NCBI GenBank assembly: GCA_034226945.1
Contig: CP120462.1
Span: 558,001 to 622,000, forward strand
From: Picochlorum sp. SENEW3
Lineage: Eukaryota
DNA: 64,000 bases
Direction: 5' to 3'
A model generated the notes under the pieces. That model did not search any database. It was given only the letters and a program-made list of their open reading frames with translations, and had not been told where the DNA came from. Positions 1 to 64,000 of the stretch are shown here, piece by piece. Both the position numbers and the translations under genes were made by a program. How positions within the stretch are numbered: the stretch's first letter is position 1; each line of letters begins with the position of its first letter.

Positions 1-399
1 GTGATTTGTCAGAGTCTTGAGAAGAGTTGTGCAACCGATGGGAGCGTGATGGAGGTGGAGAAACTGCCATTCATTCATGGAATCGTAGCCATTCATCCCC
101 ATATGACTATAGACGATATACACAAGGCGTATGTTGATATTCTAGCAACGTTGAAAACACGGTTAGAAGGGCGTGGCTGGGATGGAGATGTAGGAGATTC
201 ATACAATCTGATTCTCACTCAAAAATACATCATGATTGCACCACGCAGCCGGGAGTATATCGAGTCTGTAAGCTGTAATTCCATGGGATTTGCGGGTAGT
301 TTCTTTCTGGCTCGACAAGAAGAGATTGATGAGATGAAGCGACTCGGACCGACCCATGTTCTCTCCCAGCTAGGATTTTCAAAAAAGATTCCCATCTAA
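1..399 (+). CDS. ATP adenylyltransferase / Ap4A phosphorylase (Apa1/Apa2-like), C-terminal part (5' truncated by window edge)
   Basis: KLPFIH...SYNLILTQKYIMIAPRS...SCNSMGFAGSFF resembles the C-terminal domain of Ap4A phosphorylases; ORF is open at position 1. Confidence 0.8.
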   Translation: MICQSLEKSCATDGSVMEVEKLPFIHGIVAIHPHMTIDDIHKAYVDILATLKTRLEGRGWDGDVGDSYNLILTQKYIMIAPRSREYIESVSCNSMGFAGSFFLARQEEIDEMKRLGPTHVLSQLGFSKKIPI

Positions 400-560
400 G
401 GGGAAAGAAGACAGTCTTGCCTATTGATTGATTGATGGGCGCAATTGCTGGATCGCTTATTTATATCTGCGTACTCATATAAAATATATTGAATTGAATC
501 ACCGATCAATTTATCGAAAAATCTGCCACAAAAGACTCCATCTTTGCCTGGGATCGTATC

Positions 561-1412
561 ATGTTGGTCCAGAACATTATGTGTGGCGCGGCCCTTATTA
601 TGCTTTGTTTTTTCAGGGTTTCTTCCGCGAGAGATCTTCTCCACAACTCAGAAGGAAGGTACCCAAAAATTATACCGTACGATGACAAGAACAGTAAGCG
701 GTTCTGCACCTTTGGGTGCTCCCGTGAGTATCATGTGGAAGGTGGATCAGGGTATTCCTACTGGGGCAGAATCGACAAGTTGTATCCAGTCATCACAGAT
801 TTGAGTCGGCAAGCAGCGAAAGAGTTCTTGAAAGGAAAGAAAGGGGACATGGAGAAGCCCATGGACTCGAATGATCCAGTAATCAAAGCTTGCAACCCAA
901 AGACTCAGGATGTATTGAACAGTATTGTTGTGAGAAATGCATGTGGAAGCATTGGTGGGGAAGGAAATGACGATGATTTCATCGACCAGATTTTGATTCA
1001 ATTCACCATCGATGTCCCCTGCAGTAAAAAAACAATGGCAAAACTGGAGAAGCAAGGGATCACATATCCTGAAACTGCAGATGGCTTTTTGGTTCCTTTG
1101 AAAGCATTCACATCACAACTCGAGCCAAGAGGCAAGAGTAAGACAAATCTTTCCTTTGTACGAGTCAACCCAGACTTTTCACCAGGAGAAGTGGTTGGCC
1201 TTCCAGATACCAAGGATGGATTCCCAGATCTGAAGGGTAAAGAAGAAGACTTGGGCTGGTTCTGCAAATGTCCATATGGCAAAAGTGGCAAAACTACACG
1301 ATCATGCACCTTTATCAAATCCCTTGAAGGGTACAAGTGCGGCGACAAATCAACTCCAGACAGTCAATTGGCGTACAAAAATAATGAAATTCTTGGAAAA
1401 TGCGGTGACTAA
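561..1412 (+). CDS. hypothetical secreted Cys-containing protein
   Basis: 283-aa ORF with hydrophobic N-terminus (AALIMLCFFRVSSA) followed by RDLL, several Cys; TGTAA at 1479-1483; no recognised family. Confidence 0.7.
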   Translation: MLVQNIMCGAALIMLCFFRVSSARDLLHNSEGRYPKIIPYDDKNSKRFCTFGCSREYHVEGGSGYSYWGRIDKLYPVITDLSRQAAKEFLKGKKGDMEKPMDSNDPVIKACNPKTQDVLNSIVVRNACGSIGGEGNDDDFIDQILIQFTIDVPCSKKTMAKLEKQGITYPETADGFLVPLKAFTSQLEPRGKSKTNLSFVRVNPDFSPGEVVGLPDTKDGFPDLKGKEEDLGWFCKCPYGKSGKTTRSCTFIKSLEGYKCGDKSTPDSQLAYKNNEILGKCGD

Positions 1413-1642
1413 ACATCCCTCGAGTGACTTCAGTGGACATGACAAGAAGAATTATTGCATGTTTTCAGAGTAGAACTCTGTAACACAGTCTTTTGACATA
1501 CAATATGCGTGGACATTGCAGAATTCCATATCACTTCATTTCTTCTCACTCAATAAAAGAAGAATTTTCTTTCCAGATGGTTTTTCGAAATAAAAACTTT
1601 ACAGACAAATAACACAGCATACTCCAAGATATATATGTACAT

Positions 1643-2781
1643 TTATACAAAACCACCCGCTTTTCTCCCAAATGCCTTCTTCTTGCACTGATTACAGGAC
1701 TTGGGGCATGCTGACCTCATAAATTCTGGGTTCTTGTCACACTCGCCAATAGTAGCCCATTCTTCACAATTATCATCAGTATCAACACAATCCATCTTTG
1801 AAGACACCTTCACCCCACCACCTACATGAAACGGACCCACATGTATCCACTTTGTAGCACTGTACTTCTCTCCCTTCAACGTAGGACAGCTTCCATGCGT
1901 ACTGCGCACATCCCCCTTCCCGTCAGGCTTGAGAGAGTAAAAGAAGAGCGCATTGCCCCTCTTCGCCTTGACAGCCAACCCCTTCTTGGCACATTCAGAC
2001 CACTCATCCCCTTCCACCTTTGGCTCTGCATGCGGAAACACAGTTTCACCACCCTCTTCAGGTGTCGAAAGATACATCAATACTGTCGCAATCCGCTGAC
2101 CTCCATGAGACACATCAGTGTTCACCTTGTCATGGAAATAATCAGTATGGGGCTCATATTTCTGCCCATCCACATATCGCAGCAACTGCAAAGATTCTCC
2201 ATTCTCCTCTGGAAGCATGGTAACCGTCGCAATACGCTTCTCAATCGCAGTCACCACATCATCCTCATGCTGCCTCAGAAACGTGCCAGAGGACGTCCGC
2301 ACATCCGAGTCCATGGACCCACCAGTCTTTGAGTTGACCACTGACGATTTGTGCAACGATCCCTTCCCAAGGCCGATCAGGTGATCACACTCTTCATCAG
2401 AAAGGAAATTATGCAACACATAGGCTCTCGGCGACCAAGACAGCTGCTCGATACGCCCTCTCCATACCTCCTGCAGAAAACAATACAGTCACCGTGTTAG
2501 GTCAGCAATGACTCCATCCAAGGGCATGATAACACAGCTGAAAAGTACAACCGTACATTTTCTCCTTCTTTATATCCAACGGAGTCATCCACTTTGACAT
2601 GGAACGAATTTGGCAATTCTCCCTTCCACCCAGGAAACCTTTCCGCATCCTCTATATATGCCTGTTCCATGCCCGAAACATGTTTACTAGCTATGAAAAG
2701 TATCAATAGGATCACGAACGCGCTCTTTCTCGTCACAGACCGGGAATGGCTCAGCCACGTTGACAATCTCGTCGGGCCCAT
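1643..2781 (-). CDS. prolyl 4-hydroxylase with C-terminal ShKT domain; 2 exons (2781-2557, 2470-1643)
   Basis: Intron 2556-2471 (GTACGG...TGCAG) joins GEN to EVWRGRIEQLSWSPRAY; motifs RTSSG, HTD, GGETVFP, HGSCP, KYSATKW; ShKT C-x6-C..W...GEC..NP.FM...C..SC..C; N-terminal membrane anchor. Confidence 0.93.
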
Positions 2782-2992
2782 TCCTGATCAACCACACACG
2801 CAACAGACACCGTAACTATCAACTATTACTGGAATAATAAAAGTATTTGAATGAAAAGTAACAGAACAACGAGAATGTGGAAGATTACAAGTACGGCAAG
2901 GAAGCTCCATCTTCATCTTCACACACCATGATTGCATTATTATTGTCCAAGCTTGCAAGGAGAGCCCAGTGTTTGTATCTATAGGATGGCAG

Positions 2993-3823
2993 CTATCCAC
3001 TTGCGTGATCCTGCGATGCATGTGCGGTTGTTGTCCCTGTGATGGGACAGGGCACACCATACTTGGCACATGTCTTGTATATCTGCATTTTGACTCGATC
3101 TAATGCTGCTCCTGGGGAATCTAGCGCTGGTCTAACGACAATTTCAAAGGCGTCGGTTGAGCCGGCCTTGTCTTCATCAAAATAAAAGTCAATGACGTAT
3201 CGAACCTCTGTCCCACACCTATCGACATACCAATCATGCCTGTCAAAGGGACTGGGTCCACCAAACCATGATCGGATACGAGCCAACGGACTCAAATCAT
3301 CAGGCCTTCCTAGAAACCGTAGGAGTGATGGATTTGGGCATGAGTTTCTATGAAGCTGCTCCCATGCCCAGACATGCTGCCAGGTGATTTCATTCATGGT
3401 GTTGTGGGCTGCCACAACAGAGTCCATGTCTTTTTCTTCGACATCATCCCCTTTGCCTTTTCGCTTCAACGCATTGTAAAACATTTGAGGAGATGGGTAG
3501 AGCCACGTTGTTTTCGTCCCTCCTTTTGGTATGTTGGACTGAATGCGATCCGTAGAGAGCAATTCCTTCTGTCCTGGGCAAGGCTCTTGATTGGCCTGCA
3601 GGGGCATGTTATTTCTGGGGTCCAGCAAGTCTTCCCTCTTCCTTATCGTCCCATCCTCCTGGACTTTTTCTTGTATGACTTGATTATATACATTGTAACT
3701 CACTGAAAACGCTTCTCGCGCATCGCGCTGCTGCTGCTGCTGTTCTTGTTGAGAGGAAGCAGCAGGAGAGGTTTCAGAGCGACACGCCTCCTCCATGCGT
3801 GGTGAACTGGCTGCATTTCCCAT
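2993..3823 (-). CDS. HCCS: holocytochrome c synthase (cytochrome c/c1 heme lyase, system III)
   Basis: WLYPSPQMFYNALKRKG, HNTMNE, PFDRHDWYVDRCG, VRYVIDFY, VRPALDS; first ATG at 3823 (MGNAAS). Confidence 0.93.
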   Translation of the reverse strand: MGNAASSPRMEEACRSETSPAASSQQEQQQQQRDAREAFSVSYNVYNQVIQEKVQEDGTIRKREDLLDPRNNMPLQANQEPCPGQKELLSTDRIQSNIPKGGTKTTWLYPSPQMFYNALKRKGKGDDVEEKDMDSVVAAHNTMNEITWQHVWAWEQLHRNSCPNPSLLRFLGRPDDLSPLARIRSWFGGPSPFDRHDWYVDRCGTEVRYVIDFYFDEDKAGSTDAFEIVVRPALDSPGAALDRVKMQIYKTCAKYGVPCPITGTTTAHASQDHASG

Positions 3824-4177
3824 GTTTCCCAATAATTATATAAATTCAATGCGGTGCAAGATGACTGGCGAGTATGTCATCGATTCCCGCAGAGACAAAG
3901 TCCGTGTTTAGAATATTAAAGACACATCCGCCAATCATTGGGGAACGTCCCCCGATGATGATGAGTATGCACTGCACCCACTCGTCGCTGGTAAAAGGAA
4001 ATCAAATCACCTTTTGCATTCGTAAAAACATCAAAGGAAGGAAAGAAGAGGCAAAGAGGCTTTCTCTGGTGCTAGAATCGATCGAGTCGGAGTTGAATTG
4101 ATTCGAATTTCCAGCATTCTTCAACATCCAGACCTGTGTGATACAGTGACGGCAGACTGCGCAGATCAGGGACAGTG

Positions 4178-5488
<1,311 letters not shown>

Positions 5489-5690
5489 TGCCTATGAAAG
5501 AAAGATGTACACGCTGCATGTAACGCTTGTATTTTTTTCACGACCTATCATTTTGTGGCCTTTGTTGACATTCAACATTGTTGTCACTCCTCCTGGTCAA
5601 CTTGGGGCACCATGGTGGCAGGACAATTCCTCATCTATTGCACTCGACCCCCCTCGTATAGCTAGAGCATCGTATTCTATATGTTTTGGG

Positions 5691-5960
5691 ATGGAAGATA
5701 CGAATCCACATTGTAAGATGAACTTGGGCGTCCAATGCATAGCACGACAGTGCTGCACAGGGACTGCTACACCCAAGGTCCATGTTCAGGATGGAGACAT
5801 GCAACACGCATACACCTGCTGGCCCAAAGACCTTGATCCAACTGATCAATCAGCGATTCTCAAATGGATTCGACGAACAGAGCGTAATGACGTGTACCTT
5901 CAAACGGTGCTGCGCATGGCCAGGCGAACAGAAGAGATTCTGATGGAACAGTCCTTATAA
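5691..5960 (+). CDS. small hypothetical protein (uncertain)
   Basis: ATG-started 89-aa tail of ORF 5334-5960, downstream of the MSI1 TGTAA (5519); no recognisable motif. Confidence 0.3.
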   Translation: MEDTNPHCKMNLGVQCIARQCCTGTATPKVHVQDGDMQHAYTCWPKDLDPTDQSAILKWIRRTERNDVYLQTVLRMARRTEEILMEQSL

Positions 5961-6014
5961 GGATGTTGATTAAATTGGAAAGACCTAATACCAGCTCTTG
6001 CCCATGGACATTTA

Positions 6015-7015
6015 CATTTCGGCTGTTTTGTCTGTATCTCTTTTGAGAGTCATGGTGAATCTAAAGGTGGTGGGATCTGTAGATATGACCCTCTGTCTTA
6101 AGGTTGCTACAGACTCTTCGAATTGTTTGCAGTGCTCTTCTGGAATGCGGAGTTGACATTGGAATCTAATCTTGGAATGGGCAGAGTTCTCTTGCTCATT
6201 GGCAATGAGTCATTGCTGCGCTGACAATGAGCGAGTCAATATTTTTATCTGCTGCGTAGTTTTGAATATTCACTTCGAAGTGCCCGAGATATGCAAACAA
6301 AGCTTTCCTGGATATTTTTTGCATGCATGATTATATATATTATGGGAATGAGCGTAAATATTTCATTGTCATTGGGGTAGACGGACACACATGTATTTTA
6401 TCTTTAAAGATATGCTTACAACCCATACCCAGACACATGGTACCTGCACAAAGCTGTACCTTTGGTAACTGCGTTTTCATACTTGTAACGAAGGATAATG
6501 ATTTTCCTCTTGTTTACTTTGTGACAATTCATGGTGAAGTTCTCTGGTTTCAAGTTGCTGCCTTTTATTGGACTGAGCATGATACTTGCACGGATATTGA
6601 TCCTCGCGTTCCCTGGGTTGGAAACTGTGGGGTGGAATGCGGCTGATAGTGGTTTCTCAATCTGTAAAAAATCGCCTGCCGCATCAATGTTCTATATCAC
6701 GAGTCTATTTCTTTTGGATAATGATGATGATTCCATCATGGTGAGAAGAGACGAGCCACCCCTTTTTTGCTCTGGTTTTGACCCAACTGTTGACCTTGGT
6801 GCTGCAGCATGATCCCAATCACAGCATCCTCCTTGTGAATATGCACACGATACCCCTGTAGATTCCTTCCATCTGTAGAAAATATAGAATCGCGTCTAAA
6901 AACCTGCGGCAGACATTCTCGAAGAATAAAGAGCCGAGTTGACGACAGCCGAGATGCCATTCTCTTGCCAGCAGCGAGAGCATCTTCTGCCAATGTTGTG
7001 CTTGCAGCTTCCATC
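6015..7015 (-). pseudogene. degenerate coding-like fragments of unknown origin
   Basis: Protein-like minus-strand stretches (MEAASTTLAED..., NIDAAGDFLQIEKPL...YGL, IANEQENSAH...TAEM) broken by in-frame stops and frameshifts. Confidence 0.3.
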
Positions 7016-7378
7016 GCCGCGCTAAAAGTCGAGAGAGGGTTTTGTCGTTCAAATTTAAATTTTGAAATATCTCGAATATATATATATATGTACAACCCAG
7101 GCCTCGTCAGCCCAGGCTGTGGGTACATATCAGTCCTGAAAATAGCTTCTGAGCACTGTTTGATGAAATCTTTTCTTCGCTGTTGCGTTATTTGACGACA
7201 ATAAGAACCTATTAGTTTCAAACGGATACGATTGATCGTGCATCATAGTCTTTCATATGAATGAGATAGGGTTTGGTTTCGATATATCGATATATCCTAT
7301 ATAGGAGCATAGTCATACATGCATGATGCACCCTGCAGTAGACCCCTGCAGGGCCCCGGCTGGGGTACCCCAACCGGT

Positions 7379-7736
7379 TGCATATGCCCATATGAGCCAC
7401 CTCTACCAAGATCGTGGTAGTCTCCTCGATCGAAGCTGTTTAAATTGCGAAACATTCATTGAATGAGTTACACTCGTAATACTCAATATTATCCAAAAGA
7501 AAAACTTGTGAGAAGAAAGGATCAATCTTTGTAGCAAACCTCAAGGTACGCGTCGTGCTTATGGGTGGCACACCTCCTTCCGCTGTGGTCGGACCGTGTT
7601 TGCGCATATTTTCGTGTTGCGCCTCATCCCGACATGTGGTTACTCTTGTTTACTCCTGATTTCGTTCTGTTGGTTGCAGAGGAGATGCGATTCCCCCTGG
7701 TTCTCAGCCTGATCGGCCTGGCCCTGTTGGAGCTCT
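7379..7736 (+). repeat. 358-bp inverted repeat, left copy (promoter + 5'UTR intron + most of signal peptide)
   Basis: Reverse complement of 10131-10488; differences seen only near 7402 and 7433-7436; about 300 bp (7437-7736) identical. Confidence 0.97.
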
Positions 7737-8089
7737 GTTTCTTCACAGCAACTGAAGCGCGATGCCCGAATAGCGGCAGAATCATTAGCTGCTGTGAGGC
7801 AATCGACGTCAAACTATATAAGAAAGGAACAAAAATAAATTACAATTGTGAACGTTGTGATCCAGGTTATAAAGTGAGCCCATCCAAGAACCAATGCATT
7901 CCTGATATTCCAACTGCTTGTCTGGAGGGATATGGACCTAACTCTCAAAAAAATGGCACCTGCACAAAATGCACCGATCCAAACTGCAAATCTTGCTCTT
8001 ATGAATTCAACGATTGTGTGATATGCGCAAAAGGCTACCAGTACAACGTTGACAGAGGCAATTGCGATCCGATCGTTGAACAACAGTAA
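7685..8089 (+). CDS. secreted Cys-rich protein (14 Cys; CxxC/furin-like growth-factor-receptor-type repeats), paralogue 1; 5'UTR intron 7546-7679
   Basis: Signal peptide MRFPLVLSLIGLALLELCFFTATEA; CERCDPGY, CTKC, CKSC, CVIC; intron AAG|GTACGC...TTGCAG ends 5 nt before ATG. Confidence 0.85.
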   Translation: MRFPLVLSLIGLALLELCFFTATEARCPNSGRIISCCEAIDVKLYKKGTKINYNCERCDPGYKVSPSKNQCIPDIPTACLEGYGPNSQKNGTCTKCTDPNCKSCSYEFNDCVICAKGYQYNVDRGNCDPIVEQQ

Positions 8090-8467
8090 CCATGCTCACC
8101 CCTCCTGGTTGATTACCAAACAAGTCTGCTGAACATGGGAATTCGTGTTGAATTAAACACTTCCGAGAGGGTCACAGACACACTTTATAATAAAGCCAGC
8201 ATGTGATCTGTTCACCCGCAAGACTGGTCCAAATCTTCTGTTTTGTGGGAACAAGACCCATGTAGAAGAGTGGCAGCAAAATTTTTTGGTCTCTGTCAAG
8301 GTCATGCAGACGCGCAACCACAGTATAAATGTCTTTATAGCAATGTGTTTTTTTTTTGTCGAATCGTTTCGATATACACTCAGAATGTCTCTGTAATAGC
8401 TTATCTTTGTCTATATACCCACAGGCTACTAGTAATATTGGTACTGCAAATTTGCATTCTAAAAGGG

Positions 8468-8531
8468 GCACAAGAGCAGGATATGGTTACTCTTTTCTAG
8501 AACGTGTATCCATATCTTGCTGCTCTTGTGC
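8468..8531. repeat. imperfect ~64-nt hairpin/palindrome
   Basis: GCACAAGAGCAG-GATATGG ... CCATATC-ttg-CTGCTCTTGTGC centred on TTCTAGAA. Confidence 0.75.
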
Positions 8532-8718
8532 TTTGCAATTGTATAACATGGACAACAAAAAGATGAGTTCGAGAATAGTAATAGACAAAGGCTGCATGCA
8601 ACAGCCAAAAAATAGACGCCAGAGATCGTGGAATGCCCAAATTTGGGACTTCAAAGTTGACAGAGTTAGCGAGTGAAAGGCCTGGATACCAAAGTACCAC
8701 ATGCTGCGGCGTTCCCGC

Positions 8719-9084
8719 TTATGCGCCAGGGTCGGATATGACCACTCGACGTCTGCACCTTCCTGCATATGTCGAACTCTTACCAGTGTAGCGGACCCAC
8801 TTGTATCTACTCCTGTGCAAATCGCATCTGCCACCCTCAGCATTGAACTTGAGTTCCCAAGCTCTGCACCTTTTCTTCTTTTGGCACCAGTCACGGCAGA
8901 AGACCCAATCGAAAGAAGGAGTCATGGGATCTGAAACTCTGTACGATTTGCTCATGTACTTGTCTCCTCTGACAGCCATGCCCTCCCTCCCACTGCCGCA
9001 GCGTATTTGTGCTCCGTTGACAAAAGTTGCCAAGAGCAGCACAACCAGTGTCAATCTCGCAAAGAAAGAAACTTTCATCATCAT
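8719..9084 (-). CDS. small basic secreted protein with PAN/Apple-like Cys pattern
   Basis: Signal peptide (LTLVVLLLATFVNG-A); C...CRDWC-x5-C-RAW...C-DL...GRC six-Cys pattern typical of PAN/Apple modules; Arg/Lys-rich. Confidence 0.75.
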   Translation of the reverse strand: MMMKVSFFARLTLVVLLLATFVNGAQIRCGSGREGMAVRGDKYMSKSYRVSDPMTPSFDWVFCRDWCQKKKRCRAWELKFNAEGGRCDLHRSRYKWVRYTGKSSTYAGRCRRRVVISDPGA

Positions 9085-9786
9085 ATTAAATATAAAAAAG
9101 ACAGCCCTTAATCGAATTCTATATGGTACCTATATGGTAATTAGTGTGGGTTACAGCACCAACTGGTATGCAGTATTCCGGGAAGATTCTGCTGACTGAG
9201 GTTTGAGCATGCTCAATGAGCAGGCCGCGGCCGTGAAAACCGTTGCAACGATCAATCAATTGATATCATTACCCTGTATAGATGGGCCCTGTCAGGAGAT
9301 CAACTCCTGCCATCTATTCCTAGAGGGATTATATCCGATGTAGCCGTTGATCTTTCCTGGTGTTCCACTGTGTTCAATGGGCCACGCAATGAACATGTGT
9401 TCATAAATCCCATGATGCTTAAACTAGAAGGTCAGATTTGGCATGGACATATCTTGTTAATCAGCCATCAATTGTATTACAATGGATTTAAATTTAAACT
9501 CAAAAATGAATGAGGAGGAAAATCAGGAAGAAGCGACAAGTTCGAAGAAACAATCTAGACATAAATGTACCGACAAAGGAACGTTGACATCTACCTTGCA
9601 AAAGCAGCACTAGACCCACAAAAGATAACTGTGCCTGACATAGTGCAACTGGATGAGAGCCAACGACAGATTCCTAAAAGCAGCAAGTAATACCGTTGTT
9701 GCAAAACAAGAGATGGCTTGATAGCACAAATACATGACTGCAATATCGACACTCGCCTCAGCCATTGGCCAACATGTATCGTGACC

Positions 9787-10182
9787 TTAAGCAAATGAAG
9801 GAATAGGCCTCAGACATCTGCCCTTATACAAATCAAAACCACGTCTGCATTTTGTGCACGTCACGAACGATTCGTAGCAAGATTTGCAGTCCTTGACATC
9901 GCATGGTTGACATGCTGTCGAATCGTATCGAACCAATCCCTCGCCAGCTTTGCACACATTGACTGGTCTACACTGCTCCTTGCTCGCAGAGACAGCAAAC
10001 CCTGGGTCGCATTCGTCACATTTGTACGTGACGATCCCAGGGAATCCATCCGGTGGTATTTCTCGAGGGCTTTTGCAGCAGGAAATCGGTGGCCCCGCGC
10101 TAGGACATATTGAATATTCTGCTGCTGCAGAGAGCTCCAACAGGGCCAGGCCGATCAGGCTGAGAACCAGGGGGAATCGCAT
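9787..10182 (-). CDS. secreted Cys-rich protein (14 Cys), paralogue 2; 5'UTR intron 10321-10188
   Basis: Same first 17 aa as paralogue 1, then divergent; the same 14-Cys framework (CP..ISCC..CDECDPGF..QC..C..CQPC..CKSC..CTKC..G..C). Confidence 0.85.
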   Translation of the reverse strand: MRFPLVLSLIGLALLELSAAAEYSICPSAGPPISCCKSPREIPPDGFPGIVTYKCDECDPGFAVSASKEQCRPVNVCKAGEGLVRYDSTACQPCDVKDCKSCYESFVTCTKCRRGFDLYKGRCLRPIPSFA

Positions 10183-10488
10183 CTCCTCTGCAACCAACAG
10201 AACGAAATCAGGAGTAAACAAGAGTAACCACATGTCGGGATGAGGCGCAACACGAAAATATGCGCAAACACGGTCCGACCACAGCGGAAGGAGGTGTGCC
10301 ACCCATAAGCACGACGCGTACCTTGAGGTTTGCTACAAAGATTGATCCTTTCTTCTCACAAGTTTTTCTTTTGGATAATATTGAGTATTACGAGTGTAAC
10401 TCATTCAATGAATGTTTCGCAATTTAAACAAGCTCGATCGAGGAGACTACCACGATCTTGGTAGCGGTGGCTCATATGGGCATATGCA
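10131..10488 (-). repeat. 358-bp inverted repeat, right copy
   Basis: Reverse complement of 7379-7736. Confidence 0.97.
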
Positions 10489-10680
10489 TTTAATAAATGC
10501 AAATTTGCAATGCAACCCCAGCCGCTGGGGCCCAGAACTCCCACCTATATAGAACATAGCCATTGGAGTTTTTGTTTCTTTCTGTTAATTCTACTGCAAG
10601 GTAATCATGTAGAGAACTATCTCTTGTACGGTTGCCCTCTGTTACTAACAGACGGCTGTCTGGTAAGAAATAATACTGTA

Positions 10681-11326
10681 CTCGACTAGATTATCAGACA
10701 AAGTCATCACACACACCCTTGAATTCAGATTTCGAGTTCAGATATCGAATTGCCACATCTTTGATCGCCCATAACTTGGCCTGCTTGGCGAACCAAGGGT
10801 AGAGACTCGCTCCACAGGACCTGGCTCATTGAGGGATCGACCCTATTCGGCGAGCAATCCAGGAAACGCCCGCAAGGTGAGACATGACATCTGTTGCATC
10901 CTCCACTCAGCTCTCACCATACATGGTCATGCAATTGTGCAGATTGCTGATAAATGTAACATGGAAGGCTGATAAATAACAGAATAGTATCAGTAAACGT
11001 TAGAGTATTCAGACGAAGAAGAAGGAACCATTGATATTGACGAGAGCAATGATGAACTATTTATTGGAGTGCAGGAAGAAGGTGAACAGGCCCAATCATC
11101 ATGATGCCCTTCAAATCGCCACTATGGCACTATCTTTGAGTAGGAGTGGGACTCAAAGTATTCACTAGACTTGTATCAATCGTGTAACATCGTTACATGA
11201 GCAGTAGAGTGACATCAAGGCCTGTTTCTGGGGCAGATCATGATCATCCTGCCTCTAATATGAAATCGGTTGTCATGACAACAAGTCCTAAATCATCCTA
11301 ATAATGTCACACACAATTTAGTCGAG
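10681..11326. mobile_element. possible non-autonomous TIR element remnant flanked by TA
   Basis: TA|CTCGACTAGATT ... AATTTAGTCGAG|TA (12-bp inverted ends, 1 mismatch); interior has stop-broken coding-like text with an acidic tail (EYSDEEEGTIDIDESNDE). Confidence 0.3.
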
Positions 11327-11645
11327 TAGAGCAAAGCATGTAACAGTTAATATTATTAAATTTTATCTATTTATGCCGGATTGTGAATGAAATATCATCA
11401 CAGGTGCGTTCTGCCAGTAGAAAGCGTCACCTTTCTTTGGGAGCGTGATTCGATCAGTGGAGATTTCACGCTGATAGCCTTTACAACGCATGCGATTCAA
11501 ATACATTCAAATACAATATTAACTAAAATAGTCTCAATTCGGTATATTCTGTCTTGCAGTTGAGCAACACTCTTGACGGTTGAACGTCTGATTTGTTCGT
11601 TGGTTTGTTGACAGGGGCACGAGTACCTGTGTAGATGGAATAAAC

Positions 11646-14600
11646 ATGCTTGGGAATGAATTGTATCAGAATCCGGCTGTGGGTGATTACGACCCGGAGT
11701 CTCCGCGACCCAACAGTATGACTGGCACGACAGGCCCGTCCTCTGTGGTGCCTGGAACAGGTGAGTCGCATGGGATGGATTTTGGTGCACCGCCACCCCC
11801 TCCGCCGCCTCCAATGATGGGTTTTCCTGGTCAATTTATGGGAAGGCAGGGTATGAGTAAGATTCCGGGTCCTGGAAGTGCGAGTTCCACGGGAGGAGGG
11901 GTCGCTCCTCCCATGTGGCCTCCATCAAAAGTGCCAACAATGATGGGAAAGCCCCCGCGTGCTGCTCCCTCGATGCAGCAGCAAGATGTACAGGTTAGCA
12001 GGACTTCTAGCCTGCAGAGTGGGAGCTGGAATACGAGATCATCATTTGATGCACCCCCTGGAGTGCCTGGGAATGTTGGGCCACCTGTGGCGAATGTGAG
12101 CGAGGTGGGCGAGCCACCACGCTTTGATCAACCAGTCTCTCAGACAGTAGAGTCCGCGCAAGACGTATTCGACTCGCAACAGTACTCGAACCAGGAACAA
12201 TATCTTCTGCATGAGGAGCAGCACTATGTGCATGAGGAACAGCAGTATATGCATGAGGAGCAGCAGTATGCACATCAGGAGCATCATTGGGACGACAATA
12301 ATAATAGAGAAATGTTCAATGTACGTGAGCATCATACAGGGTATGATGGGCAAGGATCTCATCTCCCAGGGGATGCGAGTCAGGGAACAAGCCATAGGCC
12401 TACTAAAATGCCACCGCCAGCTATTGCAAAAGAGTCCCCATTGAGAGCACTCTATGCGAAAGGAACAGAAGGCTATGAGAAGCACAGGAAAAAAATCACT
12501 TTAAACATGTCTCTTGATGCAGTAGCTCATACGAATAGGGTTCCTGCCATGGCTGAGAGGGACAAGGAGGCCCCTTCTGTTGATGTTGCCAGTATGCACT
12601 CAAATGATCAGGAATCAGCGCAACAGACAAATGCCCCTCCATTGTTTCCTATGCCTCATGCTGGAAGTCATGAGGTGCTCGGCTATCAGCAACCTGCTAG
12701 TCACGAGCCAACACGATTTGATGGACATCAAGGGCCTCAAGCATTTGAGCCACCATCACAGTTCATGGGTGGAGAATCGACTATGCAGTCAAATGGCCCG
12801 CCTTCATCACAATTTTTGGAAGGAGAGTCTCAGGGGCAGGCATTGCAGCCACCTCCACCGTCTCAATTTATGGGAGGAGAGCCAGGTATCGAGTCAACAG
12901 GACCACCATCGCAGTTTGTTGGTGGGGAGTCACGTACGCAGTCACCAGAAACTGAGCATGAACACATCAAATCCCGCCCATATACGAAGAGAGGAAAGGG
13001 ATTTTTCCTGTTCAGAAAGCGTGTGATTTTTCTACAAATGCTCTTCCTGACAGTGTTGGTCGTACACCCATCTTGGATCATGATGCACATGACAGTTGCT
13101 GGTGCCTTGTTCCAGTCAGGTTTGACCGGGTATGCATTGGTGGAGCCTGTCAAATTCAGAGGAATGCTTCATTCACAGTATCCACCAGAGAGCAGCGTGC
13201 ATCCTTATATTGAAACAATAGAGAATTGTTTCAACATGTTTACACAGGCCTCACAGAGTGCATGGGATAGCACAGAGTCCAGGTTGACTTGTAGTTCCTC
13301 TAGTATCATGTGCCGCTGGGCCAAATCATCTGTGCATGCATCTTTAATGGTCGGAACAGTTTCAAAAGAATGCACGTTATCGTTCTATAGATCGATTCCT
13401 GGAATGATGAAGTCTTCTATGTCTCAAACCATGCAAGTTGCTCATGCAACAAAATCTGTAGTGCAATCAGGTAATCTATGGAATCTTCAGTTCCTGCAAG
13501 GATGGATGCGAGAGAAGGCCATGAATGCCAAAGACAATATATCGCTGCTGATACATGGTGGAAAGGACTTTGCGATCTGCACTGCTAGGACATCATTCAA
13601 TAGTAGAAGCATTGTGAATCTGTCCCGGAACATCATCCTCTGCTGGACGTCCAGTTTCGAGGAATTTTTGAAAGTGAAGCAAGGCCAAGAAGTTGACGTT
13701 GAGTTCCAGGAAGTGATGCATGATGAAGAGAATCATTATGAAGAAGAGCAGCACCTATATATGGATGAAGAAGACAGTTTGAACGTCACTGAAAAATTGC
13801 CTGGGCAAGGGGAGGAGGAGGAGGAAAAAGATCACAACGCTTCAATGGCAGAGCCTGACATCATGGAGCAGTATTTAAGTGACACCATGGAGCCTCCAGT
13901 GCCACATGAAGTCTTTGAACCTGAGCAGTATCCATCACATGAGGAATATCCTCAACATGATGTGAATTATATGGCTGACACCATCTATGGTGAAGAACTC
14001 GACACGAGGCAAATAAACGACACGATAGAAGAAGATACTCATTTTGATCAGGATTCAGAACCCTTGCCTCATGAAGAAGAGAAGAATGCAGAAGAACGTG
14101 TTAATGACACAAAGGGCTCGAATGAGCCAGAGTATCCTACATATGATGGTGGCCTTCCTGATTATGAGTACGGCTTGTCGCAGGACAATGAAGAGCAAGT
14201 TCCGATGACTGATGATGATGTGGAAGATGTGGAAGCCACGCTTGAGCCCCCTGTACCGGTTGAAAATCCAGAATCCACAGAGGAGGTACCTCTTGATGAC
14301 AATGAAGCAGTCCCAGAGACAAGGGAGGAGGTGCCTGCCAAAGATGATGGTGACGTAGACAATGCTGCTCGTGATTCACTAAAGGAAGAGAAGGGCAGCG
14401 ACCTGAGGGCCATGCTGGAGAGCAATGCCCCAGCACATGACACAATTGATGACAGTGCAGCAGTACAAGACAAGGAGACTGGCGTGAACGACGCTGAAGA
14501 CATCAAACAAGACGAAGAGAAGGAAGAATTGAGCGCATCAGGCCATCATGTCGTGGAGGGAGAACAAACACGCGGGACCCCGCAGCCCAATGACATGGTA

Positions 14601-15200
14601 CTCATGGCACAGAGAGCAATGTCCTGGGTCTATGACACCTCACAAGCCTTGCAGGACAAGTCCATTCATGCAGCGTTGCTGCTTATAGATATAATAGACA
14701 CAAATAAAACGCACATATTGACAGCTGTGGTCAGCGCTCTTGGCGTCTCTTCCATATTCCTGGCACAAGGATACCTGAACCGTAACAGAAGAGGAAAAGA
14801 CATTCTCAGCACCCCAAAGTCTGTGATTCGCGTTGACGATATGGACACACCAGCGAGCAAGGCAGTGTATGATCATGATGCTGATGACGACGAGCCACTC
14901 ACAGTGTACAAATCGGCCCGCTCAACAAGGCCAAGGAGATCCAAAGGTATGCCTCTTTAAATTTTTGCCTTGAAATTGCAATGCGCCCTTTGATATTGGG
15001 TTATGTGTGCAGTGAGCAATCTCCACGCCGTGGATGATGATGATGAAAACAATGAGCTTGATAGTGTAGCCCCTCGAACATCGAGAAGAAGAGCCTCCCG
15101 TGCTAGCACCCGCCATGCAGAGGATGAAAAACCGACACGGTCTTCATCACGAACAAGAAAGGCACGGTCCACATCCTCGAGTCGAAGGAAAAAGACGTAA
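11646..15200 (+). CDS. large low-complexity membrane protein (Pro-rich N-terminus, acidic middle, two hydrophobic segments, Ser/Arg-rich tail); 2 exons (11646-14946, 15013-15200)
   Basis: 1104-aa ORF extended by intron 14947-15012 (GTATGC...TGCAG) in frame to RRKKT*; HEEQQY and PPSQFxGGE repeats; TGTAA at 15222. Confidence 0.8.
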
Positions 15201-15467
15201 CATAACTAAAATCATACATAATGTAAGTAGAATAATCTAGAGCCTTGCAAATATCCACACTCAGGTCATAACCACTTGTCATCTGCAGCAGATTTATTTG
15301 CATGGTACTTCTAACGCTCCGACAATGCTGACTCGACTGGACCCCGCGGTCACATGCCACTGTCCCCCTCTTATCCGCGCTCTGCCCCACTCTTCAGCAT
15401 TAAAAACTACGAAAAAGTATATAAATGAATCCATGAGAGCCCTCTACTCATACCTCAGGCTTTTCTG

Positions 15468-16745
15468 ATGCCTGAACGTGGCAGGATGTTCCAAGAAGAC
15501 GATGACTGGAAAAAGATTATTGATAGGAACGGGGACTTTATCACCCCATTTTGTGAGAGTGTCGATACACCAGACGATATAACCTTGGACTCCTGCAGCC
15601 ACGAAGGCGCTACAGCAAGTCTTACAGATACTTCACATGTTGAGGAAGAGCCGTATCTACGAACAACCTCGACTGCGACACGGTTTACCCATCCAAGCAC
15701 ACTTTTAGCTGAAGGAAATATTCAGGATACATGTATTGTAGCATTTGATGCTGAAGAAGCAAAGAATATGACTGCAGATGATTTGGCAGTTTCCATGGAG
15801 CAAGCCTTGTTGCTGGGAAGTCAAACAGACTCTCAATCTCCCGAGGAGGCTACACACCACGTATCAGATGTAAGTTGGTTTCGGCGCTTACAATTCGGTA
15901 AAATGGTCGGGTGCGGGAGCCATGGGCAAGTGTATGTGGTAAACTTGAATGGACAGACATTTGCTGCCAAAATTCTGCGAGCCTGTACACGTCAAGAAGC
16001 GACACAGCTTTCCTCTGAAGCAAAGCTGAATCTTCAATTCAGTCATGATAATATTGTGACGACGCACAAGTGCGTCGCGATTTCTCACCAGAGGCCATCC
16101 TTGTCTGGGAAGCTCAGCATTGATGATGTTTCCTGTGAGATGTGGATTCTGCAAGAGCTCTGCGAAGCAGGAAGTCTGCATGCTGTACTTGAAGATCGTG
16201 TATTTGAGGTGGGATCAGTCGAGGAAAAAGAAAAGATCGTGTGCAGCGTCGCATTGGATATTGCTCGAGGCCTCGAGTACCTCCACTCCCAAGACATTAT
16301 CCACGGAGACTTGTCGAGTAACAATGTCTTGTTACAAAAACGCAATGATGACACAGAAAGTGACAACACATGGAACCTTACTGCAAAAGTGAATGATTTC
16401 GGAAGAGCCAAATACAGACAAGGGCTCAAATCAATGAAGACAAATACACTCGGAACTGTCACCTACATGCCACCAGAAATGCTCATGGATGGCTCTCTAA
16501 AACCGTCTCTTGACATTTATTCGCTCGGTATACTGCTAGTTGAAATGTGGAGCGGCCAAAACCCGTGGGGTACAGCAAATTTTGCTCAAATCATCTTTGC
16601 TGTGTCCCAAGGCAAGATTCCTTGCGTCCCTGATAACGTACCACACTTTCTGAGAGAGATTATACACAAGTGTTTGTCCGGGGTTGCAGCAGAGAGACCT
16701 ACAGCGAGCGACGTCGTGCGTTATTTTGAGTCGAGAGAAGATTGA
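15468..16745 (+). CDS. tyrosine-kinase-like (Raf/MAP3K-like) Ser/Thr protein kinase
   Basis: GCGSHGQV, AAK, HGDLSSNNVLL, NDFG, GTVTYMPPE, DIYSLG, ERPT. Confidence 0.92.
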   Translation: MPERGRMFQEDDDWKKIIDRNGDFITPFCESVDTPDDITLDSCSHEGATASLTDTSHVEEEPYLRTTSTATRFTHPSTLLAEGNIQDTCIVAFDAEEAKNMTADDLAVSMEQALLLGSQTDSQSPEEATHHVSDVSWFRRLQFGKMVGCGSHGQVYVVNLNGQTFAAKILRACTRQEATQLSSEAKLNLQFSHDNIVTTHKCVAISHQRPSLSGKLSIDDVSCEMWILQELCEAGSLHAVLEDRVFEVGSVEEKEKIVCSVALDIARGLEYLHSQDIIHGDLSSNNVLLQKRNDDTESDNTWNLTAKVNDFGRAKYRQGLKSMKTNTLGTVTYMPPEMLMDGSLKPSLDIYSLGILLVEMWSGQNPWGTANFAQIIFAVSQGKIPCVPDNVPHFLREIIHKCLSGVAAERPTASDVVRYFESRED

Positions 16746-17272
16746 CACACAGTGTGTATGCCTTACAACCTCGTGCAGGGGCGTGGCTGACGTGATGATT
16801 CATGGCCCATGGCTAGGTATATACGACCGTGGGTCGTTTTCTAAAATCGACCAGGTGTTAATTGTACGTTAGTCCCAATGATTGGCACACAAATGCAATC
16901 CTACAGTAAATATTTTAAATTGATTGATTGATTGATATTTAAAACACGTAATATAGTGCGGATTGGGGTTGTGTAGACCAACCTGTTGGCTCGCATTCGT
17001 GACGACTGACTGTAAGTGTACCGTCTTCGACGGTCTCGTGTGTCGCAAGCATTTCCATCCTTGGGTTTGCTTCGAATATATTTGCAATAATTCATCAGTA
17101 TTTGGCAATCGGATTCCACGTGCCCATTCAGACTGCAGTGGACCTGTGTGGACAGACGCGGCCTGGTATTCGAACGTGTCCTCCTGCAAGGGACATGCGT
17201 CTCATTTTGAATTCAACTTTGATATCGATGTCAGTTTGATCCATTGTCCACGACTCTGAGAGCATCATCATC

Positions 17273-18313
17273 ATGAGTGGAGAGGACGAACCGAGTGTCC
17301 ATATGGAGCCTCGAGAGCTAGCGCCACGGGAGTTATTGCCTGGCTCACGGTATCAATGTGTGGAGTATTTGAATCGAGGAGCAAACGGATTTGTTGTGAT
17401 GGCTGTGGATTCCATCACGAAGAAGAGGTTTGCCTTGAAGTTTATTCCACTGAATTCTACCAAGAGCAAATATGTGGAGAGGGAGATTATTAATCAGTTC
17501 AAGTTAAAGCATCCTCATATTATCAAGTTGGAGGAGTTGTTTGTGACTGAGGACCATTTGGTGTTGGTGTTGGAATATGCGGATCGAGGGGATTTGTTTA
17601 CATATGTCAAGGCAAAGGGTGGGTTGACAGAGGATACAGCGAGGTGGTATTTTCAACAGTTGATCTTGGCGGTGGACTTTTGCCATAAGATGGATGTTGT
17701 GAATAGAGATATAAAGTTGGAGAATATTTTGTTGACGAATGCTGGAGGGAAGAAAAAGATGGTCAAGCTGTCAGATTTTGGGTTTTCAAAAGATATGAAT
17801 AGACATAGTGCACCGAGTACGAGGATTGGCACCGTCATGTATATAGCGCCGGAAATTATTATGAATGAAAGACATGTTGAGTATGATGCGAGAATGTCTG
17901 ATGTGTGGTCGTGTGGGGTTGTGCTGTATGTGATGTTGACATGCCGGTATCCGTTCAAGAAGGATCAGGATTCGCTCGGTTCTAGCGGTATTAAGCAGGC
18001 GCATAGTCTGGTGAGGAGGACGATGGAGAATATATTTGATCCTGTACTGAATGCATCGAGACATTGCAATGAATTGTTACGGAAAATGTTGGACTCTGAT
18101 CCGAATAAGAGAATCTCGATTGAAGAATTGATGAAGCATCCATGGTTTTTGAAAAGCTTGAACAAAGGTGTTGCAAAGTTTAATGATCAGGTGGTGAAGC
18201 AGTTGACCGAGGCACCACGTGTGAATGATCAGATGGTGATTGATGTGAGGAAAATCCTTCGTGGAGAATCAAACATCATTGTCAAGCCTCAGACGTCAGT
18301 GGGCGGGAAATGA
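17273..18313 (+). CDS. SnRK2-like Ser/Thr protein kinase
   Basis: LNRGANGFV, ALK, REIIN, HPHII, NRDIKLEN, SDFGFSK, GTVMYIAPE, DVWSCGV; TGTAA at 18389. Confidence 0.9.
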   Translation: MSGEDEPSVHMEPRELAPRELLPGSRYQCVEYLNRGANGFVVMAVDSITKKRFALKFIPLNSTKSKYVEREIINQFKLKHPHIIKLEELFVTEDHLVLVLEYADRGDLFTYVKAKGGLTEDTARWYFQQLILAVDFCHKMDVVNRDIKLENILLTNAGGKKKMVKLSDFGFSKDMNRHSAPSTRIGTVMYIAPEIIMNERHVEYDARMSDVWSCGVVLYVMLTCRYPFKKDQDSLGSSGIKQAHSLVRRTMENIFDPVLNASRHCNELLRKMLDSDPNKRISIEELMKHPWFLKSLNKGVAKFNDQVVKQLTEAPRVNDQMVIDVRKILRGESNIIVKPQTSVGGK

Positions 18314-18398
18314 TGTAGTGCACCATGGTTGTTTTCTGTCTGTACATACTGATATATGCTAGCGATGTACATACATTTATAGATTTAATGTAAATAAT

Positions 18399-21300
18399 TT
18401 ATGAAGATGTAGAAGAAGATTCTGATTCATTTGCAAAGAATATGGCAAGAATTCCCCCAATGCAGACACAGGTGATCATGAGAATGTTGATTGAGAAGAA
18501 CATGATTGTCTTGCTCGGGAGTTGCCGGAACTCAAAGTTTGGTTTAGCAGCAATGCTGTGTTCAAATATGTTTTCAGGGATGACTGGGATGATGATTCCC
18601 TTTTGTTCCAGCTGAGATGGCAACATTTGACTCAGTTGGGAAAATATTGTGGAGAGCATCACCGATCCTGGTTGACTGAGCAACCGAGAGCCCAGAGTTT
18701 CTGTCGCGCGTCTACCCATGATGACAGAACTTGCGTTCCTCTTTTGCATGCGGAGTAGACTCTGGTCTTCAGCTGCAATCTCATGGCTGAGAGCTTGGGA
18801 CATTTGCCTGATCAAGTCCAAGCCATGCTTTCTGGCTTCATTTCTGTCAAACTCTACAGGAATGGACAGCATACGATTAAAGTTGGATGCTTTAGTATCT
18901 GGCTTTGCGCTCAATCCAGGGGACAGAAGCAATGACTGTTGTCGTGTATTGCCAAATCTGTCACGGGGGTGCCATGCTGACGAGCTCACTACCCCTGTGC
19001 TCTTTGTTTGCGGCCTTGCCAAGGGTTGTATTTCGGAGCGATGTGGTACAGAAGATGTCAATGACGATGATCTAACGATTGGGCCATCAAAGAATGGGCT
19101 GACAAAATCTGTACTGCTTTCCTCGTGATTGTTGAGTTGTAAATGAGCTACAACGTCCTTTGTGAGATTTTCAAGACCAACTTCTTCCTCGCCTCTGAAC
19201 ACTTTGCCACTGTCCGTGATTATGAGTTTCTTCTGATCTTTGATCTCTGAATGTAGACTGGAAAGTGTGTTTGAGGATTCGTCGTCAAAGAATGGACTGA
19301 CAAAATCTGCACTGCTTTCTTCGTGATTATTTAGTTGCAGATGAGCCACAACATCCTTTGTGAGATTCTCGAGCCCAACTTCTTGCTGGCCTCTAAATAC
19401 TCTCCCGCTATTCGTAATGTGAATGCCTGTCTGAATTTCGAGCACGTTCCGTGTTGATGATGATGTGCCTTTGTGGAATGAGTGACTACTCCCAGATGGA
19501 ACATAAGATTGTTTGTGAGTATTAAGGCCTCCGTTGTTAGATGGCGTTGGTTCACCAGAGCTGTCATCTTCTTCCTGAATCTCTGCTAGACGACCCGAAA
19601 ACCCAGTTAGATGGCCTATATCAACATGTGACGAGGTAGGCCAGACAACACTTTCTCTGGAACTCATACTTGATCCCAAGGGATCAATCATATGGCTCTG
19701 TAGTATCGTGGAATCCTTTTGGGGGACTCGCTGGCCCTTGCTGTTTTTTTCTTGTACCATTTTATGAATGCCAGAATCAGACAAGATTGTGCTGTTCCCT
19801 TTACCAAGGCTTGGCCATTGAGGGACCAGGCTTCCAAAACTGTCAACATGCGATTGAAGATGATCAATGGACAAGGAACGCACATCTGGTCTATCTGATG
19901 TAAGCCTAGAAATACCTTCTGGTTCGGGTAGAATTGTAGACACAACAAGTCCAGATTGGAGGAGAGTTTCTGCAGTCTTCCTGGGCAGGGCAACTCGCCC
20001 AATATTTGTGCTGCTATAGGAGCGCTGGAATGGCGATTTTGACCCCTTTGTGGCGCCATCTGAAAACATTCTCCCCACAGATGAAAGCATTCTCCCAATG
20101 CCAGATCTCTTTGGGCGCTCAGAACTTGCATCACTGGCATCGTCATCCCAATCACCATCTTCAAACGGACTTACGAGATCATCATCATCATCGTCATCAT
20201 GAGGCCGGAACACAGAAACAACATTTTCAGTCAATTTATCAATTTTGTACCGTTTTCCTTCCTCCATCTCAATGAACGAGGAGCCCTGCTCAGCAATACT
20301 AGATTTGCGATGACGAACAACCCTATTCTTCTCATCAACCCCAAATTTCTTGTGATCAATATTTGCATCCCATGCAATTTTCCATCCCTGTTCTGTTTCC
20401 ACTCTAGGCATCAACGTTGAAAGTGGAGGCCATAAACACAAGCAAATGAAAAATGACCAGAGCAGGGAAGTAACAAGCATGATGATTTCCCACAAAGAGT
20501 ATAGTCCTGTGGCAGACCGTGCAATTACGAATACCGTTGATCCCAAGGTGGCAGCATAATAGGCAATAAATGGCCAAGTACACGCCAGCGTCTCGGAAAG
20601 GTTACTTGTCGTGCTATCACTGTCCTTTTTCGTCACCACAAATGATATTTCAAACTTGAGAAATCTGAAAAGTTTAACCTCCCCAATGAAGGTCTTGATG
20701 ATTGACTTAATGTGATTTGGCGCCATCCATACCCACATCTGTCCACCACGCCACAATTCCAGGTCTCCACCTGCAGAACATGCCTTGTGAGCTTGCCACA
20801 TCATCAAGCGATTTATCGAAAAGAATACTCCAAAAGCAATACAAAATTCCCACAGATTTCCCACAGTCACAGGTGATATCTCTACATACGGGTACAGTAA
20901 TGGTACAATGGCAAGAAATACAGTCCCTATTGCAAGGTAATGATGAGCGCCAATTTCAAAGAATAAACATGACTGTGCCATGGTCAGCCCCGCTTTTCTT
21001 AGTGGATTATCTCTGTATAAAATCTGCATAGCACCAACTGCCCATCGTGTCCTCTGCTGGAAGACTCCAGCAATATCCTCTGGAGCCATTCCATATACAA
21101 GTCTTTCGACCAGAAACATATTTGCAAAGCCTGCTGCAAGCAAACACATGGCTGTATTGCAATCCTCAGTAATACTACCGAATGCCTGCCCCCCGATGGA
21201 CACCAAGATGGAGCGTTTGAATATCACTCCAGTGCCACAACATGGACAACAGCCCACGCCGTCTCTCCCTTGAAGCATGGGACCGTAAAAGAACCGTGCA

Positions 21301-22809
21301 CAGTGTACCATTGGGTCATCATTTGACACATTCCAGAAATCCTGTGGAAGCTGAAGCAACCCGGCAAAATCTTTCATCACCCATTCATCACCCTTGTTCT
21401 GGACCAGAAAATGCCCCAACGCTCTCCGAAGAAAAGAGGGGTGAATGATCATATCACAATCAAGCACGAGAATATAATCTGTATCTGGTGAAGAAGCTGT
21501 CAGCAGACAACTGTTGATATTGCCAGCTTTAGCATGATGAGGCACCCCTTTCACCTTGTCTCTGGCAACATACTTGAGGTTTGCTCTACGCCCCATGTAT
21601 TTCAACTGATAATTGATCCGTCGAGTCATGTCCTTCACATCGGTCGACTTTCCATCATCTAAAACATACACAGTGAGCTTTTCTCCCGGAAAATCTGAAT
21701 TCAATGCGGCAACAACAGTTGCCTCTAAAATTTCAACTGGCTCTGTATATCGTACAATAAATATATCAGTCTGAGGGTATTCTTCTGGCTCTAACATAGC
21801 CGCAATATCTCTTCCTGGCCTCTCAATCTGATTGAACAGAGAATATATAAAGCAAAGTCCAAGGGTCCAACCGACTGCCTCAACAAGCCAAAATGGCATA
21901 CTGTAAAAATAATAATAACCAGGGTTCAATGATCGTAAAACCCTCCAAACAAGATAGCATGCCGAACTTATAATGTACAAAACAGCGAGTATTCTAAATT
22001 TCTTCAAGGTTGGGGGGATTCGCGTGCCTGGAGACCCGATACCTTCATCTGCTCGCTTCATATACTCATCAATTGATGCTAGTGGTTGTACAGACCCACG
22101 CATCCTTTGCCAATTCGTCCCTTCTTTCACATAATAACAATCCTTGTAGTCATAAGGACTTACAACAACCTGTTCAGAAGCGACACTTGAAAGAAAAAGC
22201 GAAATATTTCCATGCCCTTGATTTGCCGCAATCTGAGCAGCAGTATACCCTACACAACATGTACAGATGCAATGATCACTAGGCATTCATGCATCCATTC
22301 AACGAAAGCAAAGACAAATTCTTACCAGCAAATGTTTGCATCTTCCAATCTGCCCCAAATGCAATCAAAATCTTGACAATGAGAAAGCCTGAAAGCCCTC
22401 CCTGTGACGCAGCATAATGCAGCGCTGTGTACTTCCAACCATCTTGCTTGAAAGCATTCACATCTGCTCCATTTTGGCAAAGCCACAGCACAGCACCGAC
22501 TTGTCCCTGTACGCAACTTGCGTGAAGAGCGGTGAAACCATCCAAATCTGCATCAACAGTCCAATAGGAGCTCCTCTCCTTGATAGCAACCATGGCTGGC
22601 AGATTGCCAGTCGCAGCAGCATAACGAAACTTGCCCCTATCTAACGCGAGCATCGTCTTCCTTGATTTCCATGCTCTCCCTATCCAGCATGACAGAAGAT
22701 AAAGGCATACAGCGGCGATATAGCCACCGAGAAGCACCAACCCATACAAGTCAACAGCAGGAGCGTTCTCGAGGATCAATCCCCCCACTCGAGTTTCCTG
22801 ATCCGACAT
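18399..22809 (-). CDS. ankyrin-repeat-containing cellulose-synthase-like GT2 (processive beta-glycan synthase); 2 exons (22809-22326, 22249-18399)
   Basis: Intron 22325-22250 (GTAAGA...TGTAG) fuses the ankyrin exon (GFTALHASC, TALHYAA, G|YTAAQIA) to the GT2 with DDG, HAKAGN, DCD, TED, QRTRW and multiple TM helices. Confidence 0.88.
19086..19418 (-). repeat. internal 135-nt (45-aa) direct duplication in the GT2 C-terminal tail (19086-19220 and 19284-19418)
   Basis: ITNSGRVFRGQQEVGLENLTKDVVAHLQLNNHEESSADFVSPFFD vs ITDSGKVFRGEEEVGLENLTKDVVAHLQLNNHEESSTDFVSPFFD. Confidence 0.95.
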
Positions 22810-23015
22810 TCGATTTTTACAATGACTTCATTGTGTGCATCTGGCTACACCGTACGGTTGGCACCATGAGCCCAAACTTTGTTGCTTGTTTCGTGCTTGT
22901 CCAGGACAAGGAGGGACCAAACCCTGCTAGGAAAAGGCATTCGATAATATCATAATCACACGGATTTAAAACAGTATAATTTTATTTTTTAAACAGGGTT
23001 GGGGTACGAAGAAAC

Positions 23016-25379
23016 TCAATCTTCCATGAGTTCCAAATCATCATCCTCTGATGTATCCTGAGATTCCAAACGATCTTCGACATACGATTCTAACAGTTGG
23101 ACCAAGCGCTTTGTCATTCTTTGGATAAGTTTGTTGTACGATCTTCTGTTCTCATATAGTGCAGCGGCATAGCCTTCGAGGCAGAAGACGACACATGCTG
23201 TTGCCAACTCTGGTGCATCATATGCCTCTGCGAGGTCAAATGCTGCCGAGACATTCTCAGATGTGAGTTCCTCTGTGATGGCCACTTGGCATAGGCTCTT
23301 TAGATTTTCAATCATGTACTGATCGGCTGCTTCCAAGAGCTCCTGTGCAATGTCTGGTTTCACTTCTACGGTGCCAGTGTACAGGCAGCGCATCATGGCT
23401 TCAAAAACTGGCCAACGGATATTTGGGATTGGGATGGAATCTGCTTCCTTTTCTTTATAGTTTCCTTCAAACATGGACTTGAATACTTCAGATCCTGCTT
23501 GAAGAGCGATTTTATGGGCATAAAATTCCTTTCCTTCGACAAGGAAGATGACATCAGATAGTGGCTTTTTGTTCAAATATTGCTCGCCCAAAAATACATC
23601 TGGCTCTGGTGGCTGGATGCCATTAATCTGCCTTGGCACAGTAATGCCCGAATAGTGTGCAACATTTGCCAGAGCTCTGGAAGCTACTACATGTTTGTCT
23701 TCAGGGACACTCACCTCACAGACAATATCTGCTAATGCCTTGTGCACACCCTTTTTGACAAGTTTGCTTGTGACTGATATTGGTCCAGGAAGGGGTGGCT
23801 CAATAGCGCATAATAAAAGACCGAGGTTAATTGCTATTGTATCCCGTTCTCTCTGACTGCCTTTGAATACGTACAAAAGTTGCGGCAGGACATCTCCGGT
23901 CAGTTTGTCCTGGAGTCGCCGTGTCATCTTCTGCACGCAATCTCTTGATGCCTGGGGTCCTAAATCACACTCCTGGATAATCTGGATTGCTCCATCTCGA
24001 ATGAAATGAATCAAATTATCCTCATTCTCAGAAAGCCCATATAACGCAAAGGCTGCATTATGCTGCAGATTTGGTTGTTCTGAATCCAGCAATGAAAGCA
24101 GAGGTTTCAACCCACCCATGGCAACAATGCCTGCTTGGTTGTCTTTATTCTGCGCCAGTCTTCCCAACGCAAAAGCTGCCATCTCTTTCAGCTGACAATC
24201 CCGATTCGAAAGCATCGCTATTAACGGTGGGACTGCTCCTCTCTGGGCAATCCTGCACTTGAAATCCGACTCCACAGTAGCAAATTGCCCCAGCAGCAAT
24301 GCCGCTTCTCTCTGAGAATCCGGGCATGGTGAAGATAATAAGTCGATGACTGGCTGAAGGGCGCCTTCATTTAACACCTTGATCTTAATGTGCTGTGATG
24401 AATGGACTAGATTTCCAATCACCCCAACTGCCTCATAATGAATAGAACTGTCATCTGACCGTAACATTTGTACCAATAAAGGCAATGCATTCAAATGCAC
24501 AATCAAATCCTTATTTTCCTCATTCTTAAACGCCAGAGTTCTCAACGTACCAGCAACTGCACGCTGAACTTTTGGATCATTTGATTCAAGCAAATACACC
24601 AAAGGACGAACACCATCCTCTTCACGGACCATGTTCTTGACGCCATTATTCTCGTGCGCTAAATTTGTTATCGCATCTGATGCTCTTCGACACGTCTGAG
24701 CACTCAACCCAATGAGCTCAGATCTGTCAAACTCACTGTACCTCCTCACAATACCAACGAGCGTTGGGAGAGCCCCAGCATCACATATAGCCTGTTGATG
24801 CTCCACTTTGATCGCCATGAGACCAAGAACAAACCCAACATCTCTCTCCAACTCTTCAAATCCCTGTACGGTTTGTCGCTCGACGGGATTCTTATTAATC
24901 ACCCGCATCACCCGAATTACCAGCTCAACTGCACCAGACTCTGCCACTACATCCAAGTGCGTCTCCATCTTACACATATCCAGTACATGCTTCACGTACC
25001 GCCTCACACAAACCATATTCTCCACAATAACATCTTCCATATTCCGTGACACTCCATTATCAAATATCGCGGACAAACCCTCCACCACCTTTTTGGCCCG
25101 CTTGGCAATCCCAGCCTTGCTCTTATCCTTTGATCCCAAGTCATCATTCACCTCGCCCCCATTCCTTGCTACTTCCACATCCATCGTATCATCTACTCGT
25201 ACCATATCGATTCCCCCTTTTTTTCTCTTAACTCCCGCGGCCGTCTCGCGTTGACCATTCAATTGAGTACATTCCCGTGTACCACTCCCCTCACCAGACG
25301 ATGGAGCCTGTTCTTGCCGAGCCACTCGCGTATCTACTTCTCGTTCAGATTCCCCACGTCGACTTTGTCGACGAGACAT
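23016..25379 (-). CDS. ARIA: ARM-repeat/BTB-POZ protein (ARIA/ABAP1-like)
   Basis: RRASDAITNLAHEN, KVQRAVAGTLRTLAFKN, IHYEAVGVIGNLVHSS, SQREAALLLGQFA; BTB SDVIFLVEGKEFYAHKIAL. Confidence 0.92.
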   Translation of the reverse strand: MSRRQSRRGESEREVDTRVARQEQAPSSGEGSGTRECTQLNGQRETAAGVKRKKGGIDMVRVDDTMDVEVARNGGEVNDDLGSKDKSKAGIAKRAKKVVEGLSAIFDNGVSRNMEDVIVENMVCVRRYVKHVLDMCKMETHLDVVAESGAVELVIRVMRVINKNPVERQTVQGFEELERDVGFVLGLMAIKVEHQQAICDAGALPTLVGIVRRYSEFDRSELIGLSAQTCRRASDAITNLAHENNGVKNMVREEDGVRPLVYLLESNDPKVQRAVAGTLRTLAFKNEENKDLIVHLNALPLLVQMLRSDDSSIHYEAVGVIGNLVHSSQHIKIKVLNEGALQPVIDLLSSPCPDSQREAALLLGQFATVESDFKCRIAQRGAVPPLIAMLSNRDCQLKEMAAFALGRLAQNKDNQAGIVAMGGLKPLLSLLDSEQPNLQHNAAFALYGLSENEDNLIHFIRDGAIQIIQECDLGPQASRDCVQKMTRRLQDKLTGDVLPQLLYVFKGSQRERDTIAINLGLLLCAIEPPLPGPISVTSKLVKKGVHKALADIVCEVSVPEDKHVVASRALANVAHYSGITVPRQINGIQPPEPDVFLGEQYLNKKPLSDVIFLVEGKEFYAHKIALQAGSEVFKSMFEGNYKEKEADSIPIPNIRWPVFEAMMRCLYTGTVEVKPDIAQELLEAADQYMIENLKSLCQVAITEELTSENVSAAFDLAEAYDAPELATACVVFCLEGYAAALYENRRSYNKLIQRMTKRLVQLLESYVEDRLESQDTSEDDDLELMED

Positions 25380-26002
25380 GTATTATTCCAAAAGCAAAGG
25401 AACACTCTACCTCGGCTGCACACTGATGAAAATGCCCACTGAGAACCCTCCTAGGACCGTTACGCTCGACGGAGGGTCAATCCCAAATCAACACAATCGA
25501 TCTAGTATCCGGTTTCCCTGTTGAATACTATATTCATACAAATATTTATCACAAGAATATCGCCCTTTGGACAATACCGCGTCAATCAGAAGTCCAACGG
25601 TGGCGCGATTGATTGACTCGACAAAAACTGTCCCAAAACTCCCCGGATCGTTTCGACAGGCTGACCGTGCGAGTCTACCTGTAAATAAAAACAAAAAATA
25701 TGGATCAGACGACGCAGAATGTCCAACAAAACAACAAGAACCAGACATGTCCAGATCTGGCGTCCAAAGTTTCTTGAATAGACTATTTAAAAAACAAGAC
25801 ACCCCATTTTTCCTTTCAAGCAGAGAGACGAGGGCGTGTCGTCGGACAATCGAATTTCGTAATTCAACCGTTCAATCGATTAGGTTGATTCTGTGATTAA
25901 AAATTTACCCTCGTATTTGTAATTCACATGTGAATGGGGAATCAGATCAACTGTGTGTGTTGTGAGAAGAAGACTCCATTCTGATTAATTCCAATCTTCA
26001 AC

Positions 26003-27754
26003 ATGAGAGCAAGTGTCCGTTGTTCTCAATCTCTGACGAAGACAGAGGAAGAACTAAGTAAAATTGAGGCTGTATCTGAACTGAAAATGCCATCCCTTGG
26101 CCCGGTCGACTCTGCTGAGGGTCTTCTTGAACATGTGAGGGAGATTCAGAGGACGCGAGGGAATCAGGACAAGGACATTTCGACATACTTGCACCTGAGG
26201 ATGGAGCAAAAGAACAATCCCACAGTGTTCTATGATGCTTTGATCAAGTACTGTCAGGAACTGTTGCCATACTTGTACACACCTACGGTGGGTGAGGCAT
26301 GTCAAAAGTATCACAGGCTGCCCATACCAACCTATGGTGTGTATGTGCGTGCTGATTGTCACTTGCGTGCTGAGGCACGTGGGATGACGCGGAGGGATGT
26401 TATTTTGGAGAAGCTGAAGCATATACGTCGGGATTTGTATGATGCTGATGAGATTCAAGTGGTGGTCGTGACTGATGGGGAGCGGATTTTGGGGCTTGGG
26501 GATTTGGGAGTGGGTGGTATGGGGATTTCAGAGGGCAAATCGTTGTTGTATTCTGCTGCTGCTGGGGTGTCGCCGCGGCATGTATTGCCAGTGTGTTTGG
26601 ATGTTGGAACGAATAATGAAGATCTTTTGAATGATGAAGAGTATTTTGGGATGAAGCAGCAGAGACTTGTTGGAGATGCGTATCACGCATTTATTGAAGA
26701 TTTTATCCAGGCTTTGAAGGCGTGGAGGACACATGTTGTTCTTCAATTTGAAGATTTTGCAAATCATATGGCCTTTGATCTTTTGCAGGAATACAGGCAC
26801 AACATGTGTTGCTTCAATGACGATATCCAGGGCACTGCATCGATTACGCTGTCTGGTTTGCTTTCAGCCTTGCGTGTGACAGGGAAGAGTTTGATGGACC
26901 AGCGTGTGCTTTTCCTTGGTGCTGGTGAGGCTGGAGCGGGAATCGGAGAGTTGATTGCAAAGGGTTTGCATGTGTGGCATGGGGTTTCAATGGAGGAGGG
27001 ACGGAGACATTGCTTCTTTATTGACAGCAAGGGTTTGATCACCAAGAGCAGATATGATTCGTTGCAGGATCATAAAAAGCCGTTTGCACATGATTTAGCA
27101 CCTTGTTCGTCGTTGATTGAGGCCGTTCAGCTTGTCAGGCCCACGGCAATCATTGGTGTGTCAACACAGCCTGGGTCCTTTACAATGGAGGTGATGGAGA
27201 TGATGGCTCAGATAAATGAGCGGCCAATCATATTCCCTCTGTCGAATCCAACCTCGAAATCTGAATGCACATTCGAAGAGGCGTATGCTGCGACCAAGGG
27301 AAGGGTCTTGTTTGCAAGTGGAAGCCCCTTCCCACCCTTGGTTGGTGCTGATGGCGTCACATATTCACCGGCACAATCAAACAATGCCTATATTTTCCCA
27401 GCGCTTGGGCATGCAGCATCCCTCTGCAAAGCCAAGGAAATTTCTGATGAAGCTTTTCTGATGGCTGCAAAGGCTCTGTCACTCATGGCAACAGCTGATG
27501 AATTGAAGACAGGCATGCTGTTTCCAAGATTCTCCTGCATTCGGACAGTGTCAGCTGATCTCATGGCAATGGTTGCGTCAGACATGTGTGCCACTGGAGT
27601 GGGAAAGAAACCGGAAGATTTTGATGACTTGACGCGTCATGTGAGTGGTGGAGACGATGTTGAAAAGTGGCGAGTGTATGCATCCAAAAGCATGTTTACC
27701 ACATCGTCTTCCTCCAAAGAGTGCGGTGGACTTCATGCAGGTTCAAGGCTTTGA
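26003..27754 (+). CDS. malic enzyme (NAD(P)-dependent malate dehydrogenase, decarboxylating)
   Basis: YTPTVGEAC, VVTDGERILGLGDLG, LDVGTNN, QFEDF, FNDDIQGT, GAGEAG, LSNPTSKSEC, FASGSPF, NNAYIFP. Confidence 0.96.
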   Translation: MRASVRCSQSLTKTEEELSKIEAVSELKMPSLGPVDSAEGLLEHVREIQRTRGNQDKDISTYLHLRMEQKNNPTVFYDALIKYCQELLPYLYTPTVGEACQKYHRLPIPTYGVYVRADCHLRAEARGMTRRDVILEKLKHIRRDLYDADEIQVVVVTDGERILGLGDLGVGGMGISEGKSLLYSAAAGVSPRHVLPVCLDVGTNNEDLLNDEEYFGMKQQRLVGDAYHAFIEDFIQALKAWRTHVVLQFEDFANHMAFDLLQEYRHNMCCFNDDIQGTASITLSGLLSALRVTGKSLMDQRVLFLGAGEAGAGIGELIAKGLHVWHGVSMEEGRRHCFFIDSKGLITKSRYDSLQDHKKPFAHDLAPCSSLIEAVQLVRPTAIIGVSTQPGSFTMEVMEMMAQINERPIIFPLSNPTSKSECTFEEAYAATKGRVLFASGSPFPPLVGADGVTYSPAQSNNAYIFPALGHAASLCKAKEISDEAFLMAAKALSLMATADELKTGMLFPRFSCIRTVSADLMAMVASDMCATGVGKKPEDFDDLTRHVSGGDDVEKWRVYASKSMFTTSSSSKECGGLHAGSRL

Positions 27755-27876
27755 TCGATTTTGCTTTTTTTTTCTTCGTTTTAAGGTTCAAACTACTACT
27801 ACTATCATTTCATTATAGTGTAATATATATATATATATATATGGACGCGTTTGAGGACGTATCATGTCTTGCCTCC

Positions 27877-30800
27877 TCATGCTTGTATTGTGCTTAGCAC
27901 AAGCCACTCGTCGTGTGTTAAACGCCCCTGCGCTTTTTCCTCGTCCAGAGCTTTCCCTATATTCTCAACACCCCCTACTGCGAGAAAGTAGTACTTTTTC
28001 GCAAGATGAAGCGGCTTGATGCCCGTGACTGACTGCATTGGAGTGCTCCTTGACACCTGCTGAGCGTGTAGCCCAAGGGAACCGAGGACTGGCTCCACAC
28101 CTGTGAGAGCTCGACACACCGACGATGCTGTAGATGAGTCCAACTTTTCAATCTCAATTAATTGGAAAACAGCCAACTTCATACAAAATCCAGGGAGTGG
28201 GGCAAAAATATATTCCCTGCGGGTTGGAAGGAGATATCCAGCCAACACTTCATCCATAGAGGCTAGTTTGGGTGCCATCATGGCGATGCGTTCATCGAAT
28301 ACTTTTTGAGAGGGATTGAAAATATCTTGCATCGCATATAGCACGTGGAGCATGGCTTCGATTCGCAATGTTCTCGTGCACATGCCTGAGATGGATCTGA
28401 ATCGATCTGCAATGTGCAGCAGGCCTACGACAAGCTCATGATCAATGGACACGTCACCTTGTCGATTACCTGAGGATACATCAGTATTAGTCTTTGATAT
28501 GTCCCCAGAAATCTTCCCTGGACTTATTGTGTGCACAAATGACCCTACAGTCTCGTAGATCCCATCTGCAATGTAGTCGGCACTGTTCCCAAGAAGAGCG
28601 ATTGACACAATAGTTTTCATGTCAGCAGTCTGCTGAAGGATCAGAGATTCCTTCAATAAAGGCCTTGCGTTCAAAAAGACATCTACCAGAGATTTTGGCA
28701 ATGCGGTCTTTCCTTGTGCAAAGCCAGTTGCAATAGCAGATGTCAGGAATGACTCCATTGCATCACTCTTTGCACTTGCAAACCACTCAGGCCCTCCCAC
28801 AAGGGTTGCAATCGGTTCCTGAGCCATGAGATGCACCACATTGACATCTTGAGACAGCCGGAACGCTAGACTATCTTGGCACACGCCATTTGCATGAGAT
28901 TGTAACGAATCGACTATTTTCCCCAAGCAGTTGCCAAGTACCCCAGTGATATTGGGGGCAACAATAGACGCCAATGAAGACCATTTCAGCATATCACCTA
29001 TCAAATTTACTGTTGTTTCTGCCGCAGGTAGAATCGAAGCAGATTTTGTATCATGAATACGTGCATATGTCAGTATATTGTCCAAACCAGATAAAAGTTC
29101 CTGGGTTCTGTGACCACAGTTTGCATACACGCTGGGCACAAAATCGGACCGCAGAATTTCAACAATGTACGATGATAAGATATGCACACTAGGTGCAGCA
29201 CTCTTCTCATTCTGAGACGTTCTAGGATACAGCGAATGCAGCAGTCCAGGACTAGACTTTCCCTGCTTTGGCTGTTCATCAAACTTTTCCTTTTCCCTCT
29301 TGACCTCGTCCAAAATTTTACCGCACTTTGTCACGAATGCATGTATTGGATTAGTAATACAAGGAGCAGATGATACAACACAATGCTCCTCACCAATCGC
29401 AATCTTCACGAGGTGCTCCAGTTCAAGAAGAGAAAACCCTTCAGTCTTTGCTTTGGATGCCATCTCCTCAGACATCTCCGACAACTGTTCCTCCAGAGAG
29501 TATTTCAGCGTTGTCCTTCTCGTGTCAGTGCTCCTCCTCCTACTTACATATGATGGAGACACAGCATCTACATCCTTGGAATTGTGCCAGTACATGTCAA
29601 TGAACAACCCATCAGAATCCATCTCATTCTGAGGAACACTGAGGCCTAGAACCGCTGCTACAACATGAAGCAATTCATGCTGCATATTGTCCCACAGTAT
29701 ATTAATTTCTCTATCAGCCACAACCTTCCCAGGTTGTCCATCAAAGTACGCTGCATCCGCATCTTCCCCATCAGACAACAATGCTAGACCAGCAGACGGA
29801 GCAGAAACTCTTGCTCGTATCAGGTGCTGAATGTATTTAGTCACGCTACGGAAAATCGATTCACATCTCATCAAAATTTTCTGCAACAACACCTTTGCCT
29901 TATCCGAGCTCACAGCAGATGAACTCACACCACGACTTGACATGTTCTGATTCACAACCTGGACAATGGCATCCCGTATTTTTTGCCTTGAGATTGCCCT
30001 GACAGAGTTCAGCGCCTTTGACACGCCTCCCAACTGGGCTATGCACGATATCGATGATGTACTTGTTCCAAAACCAGAGTCCACCACATGCCCTTCAATC
30101 GGAACACTCGGACTCCGTGCATGCCGGAGCTTGCCATCCAGTGCCTGCAAATCTTCTACAATCGAATGAAACTTGATAAACCTCATGCCAGTGCCACTCC
30201 CAGATCCAAAAAATCCACTTCCTCTAGAAATCCTACTTTTCCTCCTTCTCGACACATGTGCCTGATGCCATGCACTAGAAAACCCTGTCGCACCAACTCC
30301 CCGAAACGCCTGCCCTTCCACATGCCGCAAGATTCGCGTCAGCAGCGCACCAGCTCTCTGCCGCACTTTGGGAACCATACCTTTCACAGCGGGAATCGCG
30401 ATGATCTCCTCTCTCGCCAACACATTACTCGTCTCAAGTAACACCTTCACCGCTGCATTCCAATCCCCATCCCTATCCAACGCATCCACCTGTTCCAGCG
30501 ATTGACACATGGCCTGCACCTGCTGCATCATTTTACCCATCTCTGATGCCACGGCATGCTTGTGATACGCCTCTAACAAATTCCTAGAATCCACATTCAT
30601 ATTATCTTGAGCCAGCGTCAAATTCTTCCGAACTGCATGCATGTAATGCTGCGCCTCTGCCAACAACTGAATAATCTTTGAATAATTCTGTAGAGACGTA
30701 TTAAACCCTTCATGATGCACCTCAACAACCGCATCCACCATTCCATCCACATCCCTCCATTGCTCACGCAACACCTCTAATTCCTGCTCAGCATTAATAG

Positions 30801-31032
30801 ACCCCAATATCTCCAACGCACGTGTCAAAGGCTCGAATCGAGCATCCCCATATGCCTCATCCACCTGAGACACACACTCCACCATCTTCACCTTGAGGGT
30901 ATGACTTCCTCCTCCTCCTCCTCCACCGACCGAACGCCACAGCTGCTGTGACGCAGTATCCGTACCTGTTGATGGGTTCGAATCATCACCACCTGGTCTA
31001 TGAAACGTCAGAGTACGCTTTTCTTCCTCCAT
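27877..31032 (-). CDS. SEC8: exocyst complex subunit Sec8 (EXOC4)-like
   Basis: 1051-aa helical protein; N-terminal VDAVVEVHHEGFNTSLQNYSKII and C-terminal C.RTLRIE...YIF resemble plant Sec8. Confidence 0.8.
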   Translation of the reverse strand: MEEEKRTLTFHRPGGDDSNPSTGTDTASQQLWRSVGGGGGGGSHTLKVKMVECVSQVDEAYGDARFEPLTRALEILGSINAEQELEVLREQWRDVDGMVDAVVEVHHEGFNTSLQNYSKIIQLLAEAQHYMHAVRKNLTLAQDNMNVDSRNLLEAYHKHAVASEMGKMMQQVQAMCQSLEQVDALDRDGDWNAAVKVLLETSNVLAREEIIAIPAVKGMVPKVRQRAGALLTRILRHVEGQAFRGVGATGFSSAWHQAHVSRRRKSRISRGSGFFGSGSGTGMRFIKFHSIVEDLQALDGKLRHARSPSVPIEGHVVDSGFGTSTSSISCIAQLGGVSKALNSVRAISRQKIRDAIVQVVNQNMSSRGVSSSAVSSDKAKVLLQKILMRCESIFRSVTKYIQHLIRARVSAPSAGLALLSDGEDADAAYFDGQPGKVVADREINILWDNMQHELLHVVAAVLGLSVPQNEMDSDGLFIDMYWHNSKDVDAVSPSYVSRRRSTDTRRTTLKYSLEEQLSEMSEEMASKAKTEGFSLLELEHLVKIAIGEEHCVVSSAPCITNPIHAFVTKCGKILDEVKREKEKFDEQPKQGKSSPGLLHSLYPRTSQNEKSAAPSVHILSSYIVEILRSDFVPSVYANCGHRTQELLSGLDNILTYARIHDTKSASILPAAETTVNLIGDMLKWSSLASIVAPNITGVLGNCLGKIVDSLQSHANGVCQDSLAFRLSQDVNVVHLMAQEPIATLVGGPEWFASAKSDAMESFLTSAIATGFAQGKTALPKSLVDVFLNARPLLKESLILQQTADMKTIVSIALLGNSADYIADGIYETVGSFVHTISPGKISGDISKTNTDVSSGNRQGDVSIDHELVVGLLHIADRFRSISGMCTRTLRIEAMLHVLYAMQDIFNPSQKVFDERIAMMAPKLASMDEVLAGYLLPTRREYIFAPLPGFCMKLAVFQLIEIEKLDSSTASSVCRALTGVEPVLGSLGLHAQQVSRSTPMQSVTGIKPLHLAKKYYFLAVGGVENIGKALDEEKAQGRLTHDEWLVLSTIQA

Positions 31033-31339
31033 TGCTGTCGGTAGTGTGTTGTCTCTCCTTTCTGAATCACTCAGGCGACAGCATGGCGCCCACCATATGT
31101 ATTACAATTACATGTGGCTTTATGTATGGACGCGTACGAGTTCCTTGGTTGTTTGTGATTGACCGGTTCCAGGAAGGAAGGAAAACTCTGTAATATAGTA
31201 CATTATGTATCACAGTCCTTAAAATGTACATTATGTACAACGACGCCCCAACTGCCAATAATAATAACAGATTTCTCCCTCCCTTGTCCAAAACTAATAA
31301 TGTACACACACAACCCGTTAAAAATTACTACATTTCAGA

Positions 31340-32359
31340 ATGGGTACAGTACTACGAGAATCAACGGAATCAATTGACACACAGGACGACCTGCTTCCGT
31401 TGCTGGAACGGTTGGGTATTTCGACAAACAGCAGCACAAGTTTCGATACAGAAAAGGAGAAGGCATCATCATCTGATCAACATATAAATACTACAGCAAG
31501 AGAAAAAAATGAGTCTCTGTGGAGCAGCACGAGAGAGAATACTGAAGAAGAAGAAGAAGAAGAAAACTTGGAAGTGATCTACCTGTTGGATAGCGATTCA
31601 GACAATGGTCGTCATGACGATGGAGATCTGCGAACTCGGATAGCAGACGACGCATCATCTCTATCACATACCATGTTTATGAAGAAGAGGGAGTTTGTAG
31701 CGAGGGACATGTTTCAAGAGTACAATGAATTGATTTTTGACTCTCAACTACCATCAGATGTTGACATTTCATGGAATGTTCGTCTGGCCACGACAGCTGG
31801 ATTAACCCATTATTCGAGGCGATATAATGACTCTGGAGTACTGGTATACACCGCACGGATTGAACTCGCGTCGAAAGTAGTAGACACAGTGGATCGATTG
31901 GAGCGAACACTCATCCATGAAATGTGCCACTGTGCATCCTGGTTGATTGACCACGTGGCCAAACCTCCCCACGGACTGGTGTTCAAAAAATGGGCAGATA
32001 GAGCCATGGCTCTTCTGCCTCGGGTGGATGTGTCCACCTGCCATAATTACGACATCTTCTATCCCCATCGATGGCAGTGTACTGCATGCTTTCATGAGTA
32101 CAAGAGGCATTCCAAAAGCATCGACGTCGACAAAAAAGTGTGCGGATCGTGTCGAGGGAGACTCGAGTATCTTGGAAAGTTTACACGACATGGCAATTCG
32201 CCACAGAAGAAGGGCAACATGTACAGTGCCTATGTGGCCAAGAATTTCAGCAAGATTAAGCAAGCATCTGACCCAGGGACGAGTGCTGTGGATGTGATGA
32301 AAAAGATTGCTGCCATGTGGCATATTGAAAAGACAGCCATGCCTGCGTGCCATTCATAA
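31340..32359 (+). CDS. SprT-like metalloprotease (GCNA/ACRC-like) with Zn ribbon and HMG-box-like tail
   Basis: Acidic N-terminus; WNVRLATTAG, IELASKV, TLIHEMCH, PHG..FK.W, CTAC...CGSC. Confidence 0.88.
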   Translation: MGTVLRESTESIDTQDDLLPLLERLGISTNSSTSFDTEKEKASSSDQHINTTAREKNESLWSSTRENTEEEEEEENLEVIYLLDSDSDNGRHDDGDLRTRIADDASSLSHTMFMKKREFVARDMFQEYNELIFDSQLPSDVDISWNVRLATTAGLTHYSRRYNDSGVLVYTARIELASKVVDTVDRLERTLIHEMCHCASWLIDHVAKPPHGLVFKKWADRAMALLPRVDVSTCHNYDIFYPHRWQCTACFHEYKRHSKSIDVDKKVCGSCRGRLEYLGKFTRHGNSPQKKGNMYSAYVAKNFSKIKQASDPGTSAVDVMKKIAAMWHIEKTAMPACHS

Positions 32360-32384
32360 TGTAATCTATGCAATATCCATCATC

Positions 32385-33083
32385 ATGTTTTATGCAGCGT
32401 GTGCTCGAGGCCCAATAATACTCGCAGAATACGACGCTTCTGCGAGTGAAACAACACGCAGTGGGACTACAATCGGTGCCATTGTTATTGAAGTTTTAGA
32501 TAAAGTTGATTTACAGGATGGAGAGCGATGTTCGTATTCGGTTCATGGAATCCACCTGCATGTCATGAAAAAATCTGGAATTCTGTTCCTCGCTGCTGCC
32601 CCTCACCAAGAATCACACAATCATAGTAATACTACTAGCAGAGCGATACCATTTGCGTTTCTGGTGGATGTATCCGAGAGGTTTATGCAAGAGTATGGAC
32701 AAGGGGCACAGAGGGCTCTGGCATATGAGTGTGATGTCTCTTTTAGTCCTGTCATGGAGGAGCGCATGCGATATTACAATAATCCAAAGAATGATACTGT
32801 TCGGAGGGTTCGTGATGAAGTGAGTGAGTTGAGGCAGGTGATGGTGGAGAATATAGACTTGGTGTTGGACAGAGGGGCACAGCTGGAAGTGCTGGTGGAC
32901 AAGACGGATGATTTGGGTACGAGTGCGTTAGTGTTTAAACGAGGAACTGTTCGAATGTCTCGACAGATGTGGTGGAAGGAGAAGAGAGCCATGGTGATGC
33001 TGGTTCTGCTGTTGTGTGTCTTGGTGTATGCTGTGATTGCAAGCTTGTGTGGGGTGACCCTGTCTCAGTGTTTTTCTTCATAA
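32385..33083 (+). CDS. VAMP7: longin R-SNARE, VAMP7/VAMP71-like
   Basis: YAACARGPIILAEY, IPFAFL, VMVENIDLVLDRG.QLEVLVDKT, MWW, C-terminal TM. Confidence 0.92.
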   Translation: MFYAACARGPIILAEYDASASETTRSGTTIGAIVIEVLDKVDLQDGERCSYSVHGIHLHVMKKSGILFLAAAPHQESHNHSNTTSRAIPFAFLVDVSERFMQEYGQGAQRALAYECDVSFSPVMEERMRYYNNPKNDTVRRVRDEVSELRQVMVENIDLVLDRGAQLEVLVDKTDDLGTSALVFKRGTVRMSRQMWWKEKRAMVMLVLLLCVLVYAVIASLCGVTLSQCFSS

Positions 33084-33171
33084 ATTCACATACGTATATG
33101 CTGCTGACAATGATTGATGTATTTATTATAATACAATGGAAAAAAAATCAAGAATAACATAGAGTATAGTA

Positions 33172-34182
33172 TTATACAACATGGACAACTGGAATGTGTG
33201 TGGAAGGGACTGGATCCACGTGCTGTCGAGCCTGCTGCTCTGCATAGGCCCTCATGGCTTCAAAATGCTGCTTGTAGAGCAGGCGTAGCATCAGAATGTA
33301 TGCCGCGCCTGCAACCAGCCCGGTCCAGAGGGCTGCTCCGATACTTGCGTCAAAGAACAGAATTGAAACAATCATGGCAATCCATGTGACTCTGACGCAG
33401 TCAAAAATAATATCTGCTCGCGATGGGGCAAACTGTTGGAACTGGGAGGGGTCATTCAGGTACACCTCTTCTATTGTCACCTCCCCATCATCACCATTCT
33501 CTTGAGCCGCTTGTGGCCTCGCAGGCAGCTCGGGGAGATTTCTCACGGGCATTTTGCACAGCTCGCACGTGGGAAGGCCTCCTCTCCCATCATCCTTGAC
33601 CTGAGACCATTTCACCGCACAGTCCCTGTGTCGAAGAGCCAAGTCGCCTCGACAACCGCAATCCAACGACATTGCTTTCCCAGATGAAAAGTCTTCTGGC
33701 ATTAATGGCTCCAAGCAAATCAAGCAGACTGGCGCTTCTCTGCTCCCAGACGTGGTAGGAGACAACTCCTCCTGTCCACCTTGTTCGATATCCATGGGTC
33801 CAATCCGACCCTGATCCCGAGTGCCACCTTCTTCTGGGTCTGCACTTGTATTGTCATTCGTTCCCGGGTCATTCCGCGACAATGATGAGAACTTTGAGCG
33901 AAACGCGTTCCACATGCCCCCAAAATACGATACCTGCCGAGAATGGTCTTCTTCTTCTTCCTCCTCCGCCACTGACTGAACCAAAGGTTCCTCTTCACCA
34001 TGAATACTTGTTACTTCATCATGTTCGCTTGTTGTTGTCTGTGGTTCTATTTCAGACGACGACGACGGACTGGGGTCGTGTCCACGAGGTTGGTCGTCAT
34101 CATGGTTCTCTAGCGCCCTCGAATCACCCAAGGATACCACTATATGACCATCCATATCTTGAATTTGCTCAGGAGATGTCAT
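33172..34182 (-). CDS. RING-CH (RINGv) E3 ubiquitin ligase with C-terminal TM helices
   Basis: CLIC...CGCRGDLALRH..C..KW...CELC (C4HC3) followed by two hydrophobic segments. Confidence 0.88.
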   Translation of the reverse strand: MTSPEQIQDMDGHIVVSLGDSRALENHDDDQPRGHDPSPSSSSEIEPQTTTSEHDEVTSIHGEEEPLVQSVAEEEEEEDHSRQVSYFGGMWNAFRSKFSSLSRNDPGTNDNTSADPEEGGTRDQGRIGPMDIEQGGQEELSPTTSGSREAPVCLICLEPLMPEDFSSGKAMSLDCGCRGDLALRHRDCAVKWSQVKDDGRGGLPTCELCKMPVRNLPELPARPQAAQENGDDGEVTIEEVYLNDPSQFQQFAPSRADIIFDCVRVTWIAMIVSILFFDASIGAALWTGLVAGAAYILMLRLLYKQHFEAMRAYAEQQARQHVDPVPSTHIPVVHVV

Positions 34183-34323
34183 TTGGATAGATGACCTCGC
34201 CGTTGTATACCCTATTCTCTAGAATCACCCCAATGTCGCTAAAAGATGAAGGAATTACTGGGTAAATGGCACCATATCACAGTACTTCTTTATTGTCTTT
34301 ACACACAGACGTATAATTATTTA

Positions 34324-37206
34324 TTATTCATGGTGTTTTATTATTTCTGCAGGGTTGTCGGTTGACGCCACCTCAAAGTCATGGGGCTGTTGGCCTTGTT
34401 CATGAATCTCCCACATGTGCAGGTATGCTCTTTCCAAATCTTTGACATAGGTGCTCGTGTCAAAGAGTGGGCATGACAGCCTGGCTGCTCCAAGTTTATT
34501 GCGTACCTCTTCTCGATAGGGTCGATCGAGTCCGAATCTGATTGCCATGGATTCATATGTGTCCAGGTCATTGGCAATCATGTGGTGGCCGAGGCCTGTT
34601 GCCTGGCACAGCGACGCCCCGACTCTAGATGCCATTCGCTCAAGTGGCAATGTGACCATGGGACAGCCTCCCCAAAGGACGTCGCAGCCTGTTGTATGTG
34701 CGTTGCACAGAGGAGTGTCTAGAAACACATCTGCAAGCCCACTTCGAGCAATATGGATGGGTTTGTCTGCAACGTCTGTAAAGACTATTCTGCTCTGATC
34801 TATATTGAACTGTGATGCTGCAGCTCGAATTCTTGCTTCCCCTGCGGGTGGAAATCTCAGGAGCCACAGGATTGAATGAGGGACTGCTTTTAAGATTCTG
34901 CACCATGCTGCAAATGTGTCTGGATCATACTTGTACAACTGATTTGAGCACGAGTAAATGACTACTGTATCGTCTTCTGGTAATCCAATAGATGCTCTTG
35001 TTATTGAGAGGTTTGATGCTGTGGTGCCCATGTGAGCATGCTTGTAGTCGTTTGCAAAATAGGAATGGGGCATGTACACCACATTCTCTGAATAGCATTT
35101 TCTGCTTGATTCTGGACACACGACCTTGTCCAATACGATGTAATCGATGAATGTAGCTCCCATTGTAGCAGGAAATCCTTGCAGTGATATCTGTAGTGGA
35201 GCTGGTCTGTAGGCAAAGATTTCATTCTTTGCTCCTTTGGTATACCCGTTGAGGTTGACAGCAATATGCACTGCATCCTCTGCAATCATCCGTGCAGCTT
35301 TGATGGGACTGAGATGGGAAATATCACGGAATATATCGGCTTCTCTTTTGACTCGTGCAAAGTATGGTGATCCGTCGTCGGGACTGAGGGAATAGCAAAA
35401 AGACCTCACTTGTCCTCTGCCGCTCTCTCTGTGCATTCCAAACACACTCCCCATGAGGTGAGAGAGCGGGTGATTGCCAAAGTCTGACGAAATATATGCA
35501 ATTCTCAATTCTTCTTCTGTGCCCAACGATGTTGGATGCAATGCTTTGAGTGCTCTGGTGAACTCGAAAAACTCATCTTTGGAGCTGCAAAGTTTTTCTG
35601 CACTCTGTATGCAATGTTCTGCATACCTCTGACTTATTTTCAATGCTACTTCTGATGATACTGGATACGACAATGCGTGAAAAGGCTGAACTGTTGGGAG
35701 AATATTATGATCAATCTCCCATGCAATTTGTGACTGCAATGCAGAAAACATACCACGTCTATCTGTCCAGTCACAGACAGATTGCAGGCTATGAAACATG
35801 TTTGAAATAGCGTCTGGATGATTCGGCTGCAATGATAACGCATATTTGTACTGAATTATTGCTTCATCGTGATGCGAAAAGTCTTTATATGCAGATGCCA
35901 AGTTTATTCGTGCAGAGAGTGTGTGCGGTTGCAGCATGACAACCTGCTCATAGCAGGAAATTGACTCGGCCAATCTTCCTTCCAGTTTGAGTATACCACC
36001 GAGATTGTTATATACAGTAGACAACTGCGTGATAAATTTCTGTAAAGCATGGTGATTGTTCGTGTACAACTCTGATGATTGGCGCAGCAAATGGGCCAGG
36101 CAACGACTGTATGATGTGATGGCCTCATGAGCTTTTCCCATTTCCTTGTATGCATTCCCCATATTATTATGCGCTTCAATATTTCCTGAATCCAAAGACA
36201 GAACTTTTGAATAAACAACGATAGATTCTTGGTAGTGTTTTTGCAACAACAGGACACTCCCAAGACTTGCAAGCACCTCTGGGTTTGCATCCAAGGCCAA
36301 GGCTTTTTGTAAATGTACCAATGCCTGGTCATACTGACCCAACTCTCTATAACACACTCCCATGCTTGCGTAAATTCCGGAATCTCTCTTCATAATATTC
36401 TCAGCCATTGTATACATGGCCAGGGCATTTGCATAGTTACGCAGGTGCTCCTTCTGAATGTCACCCAGTCCCACATAGGCCAACCAACACGCCTTGTCCA
36501 CAGCAAGGGCAGATCGAAGCCAATAAATGCTTTGATAAACCCCTGAAGCTCCAAAAACATACCACAGGGTTCCTAGAGCACATTGCAAATGGCCTGTCTG
36601 TGGATTCAATTCAAGCGCAGCTTCAGACATCCAACCCTTGTGCACATATGCCACTGTCAAATTCTCCACGGCATCAAAAAGATCATATTTCAGTTCCAAA
36701 GATTTCAAATAATACGATATCGCTTCGTCCACTCGACCACGTCGAAAAAGTATGTTGCCGATTGTAGCATAGGCTTCAGCAGGGACATGTTCATTATTAT
36801 TCAACATGTGCATGTGTGTGTTCAGACTTGCATCCAGTTGGTTCATCCGGTATTCACACGCACCCAGCAGGAGTAAATTTTCTCGAAAACTTGGATACTT
36901 GGCTTTCAAACAAGCACATATATCCCTGGCTTTCTCATACGCTCCTGCCATGTATGCTGCCAATGCATCAGAAAACTCCTGCTGGTTGCATGCATTTGAA
37001 AAAATCATCCGTGGAGGCGTAATAGGTTTCAGGCGATACAAGTATGTATCATCATCCAGTCGATACCATGACGATGACATTATTTTGGACACTGTATCTT
37101 GGTTATACAAATACTGGTCTGGCAACACAGCAGTGTGCTGTGCTGTGTCCACCATGTTCAACCAAATGGTCTCTTCTTTATTCGAATGAAAGAACGCAGC
37201 CTTCAA
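34324..37206 (-). CDS. SEC: O-GlcNAc transferase (SECRET AGENT-like), TPR repeats + GT41; exact start uncertain
   Basis: Many TPRs; PTVQPFH, YISSDFGNHPLSHLM, NLNGYTKGA, NQLYK, WLLRFP, LDTPLCNAHTT, MASRV. Confidence 0.93.
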   Translation of the reverse strand: MKAAFFHSNKEETIWLNMVDTAQHTAVLPDQYLYNQDTVSKIMSSSWYRLDDDTYLYRLKPITPPRMIFSNACNQQEFSDALAAYMAGAYEKARDICACLKAKYPSFRENLLLLGACEYRMNQLDASLNTHMHMLNNNEHVPAEAYATIGNILFRRGRVDEAISYYLKSLELKYDLFDAVENLTVAYVHKGWMSEAALELNPQTGHLQCALGTLWYVFGASGVYQSIYWLRSALAVDKACWLAYVGLGDIQKEHLRNYANALAMYTMAENIMKRDSGIYASMGVCYRELGQYDQALVHLQKALALDANPEVLASLGSVLLLQKHYQESIVVYSKVLSLDSGNIEAHNNMGNAYKEMGKAHEAITSYSRCLAHLLRQSSELYTNNHHALQKFITQLSTVYNNLGGILKLEGRLAESISCYEQVVMLQPHTLSARINLASAYKDFSHHDEAIIQYKYALSLQPNHPDAISNMFHSLQSVCDWTDRRGMFSALQSQIAWEIDHNILPTVQPFHALSYPVSSEVALKISQRYAEHCIQSAEKLCSSKDEFFEFTRALKALHPTSLGTEEELRIAYISSDFGNHPLSHLMGSVFGMHRESGRGQVRSFCYSLSPDDGSPYFARVKREADIFRDISHLSPIKAARMIAEDAVHIAVNLNGYTKGAKNEIFAYRPAPLQISLQGFPATMGATFIDYIVLDKVVCPESSRKCYSENVVYMPHSYFANDYKHAHMGTTASNLSITRASIGLPEDDTVVIYSCSNQLYKYDPDTFAAWCRILKAVPHSILWLLRFPPAGEARIRAAASQFNIDQSRIVFTDVADKPIHIARSGLADVFLDTPLCNAHTTGCDVLWGGCPMVTLPLERMASRVGASLCQATGLGHHMIANDLDTYESMAIRFGLDRPYREEVRNKLGAARLSCPLFDTSTYVKDLERAYLHMWEIHEQGQQPHDFEVASTDNPAEIIKHHE

Positions 37207-37681
37207 ACGTTATTCAAGTATAGAAATGTATCTTCAATGGAATGCTGTGAAACAGTACTCATGTTGTCCCATTGAAAACTGTGCCTTTCTTGCTCTGTGC
37301 CAGGGTATGGCCACCTCCCCAAAAAGAACCCTGTCTGTATCGGAAAACAAATCATCCGGGTCATACACCGATCAATACAACGCATTGATACTTTATTCAA
37401 TACCACATAATGCTATTGATTGGTACACATACATCTATTTAATCGTAGGCATGAAAGAATCCTGACGGGATGATTCCTTCCTTCTTGAGTGGTCTTACGA
37501 ATGCCCAGTCTCGGGAACAGACTCTGTTCTTGCAATTTCAGCAATGAATGGCTTTAATGTGTTTCAAAGAAATATAAAATTGGAATCGCAGCAGTATGAG
37601 TACAGATTCACATATTGACTCATCAACGAGCCACGTCGGATGGCTCAATCACCACCCATGCTGCCTGGTCATGACTGTCAA

Positions 37682-40600
37682 TTAGGTCAATCTGAATTCT
37701 GACCTCAATTTCCAGACTCTGCCGTCCTGTGTCCGAACAAGCGTCGCTACTTGTCGAAGGAGTGATTTGAATAGATCAGGACTGATGGGACCTTGGTGTG
37801 CATTTCTCTGAAAGTGGGATGCAACTGAGGAGGAGGAGGCAGAGCCTCCTTGTGACTGCAGAAATGCAGCAATGCTCTCTGCAAGCTGCTTCCCTGCAGA
37901 TACGTCTGGGTTCTGGACGGCAAGCGATGCAGCTTCTTTATTCCTAGATCGTATTTTCGCAAGAATGGAGGATGATCTATTGTTTTGGTGGTTTCCTGAT
38001 CCAGAACCAGAAAACATTTGCCCAGGTGCACCTGCAGAACCAGATTTGCCAGTCCATGTAGGACAGGTGACTGGGGTGGATCGGAGCGACCTGCGTGAGT
38101 CTTGCAATGCTTTTGCTGCTTTTTCTGCAATCTTCTTGGCTTCTTTCTGCGCGATATTATTCTGCGGATTATGCGCACCCTCAATCTTGTCATGATCTAG
38201 TGCAGAATGTATTCCTGAATTGTCAAATAATTCCTTCAGGATAAAAGCATCCCCTCGCTCCTCCTCTGCGTTGTGTTCATTAGTTTCAACAATATCCTCA
38301 GCTTTATTCGCGATACCCATGGATTCCATCTCGGAAACAGTGCTTGGTTCTCCTTTTGCAGTTGATTCTAGTCGATCCAGATCATCCTTGTTATTCACTG
38401 CTGCTGTGGGCCCCAGTGAGGAAAATATAGCGGCTGTTTCAGTACCTTCTGCGTATTCGTCTCCGAGGGTAAAGAGATCTGATAGGTCTTTTGCCTTGAA
38501 GAACCTTTTCTGCCTTGGATCTTTGAGGACCTTGTCAGTAATAAATTGCTTGTACACCTGCCTATGATAGACTTTTTCTTCAATTGTTCCACTGACAATA
38601 AGCCTGTACACGGTAACTTCTTTGGTCTGCCCTATTCTCCATGCTCGCTCTCTTGCCTGAACATCGGTTGACGGATTCCAATCTGGGTCAAAGATGATGC
38701 ATTTTGATGCCCCTGTCAGATTGATGCCAAGACCTCCAACTCTGGTTGTCAATAGAAACAGACTAACACTGCTGCTTGAGTTGAAACTATCAATTAGCTT
38801 TGATCGTGTTCCAACTGGGGTGGATCCATCCATTCGATGGTATGTCCAACCTCGTTGGATGACCATCTTTTCCAAAATGTCCAGCATCTGCTGTGTTTGA
38901 GTGAAAACCAATGCCCTGCATGAAGGAGAAAAAAAAAAGACGTAGTGATATTTTCATCCTATGACTCTAAAGAAGATTATGGTATGAAACGTACTTTTGC
39001 TCATTCGCAATCCAATGGGCCAATACCTTGTCAAGTACAAGCATTTTTCCTGAGCGCTCTAGATTCCCATAGTCTTGTGTCGAGTCCCATGCTCCCTTTT
39101 CCAAGAGGTCGGGGTGATTGCATATTTTTCTCAATATATCAATACCAATCAATGCACCTCTATCACCGTTCAATATCTCTCCAAGCTCTTTTGAAGCCAA
39201 GTATGATACATACATGTCCCTTTGTACATTTGTCAAACTGCAGAAAAGCACTCGTTCTGTCTTTTTGGGGAGCGCTTGAGCCACGTCGGCTTTCTTGCGC
39301 CGAATCAAGTAGGGGGATACCATGTCTCGAAGTACAACAGCGCATTTATATGCCGTAGCGACTTGTAACGACGATGCATTAGCATACCCACCCTGTTGAA
39401 TTGGGATTGCAAACTGCGCCTGAAAGACAGGCAAGGTACCTAATTTGCCTGGAAATACAAAGTCAAATAGCGACCATAATTCTACTAAGCGATTTTGAAT
39501 CGGCGACCCTGAGAGTATGATGCGATGGACAGTCATGAGCTGCTTTGCTGCAAGGGTCACCTCTGCATCAGGGTTCCTAATCTTGTGCCCCTCATCCAAG
39601 ATGGCATACCCCCATTTCACACGTATCAGCTCCCGTTTGCATATTCTCAGATGATCATACGTTGTTATCAATATCCCAGCGCTTGATGAAGCAATTCGCC
39701 GTACGATATCAGATCTCGACAATGCACCCGAACCTTTTGATCTAGCACTGTCATGTAGAATGGCAACTCTGAACTCGGGGTACCATTCTCGCAACTCTCG
39801 AAGCCACTGTCGTAACATAGTAGCAGGACACACGATCAAGGAGGGTTTAAACAATCCACTATGGTGCAGACCTGCCAGGAATGCAGTGACTTGAATTGTT
39901 TTGCCAAGGCCCATCTCATCCCCCATGATACCTCCGGCCCTCTGTGTATGCAATTCCCAAAGCCACTTTATAGCAGTTCTCTGGTAATCAAATAACTTTG
40001 AATAAATATATTCGGGAATCCGATATCCACCCTGGAAGACAACATCCTGAGCACCTGCAGTGTCCTCGGCAGAGTACTTTGCAGCAACCTGCCTTTTCTG
40101 AAAGGTTTCCTCGTCCATATCATCATGCTGCCCACGAGCATCAATTTTATCATCTAAATCATCACTATGATTTCCAGACTTTGTGTGGTCTGGAGCAATG
40201 GATGAAAGCACAGAATCCCGTTTCATTTTGTGCTGTTTCCCTCCAGAGGAGGATCGCCAAAATGACTCATTCACCTTTCTTGCACTCTGTCGCGGTGCTC
40301 TTGGTAGCTGTGATGGATCCACAAGCTTTGCCGTCCTTCGAGATTCTCGCATTTCCTTGACTCGTTTCCCCACATCTGCGATAGAAGCCTCCTTGACTCT
40401 GTCTTCTCCCTCGATCCTCCTTTCAAATCCTCCAATGCTATCAAACGGAGTTAAAACACCCTACATTCATAATAATATTTGATACATACATTATAGTACG
40501 CACTATAACACAGATGTATGGCATGGTGTATGCATATTCGATAGGAAACAAGACGATGAAAAAAAAATATATGACACATACCAGGCGAATCAACCTGTCC

Positions 40601-41091
40601 CGCTCTGTCTCTATCAGTGATCCCCCCTTTCCCCCCCTCTTCGGACGAGCATCATCGAATAAATCTGCTTCCATCAGCTTCCCTGAACGTTCGCGCTCTC
40701 TCTTCCCAGCTCGAGCACCAGTAGTTGCTCTAATCTCATTGTTCACAGAATTCAAAAGTTCTGTATACTCACCCTCCAAGCTCGCCAAGCGCTCCTTCAT
40801 AACCGCTTGCTGCAGAGGATCATCCATCATCTTCATGGTATTTGCATTCTCACCTCCTTGAGAAGCATCATCCGCGTCCCCATCATTTTCACATTGCAAC
40901 GCTGACTTGAGTGCCCAGATTTCCCTCTCCAAGCCTTTCAGCCGCTCGCTCTGATCCACCACATCTTCATCATTCTCTTTAAAGCCAGAATCTTTGGCGA
41001 TGTTCTGATATATTTTTTCCTCAATAGAGGAAGCCTGCACAGACGCTACCGCTCCAAGACCCTGTGGGTCCAGCTCTCCCTTGTCCTCCAT
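37682..41091 (-). CDS. ERCC6: Cockayne syndrome B / Rad26 / CHR8 SNF2 helicase; 3 exons (41091-40582, 40460-38995, 38915-37682)
   Basis: [73 protein letters not shown]; both introns GT-AG and in frame. Confidence 0.95.
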
Positions 41092-41459
41092 AGAAATGCA
41101 ATGTATCACACGAGCAGCCCCAGCCTTTGATTATATAGACTCTTGAAAATCATAAAAGATAAACCGAGTGCCATGCATGCAATTTCTGCAGAACACAAGA
41201 CCGCTCAAACGTGTGTTCTTTGAGCAGTTGACTACCACACTAGTTGCACGCATGCAGAAACCATACGAGAGACTATAACCCCATTACATGTGTACTAATA
41301 CCATTATGATACATGCTGATACCGGACCCATGTGCTGAATATGAGTAAATACGCCATCATGAGGTCATCAGAACCATTTCAAATAAGAAATAGTATTTGC
41401 TCTTCAGCACGGTGACAGTACCAGCTCCGTCTACTTTCTAAAGAATAAAAAAATCTAAT

Positions 41460-42305
41460 ATGCTTCAAACTAAAAATAGATGGGGAGATTTGTTGGAGGA
41501 GGAAGAGCCTGTTCCGCCTCCAACGTCTTCAGGACCAGATGCCAAAGGAATTGTAACTCGGGTTGAATACTTCAGAAATGAAAAGGGAGACCTCATGAAA
41601 CGCACTACAAAGAGTAGAATAGTGAAGATAGAGAAGAAAATGTACAAAGCAGCGCCTGAGCGACGTGCGAATTGGACAAAGTTTGGAGATGCTGCGGTGG
41701 AACGGCCGACAGACGCCATTACGTCTCGCGCTCCCGAGGATGTTCCATTCGAGAGGCTCAAATCGAAGAAACAATCCCAAGAAGAGAAACAGAAGGAGGA
41801 CTTCCAGGTTGCGAATGCCGGGGACAATAAAGCGGCTGCGATGTCCTTGCGAGAGTTGTTGCACAAGAAGAGAATGGAGAGACAATTGCTCGCTGCCAAG
41901 GGATTGCTGGAGGTGGAGGCACCTCCTGATGAGTCACAAGGGGATGGTGGTTCTCTCCCATCTGCTGGTAGTAAAGGAGGGTATGTTCCTCCATCGTTGC
42001 GTAACCGCGGGAATGCAGAGGGTGATTCTATGCAGAAGAAGAGGGATGAAAACTCTGTCCGCGTCACCAATTTGTCGGAAGATGTTGTGGAGCAGGATCT
42101 TTTGGATCTTTTCGGACCATTTGGGCATGTGCAGCGTATATTTATTGCCAAGGATAGGGAGACTGGTGAATCTCGAGGATTTGCATTTGTCAACTTTGCA
42201 CGACGTGAGGATGCACAGAATGCAATCAATACATTGGATGGCTTTGGATATGCAAATTTGATTCTGTCTGTGTCGTGGGCGACTCCTAGGGAAAATAAAA
42301 ATTAG
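41460..42305 (+). CDS. EIF3G: eukaryotic translation initiation factor 3 subunit G
   Basis: WTKFGDA, YVPPSLR, RRM NSVRVTNLSED, SRGFAFVNF, GFGYANLILSVSWA; TGTAA at 42324. Confidence 0.95.
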   Translation: MLQTKNRWGDLLEEEEPVPPPTSSGPDAKGIVTRVEYFRNEKGDLMKRTTKSRIVKIEKKMYKAAPERRANWTKFGDAAVERPTDAITSRAPEDVPFERLKSKKQSQEEKQKEDFQVANAGDNKAAAMSLRELLHKKRMERQLLAAKGLLEVEAPPDESQGDGGSLPSAGSKGGYVPPSLRNRGNAEGDSMQKKRDENSVRVTNLSEDVVEQDLLDLFGPFGHVQRIFIAKDRETGESRGFAFVNFARREDAQNAINTLDGFGYANLILSVSWATPRENKN

Positions 42306-42333
42306 CCTATTGTATTAAATACATGTAATTGTT

Positions 42334-44082
42334 CTATGCTTTAATGCCAAGTTTTTTTGCAAGGCGTTGCTTTGCAGAAGCATGCTTCTTGGTGGCCGGC
42401 GCACGGTTTCCTAGAGGAGTCACTCCAGCTTTTTCCAAGGGCTTGGGGTGCGCCTCGTCATCAAACTTCTCCGCGGCCATTGAGAAGGGAGTGTGCATCT
42501 CTGTTGCTTTTGGTGTTTCATCGCAATGCTCGCATATATCCTCCTCATCCTCAAGAATCTGCATGCAACCCACATCTCCTGGTTGTTTTGAAAATATTGT
42601 TGACCCACGGTCACGAGTCATTGGTGCATTCTGACGACATTCTGCTGCACATACGATCACTGCAGCAAGGGATTTCATGCTTGCATCCAAGGCATGAAGT
42701 TTGATGCATTGCATGAGACTGTAATGCTGCAATATGACGCACAACTGCCTCAAACAAGACATTCTTTTTGTTTTATTCAGGGGCAGTTTTATAGAGGTGT
42801 GCCTGTCTATCAATTCGACGGTGCGATGGGTATCCAAGGCCTTCTTGTCATGCTCCTTTTCGTTGCTGGTATCAGGAAGCCGTAAACGAATCTTCTTAGG
42901 ACTAGGACATGGGGATTCAAGATGCGTTCTAGGAGACCGAGATAACTTAATTTTCAGGCTCGAGCGAGGTGATTCAGCAGTGTTCTTTTCTGGCTCATCA
43001 TGCCGATTCTTCTGTAGGTTTAGGGATGCATTGCTACTTGGTGGATTCCCTTCTGGGGCAATGCCCAACCTTGGGTGTTTCATTCTGTCAGATACACACG
43101 AATAATAGTACGACATAAGTTCGGTCCTCTTCCTCTCCACCATAGATGCCAGCAGCACGTTCTGATCAAGTTCTTCATTCAACACATCCCCATACAACCC
43201 TGCAATATCCCAATACAATGCTTTGCTCTTTCTGACACACGAGTCTTCAATGATTTTAGTATTTATTGAATCCCGAGCAATGCTGTGAGGAGCAACCTTC
43301 ATTTCAATCTCTAGCGCATCAGGTTGAATGTAGACACCTTCAACAATGACAGAAGGCTCTTGGCACACCATAGCAACGATCCAACCAGTAGGAACCATTA
43401 GAACCTTGTCATCATCTTTTTGAAGCTCAATCTTGATAGCCCCATCAAGAAAATCAGACAAACATGTATCTTTCGTGGGATACCACAACCCAAATTCTCT
43501 CAGATTGGAGTCAGATGGAGGTGCCATGCATACCATCACAGATCCATGCACTACTTGAAGCCATCGAGCTCTCCCAACACGACCACCAAAGTTGAAATCT
43601 ACGATACTATCTTTGGGAAGCAACATGACTCTATTCGCTTGCTGATTGTATCCCATAATAATTTGATTACTGTCTCTCTGCACCTCAAGGTGCAATGCCA
43701 TCACATCCAGAAAACGTTGGCTAATCGCCGCACAGCCAAGCACAAGACCATATGAACCATCTATTCTATTATCATTCACGGCAAGCCATCTCTGCACCCG
43801 GTCAAGAACATTCGACGCAGTCGCATCAATTTCAGCTGCATGAAATACCTCACCCCTGCATGAGCATGTCAATTCAAACACGTCCTCACAGACGGATCCT
43901 TGTCTGTTATCTAGAGAAGAGAGATCATGGTGTCCTTCTATAGCATCGCCACGGTCACACAAGAGCCATGGGATGGCACTGCAGACAATACCCTGAACCA
44001 CTCGAGGGTACCCACCCGTATCACATCCTGCAGGATCATTCCCAACACCCATCGCATCAAGTGCCTCCAAACGATGCTTCAC
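42334..44082 (-). CDS. JmjC-like protein (KDM7/PHF8/JHD1-related), probably catalytically inactive
   Basis: KDSIVDFNFGG...WLQVVHG...APPSDSNL..F..W and LMVPTGWIVAMV...SVIVEG align by eye with the JHD1/KDM7 JmjC core; C-terminal SAKQRLAKKLGI. Confidence 0.65.
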   Translation of the reverse strand: MKHRLEALDAMGVGNDPAGCDTGGYPRVVQGIVCSAIPWLLCDRGDAIEGHHDLSSLDNRQGSVCEDVFELTCSCRGEVFHAAEIDATASNVLDRVQRWLAVNDNRIDGSYGLVLGCAAISQRFLDVMALHLEVQRDSNQIIMGYNQQANRVMLLPKDSIVDFNFGGRVGRARWLQVVHGSVMVCMAPPSDSNLREFGLWYPTKDTCLSDFLDGAIKIELQKDDDKVLMVPTGWIVAMVCQEPSVIVEGVYIQPDALEIEMKVAPHSIARDSINTKIIEDSCVRKSKALYWDIAGLYGDVLNEELDQNVLLASMVERKRTELMSYYYSCVSDRMKHPRLGIAPEGNPPSSNASLNLQKNRHDEPEKNTAESPRSSLKIKLSRSPRTHLESPCPSPKKIRLRLPDTSNEKEHDKKALDTHRTVELIDRHTSIKLPLNKTKRMSCLRQLCVILQHYSLMQCIKLHALDASMKSLAAVIVCAAECRQNAPMTRDRGSTIFSKQPGDVGCMQILEDEEDICEHCDETPKATEMHTPFSMAAEKFDDEAHPKPLEKAGVTPLGNRAPATKKHASAKQRLAKKLGIKA

Positions 44083-44862
44083 CTTGCCTCTCCCCCAATG
44101 TATCCCTGCGACACAGTCAAACAGATGCCATCTCAGTCAGTCAGTCAGTCAGAACCCACAAGGGCACGTTCGGTCACAGGACTGTTTCACAACCCACCTC
44201 CTTTTCCTCCAAATTCTCCCTCTATATTCATCTCAATTCAACCTTTGAATAATAAAAGAGCATGGTATTGACCAATGACGCCCTGGTGTCTGATATCAGT
44301 GTATCCCGTTGACGTTTGACGAGACCCTGACCATGTCGACAATGAGCTCGACCTGGTTTCACACAATGCAACAGGTATAGATATCAGCCGTATCACATAT
44401 AATTCTGTATCTAATTCTTAAATATATAGATGTCGTATCTGTCGAGAATGGATGCAAGAACAAACCGTGACGGACTCGTCCAAGTACAGGGCGCCTCCGG
44501 AATAGCAAAGGACTGCGAGGAAAAGAAGTCCAGAGAGAGAGACCTACGGCAGCTGCAGGCGCATGGAGGTGTCAATCCATCCCATGGATGGACACAGTGC
44601 AATGGCAAGCCCCACACTCTTCCTTCTGCCATACAAATACCGTACATGTTTGTGTTACACGCAATGATGATGCCTCATGGCTCATGAATGGCATCCAATG
44701 AACAAGAAAGAAAAAACTGCAGCAACCGACATCATACAGTGTGTGACACACACACCAGTGAGCAGAGTATAATTTCTTCTCCGATGAAATGTTTTAGTAT
44801 TTTTTGAGCCATTGGAATGGATCATCGCATTCCTTTTCTTCTTCTCTTCCTCTCTCTACTCT

Positions 44863-45284
44863 CTATGAGAGCTTGCCATCAGAAATCTCACCCTTGAGTT
44901 TTTCCAGAACAGCCTGCTTTCTCTTTGGAGAGACACCTCTTTTCTTTGTACCCTCCATTGAAAAACTGCTCATGCTTGCAAATGAACCGTTCTTTGGGGC
45001 ACCTCCGGCCTGAGCTGCTCCTGGAGCAGCGAGGGCACCAGCGGCAGTCAACAAGGCTGGAAGCCACATGGCTTGCCTTCTGGAGACCTCAGAGGGGCTT
45101 GCCATGGCAACCACGCATGGCTGTCTTCTGCTGCTTCTCTGCATTCAGATACAGTATTCAAGATGGTTACATATGATGTATGACGAACGTAGTCAATATG
45201 AAGGACAATCGGCGTGTCGACGATACGTACCACAGCGCTTGGTGCCAGAGTATTGGCTGGTTTCGTCGCAAACGTAATAGCCAT
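44863..45284 (-). CDS. small thylakoid-lumen-targeted protein (bipartite transit peptide, Tat RR motif); 2 exons (45284-45231, 45138-44863)
   Basis: Intron 45230-45139 (GTACGT...TGCAG); MAITFATKPA...SRRQAMWLPALLTAAGALAAPGAAQA followed by ~47-aa basic mature peptide. Confidence 0.8.
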
Positions 45285-45541
45285 TGTGAGTAATTGAGCG
45301 AGGATAAATAGTACGTTATCAAACGATACTGTTTTATGAGTAAATATATGGAGATGAGCGTGTCGAACATGGATTTCATATCCGGGATTGAACTTAAGCC
45401 TCAATTGCGGTGGAGATTGCAGTTATGCTGCATTGGCGGATAAGGTCGGTCGAATCGACTCGTTCATCGGATGCTAGGATATTGTTACCCAATTCCTTAT
45501 GAAATGAAATTCCTTATTTTTTAGCACTAGTAGTAATAGTA

Positions 45542-47809
45542 TTATTGACGCTTCTTCGTCGCAATGTCGGTCAAAGGCATGGTCTTTTGCTTCGAACGTC
45601 TCAAAAAGATGTATCCCATGGCATTGTAAAAGGCCATGAGGCTTAGCAAGGCCACAAAAGAGAGCCAGAGCTGACTGGGGTTGAATCCCAACTGGTTTAA
45701 AATCTCATCACCAGAGACAGTGATGTACTCTACGCATTGACCATCAATGGTAGATCCACATGTCTTCCATCCAGTTCTGCCCGAGAAATTATTGATGGAA
45801 AGGCCCAAAAATGCCCAATATAAATGACTGATGTATTTGAGCCATCCAATCCAGTCAGGTACTGTAGCCTCGTTGACATAGAATCCACCGACGAGAATCA
45901 GAATAACTGTGATTGCTGGAGCAAGGGCGGATGCTACTTTTTCATTCGGAGCGACAGCAGAGATGCAGACTCCCATGCCTTGAGAGGCGAGGCCTTCAAC
46001 AATCAAAATGCAGCAGAAGATGAAAAATGCAGAGGCTGCTGGGTTCAATCCTACAATGAAATACACGATACACCCAAAGAGGAGCCCTTGTCCTACTCGA
46101 ATAGGAATGTCGCAGATAAATCTAGCACAATAGTATGGCAGCACATGGTACATTTTTGACTGTCGTTCCCTGTTGACCACACCCCGCTCTGAGGGGAATG
46201 TGTTCAGGGCGCTAAACATGGCACCGAATGCTGAAAAGATTGTCACAAAGAAGAGGATTCCTGTTTCGTCTTGTACTGGGGTGGATGATGAGTCGAGATT
46301 CGAGTACAAGGCTGCCAAGACAAAGCCAATTACAATGGTTTGAACCAAAGTAATCATCAGGGGCAGTTTATCCCTGCTCTGTTGCTTCCACGATCGCTTC
46401 AGCAATAATCCAAACTCTGTAAATGGATCATTTGGAAATATGACAAGCTCTCTGGTCGTGCATTCTGTATCCAGGTGATCCTCTGGTATTTTCCCCTTGT
46501 ACTCATCCTCAACCTTTTCATAATGCTTGGCAATCAATGAAACCCTGTTCCTGCTCTCTAATTCTGCAGCTTTGGATCTATAATCCATTGAAATGACATC
46601 CAAGAAGAAATCGGCTGGGTTGAATTCTGCTGGGCAGCTGAAATGAGCTGATGTAAAAAAGTTGACAGCATCCTTTGCTGGACCAAAATACATGCATTTT
46701 CCCTCTGATAACAGCATGAGAATGTCAAACATTTTGAAAATAGATGATCGTGGCTGATGAATGGTAGACACAATCGTCCTTCCATTGCTCGCTAATGTCC
46801 ACAAAGAGTCCATCACATTCAACGCTTGGAACGAGTCCAACCCAGATGTTGGCTCATCCAAAAAGATGAGGCTTGCTCCTGACAAGAGTTCAATCCCAAT
46901 GTTTGTTCTCTTCCTTTCCCCTCCAGAGACACCTCGATACAGCTCATTACCAATGCGGGTATTTCTCGCCTTGGTCAGTCCAAGCTCTTTAATAATTCTG
47001 TCGACCAACTCATCCTTGCTTTTACGAGGAATGGATCGTGGCAATCGCATCCTTGATGCAAACTCGAACGTTTCTTGCACGGTTAAATTCGCAAACAGCA
47101 CATCATCTTGCATCACATACGCCACAAGAGCCATAAAAGACTTTTCTCGCGGTTTTCCATTCACCAGTATATCCCCCTCCAGCGTCCCTCCTGCCTGCAA
47201 CCTTCCAGCCAGCGCATTGATCAGACTTGTCTTACCGCATCCTACATGCACAGACAAGCTTGTGATACCGATTCAAAAAAAAACCACCGCAAAACTATGT
47301 ATGTATACACACACACACACACCTGTTGGGCCCATAATAGCCATCAACCTCGATGACGGCACATGACCTGTCACACTATCCAGTATAACTCGCTTCTCCC
47401 CACCACGCTGCTTGCCACAACATGGCAATCCCTTCTTCTTCGAAAACACCGTGTACGTCAAATCCCGAAACTCCAAGCACACTTTTATCTGCGTCTTCAA
47501 AGACTCCACATCACCACTAATATCAAAAAACGATGCCTTCTTCTGCATCATCTCCTGCTTCTCATGCATGGCTTGCCGATCTACAAAATTCTTCTTAAAC
47601 GTGGCCACAGACTCCATATACTTTTTCGCTTCATTCGACAAATTCTCATCGCTATACTCTATCGTACAATGCTCCACAGACACATCATCGTCAGTCGTTG
47701 TGCGATGACTCTCCAAGTCAGTCTCCTCCTCCTCCTCCTCCTCCTCCTCCTTGTTCTTCTTCTTCTTCACAGCTGCTGTATCCACAACAGATTGCTTTGG
47801 ACCAACCAT
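45542..47809 (-). CDS. ABCG (White-family) half transporter; 2 exons (47809-47323, 47241-45542)
   Basis: Intron 47322-47242, containing a (GT)n tract, splits Walker A GPT-G|CGKT; VSGGERKR, LDEPTSGLDS, TIHQP, NPADF, C-terminal TMD. Confidence 0.95.
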
Positions 47810-48065
47810 TGAAACTATAAATGTTGGTATTAAAACTATAAATAAATCACTCGGGAGCCGTCGTATCCAAGCGTGTTATTCAAACTGTCCCAGTCCAATG
47901 CAAACGTCGCAACTGTTCGTAGAACGGAATTCAATACTCACTCAACAAATACATACAGATAAACATCTATATTACCCTATATTTTTTTCAAAAGTATTTG
48001 TAACCATTGGAGGGAGGGAGGGAGGGAGGAATGCATGCCGGTCTTGAATCTGAGGCCACGATGGC

Positions 48066-48149
48066 AGAGCAGGCACGTGCCTGCTCTCAGACCCTAGGGT
48101 CAGGCCTGAGAGCAGAGGCATTATTACGTGATACCTCTGCATGCAGAGG
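48066..48149. repeat. cluster of perfect palindromes
   Basis: AGAGCAGGCACGTGCCTGCTCT (22 bp), GACCCTAGGGTC, TCAGGCCTGA, CCTCTGCATGCAGAGG. Confidence 0.9.
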
Positions 48150-48262
48150 ACTGACGAAGAAGAAAATAAGATGAATGCATTGTCATAATAATAAGAATGC
48201 TATGCAACATGATGATCACATCAAACACCTCTTCCTTACACATTATACTATGTGAAACATAT

Positions 48263-49049
48263 TCAAGCAGACTGGCTAATCATGCCCGTCTCCCTGGCAT
48301 AGTTGAAAATTCCTCCAGCATCAATCACTGGCCCAGCCTGCATCATCATTAGATTATTATTAGATTATTAGTAGTACAATACAAATTCACACGCAGTGCT
48401 CGTATATCTATGCAAAATAAAAAGAAGATAATTCACGTACATCTCCGAGTGGTTTCAAATCATACTGCTTTCCAGTAGACAGCACTGTCAACACATCCTT
48501 CTCCATATCAACTTCCACCTCCTCACCAGTCGATATGTCATCACACAGTCGAACATCAGTCTCAACTGGATACAGCTCCCCTGTAGACACGCAGTTCCTA
48601 AAGAAAATTCTAGCATATGACTGAGACACGCACACCTTTGCTCCAGAGGCCCCAAGGGCCACTGGCGCGTGCTCTCTGCTGGATCCACATCCAAAGTTAT
48701 TTCCACCGATAATGACTGGATACTCCGTCTTCATGGAATCAACATCGACATATCTGATTGGATAGAGATCGTCAGGAAGCCCAATAAGCGCATAACTTCC
48801 CAATTTCTCATATTCGTCTGGTTTGGATGGAACCAAGGTGAGATACTCTGCTGGAATGATCTGATCGGTATCGATATTGTCTTTGGTAACAAAGCATTTT
48901 CCTCTAATAACGCGTGGTCCTCCCTGCAAGTCTACTTTAGCTGACACATGGCAGACGGAGGTTCTCCCTCTGGACATGTGTTGGTGCCTACGAGGGGTGG
49001 CATGAGCCACTCTGGAACCACCTGAACTCTTTAATACCGTACTATTCAT
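48263..49049 (-). CDS. leuD: 3-isopropylmalate dehydratase small subunit, chloroplast; 2 exons (49049-48441, 48337-48263)
   Basis: Transit peptide; DNIDTDQIIPA, NFGCGSSREHA, SYARIFFRN; intron 48440-48338 restores PLGD|AGPVIDAGGIFNYAR. Confidence 0.95.
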
Positions 49050-49282
49050 AGTTTCATATGTTTTGGATACAATGCGGCACGGACGTCGCCCACGTGATCC
49101 ATTCATGGGACTGAGAAGATATTTTACACGCATCGGTCAAGAAGATTGGTTGATGGGAGAGAAAAAAACATGCTCTGTGCCGGCGGAGACAGCCATCGGG
49201 GTCCATGTGATTGATGATGATACTCGACGCAAGGGTGGTTACTTTTTTAGTCTACTCTATATATTTTCATAGATTCGGAACT

Positions 49283-49955
49283 ATGCCAGGAGGTCAAGGA
49301 TACCGTGCCCGCACGAGGGACCTCTTCAAGAGAGGATTCCGCCAGAAGGGATATATTCCCATGGCAACCTATCTCACAACATACAAGTTGGGAGATTATG
49401 TTGATATTAAAGTGAATGGAGCTGTTCACAAGGTATGTGGTGGGAGATGGTGTGGGGAACTGGGAACCGCCCGCAATGACCCGGCGGCAGACATCACATG
49501 ACGAATGATGCATTCATCTCAATCTGCTTGTAGCTTTCCCTGGATGAAATCATACCTTTTTTTTAAATATGCGCATATGACTGACTGTGTCTGTGATGGT
49601 TGTGTAGGGAATGCCACATAAGTTTTACCATGGAAAGACTGGACGTGTGTGGAATGTGACCAAGCGCGCTGTAGGAGTTGAATTGCTCAAGCAGGTCAAT
49701 GGAAGATATATTAAGAAGAGAATTCATGTTAGAGTGGAGCACGTCAAGCCATCTCGTTGTCACGAGGCATTCTTGCGACGCTGCAAGGAGAATGACGAGC
49801 GTAGACACAAGGCCCATCTTGCTGGAGAGCCAGCACCAGTGACCAAGCGTCAGCCAAAGGGACCACGTACTGAAGGATTTATGCTTGAGAATGTGTCGAT
49901 GGAGACTATTACTGCTGTGCCGTACGATATCCTCAAGGAGGGAGTGCAGATGTAA
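49283..49955 (+). CDS. RPL21: 60S ribosomal protein L21 (eL21); 2 exons (49283-49432, 49608-49955)
   Basis: [48 protein letters not shown]. Confidence 0.97.
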
Positions 49956-50035
49956 TTGTACTATTGTTTTCTCACGTGTAAAAGAAATACCTATATGCAT
50001 TGTTCAAATACTAATAGTATTACATGGAAGGATTA

Positions 50036-51889
50036 TTATGTGGTGTGGCGGATGGCGCGTGGCGCCTGCGCCATGTATGGATTTGATATTGTTTGCTCCT
50101 TGATGAAGGGGTGTTGTAATGCATCCAGTGGGGTGATGCGCTTTTCTGGTTCAAGAGCAAACATTCGTTCCAAGAGGTCGGCGAGCTGATTGACCTTTTT
50201 CTTATTATCAGATTGGTGTGCGAGGAGTTTGGAAAATCCGGCCTGTTTCTGAGGGTTTGGAATCATCCGCTTCACAATCTGATGGGTGACTGGGTCTGGT
50301 TCTTCCATGGCAAAGGCCATGGTGGCATCCGTCATGTCAAAATGTTTGAACGCGAATTCCGCCTTTTTCAGCATTTTCTTTGGAAATGGTCCCTTGACGT
50401 CCATGATATATTTGAGCATTTCGTTATTTGAGCGACCCTTGAAGAGGATTTGTCCTGTGAAGAGCTCATACATGACACAGCCAATGCTCCACATGTCCAT
50501 GGGGTGGTCATATGGGAGCCCCAGGATGACTTCTGGGGATCTATAGAATCGAGAGACTAGGTATGGGGTTATCTCATTGTCTCCAGAGAACATTGCTGAC
50601 CCAAAATCGCAGATTTTGATGACTGTCCTTTTATCATTCACGAGGATATTGTCTGGTTTGATGTCTGCGTGGAGGACGCCACAGTGTTTCAAATGCTGCA
50701 ATGCAATGAGCATTTGAGTGGCGTATATTCTCACAGCGTTGATACTCAATCCAATCCCTCGCCCGTATTTTTTTGTCAAGTCTCGAAGATTCATGGCCAT
50801 GGGCTCAAACACAAGACACAAGTGGTTTCTATAGTCGAATGAATCCAACAGTCTGATGCAATGTTTTCTCCCATCTGGATCCGATTGAGAGAGTTTGTTC
50901 AAAATCACCCGCTCCGTTTGGCCTGCTTTATACATGGTGTCATTCGCTCGGATCACTTTGACAGCAACCTGTGGGCATGCATCTTTGCTCATGCCCTGTT
51001 CAAGGTGCTTTACATCCCGCGCTCTGAGTACGCTGCTGAAGACACCTCTACCATGGGTGGCAAATACCTCATATCTCGATCGAATAATCTCACCTACTTG
51101 AAAGTTGTAGTATCCCTCTGCATCATCATAGCTGTCGACGAGGCCCTTGCTGGCAGCTGGCTTTTGACTCACACCATCATGCTTTGTGGTCTCTTCAAGG
51201 GGCGTATCGGCAAATATATCATCAACGTCGTCGCCCAATACATTATTATTTTCATTTTTATCATCTTGTTTGTCTATTATTGGTGCGACATCAGTATCAT
51301 TGTTGTTGCTCTCCCCGGCAATAATACGAATGCCATTGTCTCGGTGATTGAGCCCATTGGCATTCTCAGTATCCATGGCATGTTCCTCCTTCTCTTTCAC
51401 TTCTTCTTCTTGTTGCTCATCCTTTGTCTCACTGGAAGGTAACATGTCCACATCATGATGATGCTCTTCAGGCCCGGCATTGTCATCAACTTGCCTTTCA
51501 TACTTTGCCAAGATTTCCCTCCTCCTCCTTCGCCGTGCCTCTATAACAGCATCATCATCCTCTTGCTGAACCTGCAATGCAGCTTCAACCCTACGCATAT
51601 ACTCACTATCATCCTCACTCTCTTCACCAAGAGCTCCCTCATCACTGTCGCCTCTGTGGGGTCGACGAGATGACCCATCCTTTGTTCCAGGCGCTTCTGA
51701 GCGTTCAGTATGTCGATCCTCTCGCGCTTTTTTGCGGGGTGGAAGATCATCAGAACTGTTATATTCATTGTTAGTAACTATTTCTCCAACCAATTCTCCC
51801 TCCTCCGCATCTTCCTGTCCTGAAGGGCGACTTGCAGGATCTTCTTCTTCCACGTCTCCCTGTCCGTATCGCTGCTGATCTTCCCTCAT
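50036..51889 (-). CDS. PRP4K: PRP4 pre-mRNA-processing kinase (PRPF4B)
   Basis: DDAEGYY, GRGVFSSV, HADIKPDNIL, CDFGSA, EITPYLVSRFYRSPE. Confidence 0.95.
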   Translation of the reverse strand: MREDQQRYGQGDVEEEDPASRPSGQEDAEEGELVGEIVTNNEYNSSDDLPPRKKAREDRHTERSEAPGTKDGSSRRPHRGDSDEGALGEESEDDSEYMRRVEAALQVQQEDDDAVIEARRRRRREILAKYERQVDDNAGPEEHHHDVDMLPSSETKDEQQEEEVKEKEEHAMDTENANGLNHRDNGIRIIAGESNNNDTDVAPIIDKQDDKNENNNVLGDDVDDIFADTPLEETTKHDGVSQKPAASKGLVDSYDDAEGYYNFQVGEIIRSRYEVFATHGRGVFSSVLRARDVKHLEQGMSKDACPQVAVKVIRANDTMYKAGQTERVILNKLSQSDPDGRKHCIRLLDSFDYRNHLCLVFEPMAMNLRDLTKKYGRGIGLSINAVRIYATQMLIALQHLKHCGVLHADIKPDNILVNDKRTVIKICDFGSAMFSGDNEITPYLVSRFYRSPEVILGLPYDHPMDMWSIGCVMYELFTGQILFKGRSNNEMLKYIMDVKGPFPKKMLKKAEFAFKHFDMTDATMAFAMEEPDPVTHQIVKRMIPNPQKQAGFSKLLAHQSDNKKKVNQLADLLERMFALEPEKRITPLDALQHPFIKEQTISNPYMAQAPRAIRHTT

Positions 51890-51947
51890 CCGAACCTTAG
51901 AATGCTAGGTTGGAATATTTTATTACAAATAAATACACTGTATGGGT

Positions 51948-53617
51948 CTAGCGATTCAGCTGATGGATGTACAACGTGTCTTTCGAGATGAATTCCAGTG
52001 GGGCTTTCAAGGCAAGCATGCACTGGATGGCTCCTCGAATACCAGCACCACCACAGAGCTGTACTGCATGGAATGCTTGAATAGTATCGATCAATGTATA
52101 CCCTGGTACATCTGGATGCTCATTCAGAAGATAGTCAAAGCTGTGATGGCGGTAGGCATCCAGACTGAGGCCCTCTTGTTTCGAGTATTCCACATGGATG
52201 CCAGCAATCTTTGGCTCTTGTAAAAACCTCGACACTCCCGTCGTGGCAGCGAGCGTATCTATATGCACAGAAATTGATACAGTATCTGGGCTGCGTCGAT
52301 CCTCAATGTGTCGCTGTAGAGTGATCATTGCATCACCACCTGGGTAGTTGTTGTAGCTTGCAACTGAAGATACACCATGTAGTAGGAGTCCGAGAAAAAT
52401 ACCACCAAGCACGCTGGCGCGAATAACTCTAATAGCGCTTGTTGATTTGGAAACATAAAATAGTTTGTACAAGCCCATTGCAGCGCTGAAATTCCAGAGC
52501 GGAAGAGATGGGAACAAGAACCTGACTTCTTTGTGTGCCAAGAAGCTGTACAATAGTACAAACCCACAGGCGATGACCATCATTGATCGCGACCGAGAAT
52601 CGAGCAAAGCACCTAGAAATGATAATGGGTATGAAACGTGCAACATTCGGGGCAGAGCAGATGTAAAATACCAGTGCCAAGGAGACACTCCCCAGTCCTT
52701 GCTCCTACACAATGAATTGTGACAGCACTCAGTCATGTACATTTCGCAACGATAAAGCACCCGTCCACACATACTTATTTAATGCTGTGTTAAACCATAA
52801 GACTTCGCCCTCGGGCCAGAGCCATCGTCTCCAAAATATGGAATCGACACACACTGTGCACACCAGGCTCAGCATGATGGATATGATGCCAATGGATACC
52901 CCTCGCACAAGACCAACTCGCCCAGTCATCAACATGTGAATTCCTACAAGACCGACAAGAAGTATTTGATCGCATCTGAATATCATGGCTGTGCACGTCA
53001 ATGTGGCAATGGACTTCCAAGGTGATGATGAAGGGTCAGCCCAATATCCCAGACCTATTGCAGTGAGACCCATCGCAAGGGTATTCGGGAGCAGTCTGCT
53101 CATATAAAACGTCAAATGGAATTCACTCATACATACAAAGATGAATGCCCATGACACACGTCTAGGATATCCTTGGACAGCATGTTTGAGAAACACCCAA
53201 AAAGCCAGGCAGATCAGAGCAGCAAGAGTGACCCGTGCACAGGCCAGGACATACATCTTTGGCAGACCATTCATATCAATAATCAATTGGAATGGTTTGA
53301 CCAGAAATGACACACACAATGATCCTACATACATTATAGAGGTGGATATATGATATGCCTGTTGAATATCTTGGAAAAAGAAAGAGTAGGCTATGCTTCT
53401 GATATGAATACCAATAGGAAAAATGGAGTCAGATACACAGGAACTCACCCAGGAATGTTCTTGGAATAACTCCAGGAAACTCTATATGGTCATAGTTTTC
53501 AATCTGAGAACCAAAATAGAGCACATCGTGAACAGCCTGTACATTGAAGCTCTCTTCTACTTTTGTGAAAGGGGCCAAGGCAAGGTGCCCCAAAGCGACC
53601 AGAAACAATAGCAGCAT
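51948..53617 (-). CDS. ALG12: Dol-P-Man alpha-1,6-mannosyltransferase ALG12 (GT22); 3 exons (53617-53449, 53324-52775, 52704-51948)
   Basis: [73 protein letters not shown]. Confidence 0.94.
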
Positions 53618-54698
53618 ATTGTATGTGGTTCATAAATTATCTTAATGTTAATTGTTCATAGTATAGTCAGATATGAGAGGGAAACAAAGCCCCTCTGGAG
53701 CAGACAGACAGAGCGAATGCCGGGAAGGAATGTCACCGACTCAAAGGTTGATCAGTTGTCTATTCTACGAATTCTTCTAGCATCGATCTCATATTTTTTA
53801 ATTTTAAATGGGAACAGAGCACAGTATTTGCCAGAAAAAAATGTGAATCCCATTCAGATGGGACATTTGCCATACTCAAGTTGAGTGGAAGTGGTTGACT
53901 ACATTCTTGTGCAGTGCAACTGATTGTCCGATCCGGATTCGTTCTTGGATAAAAATATATGAGCACATTGACTGCAATGCATTGGATCAGTGAATGAGGC
54001 TTGAGGTACACAGGCTGCGTGAGACCAAGCACTGACCAAGCCTCCAAGTGCAGTGCTGAGTGAGTGAAGATGTTACCAACAAGGTTGGTAACATCGCTAT
54101 CTATGGACTGAGAATTTCCGGAAATATACTACAGTCGATTGATATACGACTTGTCCAGAGCGTCGTATGGGTCAGGGTATGCTTACAAGACATGGCCGTG
54201 GAGCCTAGACCTAAGCAAGTTGGAGGAGGGGCACGGAAAAGGAGCAACCTGTTCGGCCAGTTGCATATCACATGAATGCAGTCTTCTTGGAAAATCAATT
54301 TATTTGTCCACCTCGTGAGAACAAAAGCGAGTTGACCAGGTCGTTGCATTGGACTGAATCCAATGGATTCCCTGGGTCAGTCAATTCAAATCGGTAGTTT
54401 CCATAGGCGGGAAAGTCCCTCGGATCTGTGTCAGACACATGCTTGCAACAGAGGGATGTCGCCGCTCCATGAGACCTAATCCAGATAGACACATATCCGG
54501 GTATGATTTAGCAGGTGTATATTGCTCGAAGGATGTAAAATTTGATTTTTTTTTTCCGGGGACGAATAATCTTCATCATACTCTACTTACGTGGTCAACT
54601 TGCTGGTGCAATGCCAGAAAAAATTATCTTTCTTTCATTATCAATCTCTTTGAACCTCCAATTCATTTGTTGAATTCTTCTTCACATACTTGAGTATC

Positions 54699-55764
54699 AT
54701 GAAGTTCTCTACTGCTTTGCTCGCAACCGCTTTGTTTGCTTCCTCTGTCTGTGGACAGGAGCCAGGTACGCTTTGGTTGCATGTGCATCGCGCATCTTGT
54801 ATCCTTGTGCATTGGTGCAACTATATGTCTGAAAATGTGTGCTTGTTCTTCGTATCGTGCATGAGGGCAACGCAGGGCGTCGGATGTGCACTTCTCGGGC
54901 GCGGTCAACGCCTCCAGTTTGTTTGTTCGAGGCCACTGCTGTGCACCGGGGACTACCAAGCGCGGCAACCGCAGCTGTCTTTACTGTTGCGTAGTATTGA
55001 ATGATGTGATTCTCTATGCAGAAATGAGCCGCTTGGGATTGTCTGTCAAGGAGCCGGTCATTGTTGAGCGGGTTGGTGCTGAAATCACTGTTGGATTCCT
55101 CACTGGTCCAAACCTCCCAAAAACCCAGTTCACTATCAAGTGCGTCGATGCTGGGGAAGACTGTGATGCCCCTGCTCGTGGTAACTCTGTCGAGGGTTTC
55201 TTGCCAATGACAAAGACTGAGATCGTGGAGACTGTGGACGGGCTTGATGCGGCAACTGACTACACCTGTTATGTGGAGACCTACTTCAGGGAGAATGGAA
55301 AGTTCTCCGTCTGCAAAGAGGCCCAGGTCCTGCCAGGAGCCGTCGGATTTGAGTTGACATATGAGCCATTCCCAGGGGCTGCCGATTTCTCAGAGGATGA
55401 CAGAGATCAGGTTTGTACCAACGTCATCAAAGCCGTCAACGACTTCATCACACCAGATGTGGCTGATACTACCACATGTAACATCTTCAAGGTGACAGAT
55501 GGATCGGCCGTCGTCTTAGGAGAGGCCATTTTTGAAGATTACCAGAATGCTGCCAAAGCCTTCGCACTCCTCGATTTATACGAGGACGAAGAGGACTTCA
55601 AAGCGGCTCTCTCTGAATTCGTAAGCGAGGGAATTACATTTGATGGTGAAGATGCAACTGCTAAGCTCACCAACTTCGGTCTGAATGCCCCGGGACCATA
55701 CAGATATGACTTTAAAAATGGAGCTAACAGCAGACGCCTCAACAGAAAGAGGTTGATGCTTTAA
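54699..55764 (+). CDS. secreted protein family paralogue A (FN3-like + SEA-like, C-terminal RRLNRKRL); exons 54699-54765, 55022-55764
   Basis: Signal exon MKFSTALLATALFASSVCG-QEP; intron GTACGC...TGCAG; ITVGF.TGPNLPKTQF..KC, GLD...Y.C.VE, GSAVV. Confidence 0.8.
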
Positions 55765-56306
55765 GAGCGTGGCCATGAAGCACCACTGCAGCGACACATT
55801 CTGTGTAAGTTTACACAGCGCTGCACTATTGTCCATATGATTGTTTTCAATACAATCCCATCATCTTCGATCTAAATCGCGTACACTGAAATCTTTTGAT
55901 AGATTTCGCATGTAAGAAGTCGATTTACTTGCTACCCCCTCTAAATCTTTATCAGGTCTCTGCCAGGAGAGGAAATCCTGGTGCCAACTGCCTTGGAATC
56001 CAAGGCTTGGATCGGCCACAGAAAATCCGCTGTGTCAGACAGAATCCTGGAAGTGTAGCGTGATGGACCTCCATCACGTCAAACGTGGATGAGCAAAAAT
56101 CTGGGTCTTCAAAAGAGGCTGTACATACAGCGGAGGTACCAAGATAAAATAACCGCGCCTTCTGATTCAGCGGAAGCTTCAGATCAATAGTATCCACAAC
56201 GTGCCACAAACACACATACATATTTTCTACAAAGTCGTGTTTTCTTGTACATACACTCAGCAATCATTTTCGAAGGTATTGTTCCAGAATTCATTCATAA
56301 AAGAGC

Positions 56307-57560
56307 ATGAAGTGGTCCGTATTCGTCGTCTGCGCAGCGTTGCTCGCCTCCGTCGCAAGGGCTCAGGATCGAGGTATGCAAGTGGGGTTTATGAGTGTTG
56401 ATCGTTAGATATGCTTTTAAAAACAATATGTCCATGGCAACAATTATACGTGGCCGGATACGGGGATACCATACGAGTGCGAGGTCAAATCACCAAACGC
56501 TACGATGCCTCGTCAGACTGCTGACTAGGAAGATAGGGAAGCTTCCGCAAATTGTACCGGAGTTGGCATCCACCTGTGGCATCTCGAAGGGGCCGGCGTG
56601 TGTGAAGCGGCAGTGGTCAATCGTGATTCATCTTTTCATTCTTCAAGTATTTTCGTATTATTGCTGCCACGGATCCGCAAAGCTCACTCCAGCGCAGATA
56701 AACTGAGGATGTGCAATACTGTGCAGGCGTAGCTTTGGCAGGAAACCAAACTGAAGATCGTCTCTTGACAGCTATCAGAGACCCGAAAGTTCTGAGACGC
56801 GATGGTACGTCTTATCTCAAATGAACTTGTGTGTGTGTTTTCAACGGGGGGAAGACATCGTTGTTATATCATTCTGAATGCTCCTGCTATTATTGTTGTT
56901 TCAGGGGATGCCATCACTGTTGGATTTTTCACCGGGCCCAACCTTCCAAAGACTCAATTTGTTGTCAAATGTGTTGCTGGAGATGGAGGTTGTGACGCAC
57001 CCGCACAGGGTATTTCTGAACAAGGCTTATTGCCTTTCAAACCATCTGAGGTTGAGGCCACCGTCGAAGGTTTGGACCCAGATGCACAATACTCTTGCTT
57101 CGTGGAAGCTTTCTTCAAGTCTACTGGAAAGTTCTCCATTTGTAAGAGAGCCGATGATAGATTCTTGGTTCGTGCAAAATTCACATTCGATGGATTTGAG
57201 AATGCTGACGAATTCACGGCAGCTGACAGAGAGCAGCTCTGCATCAACTTGAACACGATTACACCAAGTGACACGTGTGAAGTTCTCAAGGTTGAAACCG
57301 GTTCTGCCGAAGCCACCGCTGAAAGCACCTTCTCCAACACTGACGATGCCATTGAGTATCAGAATACTCTGGCAGGTGCGAACACCGATCCAGATACGCA
57401 AGAGACCATTGTGGAGGGTTTGTCTCAAGAAACCGATGTTGTGGTCAGTGACATTGAAAACTCTGGAAATCTACCACCACCATATGCACCAGATTCTGGA
57501 ACCGCTAGAAGACTCAATCGAAGGAGACTCTTTGACATTGGCAGTGACGTTGGGCTGTAG
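56307..57560 (+). CDS. secreted protein family paralogue B; exons 56307-56373, 56727-56804, 56905-57560
   Basis: Signal exon MKWSVFVVCAALLASVARA-QDR; 78-nt middle exon; phase-1 GT-AG introns; RRLNRRRLFD C-terminus. Confidence 0.85.
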
Positions 57561-59058
57561 ATGAGTCCATTCACAGAAACATGACAGTGACAGATGAACT
57601 GCAGTCTCAGTTGAGCAGAAAACCACGATTGAAAAAATAAATCCATAAAGACGCATACATATTATCACCATCCTGTTTACGTTGTTGGACTCTTGCTGTC
57701 ACAGCCAAAATAGAAACCACTTGATGCCAAATTCCATACCATGTTTTAAATGTTGATATCATTCTGAGACAGAATGTAAAAAAGACCATGTACTTGCTTG
57801 CTTGCTTTCCATGATCAGGTCTGCACTAAAGCTTCATGATACACTATGACGACGCAAGCTGGATCAAAAGGTGACTGCCATGTTTGATTCAAGTTCGAAA
57901 AGAAAAACATGTGCTTTTCCTTATTACTAGGGATATTCATGGGACGGATCGATGGTCTTCTTGGGCATTCTTGGAATCAGATATTGGATTGATCAAAACA
58001 CTGGATTGACCAAGTAATGGAGTTTTCTTTCCCTGAGACAATACTCGGCATCTTGGCTGCAGATTTTGGATATTTAATCCTACGCACAACCTTTTAGTTT
58101 GATACTGTCCTATTAAGAAAATACCCAGTCTTTTGACCACGAGCTCGTGCCCTTTTCCGACGGCAATACCAAAGCCAGAGCATACACATATCTGTCTGTG
58201 GAGATCCAGGCGCTACATTCCATGCAACAGCTTTAACCACACAGACTGCAAATTTACTTGCATCGATAGCTGGGAATCTGATCGGAGCCGCCCAGGTCTC
58301 CCAATGACCACATGCACCAAGTTGTCAGATTGTCATCTAATGCAGTTGACTACCGTAGTAATACAACTTGGATGCGGTGATCGCAGTGCGATCCCACAGA
58401 TGAAATACACGAGCCCCAGTGTGATCGCAAACCTTCCTGTAGTGAAAGTCCCTTCATGCGCACAATTTCTTTCTGCTCGCACTTTTTTCCCCATGGACTG
58501 GCGTCTTCCCAATCTTTTGGTCACCAGCTGGTGGCACTGCAGAGATGCCGTAAAAAAAGTCGTTACATCCATGTAGATGTTCCTGGGTATTTCCAATACA
58601 TATATCACAAGCGATATGTATTCCAACGAACTCTGTCCATCCAAGATATGTGTTAGCCACGTAGGAAGGATTCATCATGCCAACTTTAACACCTTTGGAT
58701 CCAAGGTATCAATGTCTAGGATCAACATTCTCGGAGCCGACAACATCTCTTGGATCGGCTGCAGAATCTATTCTTCTGTGTCAGACACAGCTATGTTTTC
58801 ATAGCCTGGCATCGCCTCACGATGCCTGACCTAGACAACCACATATCTGGGTTGGAGCAATATGCCGTACATATTGCGGAGACGTAGCATCAAGGTAAAT
58901 TAGGCGCGCTTTCTGATCCGAGGTAGGTTCTTCATCGCATTCTGTCTTCATAACTCGCCGCAGCGTTACACGCCGCCCACACAAATATCGTTCTTGTACA
59001 TACACTCAGCGATCCTTTTTTGAAGGTATTTTTCCTCCAAAATCATTCATCAATGAGC

Positions 59059-60296
59059 ATGAAGTGGTCAGTTTTCGTCGTGTGTGCGGCGTTGCTCGCC
59101 TCCGTGGCAAGGGCTCAGGATCCAGGTATGCGATTGGGGTTTACGAGTATTTGCTGGTATTTTAAATACAATAGTTCTGCTCATCCGGATGCGGTGGAGC
59201 CACGTCATAGCGCGGGTCAACTTACCGGAAGCTACAATGTGTCAGCGCCAGATACCCCGCGGCAGATTTGCTCCGCGATCGCTGCCTACCTTGAGTGGCC
59301 ACTCAATGACCATTCAGGGGAGAGACGCGATCAATTGCTATACGGATTTTCAGCTGTTGAATATTTTTGAATTTATGGGGCGGCATAGAGCCGCATGAGT
59401 CACAAGAGCGCAGGTAGTATCAGACAAACTGAGAGTGTGCAATATTGTGCAGATGTGGCATTGGCTGCAAACCAAACTGAGGAACGCCTCTTGACATCTA
59501 TCAGAGACCCAATTATTTTGGATCGTACCGGTACGTTGCATATTAATGCAATCTTTTCGTCTCCTGATGGAAACATACAAATCAACATGGCATTCTGACT
59601 GACTCTGCCAATTCATATTGTCATTGTACAGGTGATGCCATCACGGTTGGATTCATCACGGGACCAAATCTTCCAAAGACCCAGTTTGTCGTCAAATGCG
59701 TTGCTGGAGACGGCGATTGCGACGCACCAGCACAGGGTGTTTCCGCCGAAGGAGAATTGCCTCTGAAAAAGGCTGAGATTGAGGCCACTGTAGAAGGTTT
59801 GGATCCAGATGCGGCATACTCTTGCTTTGTGGAAGCATTCTACAGGCCGACTGGAAAGCTCAACATTTGCAAGAAGGCTGCAGATCAAGAAGTATTCTCA
59901 GTCCGCGCGACATTTACATTTGACGGATTTGCCGATGCTGATGCATTCACTGCCGCTGACAGGGAACAACTCTGCATCAACTTGAACACTATTTCACCAG
60001 GTGGAATATGCGTCGTTGAAAAGGTCGAATCTGGTTCTGCCATTCCAACCGTCCGTAATGACTATACCACGCCAGAAGGAGCTACTCTGCTTGACGAGGG
60101 TCTGATTGCTTCTGGTACTTTTGTCCAAGAAACACTCGTCCAGGGGCTTTCTCAGCCAACTACTGTGACAGTTGATAGTATTGAGACTTCCGGAAACGTT
60201 CCACCACCACCTCCAGGATACTCACCAAACCCTCCACCCGCTAGAAGACTTAACAGAAGAAGACTGTTTGACATGAACAGTGACATCGGATTTTAA
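59059..60296 (+). CDS. secreted protein family paralogue C; exons 59059-59125, 59453-59530, 59632-60296
   Basis: Same exon structure and signal peptide as B; PPPPPGYSPNPPP then ARRLNRRRLFD. Confidence 0.85.
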
Positions 60297-60659
60297 AGCA
60301 AATCGTACCATGATAGCACTGTGCTACCAGTAGTTGTAGTGAAGAGAATACCACGATTGAACGAAAGACAGAACCACTGTATATAAAACCACACATGTTA
60401 GCATACCTGTTTTGTTGTATCGAAGACTGTTTTGATTACATACAGAAAAGGAACCACTCGATACCAAATTCCTGACCATATATTGATGTCCATACCATAT
60501 CATTCTGAGGAAGAATGTAAATCCAACCATCCATGATTTGTATTACATGCGTCGTTTGTGTAACAATGTAGATGCATATGAAGTATATATATTTGTGGAG
60601 AGTCAGTATGAGAGCAAGCAACAAACCATCATGGTAGATATTGATGCATGCATCTGTAT

Positions 60660-61508
60660 TCACTGCTCCATCACAATCTTTCGCTGAATTTCACGCAGTG
60701 CCTCTTGTTTTTCAATCAATACCTCTTCTTCCCTGTGCTTCACGTCCTGAGCGCGCTTGACAGCCTCAACAACTTGACCATGACAGTCAGCCACACATGC
60801 TTCCAATGTGGCAATTCTATCTCTACCGTCCTCCAAGGTAGAACACATCTCCCATGAAACCTTACCATGTACCATAGACCCCAACTCAGGCATGGAGTTC
60901 TCCGCTCTTCCATAAACCTGCTGCACCGAGTTGATGCAGTCATTCAACTGTTGCAAATCTGCAGGTCCCTGCATTGCCTGACGGCAGTACCTCATGGCCA
61001 TCTCAAGCAAAGCTCTGGCAGTATTCATCGACGCCATCTGAACATTATGGTTATGCAGACTTCCTTGAATATTATTGATCTCATCGTGAAGCTCTTGAAT
61101 CTTTGGATGCTCTCGCCACTCTGGCTGAGAAAAAATTGCCTGTAACAGTTGCTGCTCATCCTTTCTCAGACGCCTCAGGACGACGAGATCTTCTTTCAGA
61201 CTTGCTGATGTATTTTTAGACTCTTCCGTCTCAGAACTAAGCCTCGAGTACCGGTTTCGAGCATCGACAAGCTCTTTGGACTGAACCTCCGAAACTCTTG
61301 GACTCGTCGCCACAGTCTTCTCCACAAAGTCCAGCTTATCTCTCGCATCACTCACGATCCTCTCAAGCTTGCATATTTTAACATTATATTCGTTGGTTTT
61401 GTCCTCCAACCCAGTTTTCTCGAGCGCTTCTATCTGAGAGCGTAGGGTTTGCAAACGCTGCACGTCTGCCTCGTCAACGTGTCGATTTGCAGCTTGTACG
61501 TTTGTCAT
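60660..61508 (-). CDS. hypothetical coiled-coil protein
   Basis: 282-aa ORF rich in E/K/Q/L with heptad-like pattern; no recognised family. Confidence 0.7.
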   Translation of the reverse strand: MTNVQAANRHVDEADVQRLQTLRSQIEALEKTGLEDKTNEYNVKICKLERIVSDARDKLDFVEKTVATSPRVSEVQSKELVDARNRYSRLSSETEESKNTSASLKEDLVVLRRLRKDEQQLLQAIFSQPEWREHPKIQELHDEINNIQGSLHNHNVQMASMNTARALLEMAMRYCRQAMQGPADLQQLNDCINSVQQVYGRAENSMPELGSMVHGKVSWEMCSTLEDGRDRIATLEACVADCHGQVVEAVKRAQDVKHREEEVLIEKQEALREIQRKIVMEQ

Positions 61509-61708
61509 CACTTGGTATGAGTATATAAATATAATTTAATGTATTTATTGGAATTCCAGTCGGGGTTTTTGAAGAAGACGGTCACGATTGATGTCTGCGT
61601 CCATGGATGCACAACCTACCGCTCAATGGATCGAAGCGACCGTATCGCTGAATGCATGAAGTTTTCCTCCAAAGTTTGAGCCTCCCCAGGTATTCGTTAC
61701 AAACAATA

Positions 61709-63343
61709 ATGAATATAATTTCATTACGAAGCGTTTTTGTGGTTTTGGTGGCTATCGGGGTTGGGATATGGCCACGAACCAGGGAATTTTTGGGTCTGTT
61801 CCAACAGAGCTTTGGGTCTCCTGGAAACGATGAAACCTTGGCATTGTATTACGACGATATTGCAGAAAAGGAATCATGTTTGAATAGATTTACAGATGCA
61901 TTGAAATCTGCGACGATTGCAACAGTGGGGGCTCCCAATCACGTGTCGCCTGAAGCCAAAGGTGCTTTTGACTCTTTACACAAGGACTTGCAGAGGCATT
62001 TTCCGAGGGTATGGAAGTCACTGCGTGTCGATACGGTTCATGAGTATAGTCTTTTGATGGAATGGAAGGGGGCTGATCCCTCGCTTGATCCTATTGTTTT
62101 CATCTCTCACTTGGATGTGGTGCCAGCTACGGAACGAGTGGATGCGTGGACATATCCACCATTTTCTGGCACTGTTGCGCAGGGTTATGTTTGGGGTCGG
62201 GGATCTCTGGACACCAAATTTACTGCTGTTGCAATTCTGGAAGCTGTGAATCAATTACTGATCAAGGGTTTTGAGCCAAAGAGGTCGATTCTTATTGCCT
62301 TTGGGCATGATGAGGAAATTGGTGGACACAAGGGTGCCCAGGCTTTGGCCGACAAACTGGAGGGTGTGACTCCTGCATTGGTTGTTGATGAAGGCGGTTT
62401 CATCGTAGAGGACAATTTATCCCTCGGGAAGACCGTTTTGGCTCGAGGTCCTTTTGCTGTTCTGTCTACTGGGGAGAAGACTGCTCAGAATTGGAAGGTG
62501 ACTGTACGAGGGGAAGGTGGACATGCGTCCTTGCCGGATACGGGCTCGGGAAAGACAGTAGCAGCCAAATTAGCCAAGGTTATCGCTGCCCTTGAGGCCA
62601 ATCCCTTGCCGACAAAATTGGAGGCACCAACCACAGACCTACTGAAATCCATGGGTGAGGTGATGTCCTTCTGGCCATTAAGGTGGATTCTTCAGCATGC
62701 GGATCATCCACTCCTTAATCCTATAATGGGCCAGATGATGGGGTCTATGGGTGGGAAGACGTTGGGCGCACTTGTGAGATCCACTGTAGGGATTGTGAGT
62801 GTGCTCGCAGGTGGGAATGCAGACAATGTACTTCCTCAGGCAGGGTCGTTGAATATTAATGTGAGGACGTTACCATCAGACTCGAGAGAGTCGGTTCACC
62901 AGTATTTTGAAATGCTAACGAAAAGTATTGATGAGACTATCGAGATTGAGGACATCTCTGCAGTGGTGTATCCAGAGCAGACTGTGACACCATCAGACTC
63001 GAGCCAATTCAACATGGTCAAGGGAGTGGTTCAAGAAATTTTTAGCTATCGGACTGCTGAGAAAGGTGCTGAAAGAAAACATGGATCCATGCATCATGCA
63101 ATTCCCGTGTTTCCAATGCTGCTCACTGGAATGACTGATTCAAGGTGGTACCATCGGATTGCACCTGAAAAAATTATCAGGTTCTCGCCATTCAGTTTCA
63201 ATATTTCCCGGGGAGATCTTTCCATGTTACATGGAGTGAATGAAAAAGTTCCTGTCGAGGAATACTACGACGCGGTGCGATTCTTCTCCCGACTCATGTA
63301 CAAGTCAGCTGTGGACAAGGACCAGAGTTGGTCAACAACATGA
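61709..63343 (+). CDS. M20 family metallopeptidase/amidohydrolase (carboxypeptidase S / PM20D1-like)
   Basis: N-terminal hydrophobic anchor; SHLDVV, GRGSLDTK, HDEEIGG, VDEGG, GGHAS, TDSR, HGVNE; start could be 61652. Confidence 0.92.
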   Translation: MNIISLRSVFVVLVAIGVGIWPRTREFLGLFQQSFGSPGNDETLALYYDDIAEKESCLNRFTDALKSATIATVGAPNHVSPEAKGAFDSLHKDLQRHFPRVWKSLRVDTVHEYSLLMEWKGADPSLDPIVFISHLDVVPATERVDAWTYPPFSGTVAQGYVWGRGSLDTKFTAVAILEAVNQLLIKGFEPKRSILIAFGHDEEIGGHKGAQALADKLEGVTPALVVDEGGFIVEDNLSLGKTVLARGPFAVLSTGEKTAQNWKVTVRGEGGHASLPDTGSGKTVAAKLAKVIAALEANPLPTKLEAPTTDLLKSMGEVMSFWPLRWILQHADHPLLNPIMGQMMGSMGGKTLGALVRSTVGIVSVLAGGNADNVLPQAGSLNINVRTLPSDSRESVHQYFEMLTKSIDETIEIEDISAVVYPEQTVTPSDSSQFNMVKGVVQEIFSYRTAEKGAERKHGSMHHAIPVFPMLLTGMTDSRWYHRIAPEKIIRFSPFSFNISRGDLSMLHGVNEKVPVEEYYDAVRFFSRLMYKSAVDKDQSWSTT

Positions 63344-63352
63344 TTATCATTT

Positions 63353-64000
63353 TTATTTCTTGCTTTTCTTCGCCGTGGAACCATCAGACTCCATACTTCG
63401 CTTTTTGTTTTTTTCGTACGCCGCCTTCATCTTTGCAATGTTTTCCTTGTGCACCACTGCATGGTCAACAATTGGCTTTGGATAGTCAGTCCCAATGATG
63501 CATTGTGCAGTCTGCTGAACAGATAGGGGGGCAGTCCATGGCTCATAGATGTATTTTGACGGCATATCTTTCAATGCTGGAATATATTTTCGAATATAGT
63601 CTCCATTCTTATCATACTGCTTCCCAAATGATATGGGAGAGTACACCCTAAAGTATTGTGAGAAGAAGGCAGATGCTGACAGCCACATCCAGTTTCCATT
63701 GTTGAGTGCCCAATCTGCATCAAGCAGGTACTTTTCAAATACATCTCTACCCTCTTCCCAGCTACAGTACAGGTCACCACGGGTGAGAAAGCATGCCACG
63801 GAGTGTCGAGCAAGATGATGCATCCACCCCTCTTGGCGAAGCTGTGCCATGATGGCATCAATCCATGGAAAGCCCGTTCGACTGTGTTCCCACGCATCAA
63901 GGAATTCTTTATTATGCTTCCAGTCGATCTGCTTACATATGACATTGCCTTCCATTCTATCAAAGTTTGTAACATGTGTGCTGACACAGTAGAAGAACTC
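63353..64000 (-). CDS. UVR3: (6-4) photolyase / animal-like cryptochrome, C-terminal FAD-binding part (5' truncated by window edge)
   Basis: [63 protein letters not shown]. Confidence 0.95.

Follow-up and report, generated by a model that had tools for sequence, protein, structure and literature searches.

A near-identical leader on two payload types of secreted 14-cysteine proteins in Picochlorum sp. SENEW3, probably kept uniform by ectopic gene conversion

Five genes for small secreted proteins on one chromosome of Picochlorum sp. SENEW3 carry one and the same leader in front of only two types of payload, A (genes A1 and A2) and B (genes B1–B3). We consider it likely that a leader was first captured and that ectopic gene conversion then acted repeatedly, while selection probably spared divergent modules from overwriting. 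A1 and B1 lie in the window, that is, the analysed 64,000-nt stretch of contig CP120462.1, whose numbering is used below unless a contig is named. The initial annotation, made from the letters of the window, had offered either inversion with antigenic-type switching or gene conversion as an explanation of this pair; the repeat itself is confirmed and copying of the leader by conversion is supported, while inversion or an antigenic switch is unsupported.

The leader copies of A1 (7379–7736, plus strand) and B1 (10131–10488, minus strand) are the arms of a 358-nt inverted repeat, 99% complementary and spaced by 2394 nt. It is the sole pair longer than 40 nt among the seven inverted pairs listed for the 64-kb window, the remaining six being below 40 nt and at 71–74%. 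The arms have four mismatches, at 7402 and 7434–7436, all within the first 58 nt; the longest identical run, of 300 nt, follows this segment, in agreement with the earlier reading of about 300 identical bp including the intron and synonymous sites. The block consists of 167 nt of upstream and 5′UTR sequence, a 134-nt GT..AG intron and 17 codons from the start of the signal peptide. The predicted 5′UTR intron of A1 (7546–7679, plus strand) ends 5 nt before the ATG, and that of B1 is predicted at 10188–10321; an external gene model from a Picochlorum relative (P0006) reads KPQEEM across the same intron junction, and GT-AG candidates are found at the equivalent place in all four older paralogues. 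The abrupt end of identity inside the signal peptide, also noticed initially, is located at codon 17, after MRFPLVLSLIGLALLEL.

The coding region of A1 (P0001, 134 aa; 7685–8089, plus strand) and that of B1 (P0002, 131 aa; 9787–10182, minus strand) both encode secreted 14-Cys proteins. Beyond the leader they differ with pS 0.73 and pN 0.52; 39 of 120 aligned columns are identical (32.5%) and all 14 cysteines are kept, close to the third estimated by eye in the initial annotation. The 3′ flank common to A1 and A2 (8090–8432, plus strand) ends shortly past a TGTAA motif, which we take to be the chlorophyte poly(A) signal, and another flank (9423–9786, minus strand) is common to B1, B2 and partly B3. 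The interior contains a third gene, not mentioned initially (P0003, 121 aa; 8719–9084, minus strand), which bears no leader, has a signal peptide by eye and a weak PAN_4 match (E 0.0016, below the cut-off), and has a paralogue at C2:16324 with 73% amino acid identity.

Scanning of the genome (13.85 Mb, 14 contigs) with the leader yielded six matches, two in the window, three elsewhere on the same contig (C11) and a partial one (67 nt, 79%) at a paralogue on contig C1. The three extra copies (C11:500967-503749, 95–96%) are situated 62–65 kb upstream of the window pair and had been missed in the initial annotation. The window pair is not an isolated one. This second cluster contains A2 (C11:503698-504099), a 99% copy of A1 (97.8% over 1046 nt), as well as B2 (C11:500621-501016, minus strand; 93.7% to B1 over 1035 nt) and B3 (C11:501715-502119, plus strand), the latter two standing head to head on either side of 146 nt of spacer. 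No extra copies of A or B payload DNA were found in the genome search. Protein searches of the genome, with ten matches each, retrieved nine genes: the five leader-bearing ones, all on C11, plus four older paralogues (contigs C1, C1, C4 and C9). A metagenome scan for related loci gave 229 pattern matches, none of them confirmed.

The histories of leaders and payloads disagree. Over the 328 nt common to all five leader copies there are 14 variable sites, eight of which split A1 and B1 from A2, B2 and B3, and none of which follow the payload type; three others are shared by B2 and B3, and three mark A2. Three more sites come from a 3-nt change found in A1 only. Pairwise differences amount to 3 between the leaders of A1 and B1, 0 for B2/B3, 6 for A2/B2, and 11–14 between clusters. 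At the same time, A1 and A2 differ at 13 of 326 leader nucleotides vs 1 of 354 coding ones (Fisher P 0.0006); for B1 and B2 the values are 10 of 326 in the leader and 1 of 216 in the N-terminal payload, not a significant difference (P 0.057). Leaders thus sort by cluster and payloads by type, that is, adjacent segments have incompatible genealogies, and identical tracts that include neutral sites end abruptly (the 300-nt one in A1/B1, and 560 nt in B2/B3 with no differences and divergence afterwards). Both features are characteristic of gene conversion and bear out the earlier claim that copying or homogenisation of the leader took place independently of what lies behind it.

The same comparisons bear on whether purifying selection alone could hold the leader constant while mature domains diverge, in conopeptide or mussel CRP-I style. 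A conserved signal followed by a variable mature region on a cysteine scaffold is a known pattern, as described in the available part of PMC10138031, yet here the intron and synonymous sites are identical across 300 nt although payload pS reaches 0.73, the leader differs by 3–4% between clusters, so these sites are free to change, and the leaders of the older paralogues have diverged. The between-cluster differences largely refute such an explanation, and we regard it as very improbable.

The B genes are nearly identical apart from an island. B1 and B2 differ at 30 of 125 nt in the last 42 codons (24%, P 1.5e-13 against the N-terminal payload; 9791–9915, minus strand), synonymous sites included, then at 0 of 96 nt after the stop codon and at approximately 24 of 270 farther on. 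In the island pS is 0.23–0.33 and pN 0.15–0.28, whereas just upstream none of 53 synonymous sites differ, which indicates old divergence within recently homogenised flanks. Positive selection on the island is not supported, since pN stays at or below pS. In the fold model built from 20 sequences the island coincides with the last furin-like repeat. Its sparing is probably due to selection that keeps different versions of this repeat; the island could also persist simply since divergence now blocks pairing.

As for the origin of the leader, among the four older paralogues it aligns only to a B-like gene on C1, and this alignment spans the 5′ exon, the intron ends and the signal peptide. In the tree of 25 mature domains, for which the tool warns of long-branch joins, B groups with the same C1 gene (support 100/100), and A groups with P0016 and P0029, with a support of 92/92 that stays below the starred threshold; these two proteins have unrelated signal peptides. 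As the leader aligns to the B-like gene and the A payload groups with P0016 and P0029, A1 and A2 are, judging by sequence, chimeras of a B-lineage leader and an A-lineage payload.

Four of the 20 listed sequencing runs were compared, X2, X4, X5 and X16 (the latter probably a DNA run), all as k-mer contigs; among the pieces listed, none covers an entire leader together with the flanks on both sides. They are relevant for the suspicion, raised initially, that assembly or polishing collapsed two leaders into one. Near-identical repeats are liable to mis-polishing, but the leaders have cluster-specific haplotypes and four private mismatches, and read-derived contigs of X2 hold both allele sets. 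The window alleles make up approximately 46% and 48% of X2 depth at two diagnostic sites, closer to two of five copies than to one of five, with X2 possibly being the source sample and hence not independent. Moreover, contigs of X4, X5 and X16 pass from the leader end into the A payload (7682, 7707 and 7702 onward), so that the chimera is older than the split of these strains, and database proteins P0008 and P0005 bear the leader on A and on B. An artefact is hardly credible in view of these data.

The payloads are conserved between strains. Among the variants listed (40 listed, 236 more), the A payload in X5 differs at 2 of 649 nt, compared with 52 of 3021 across four contigs of the flanks (P 0.0035), and a second strain comparison of this payload gave 3 of 413 nt. 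Its variation between strains is 0.3–0.9% against 1.3–2.3% in the flanks. Among named relatives, those from Picochlorum come closest to B1, with 98% identity at full length in one strain and, in another species, 90% over 47% of the length with a frame shift thereafter. X5 holds a B3-type end, and a named relative keeps the last repeat of B1 unchanged, which points to stable paralogous types rather than strain-variable antigens. Of the earlier proposal of recurrent conversion in a diversifying family, the conversion is retained and the rapid diversification abandoned, there being two payload types, both strain-conserved. A hypervariable family of the conopeptide or CRP-I type was rejected for this reason and because pN is at or below pS. 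No loose 3′ ends of the leader pointing to more payload types were seen among the 24 listed of 57. Separately, one X16 contig joins 9441 to 10108, removing most of the B1 payload.

Some strain data are suggestive, though only suggestive, of homogenisation after strain divergence, as such contigs drop minority alleles. A unique X5 contig at the A1 flank has the second cluster's bases at 7388 and 7391, and in the collapsed X5 leader contig position 10195 bears a substitution that is seen in none of the five copies here, nor in X4 or X16. The depth of the collapsed contig, approximately 3.3–3.7 copies, also fits five non-identical copies with minority alleles dropped, for which 3.86 is expected, and need not mean that all X5 leaders are identical.

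An alternative history would comprise a few one-off events: the leader was captured once, segments were duplicated, and B1 converted A1 on one recent occasion, with neither ongoing homogenisation nor selection on the divergent module. The window pair taken alone requires one event, and very low structural mutation rates have been reported for five green algae, in the part of the preprint available (bioRxiv 10.1101/2022.02.09.479524), with poor short-read detection according to its authors. Still, at least three separate tracts would be needed (the A1/B1 leader, the 560 nt of B2/B3 and the N-terminal payload of B1/B2), these have different partners and ends, and leader states vary between strains. 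It is from these other tracts and from the strains that we infer recurrence of conversion, and a history of one-off events seems unlikely.

We next consider a functional inversion switch, in which a crossover between leaders flips the interior, or the B2–A2 segment, and A and B are exclusive behind an active distal region. The geometry allows it: 300 identical nucleotides lie 2.4 kb apart, an inverted shared 5′ sequence bounds alternative payloads, the outer flanks of the pair differ (a palindrome-rich stretch on one side, a MITE on the other), and inverted leader pairs are present in the second cluster as well. The vpma genes of Mycoplasma, with a common 5′UTR and signal peptide, switch behind a single promoter, and do so even when their recombinase is absent (available part of PMC5634654). 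Against this, all five copies carry the leader with 137–167 nt upstream of the intron donor, and none looks promoterless by anatomy; the 99% A copy and two B copies in the second cluster mean that a flip would not silence a type; and the reciprocal chimera, an A leader with a B payload, was not found in genome searches. The initial annotation saw no recombinase in the window, and genome-wide searches for two families, of tyrosine (PF00589) and serine (PF00239) recombinases, gave one match each, both on contig C5 and none on C11. The two candidates on C5 were rejected, both being unlinked: the resolvase-like match is stop-interrupted and overlaps an IS605/IS607 OrfB-like ORF, and the integrase-like ORF is below the cut-off. 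With a leader on every copy and no linked member of these two recombinase families, the suggested shufflon or antigenic-type exchange of payloads finds no support, and a functional switch appears quite improbable.

A recombinase-free eukaryotic cassette is similarly doubtful; here the leader of a cluster would be a resident expression unit kept uniform by recombination, and crossover would swap A and B between distal contexts. That these contexts are the MITE side and the palindrome side, altering which secreted protein a clone makes, is likewise a long shot. Inversions that did switch expression would make the locus an example of phase variation in a free-living eukaryote; the present evidence does not lead that way.

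The flanks mentioned above have features of their own. A unique palindrome stretch adjoins the A1 leader (7279–7388), 75% of it covered by perfect palindromes of at least 6 nt, and a palindrome-dense stretch (9190–9290) lies close to the B1 unit's 3′ end. The MITE-like element, with terminal inverted repeats (10679–11328), lies 190 nt upstream of the B1 leader and has three full copies (78–80%) and one short copy elsewhere in the genome. At five of nine duplication boundaries a 100-nt window within 300 nt outside is at least 45% palindrome-covered, compared to 4.9% of the 143 overlapping control windows taken from non-coding DNA (binomial P 3e-5, with a threshold picked post hoc and non-independent windows). 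Two of the palindrome-rich flanks were searched for in the genome; neither has a second copy, so that they are no transposon end. Such flanks may be repair filler or cis-elements. Comparable palindrome patches are found at other sites, one of them upstream of the C1 paralogue (0.49).

No description of the protein family was found in titles and abstract openings of the Picochlorum literature, a coverage that leaves subscription papers mostly outside. The family profile retrieves 224 proteins at E 0.001, and the 150 of them listed are mostly long repeat proteins matched through the CxxC repeat, with a minority of short signal-peptide proteins sharing the cysteine frame. A Furin-like_2 match with E 8e-5 is under the cut-off, and 2 of 20 members match this profile, the best with 23.2 bits vs the cut-off of 28; R-spondin-2 is the best PDB match both by profile (E 0.002) and by fold. 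Fold searches were done with the 20-sequence model (pLDDT 79.5, pTM 0.48), an earlier fold from 10 sequences (mean pLDDT 61) having been left out. They gave weak similarities (a Foldseek E of 1.1e-3 at best; a top Z of 4.2, with rmsd 8.0 and 84 aligned), with no match at E 0.001 and none with Z of at least 5, and the ESM Atlas added VSP and furin-like clusters, all matches being below 0.9 and serving as leads only. Taken together, the matches weakly suggest two furin-like repeats as in R-spondin, below every curated cut-off. Giardia VSPs have a membrane anchor with a short conserved tail; identity with them was rejected, as none of the 20 members has a VSP match at E 0.01 and a C-terminal hydrophobic segment is lacking. 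All matches being weak, no transfer of function from furin-like, R-spondin or VSP proteins is warranted. The proteins may serve as small disulfide-rich binders outside the cell, with the last repeat determining their specificity.

The history that we favour, leader capture with subsequent gene conversion, can be outlined as follows. As the incongruent ancestry shows, an A payload first gained a B-type promoter region, 5′UTR intron and signal-peptide start, with the junction at codons 17–18. A and B genes were then duplicated into two clusters 62–65 kb apart. Ectopic conversion would repeatedly have overwritten tracts of a few hundred bases, producing the observed pattern: leaders homogenised between neighbours (A1 equal to B1; A2 close to B2, which equals B3), while in the B payload the initial two-thirds became uniform in all three B genes. 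Conversion appears to have been more frequent between neighbours; in general, its tracts extend up to several hundred nucleotides and its rates are higher at short distance, according to the available part of PMC3924837. Between A and B it presumably halts at codon 17 because homology ends there; in the B genes it would have spared the final furin-like repeat. As a likely effect, a few binding proteins would be expressed and secreted together, with the last repeat setting specificity. Rare inversions between the repeats may arise as a by-product and are not required.

So understood, the locus would be a compact natural case where conversion holds one module for regulation and secretion constant in front of unrelated payloads and spares one protein module. 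The spared last B repeat would mark the part that probably determines specificity in an algal family of secreted proteins apparently not described before, and so open its function to testing. The locus would also indicate that ectopic recombination is active in this alga, which has a small genome and is used in biotechnology.

Several known systems share some of these features. The sap genes of Campylobacter fetus are inverted genes with a common 5′ sequence. As in sap and in vpma of Mycoplasma agalactiae, the inverted genes studied here have a common 5′UTR and signal sequence; those systems use a single promoter, with the recombinase Xer1 in the case of vpma, whereas here the leader is on every copy and no recombinase of the two families searched is linked. 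In furin-like Cys-rich proteins, such as R-spondin Fu1-Fu2 and VSP-like proteins of Giardia, CxxC-rich hairpin repeats are found as well, but the present family is small, soluble by sequence (no membrane anchor is seen) and has its own N-terminal C-x6-8-I-x-CC hairpin.

Conopeptides are made as precursors with a conserved signal and a variable mature part. The mussel CRP-I family similarly combines a constant signal region, a fixed cysteine scaffold and a divergent mature region (PMC10138031, available part). Unlike both, the genes described here have two payload types, DNA-level identity that includes the intron, strain-conserved payloads, pN not above pS, no visible propeptide and a mature domain of approximately 110 aa.

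Divergence peaks under conversion mark selected sites, for example in exon 5 of the primate red and green opsins (available part of PMC3924837), and a similar case is GOT1p1/p2 of a copepod (available part of PMC3728101). As far as these texts go, the likeness is close: paralogues homogenised in tracts, with a sharp island of divergence and with non-coding DNA more alike than the functional coding segment. The Picochlorum genes differ from both in that the unit converted between A and B is the promoter–intron–signal leader alone, sorted by cluster, and in that the B genes contain a second, nested island.

Short perfect palindromes arranged in strings adjoin five of the nine duplication boundaries, compared to 4.9% of non-coding control windows (a post hoc test). 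These strings, located at window positions 7279-7388 and 9190-9290 and at 501292-501438, 503296-503405 and 504560-504660 of contig C11, are possibly fold-back repair filler or cis-elements; the two compared with the whole genome occur there once each.

B copies may have been lost in some lineages. A contig assembled from sequencing run X16 joins across window 9441-10108, deleting most of the B1 payload, and the P. renovo gene model P0006 has a frame shift within its B-type payload.

The repeat interior also contains a gene of a small secreted PAN-like Cys protein (window 8719-9084, minus strand), whose 73% paralogue lies near the start of contig C2 (L036, C2:16324-16656), with the coding part alone in common. 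Both clusters are flanked by short pieces of other genes (window 6323-7128; L008:5805-6026, L008 being the cluster 2 locus), namely an RTEL1 ARCH-like match (E 3.5e-5), a metallophosphoesterase fragment (E 7e-4) and, by eye, a DHHC-like motif. Orphan ORFs with signal-peptide-like starts are found beside cluster 2 (L008:2244-2867, minus strand, and L008:7793 onward) and cluster 1 (window 561-1412); a Pfam scan of two of them yielded nothing notable.

A MITE-like element of approximately 650 bp with terminal inverted and subterminal repeats occupies window 10679-11328, and the genome holds four full copies and one short copy (this one and L030, L031, L032, L033). Elsewhere, window 55073-60530 carries a tandem gene array, triplicate or duplicate, with DNA identity of 62-88%, spacing of 1.8 and 2.7 kb, and short matches to window 897-930 and 31939-31969.

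Two recombinase-like loci were observed on contig C5. An intact 575-aa ORF (L035:2880-4607, C5:576880-578607, plus strand) has a tyrosine-recombinase-like C-terminus (PF00589, E 3e-5, below the cut-off) and an N-terminus resembling, by eye, an organelle transit peptide. The other, an IS607-like element in this algal nuclear genome (L034:3426-4892, C5:1102426-1103892, minus strand), combines a resolvase broken by a stop (PF00239 above the cut-off) with an overlapping OrfB/TnpB-like ORF of 488 aa, and is possibly a Fanzor2-type relic.
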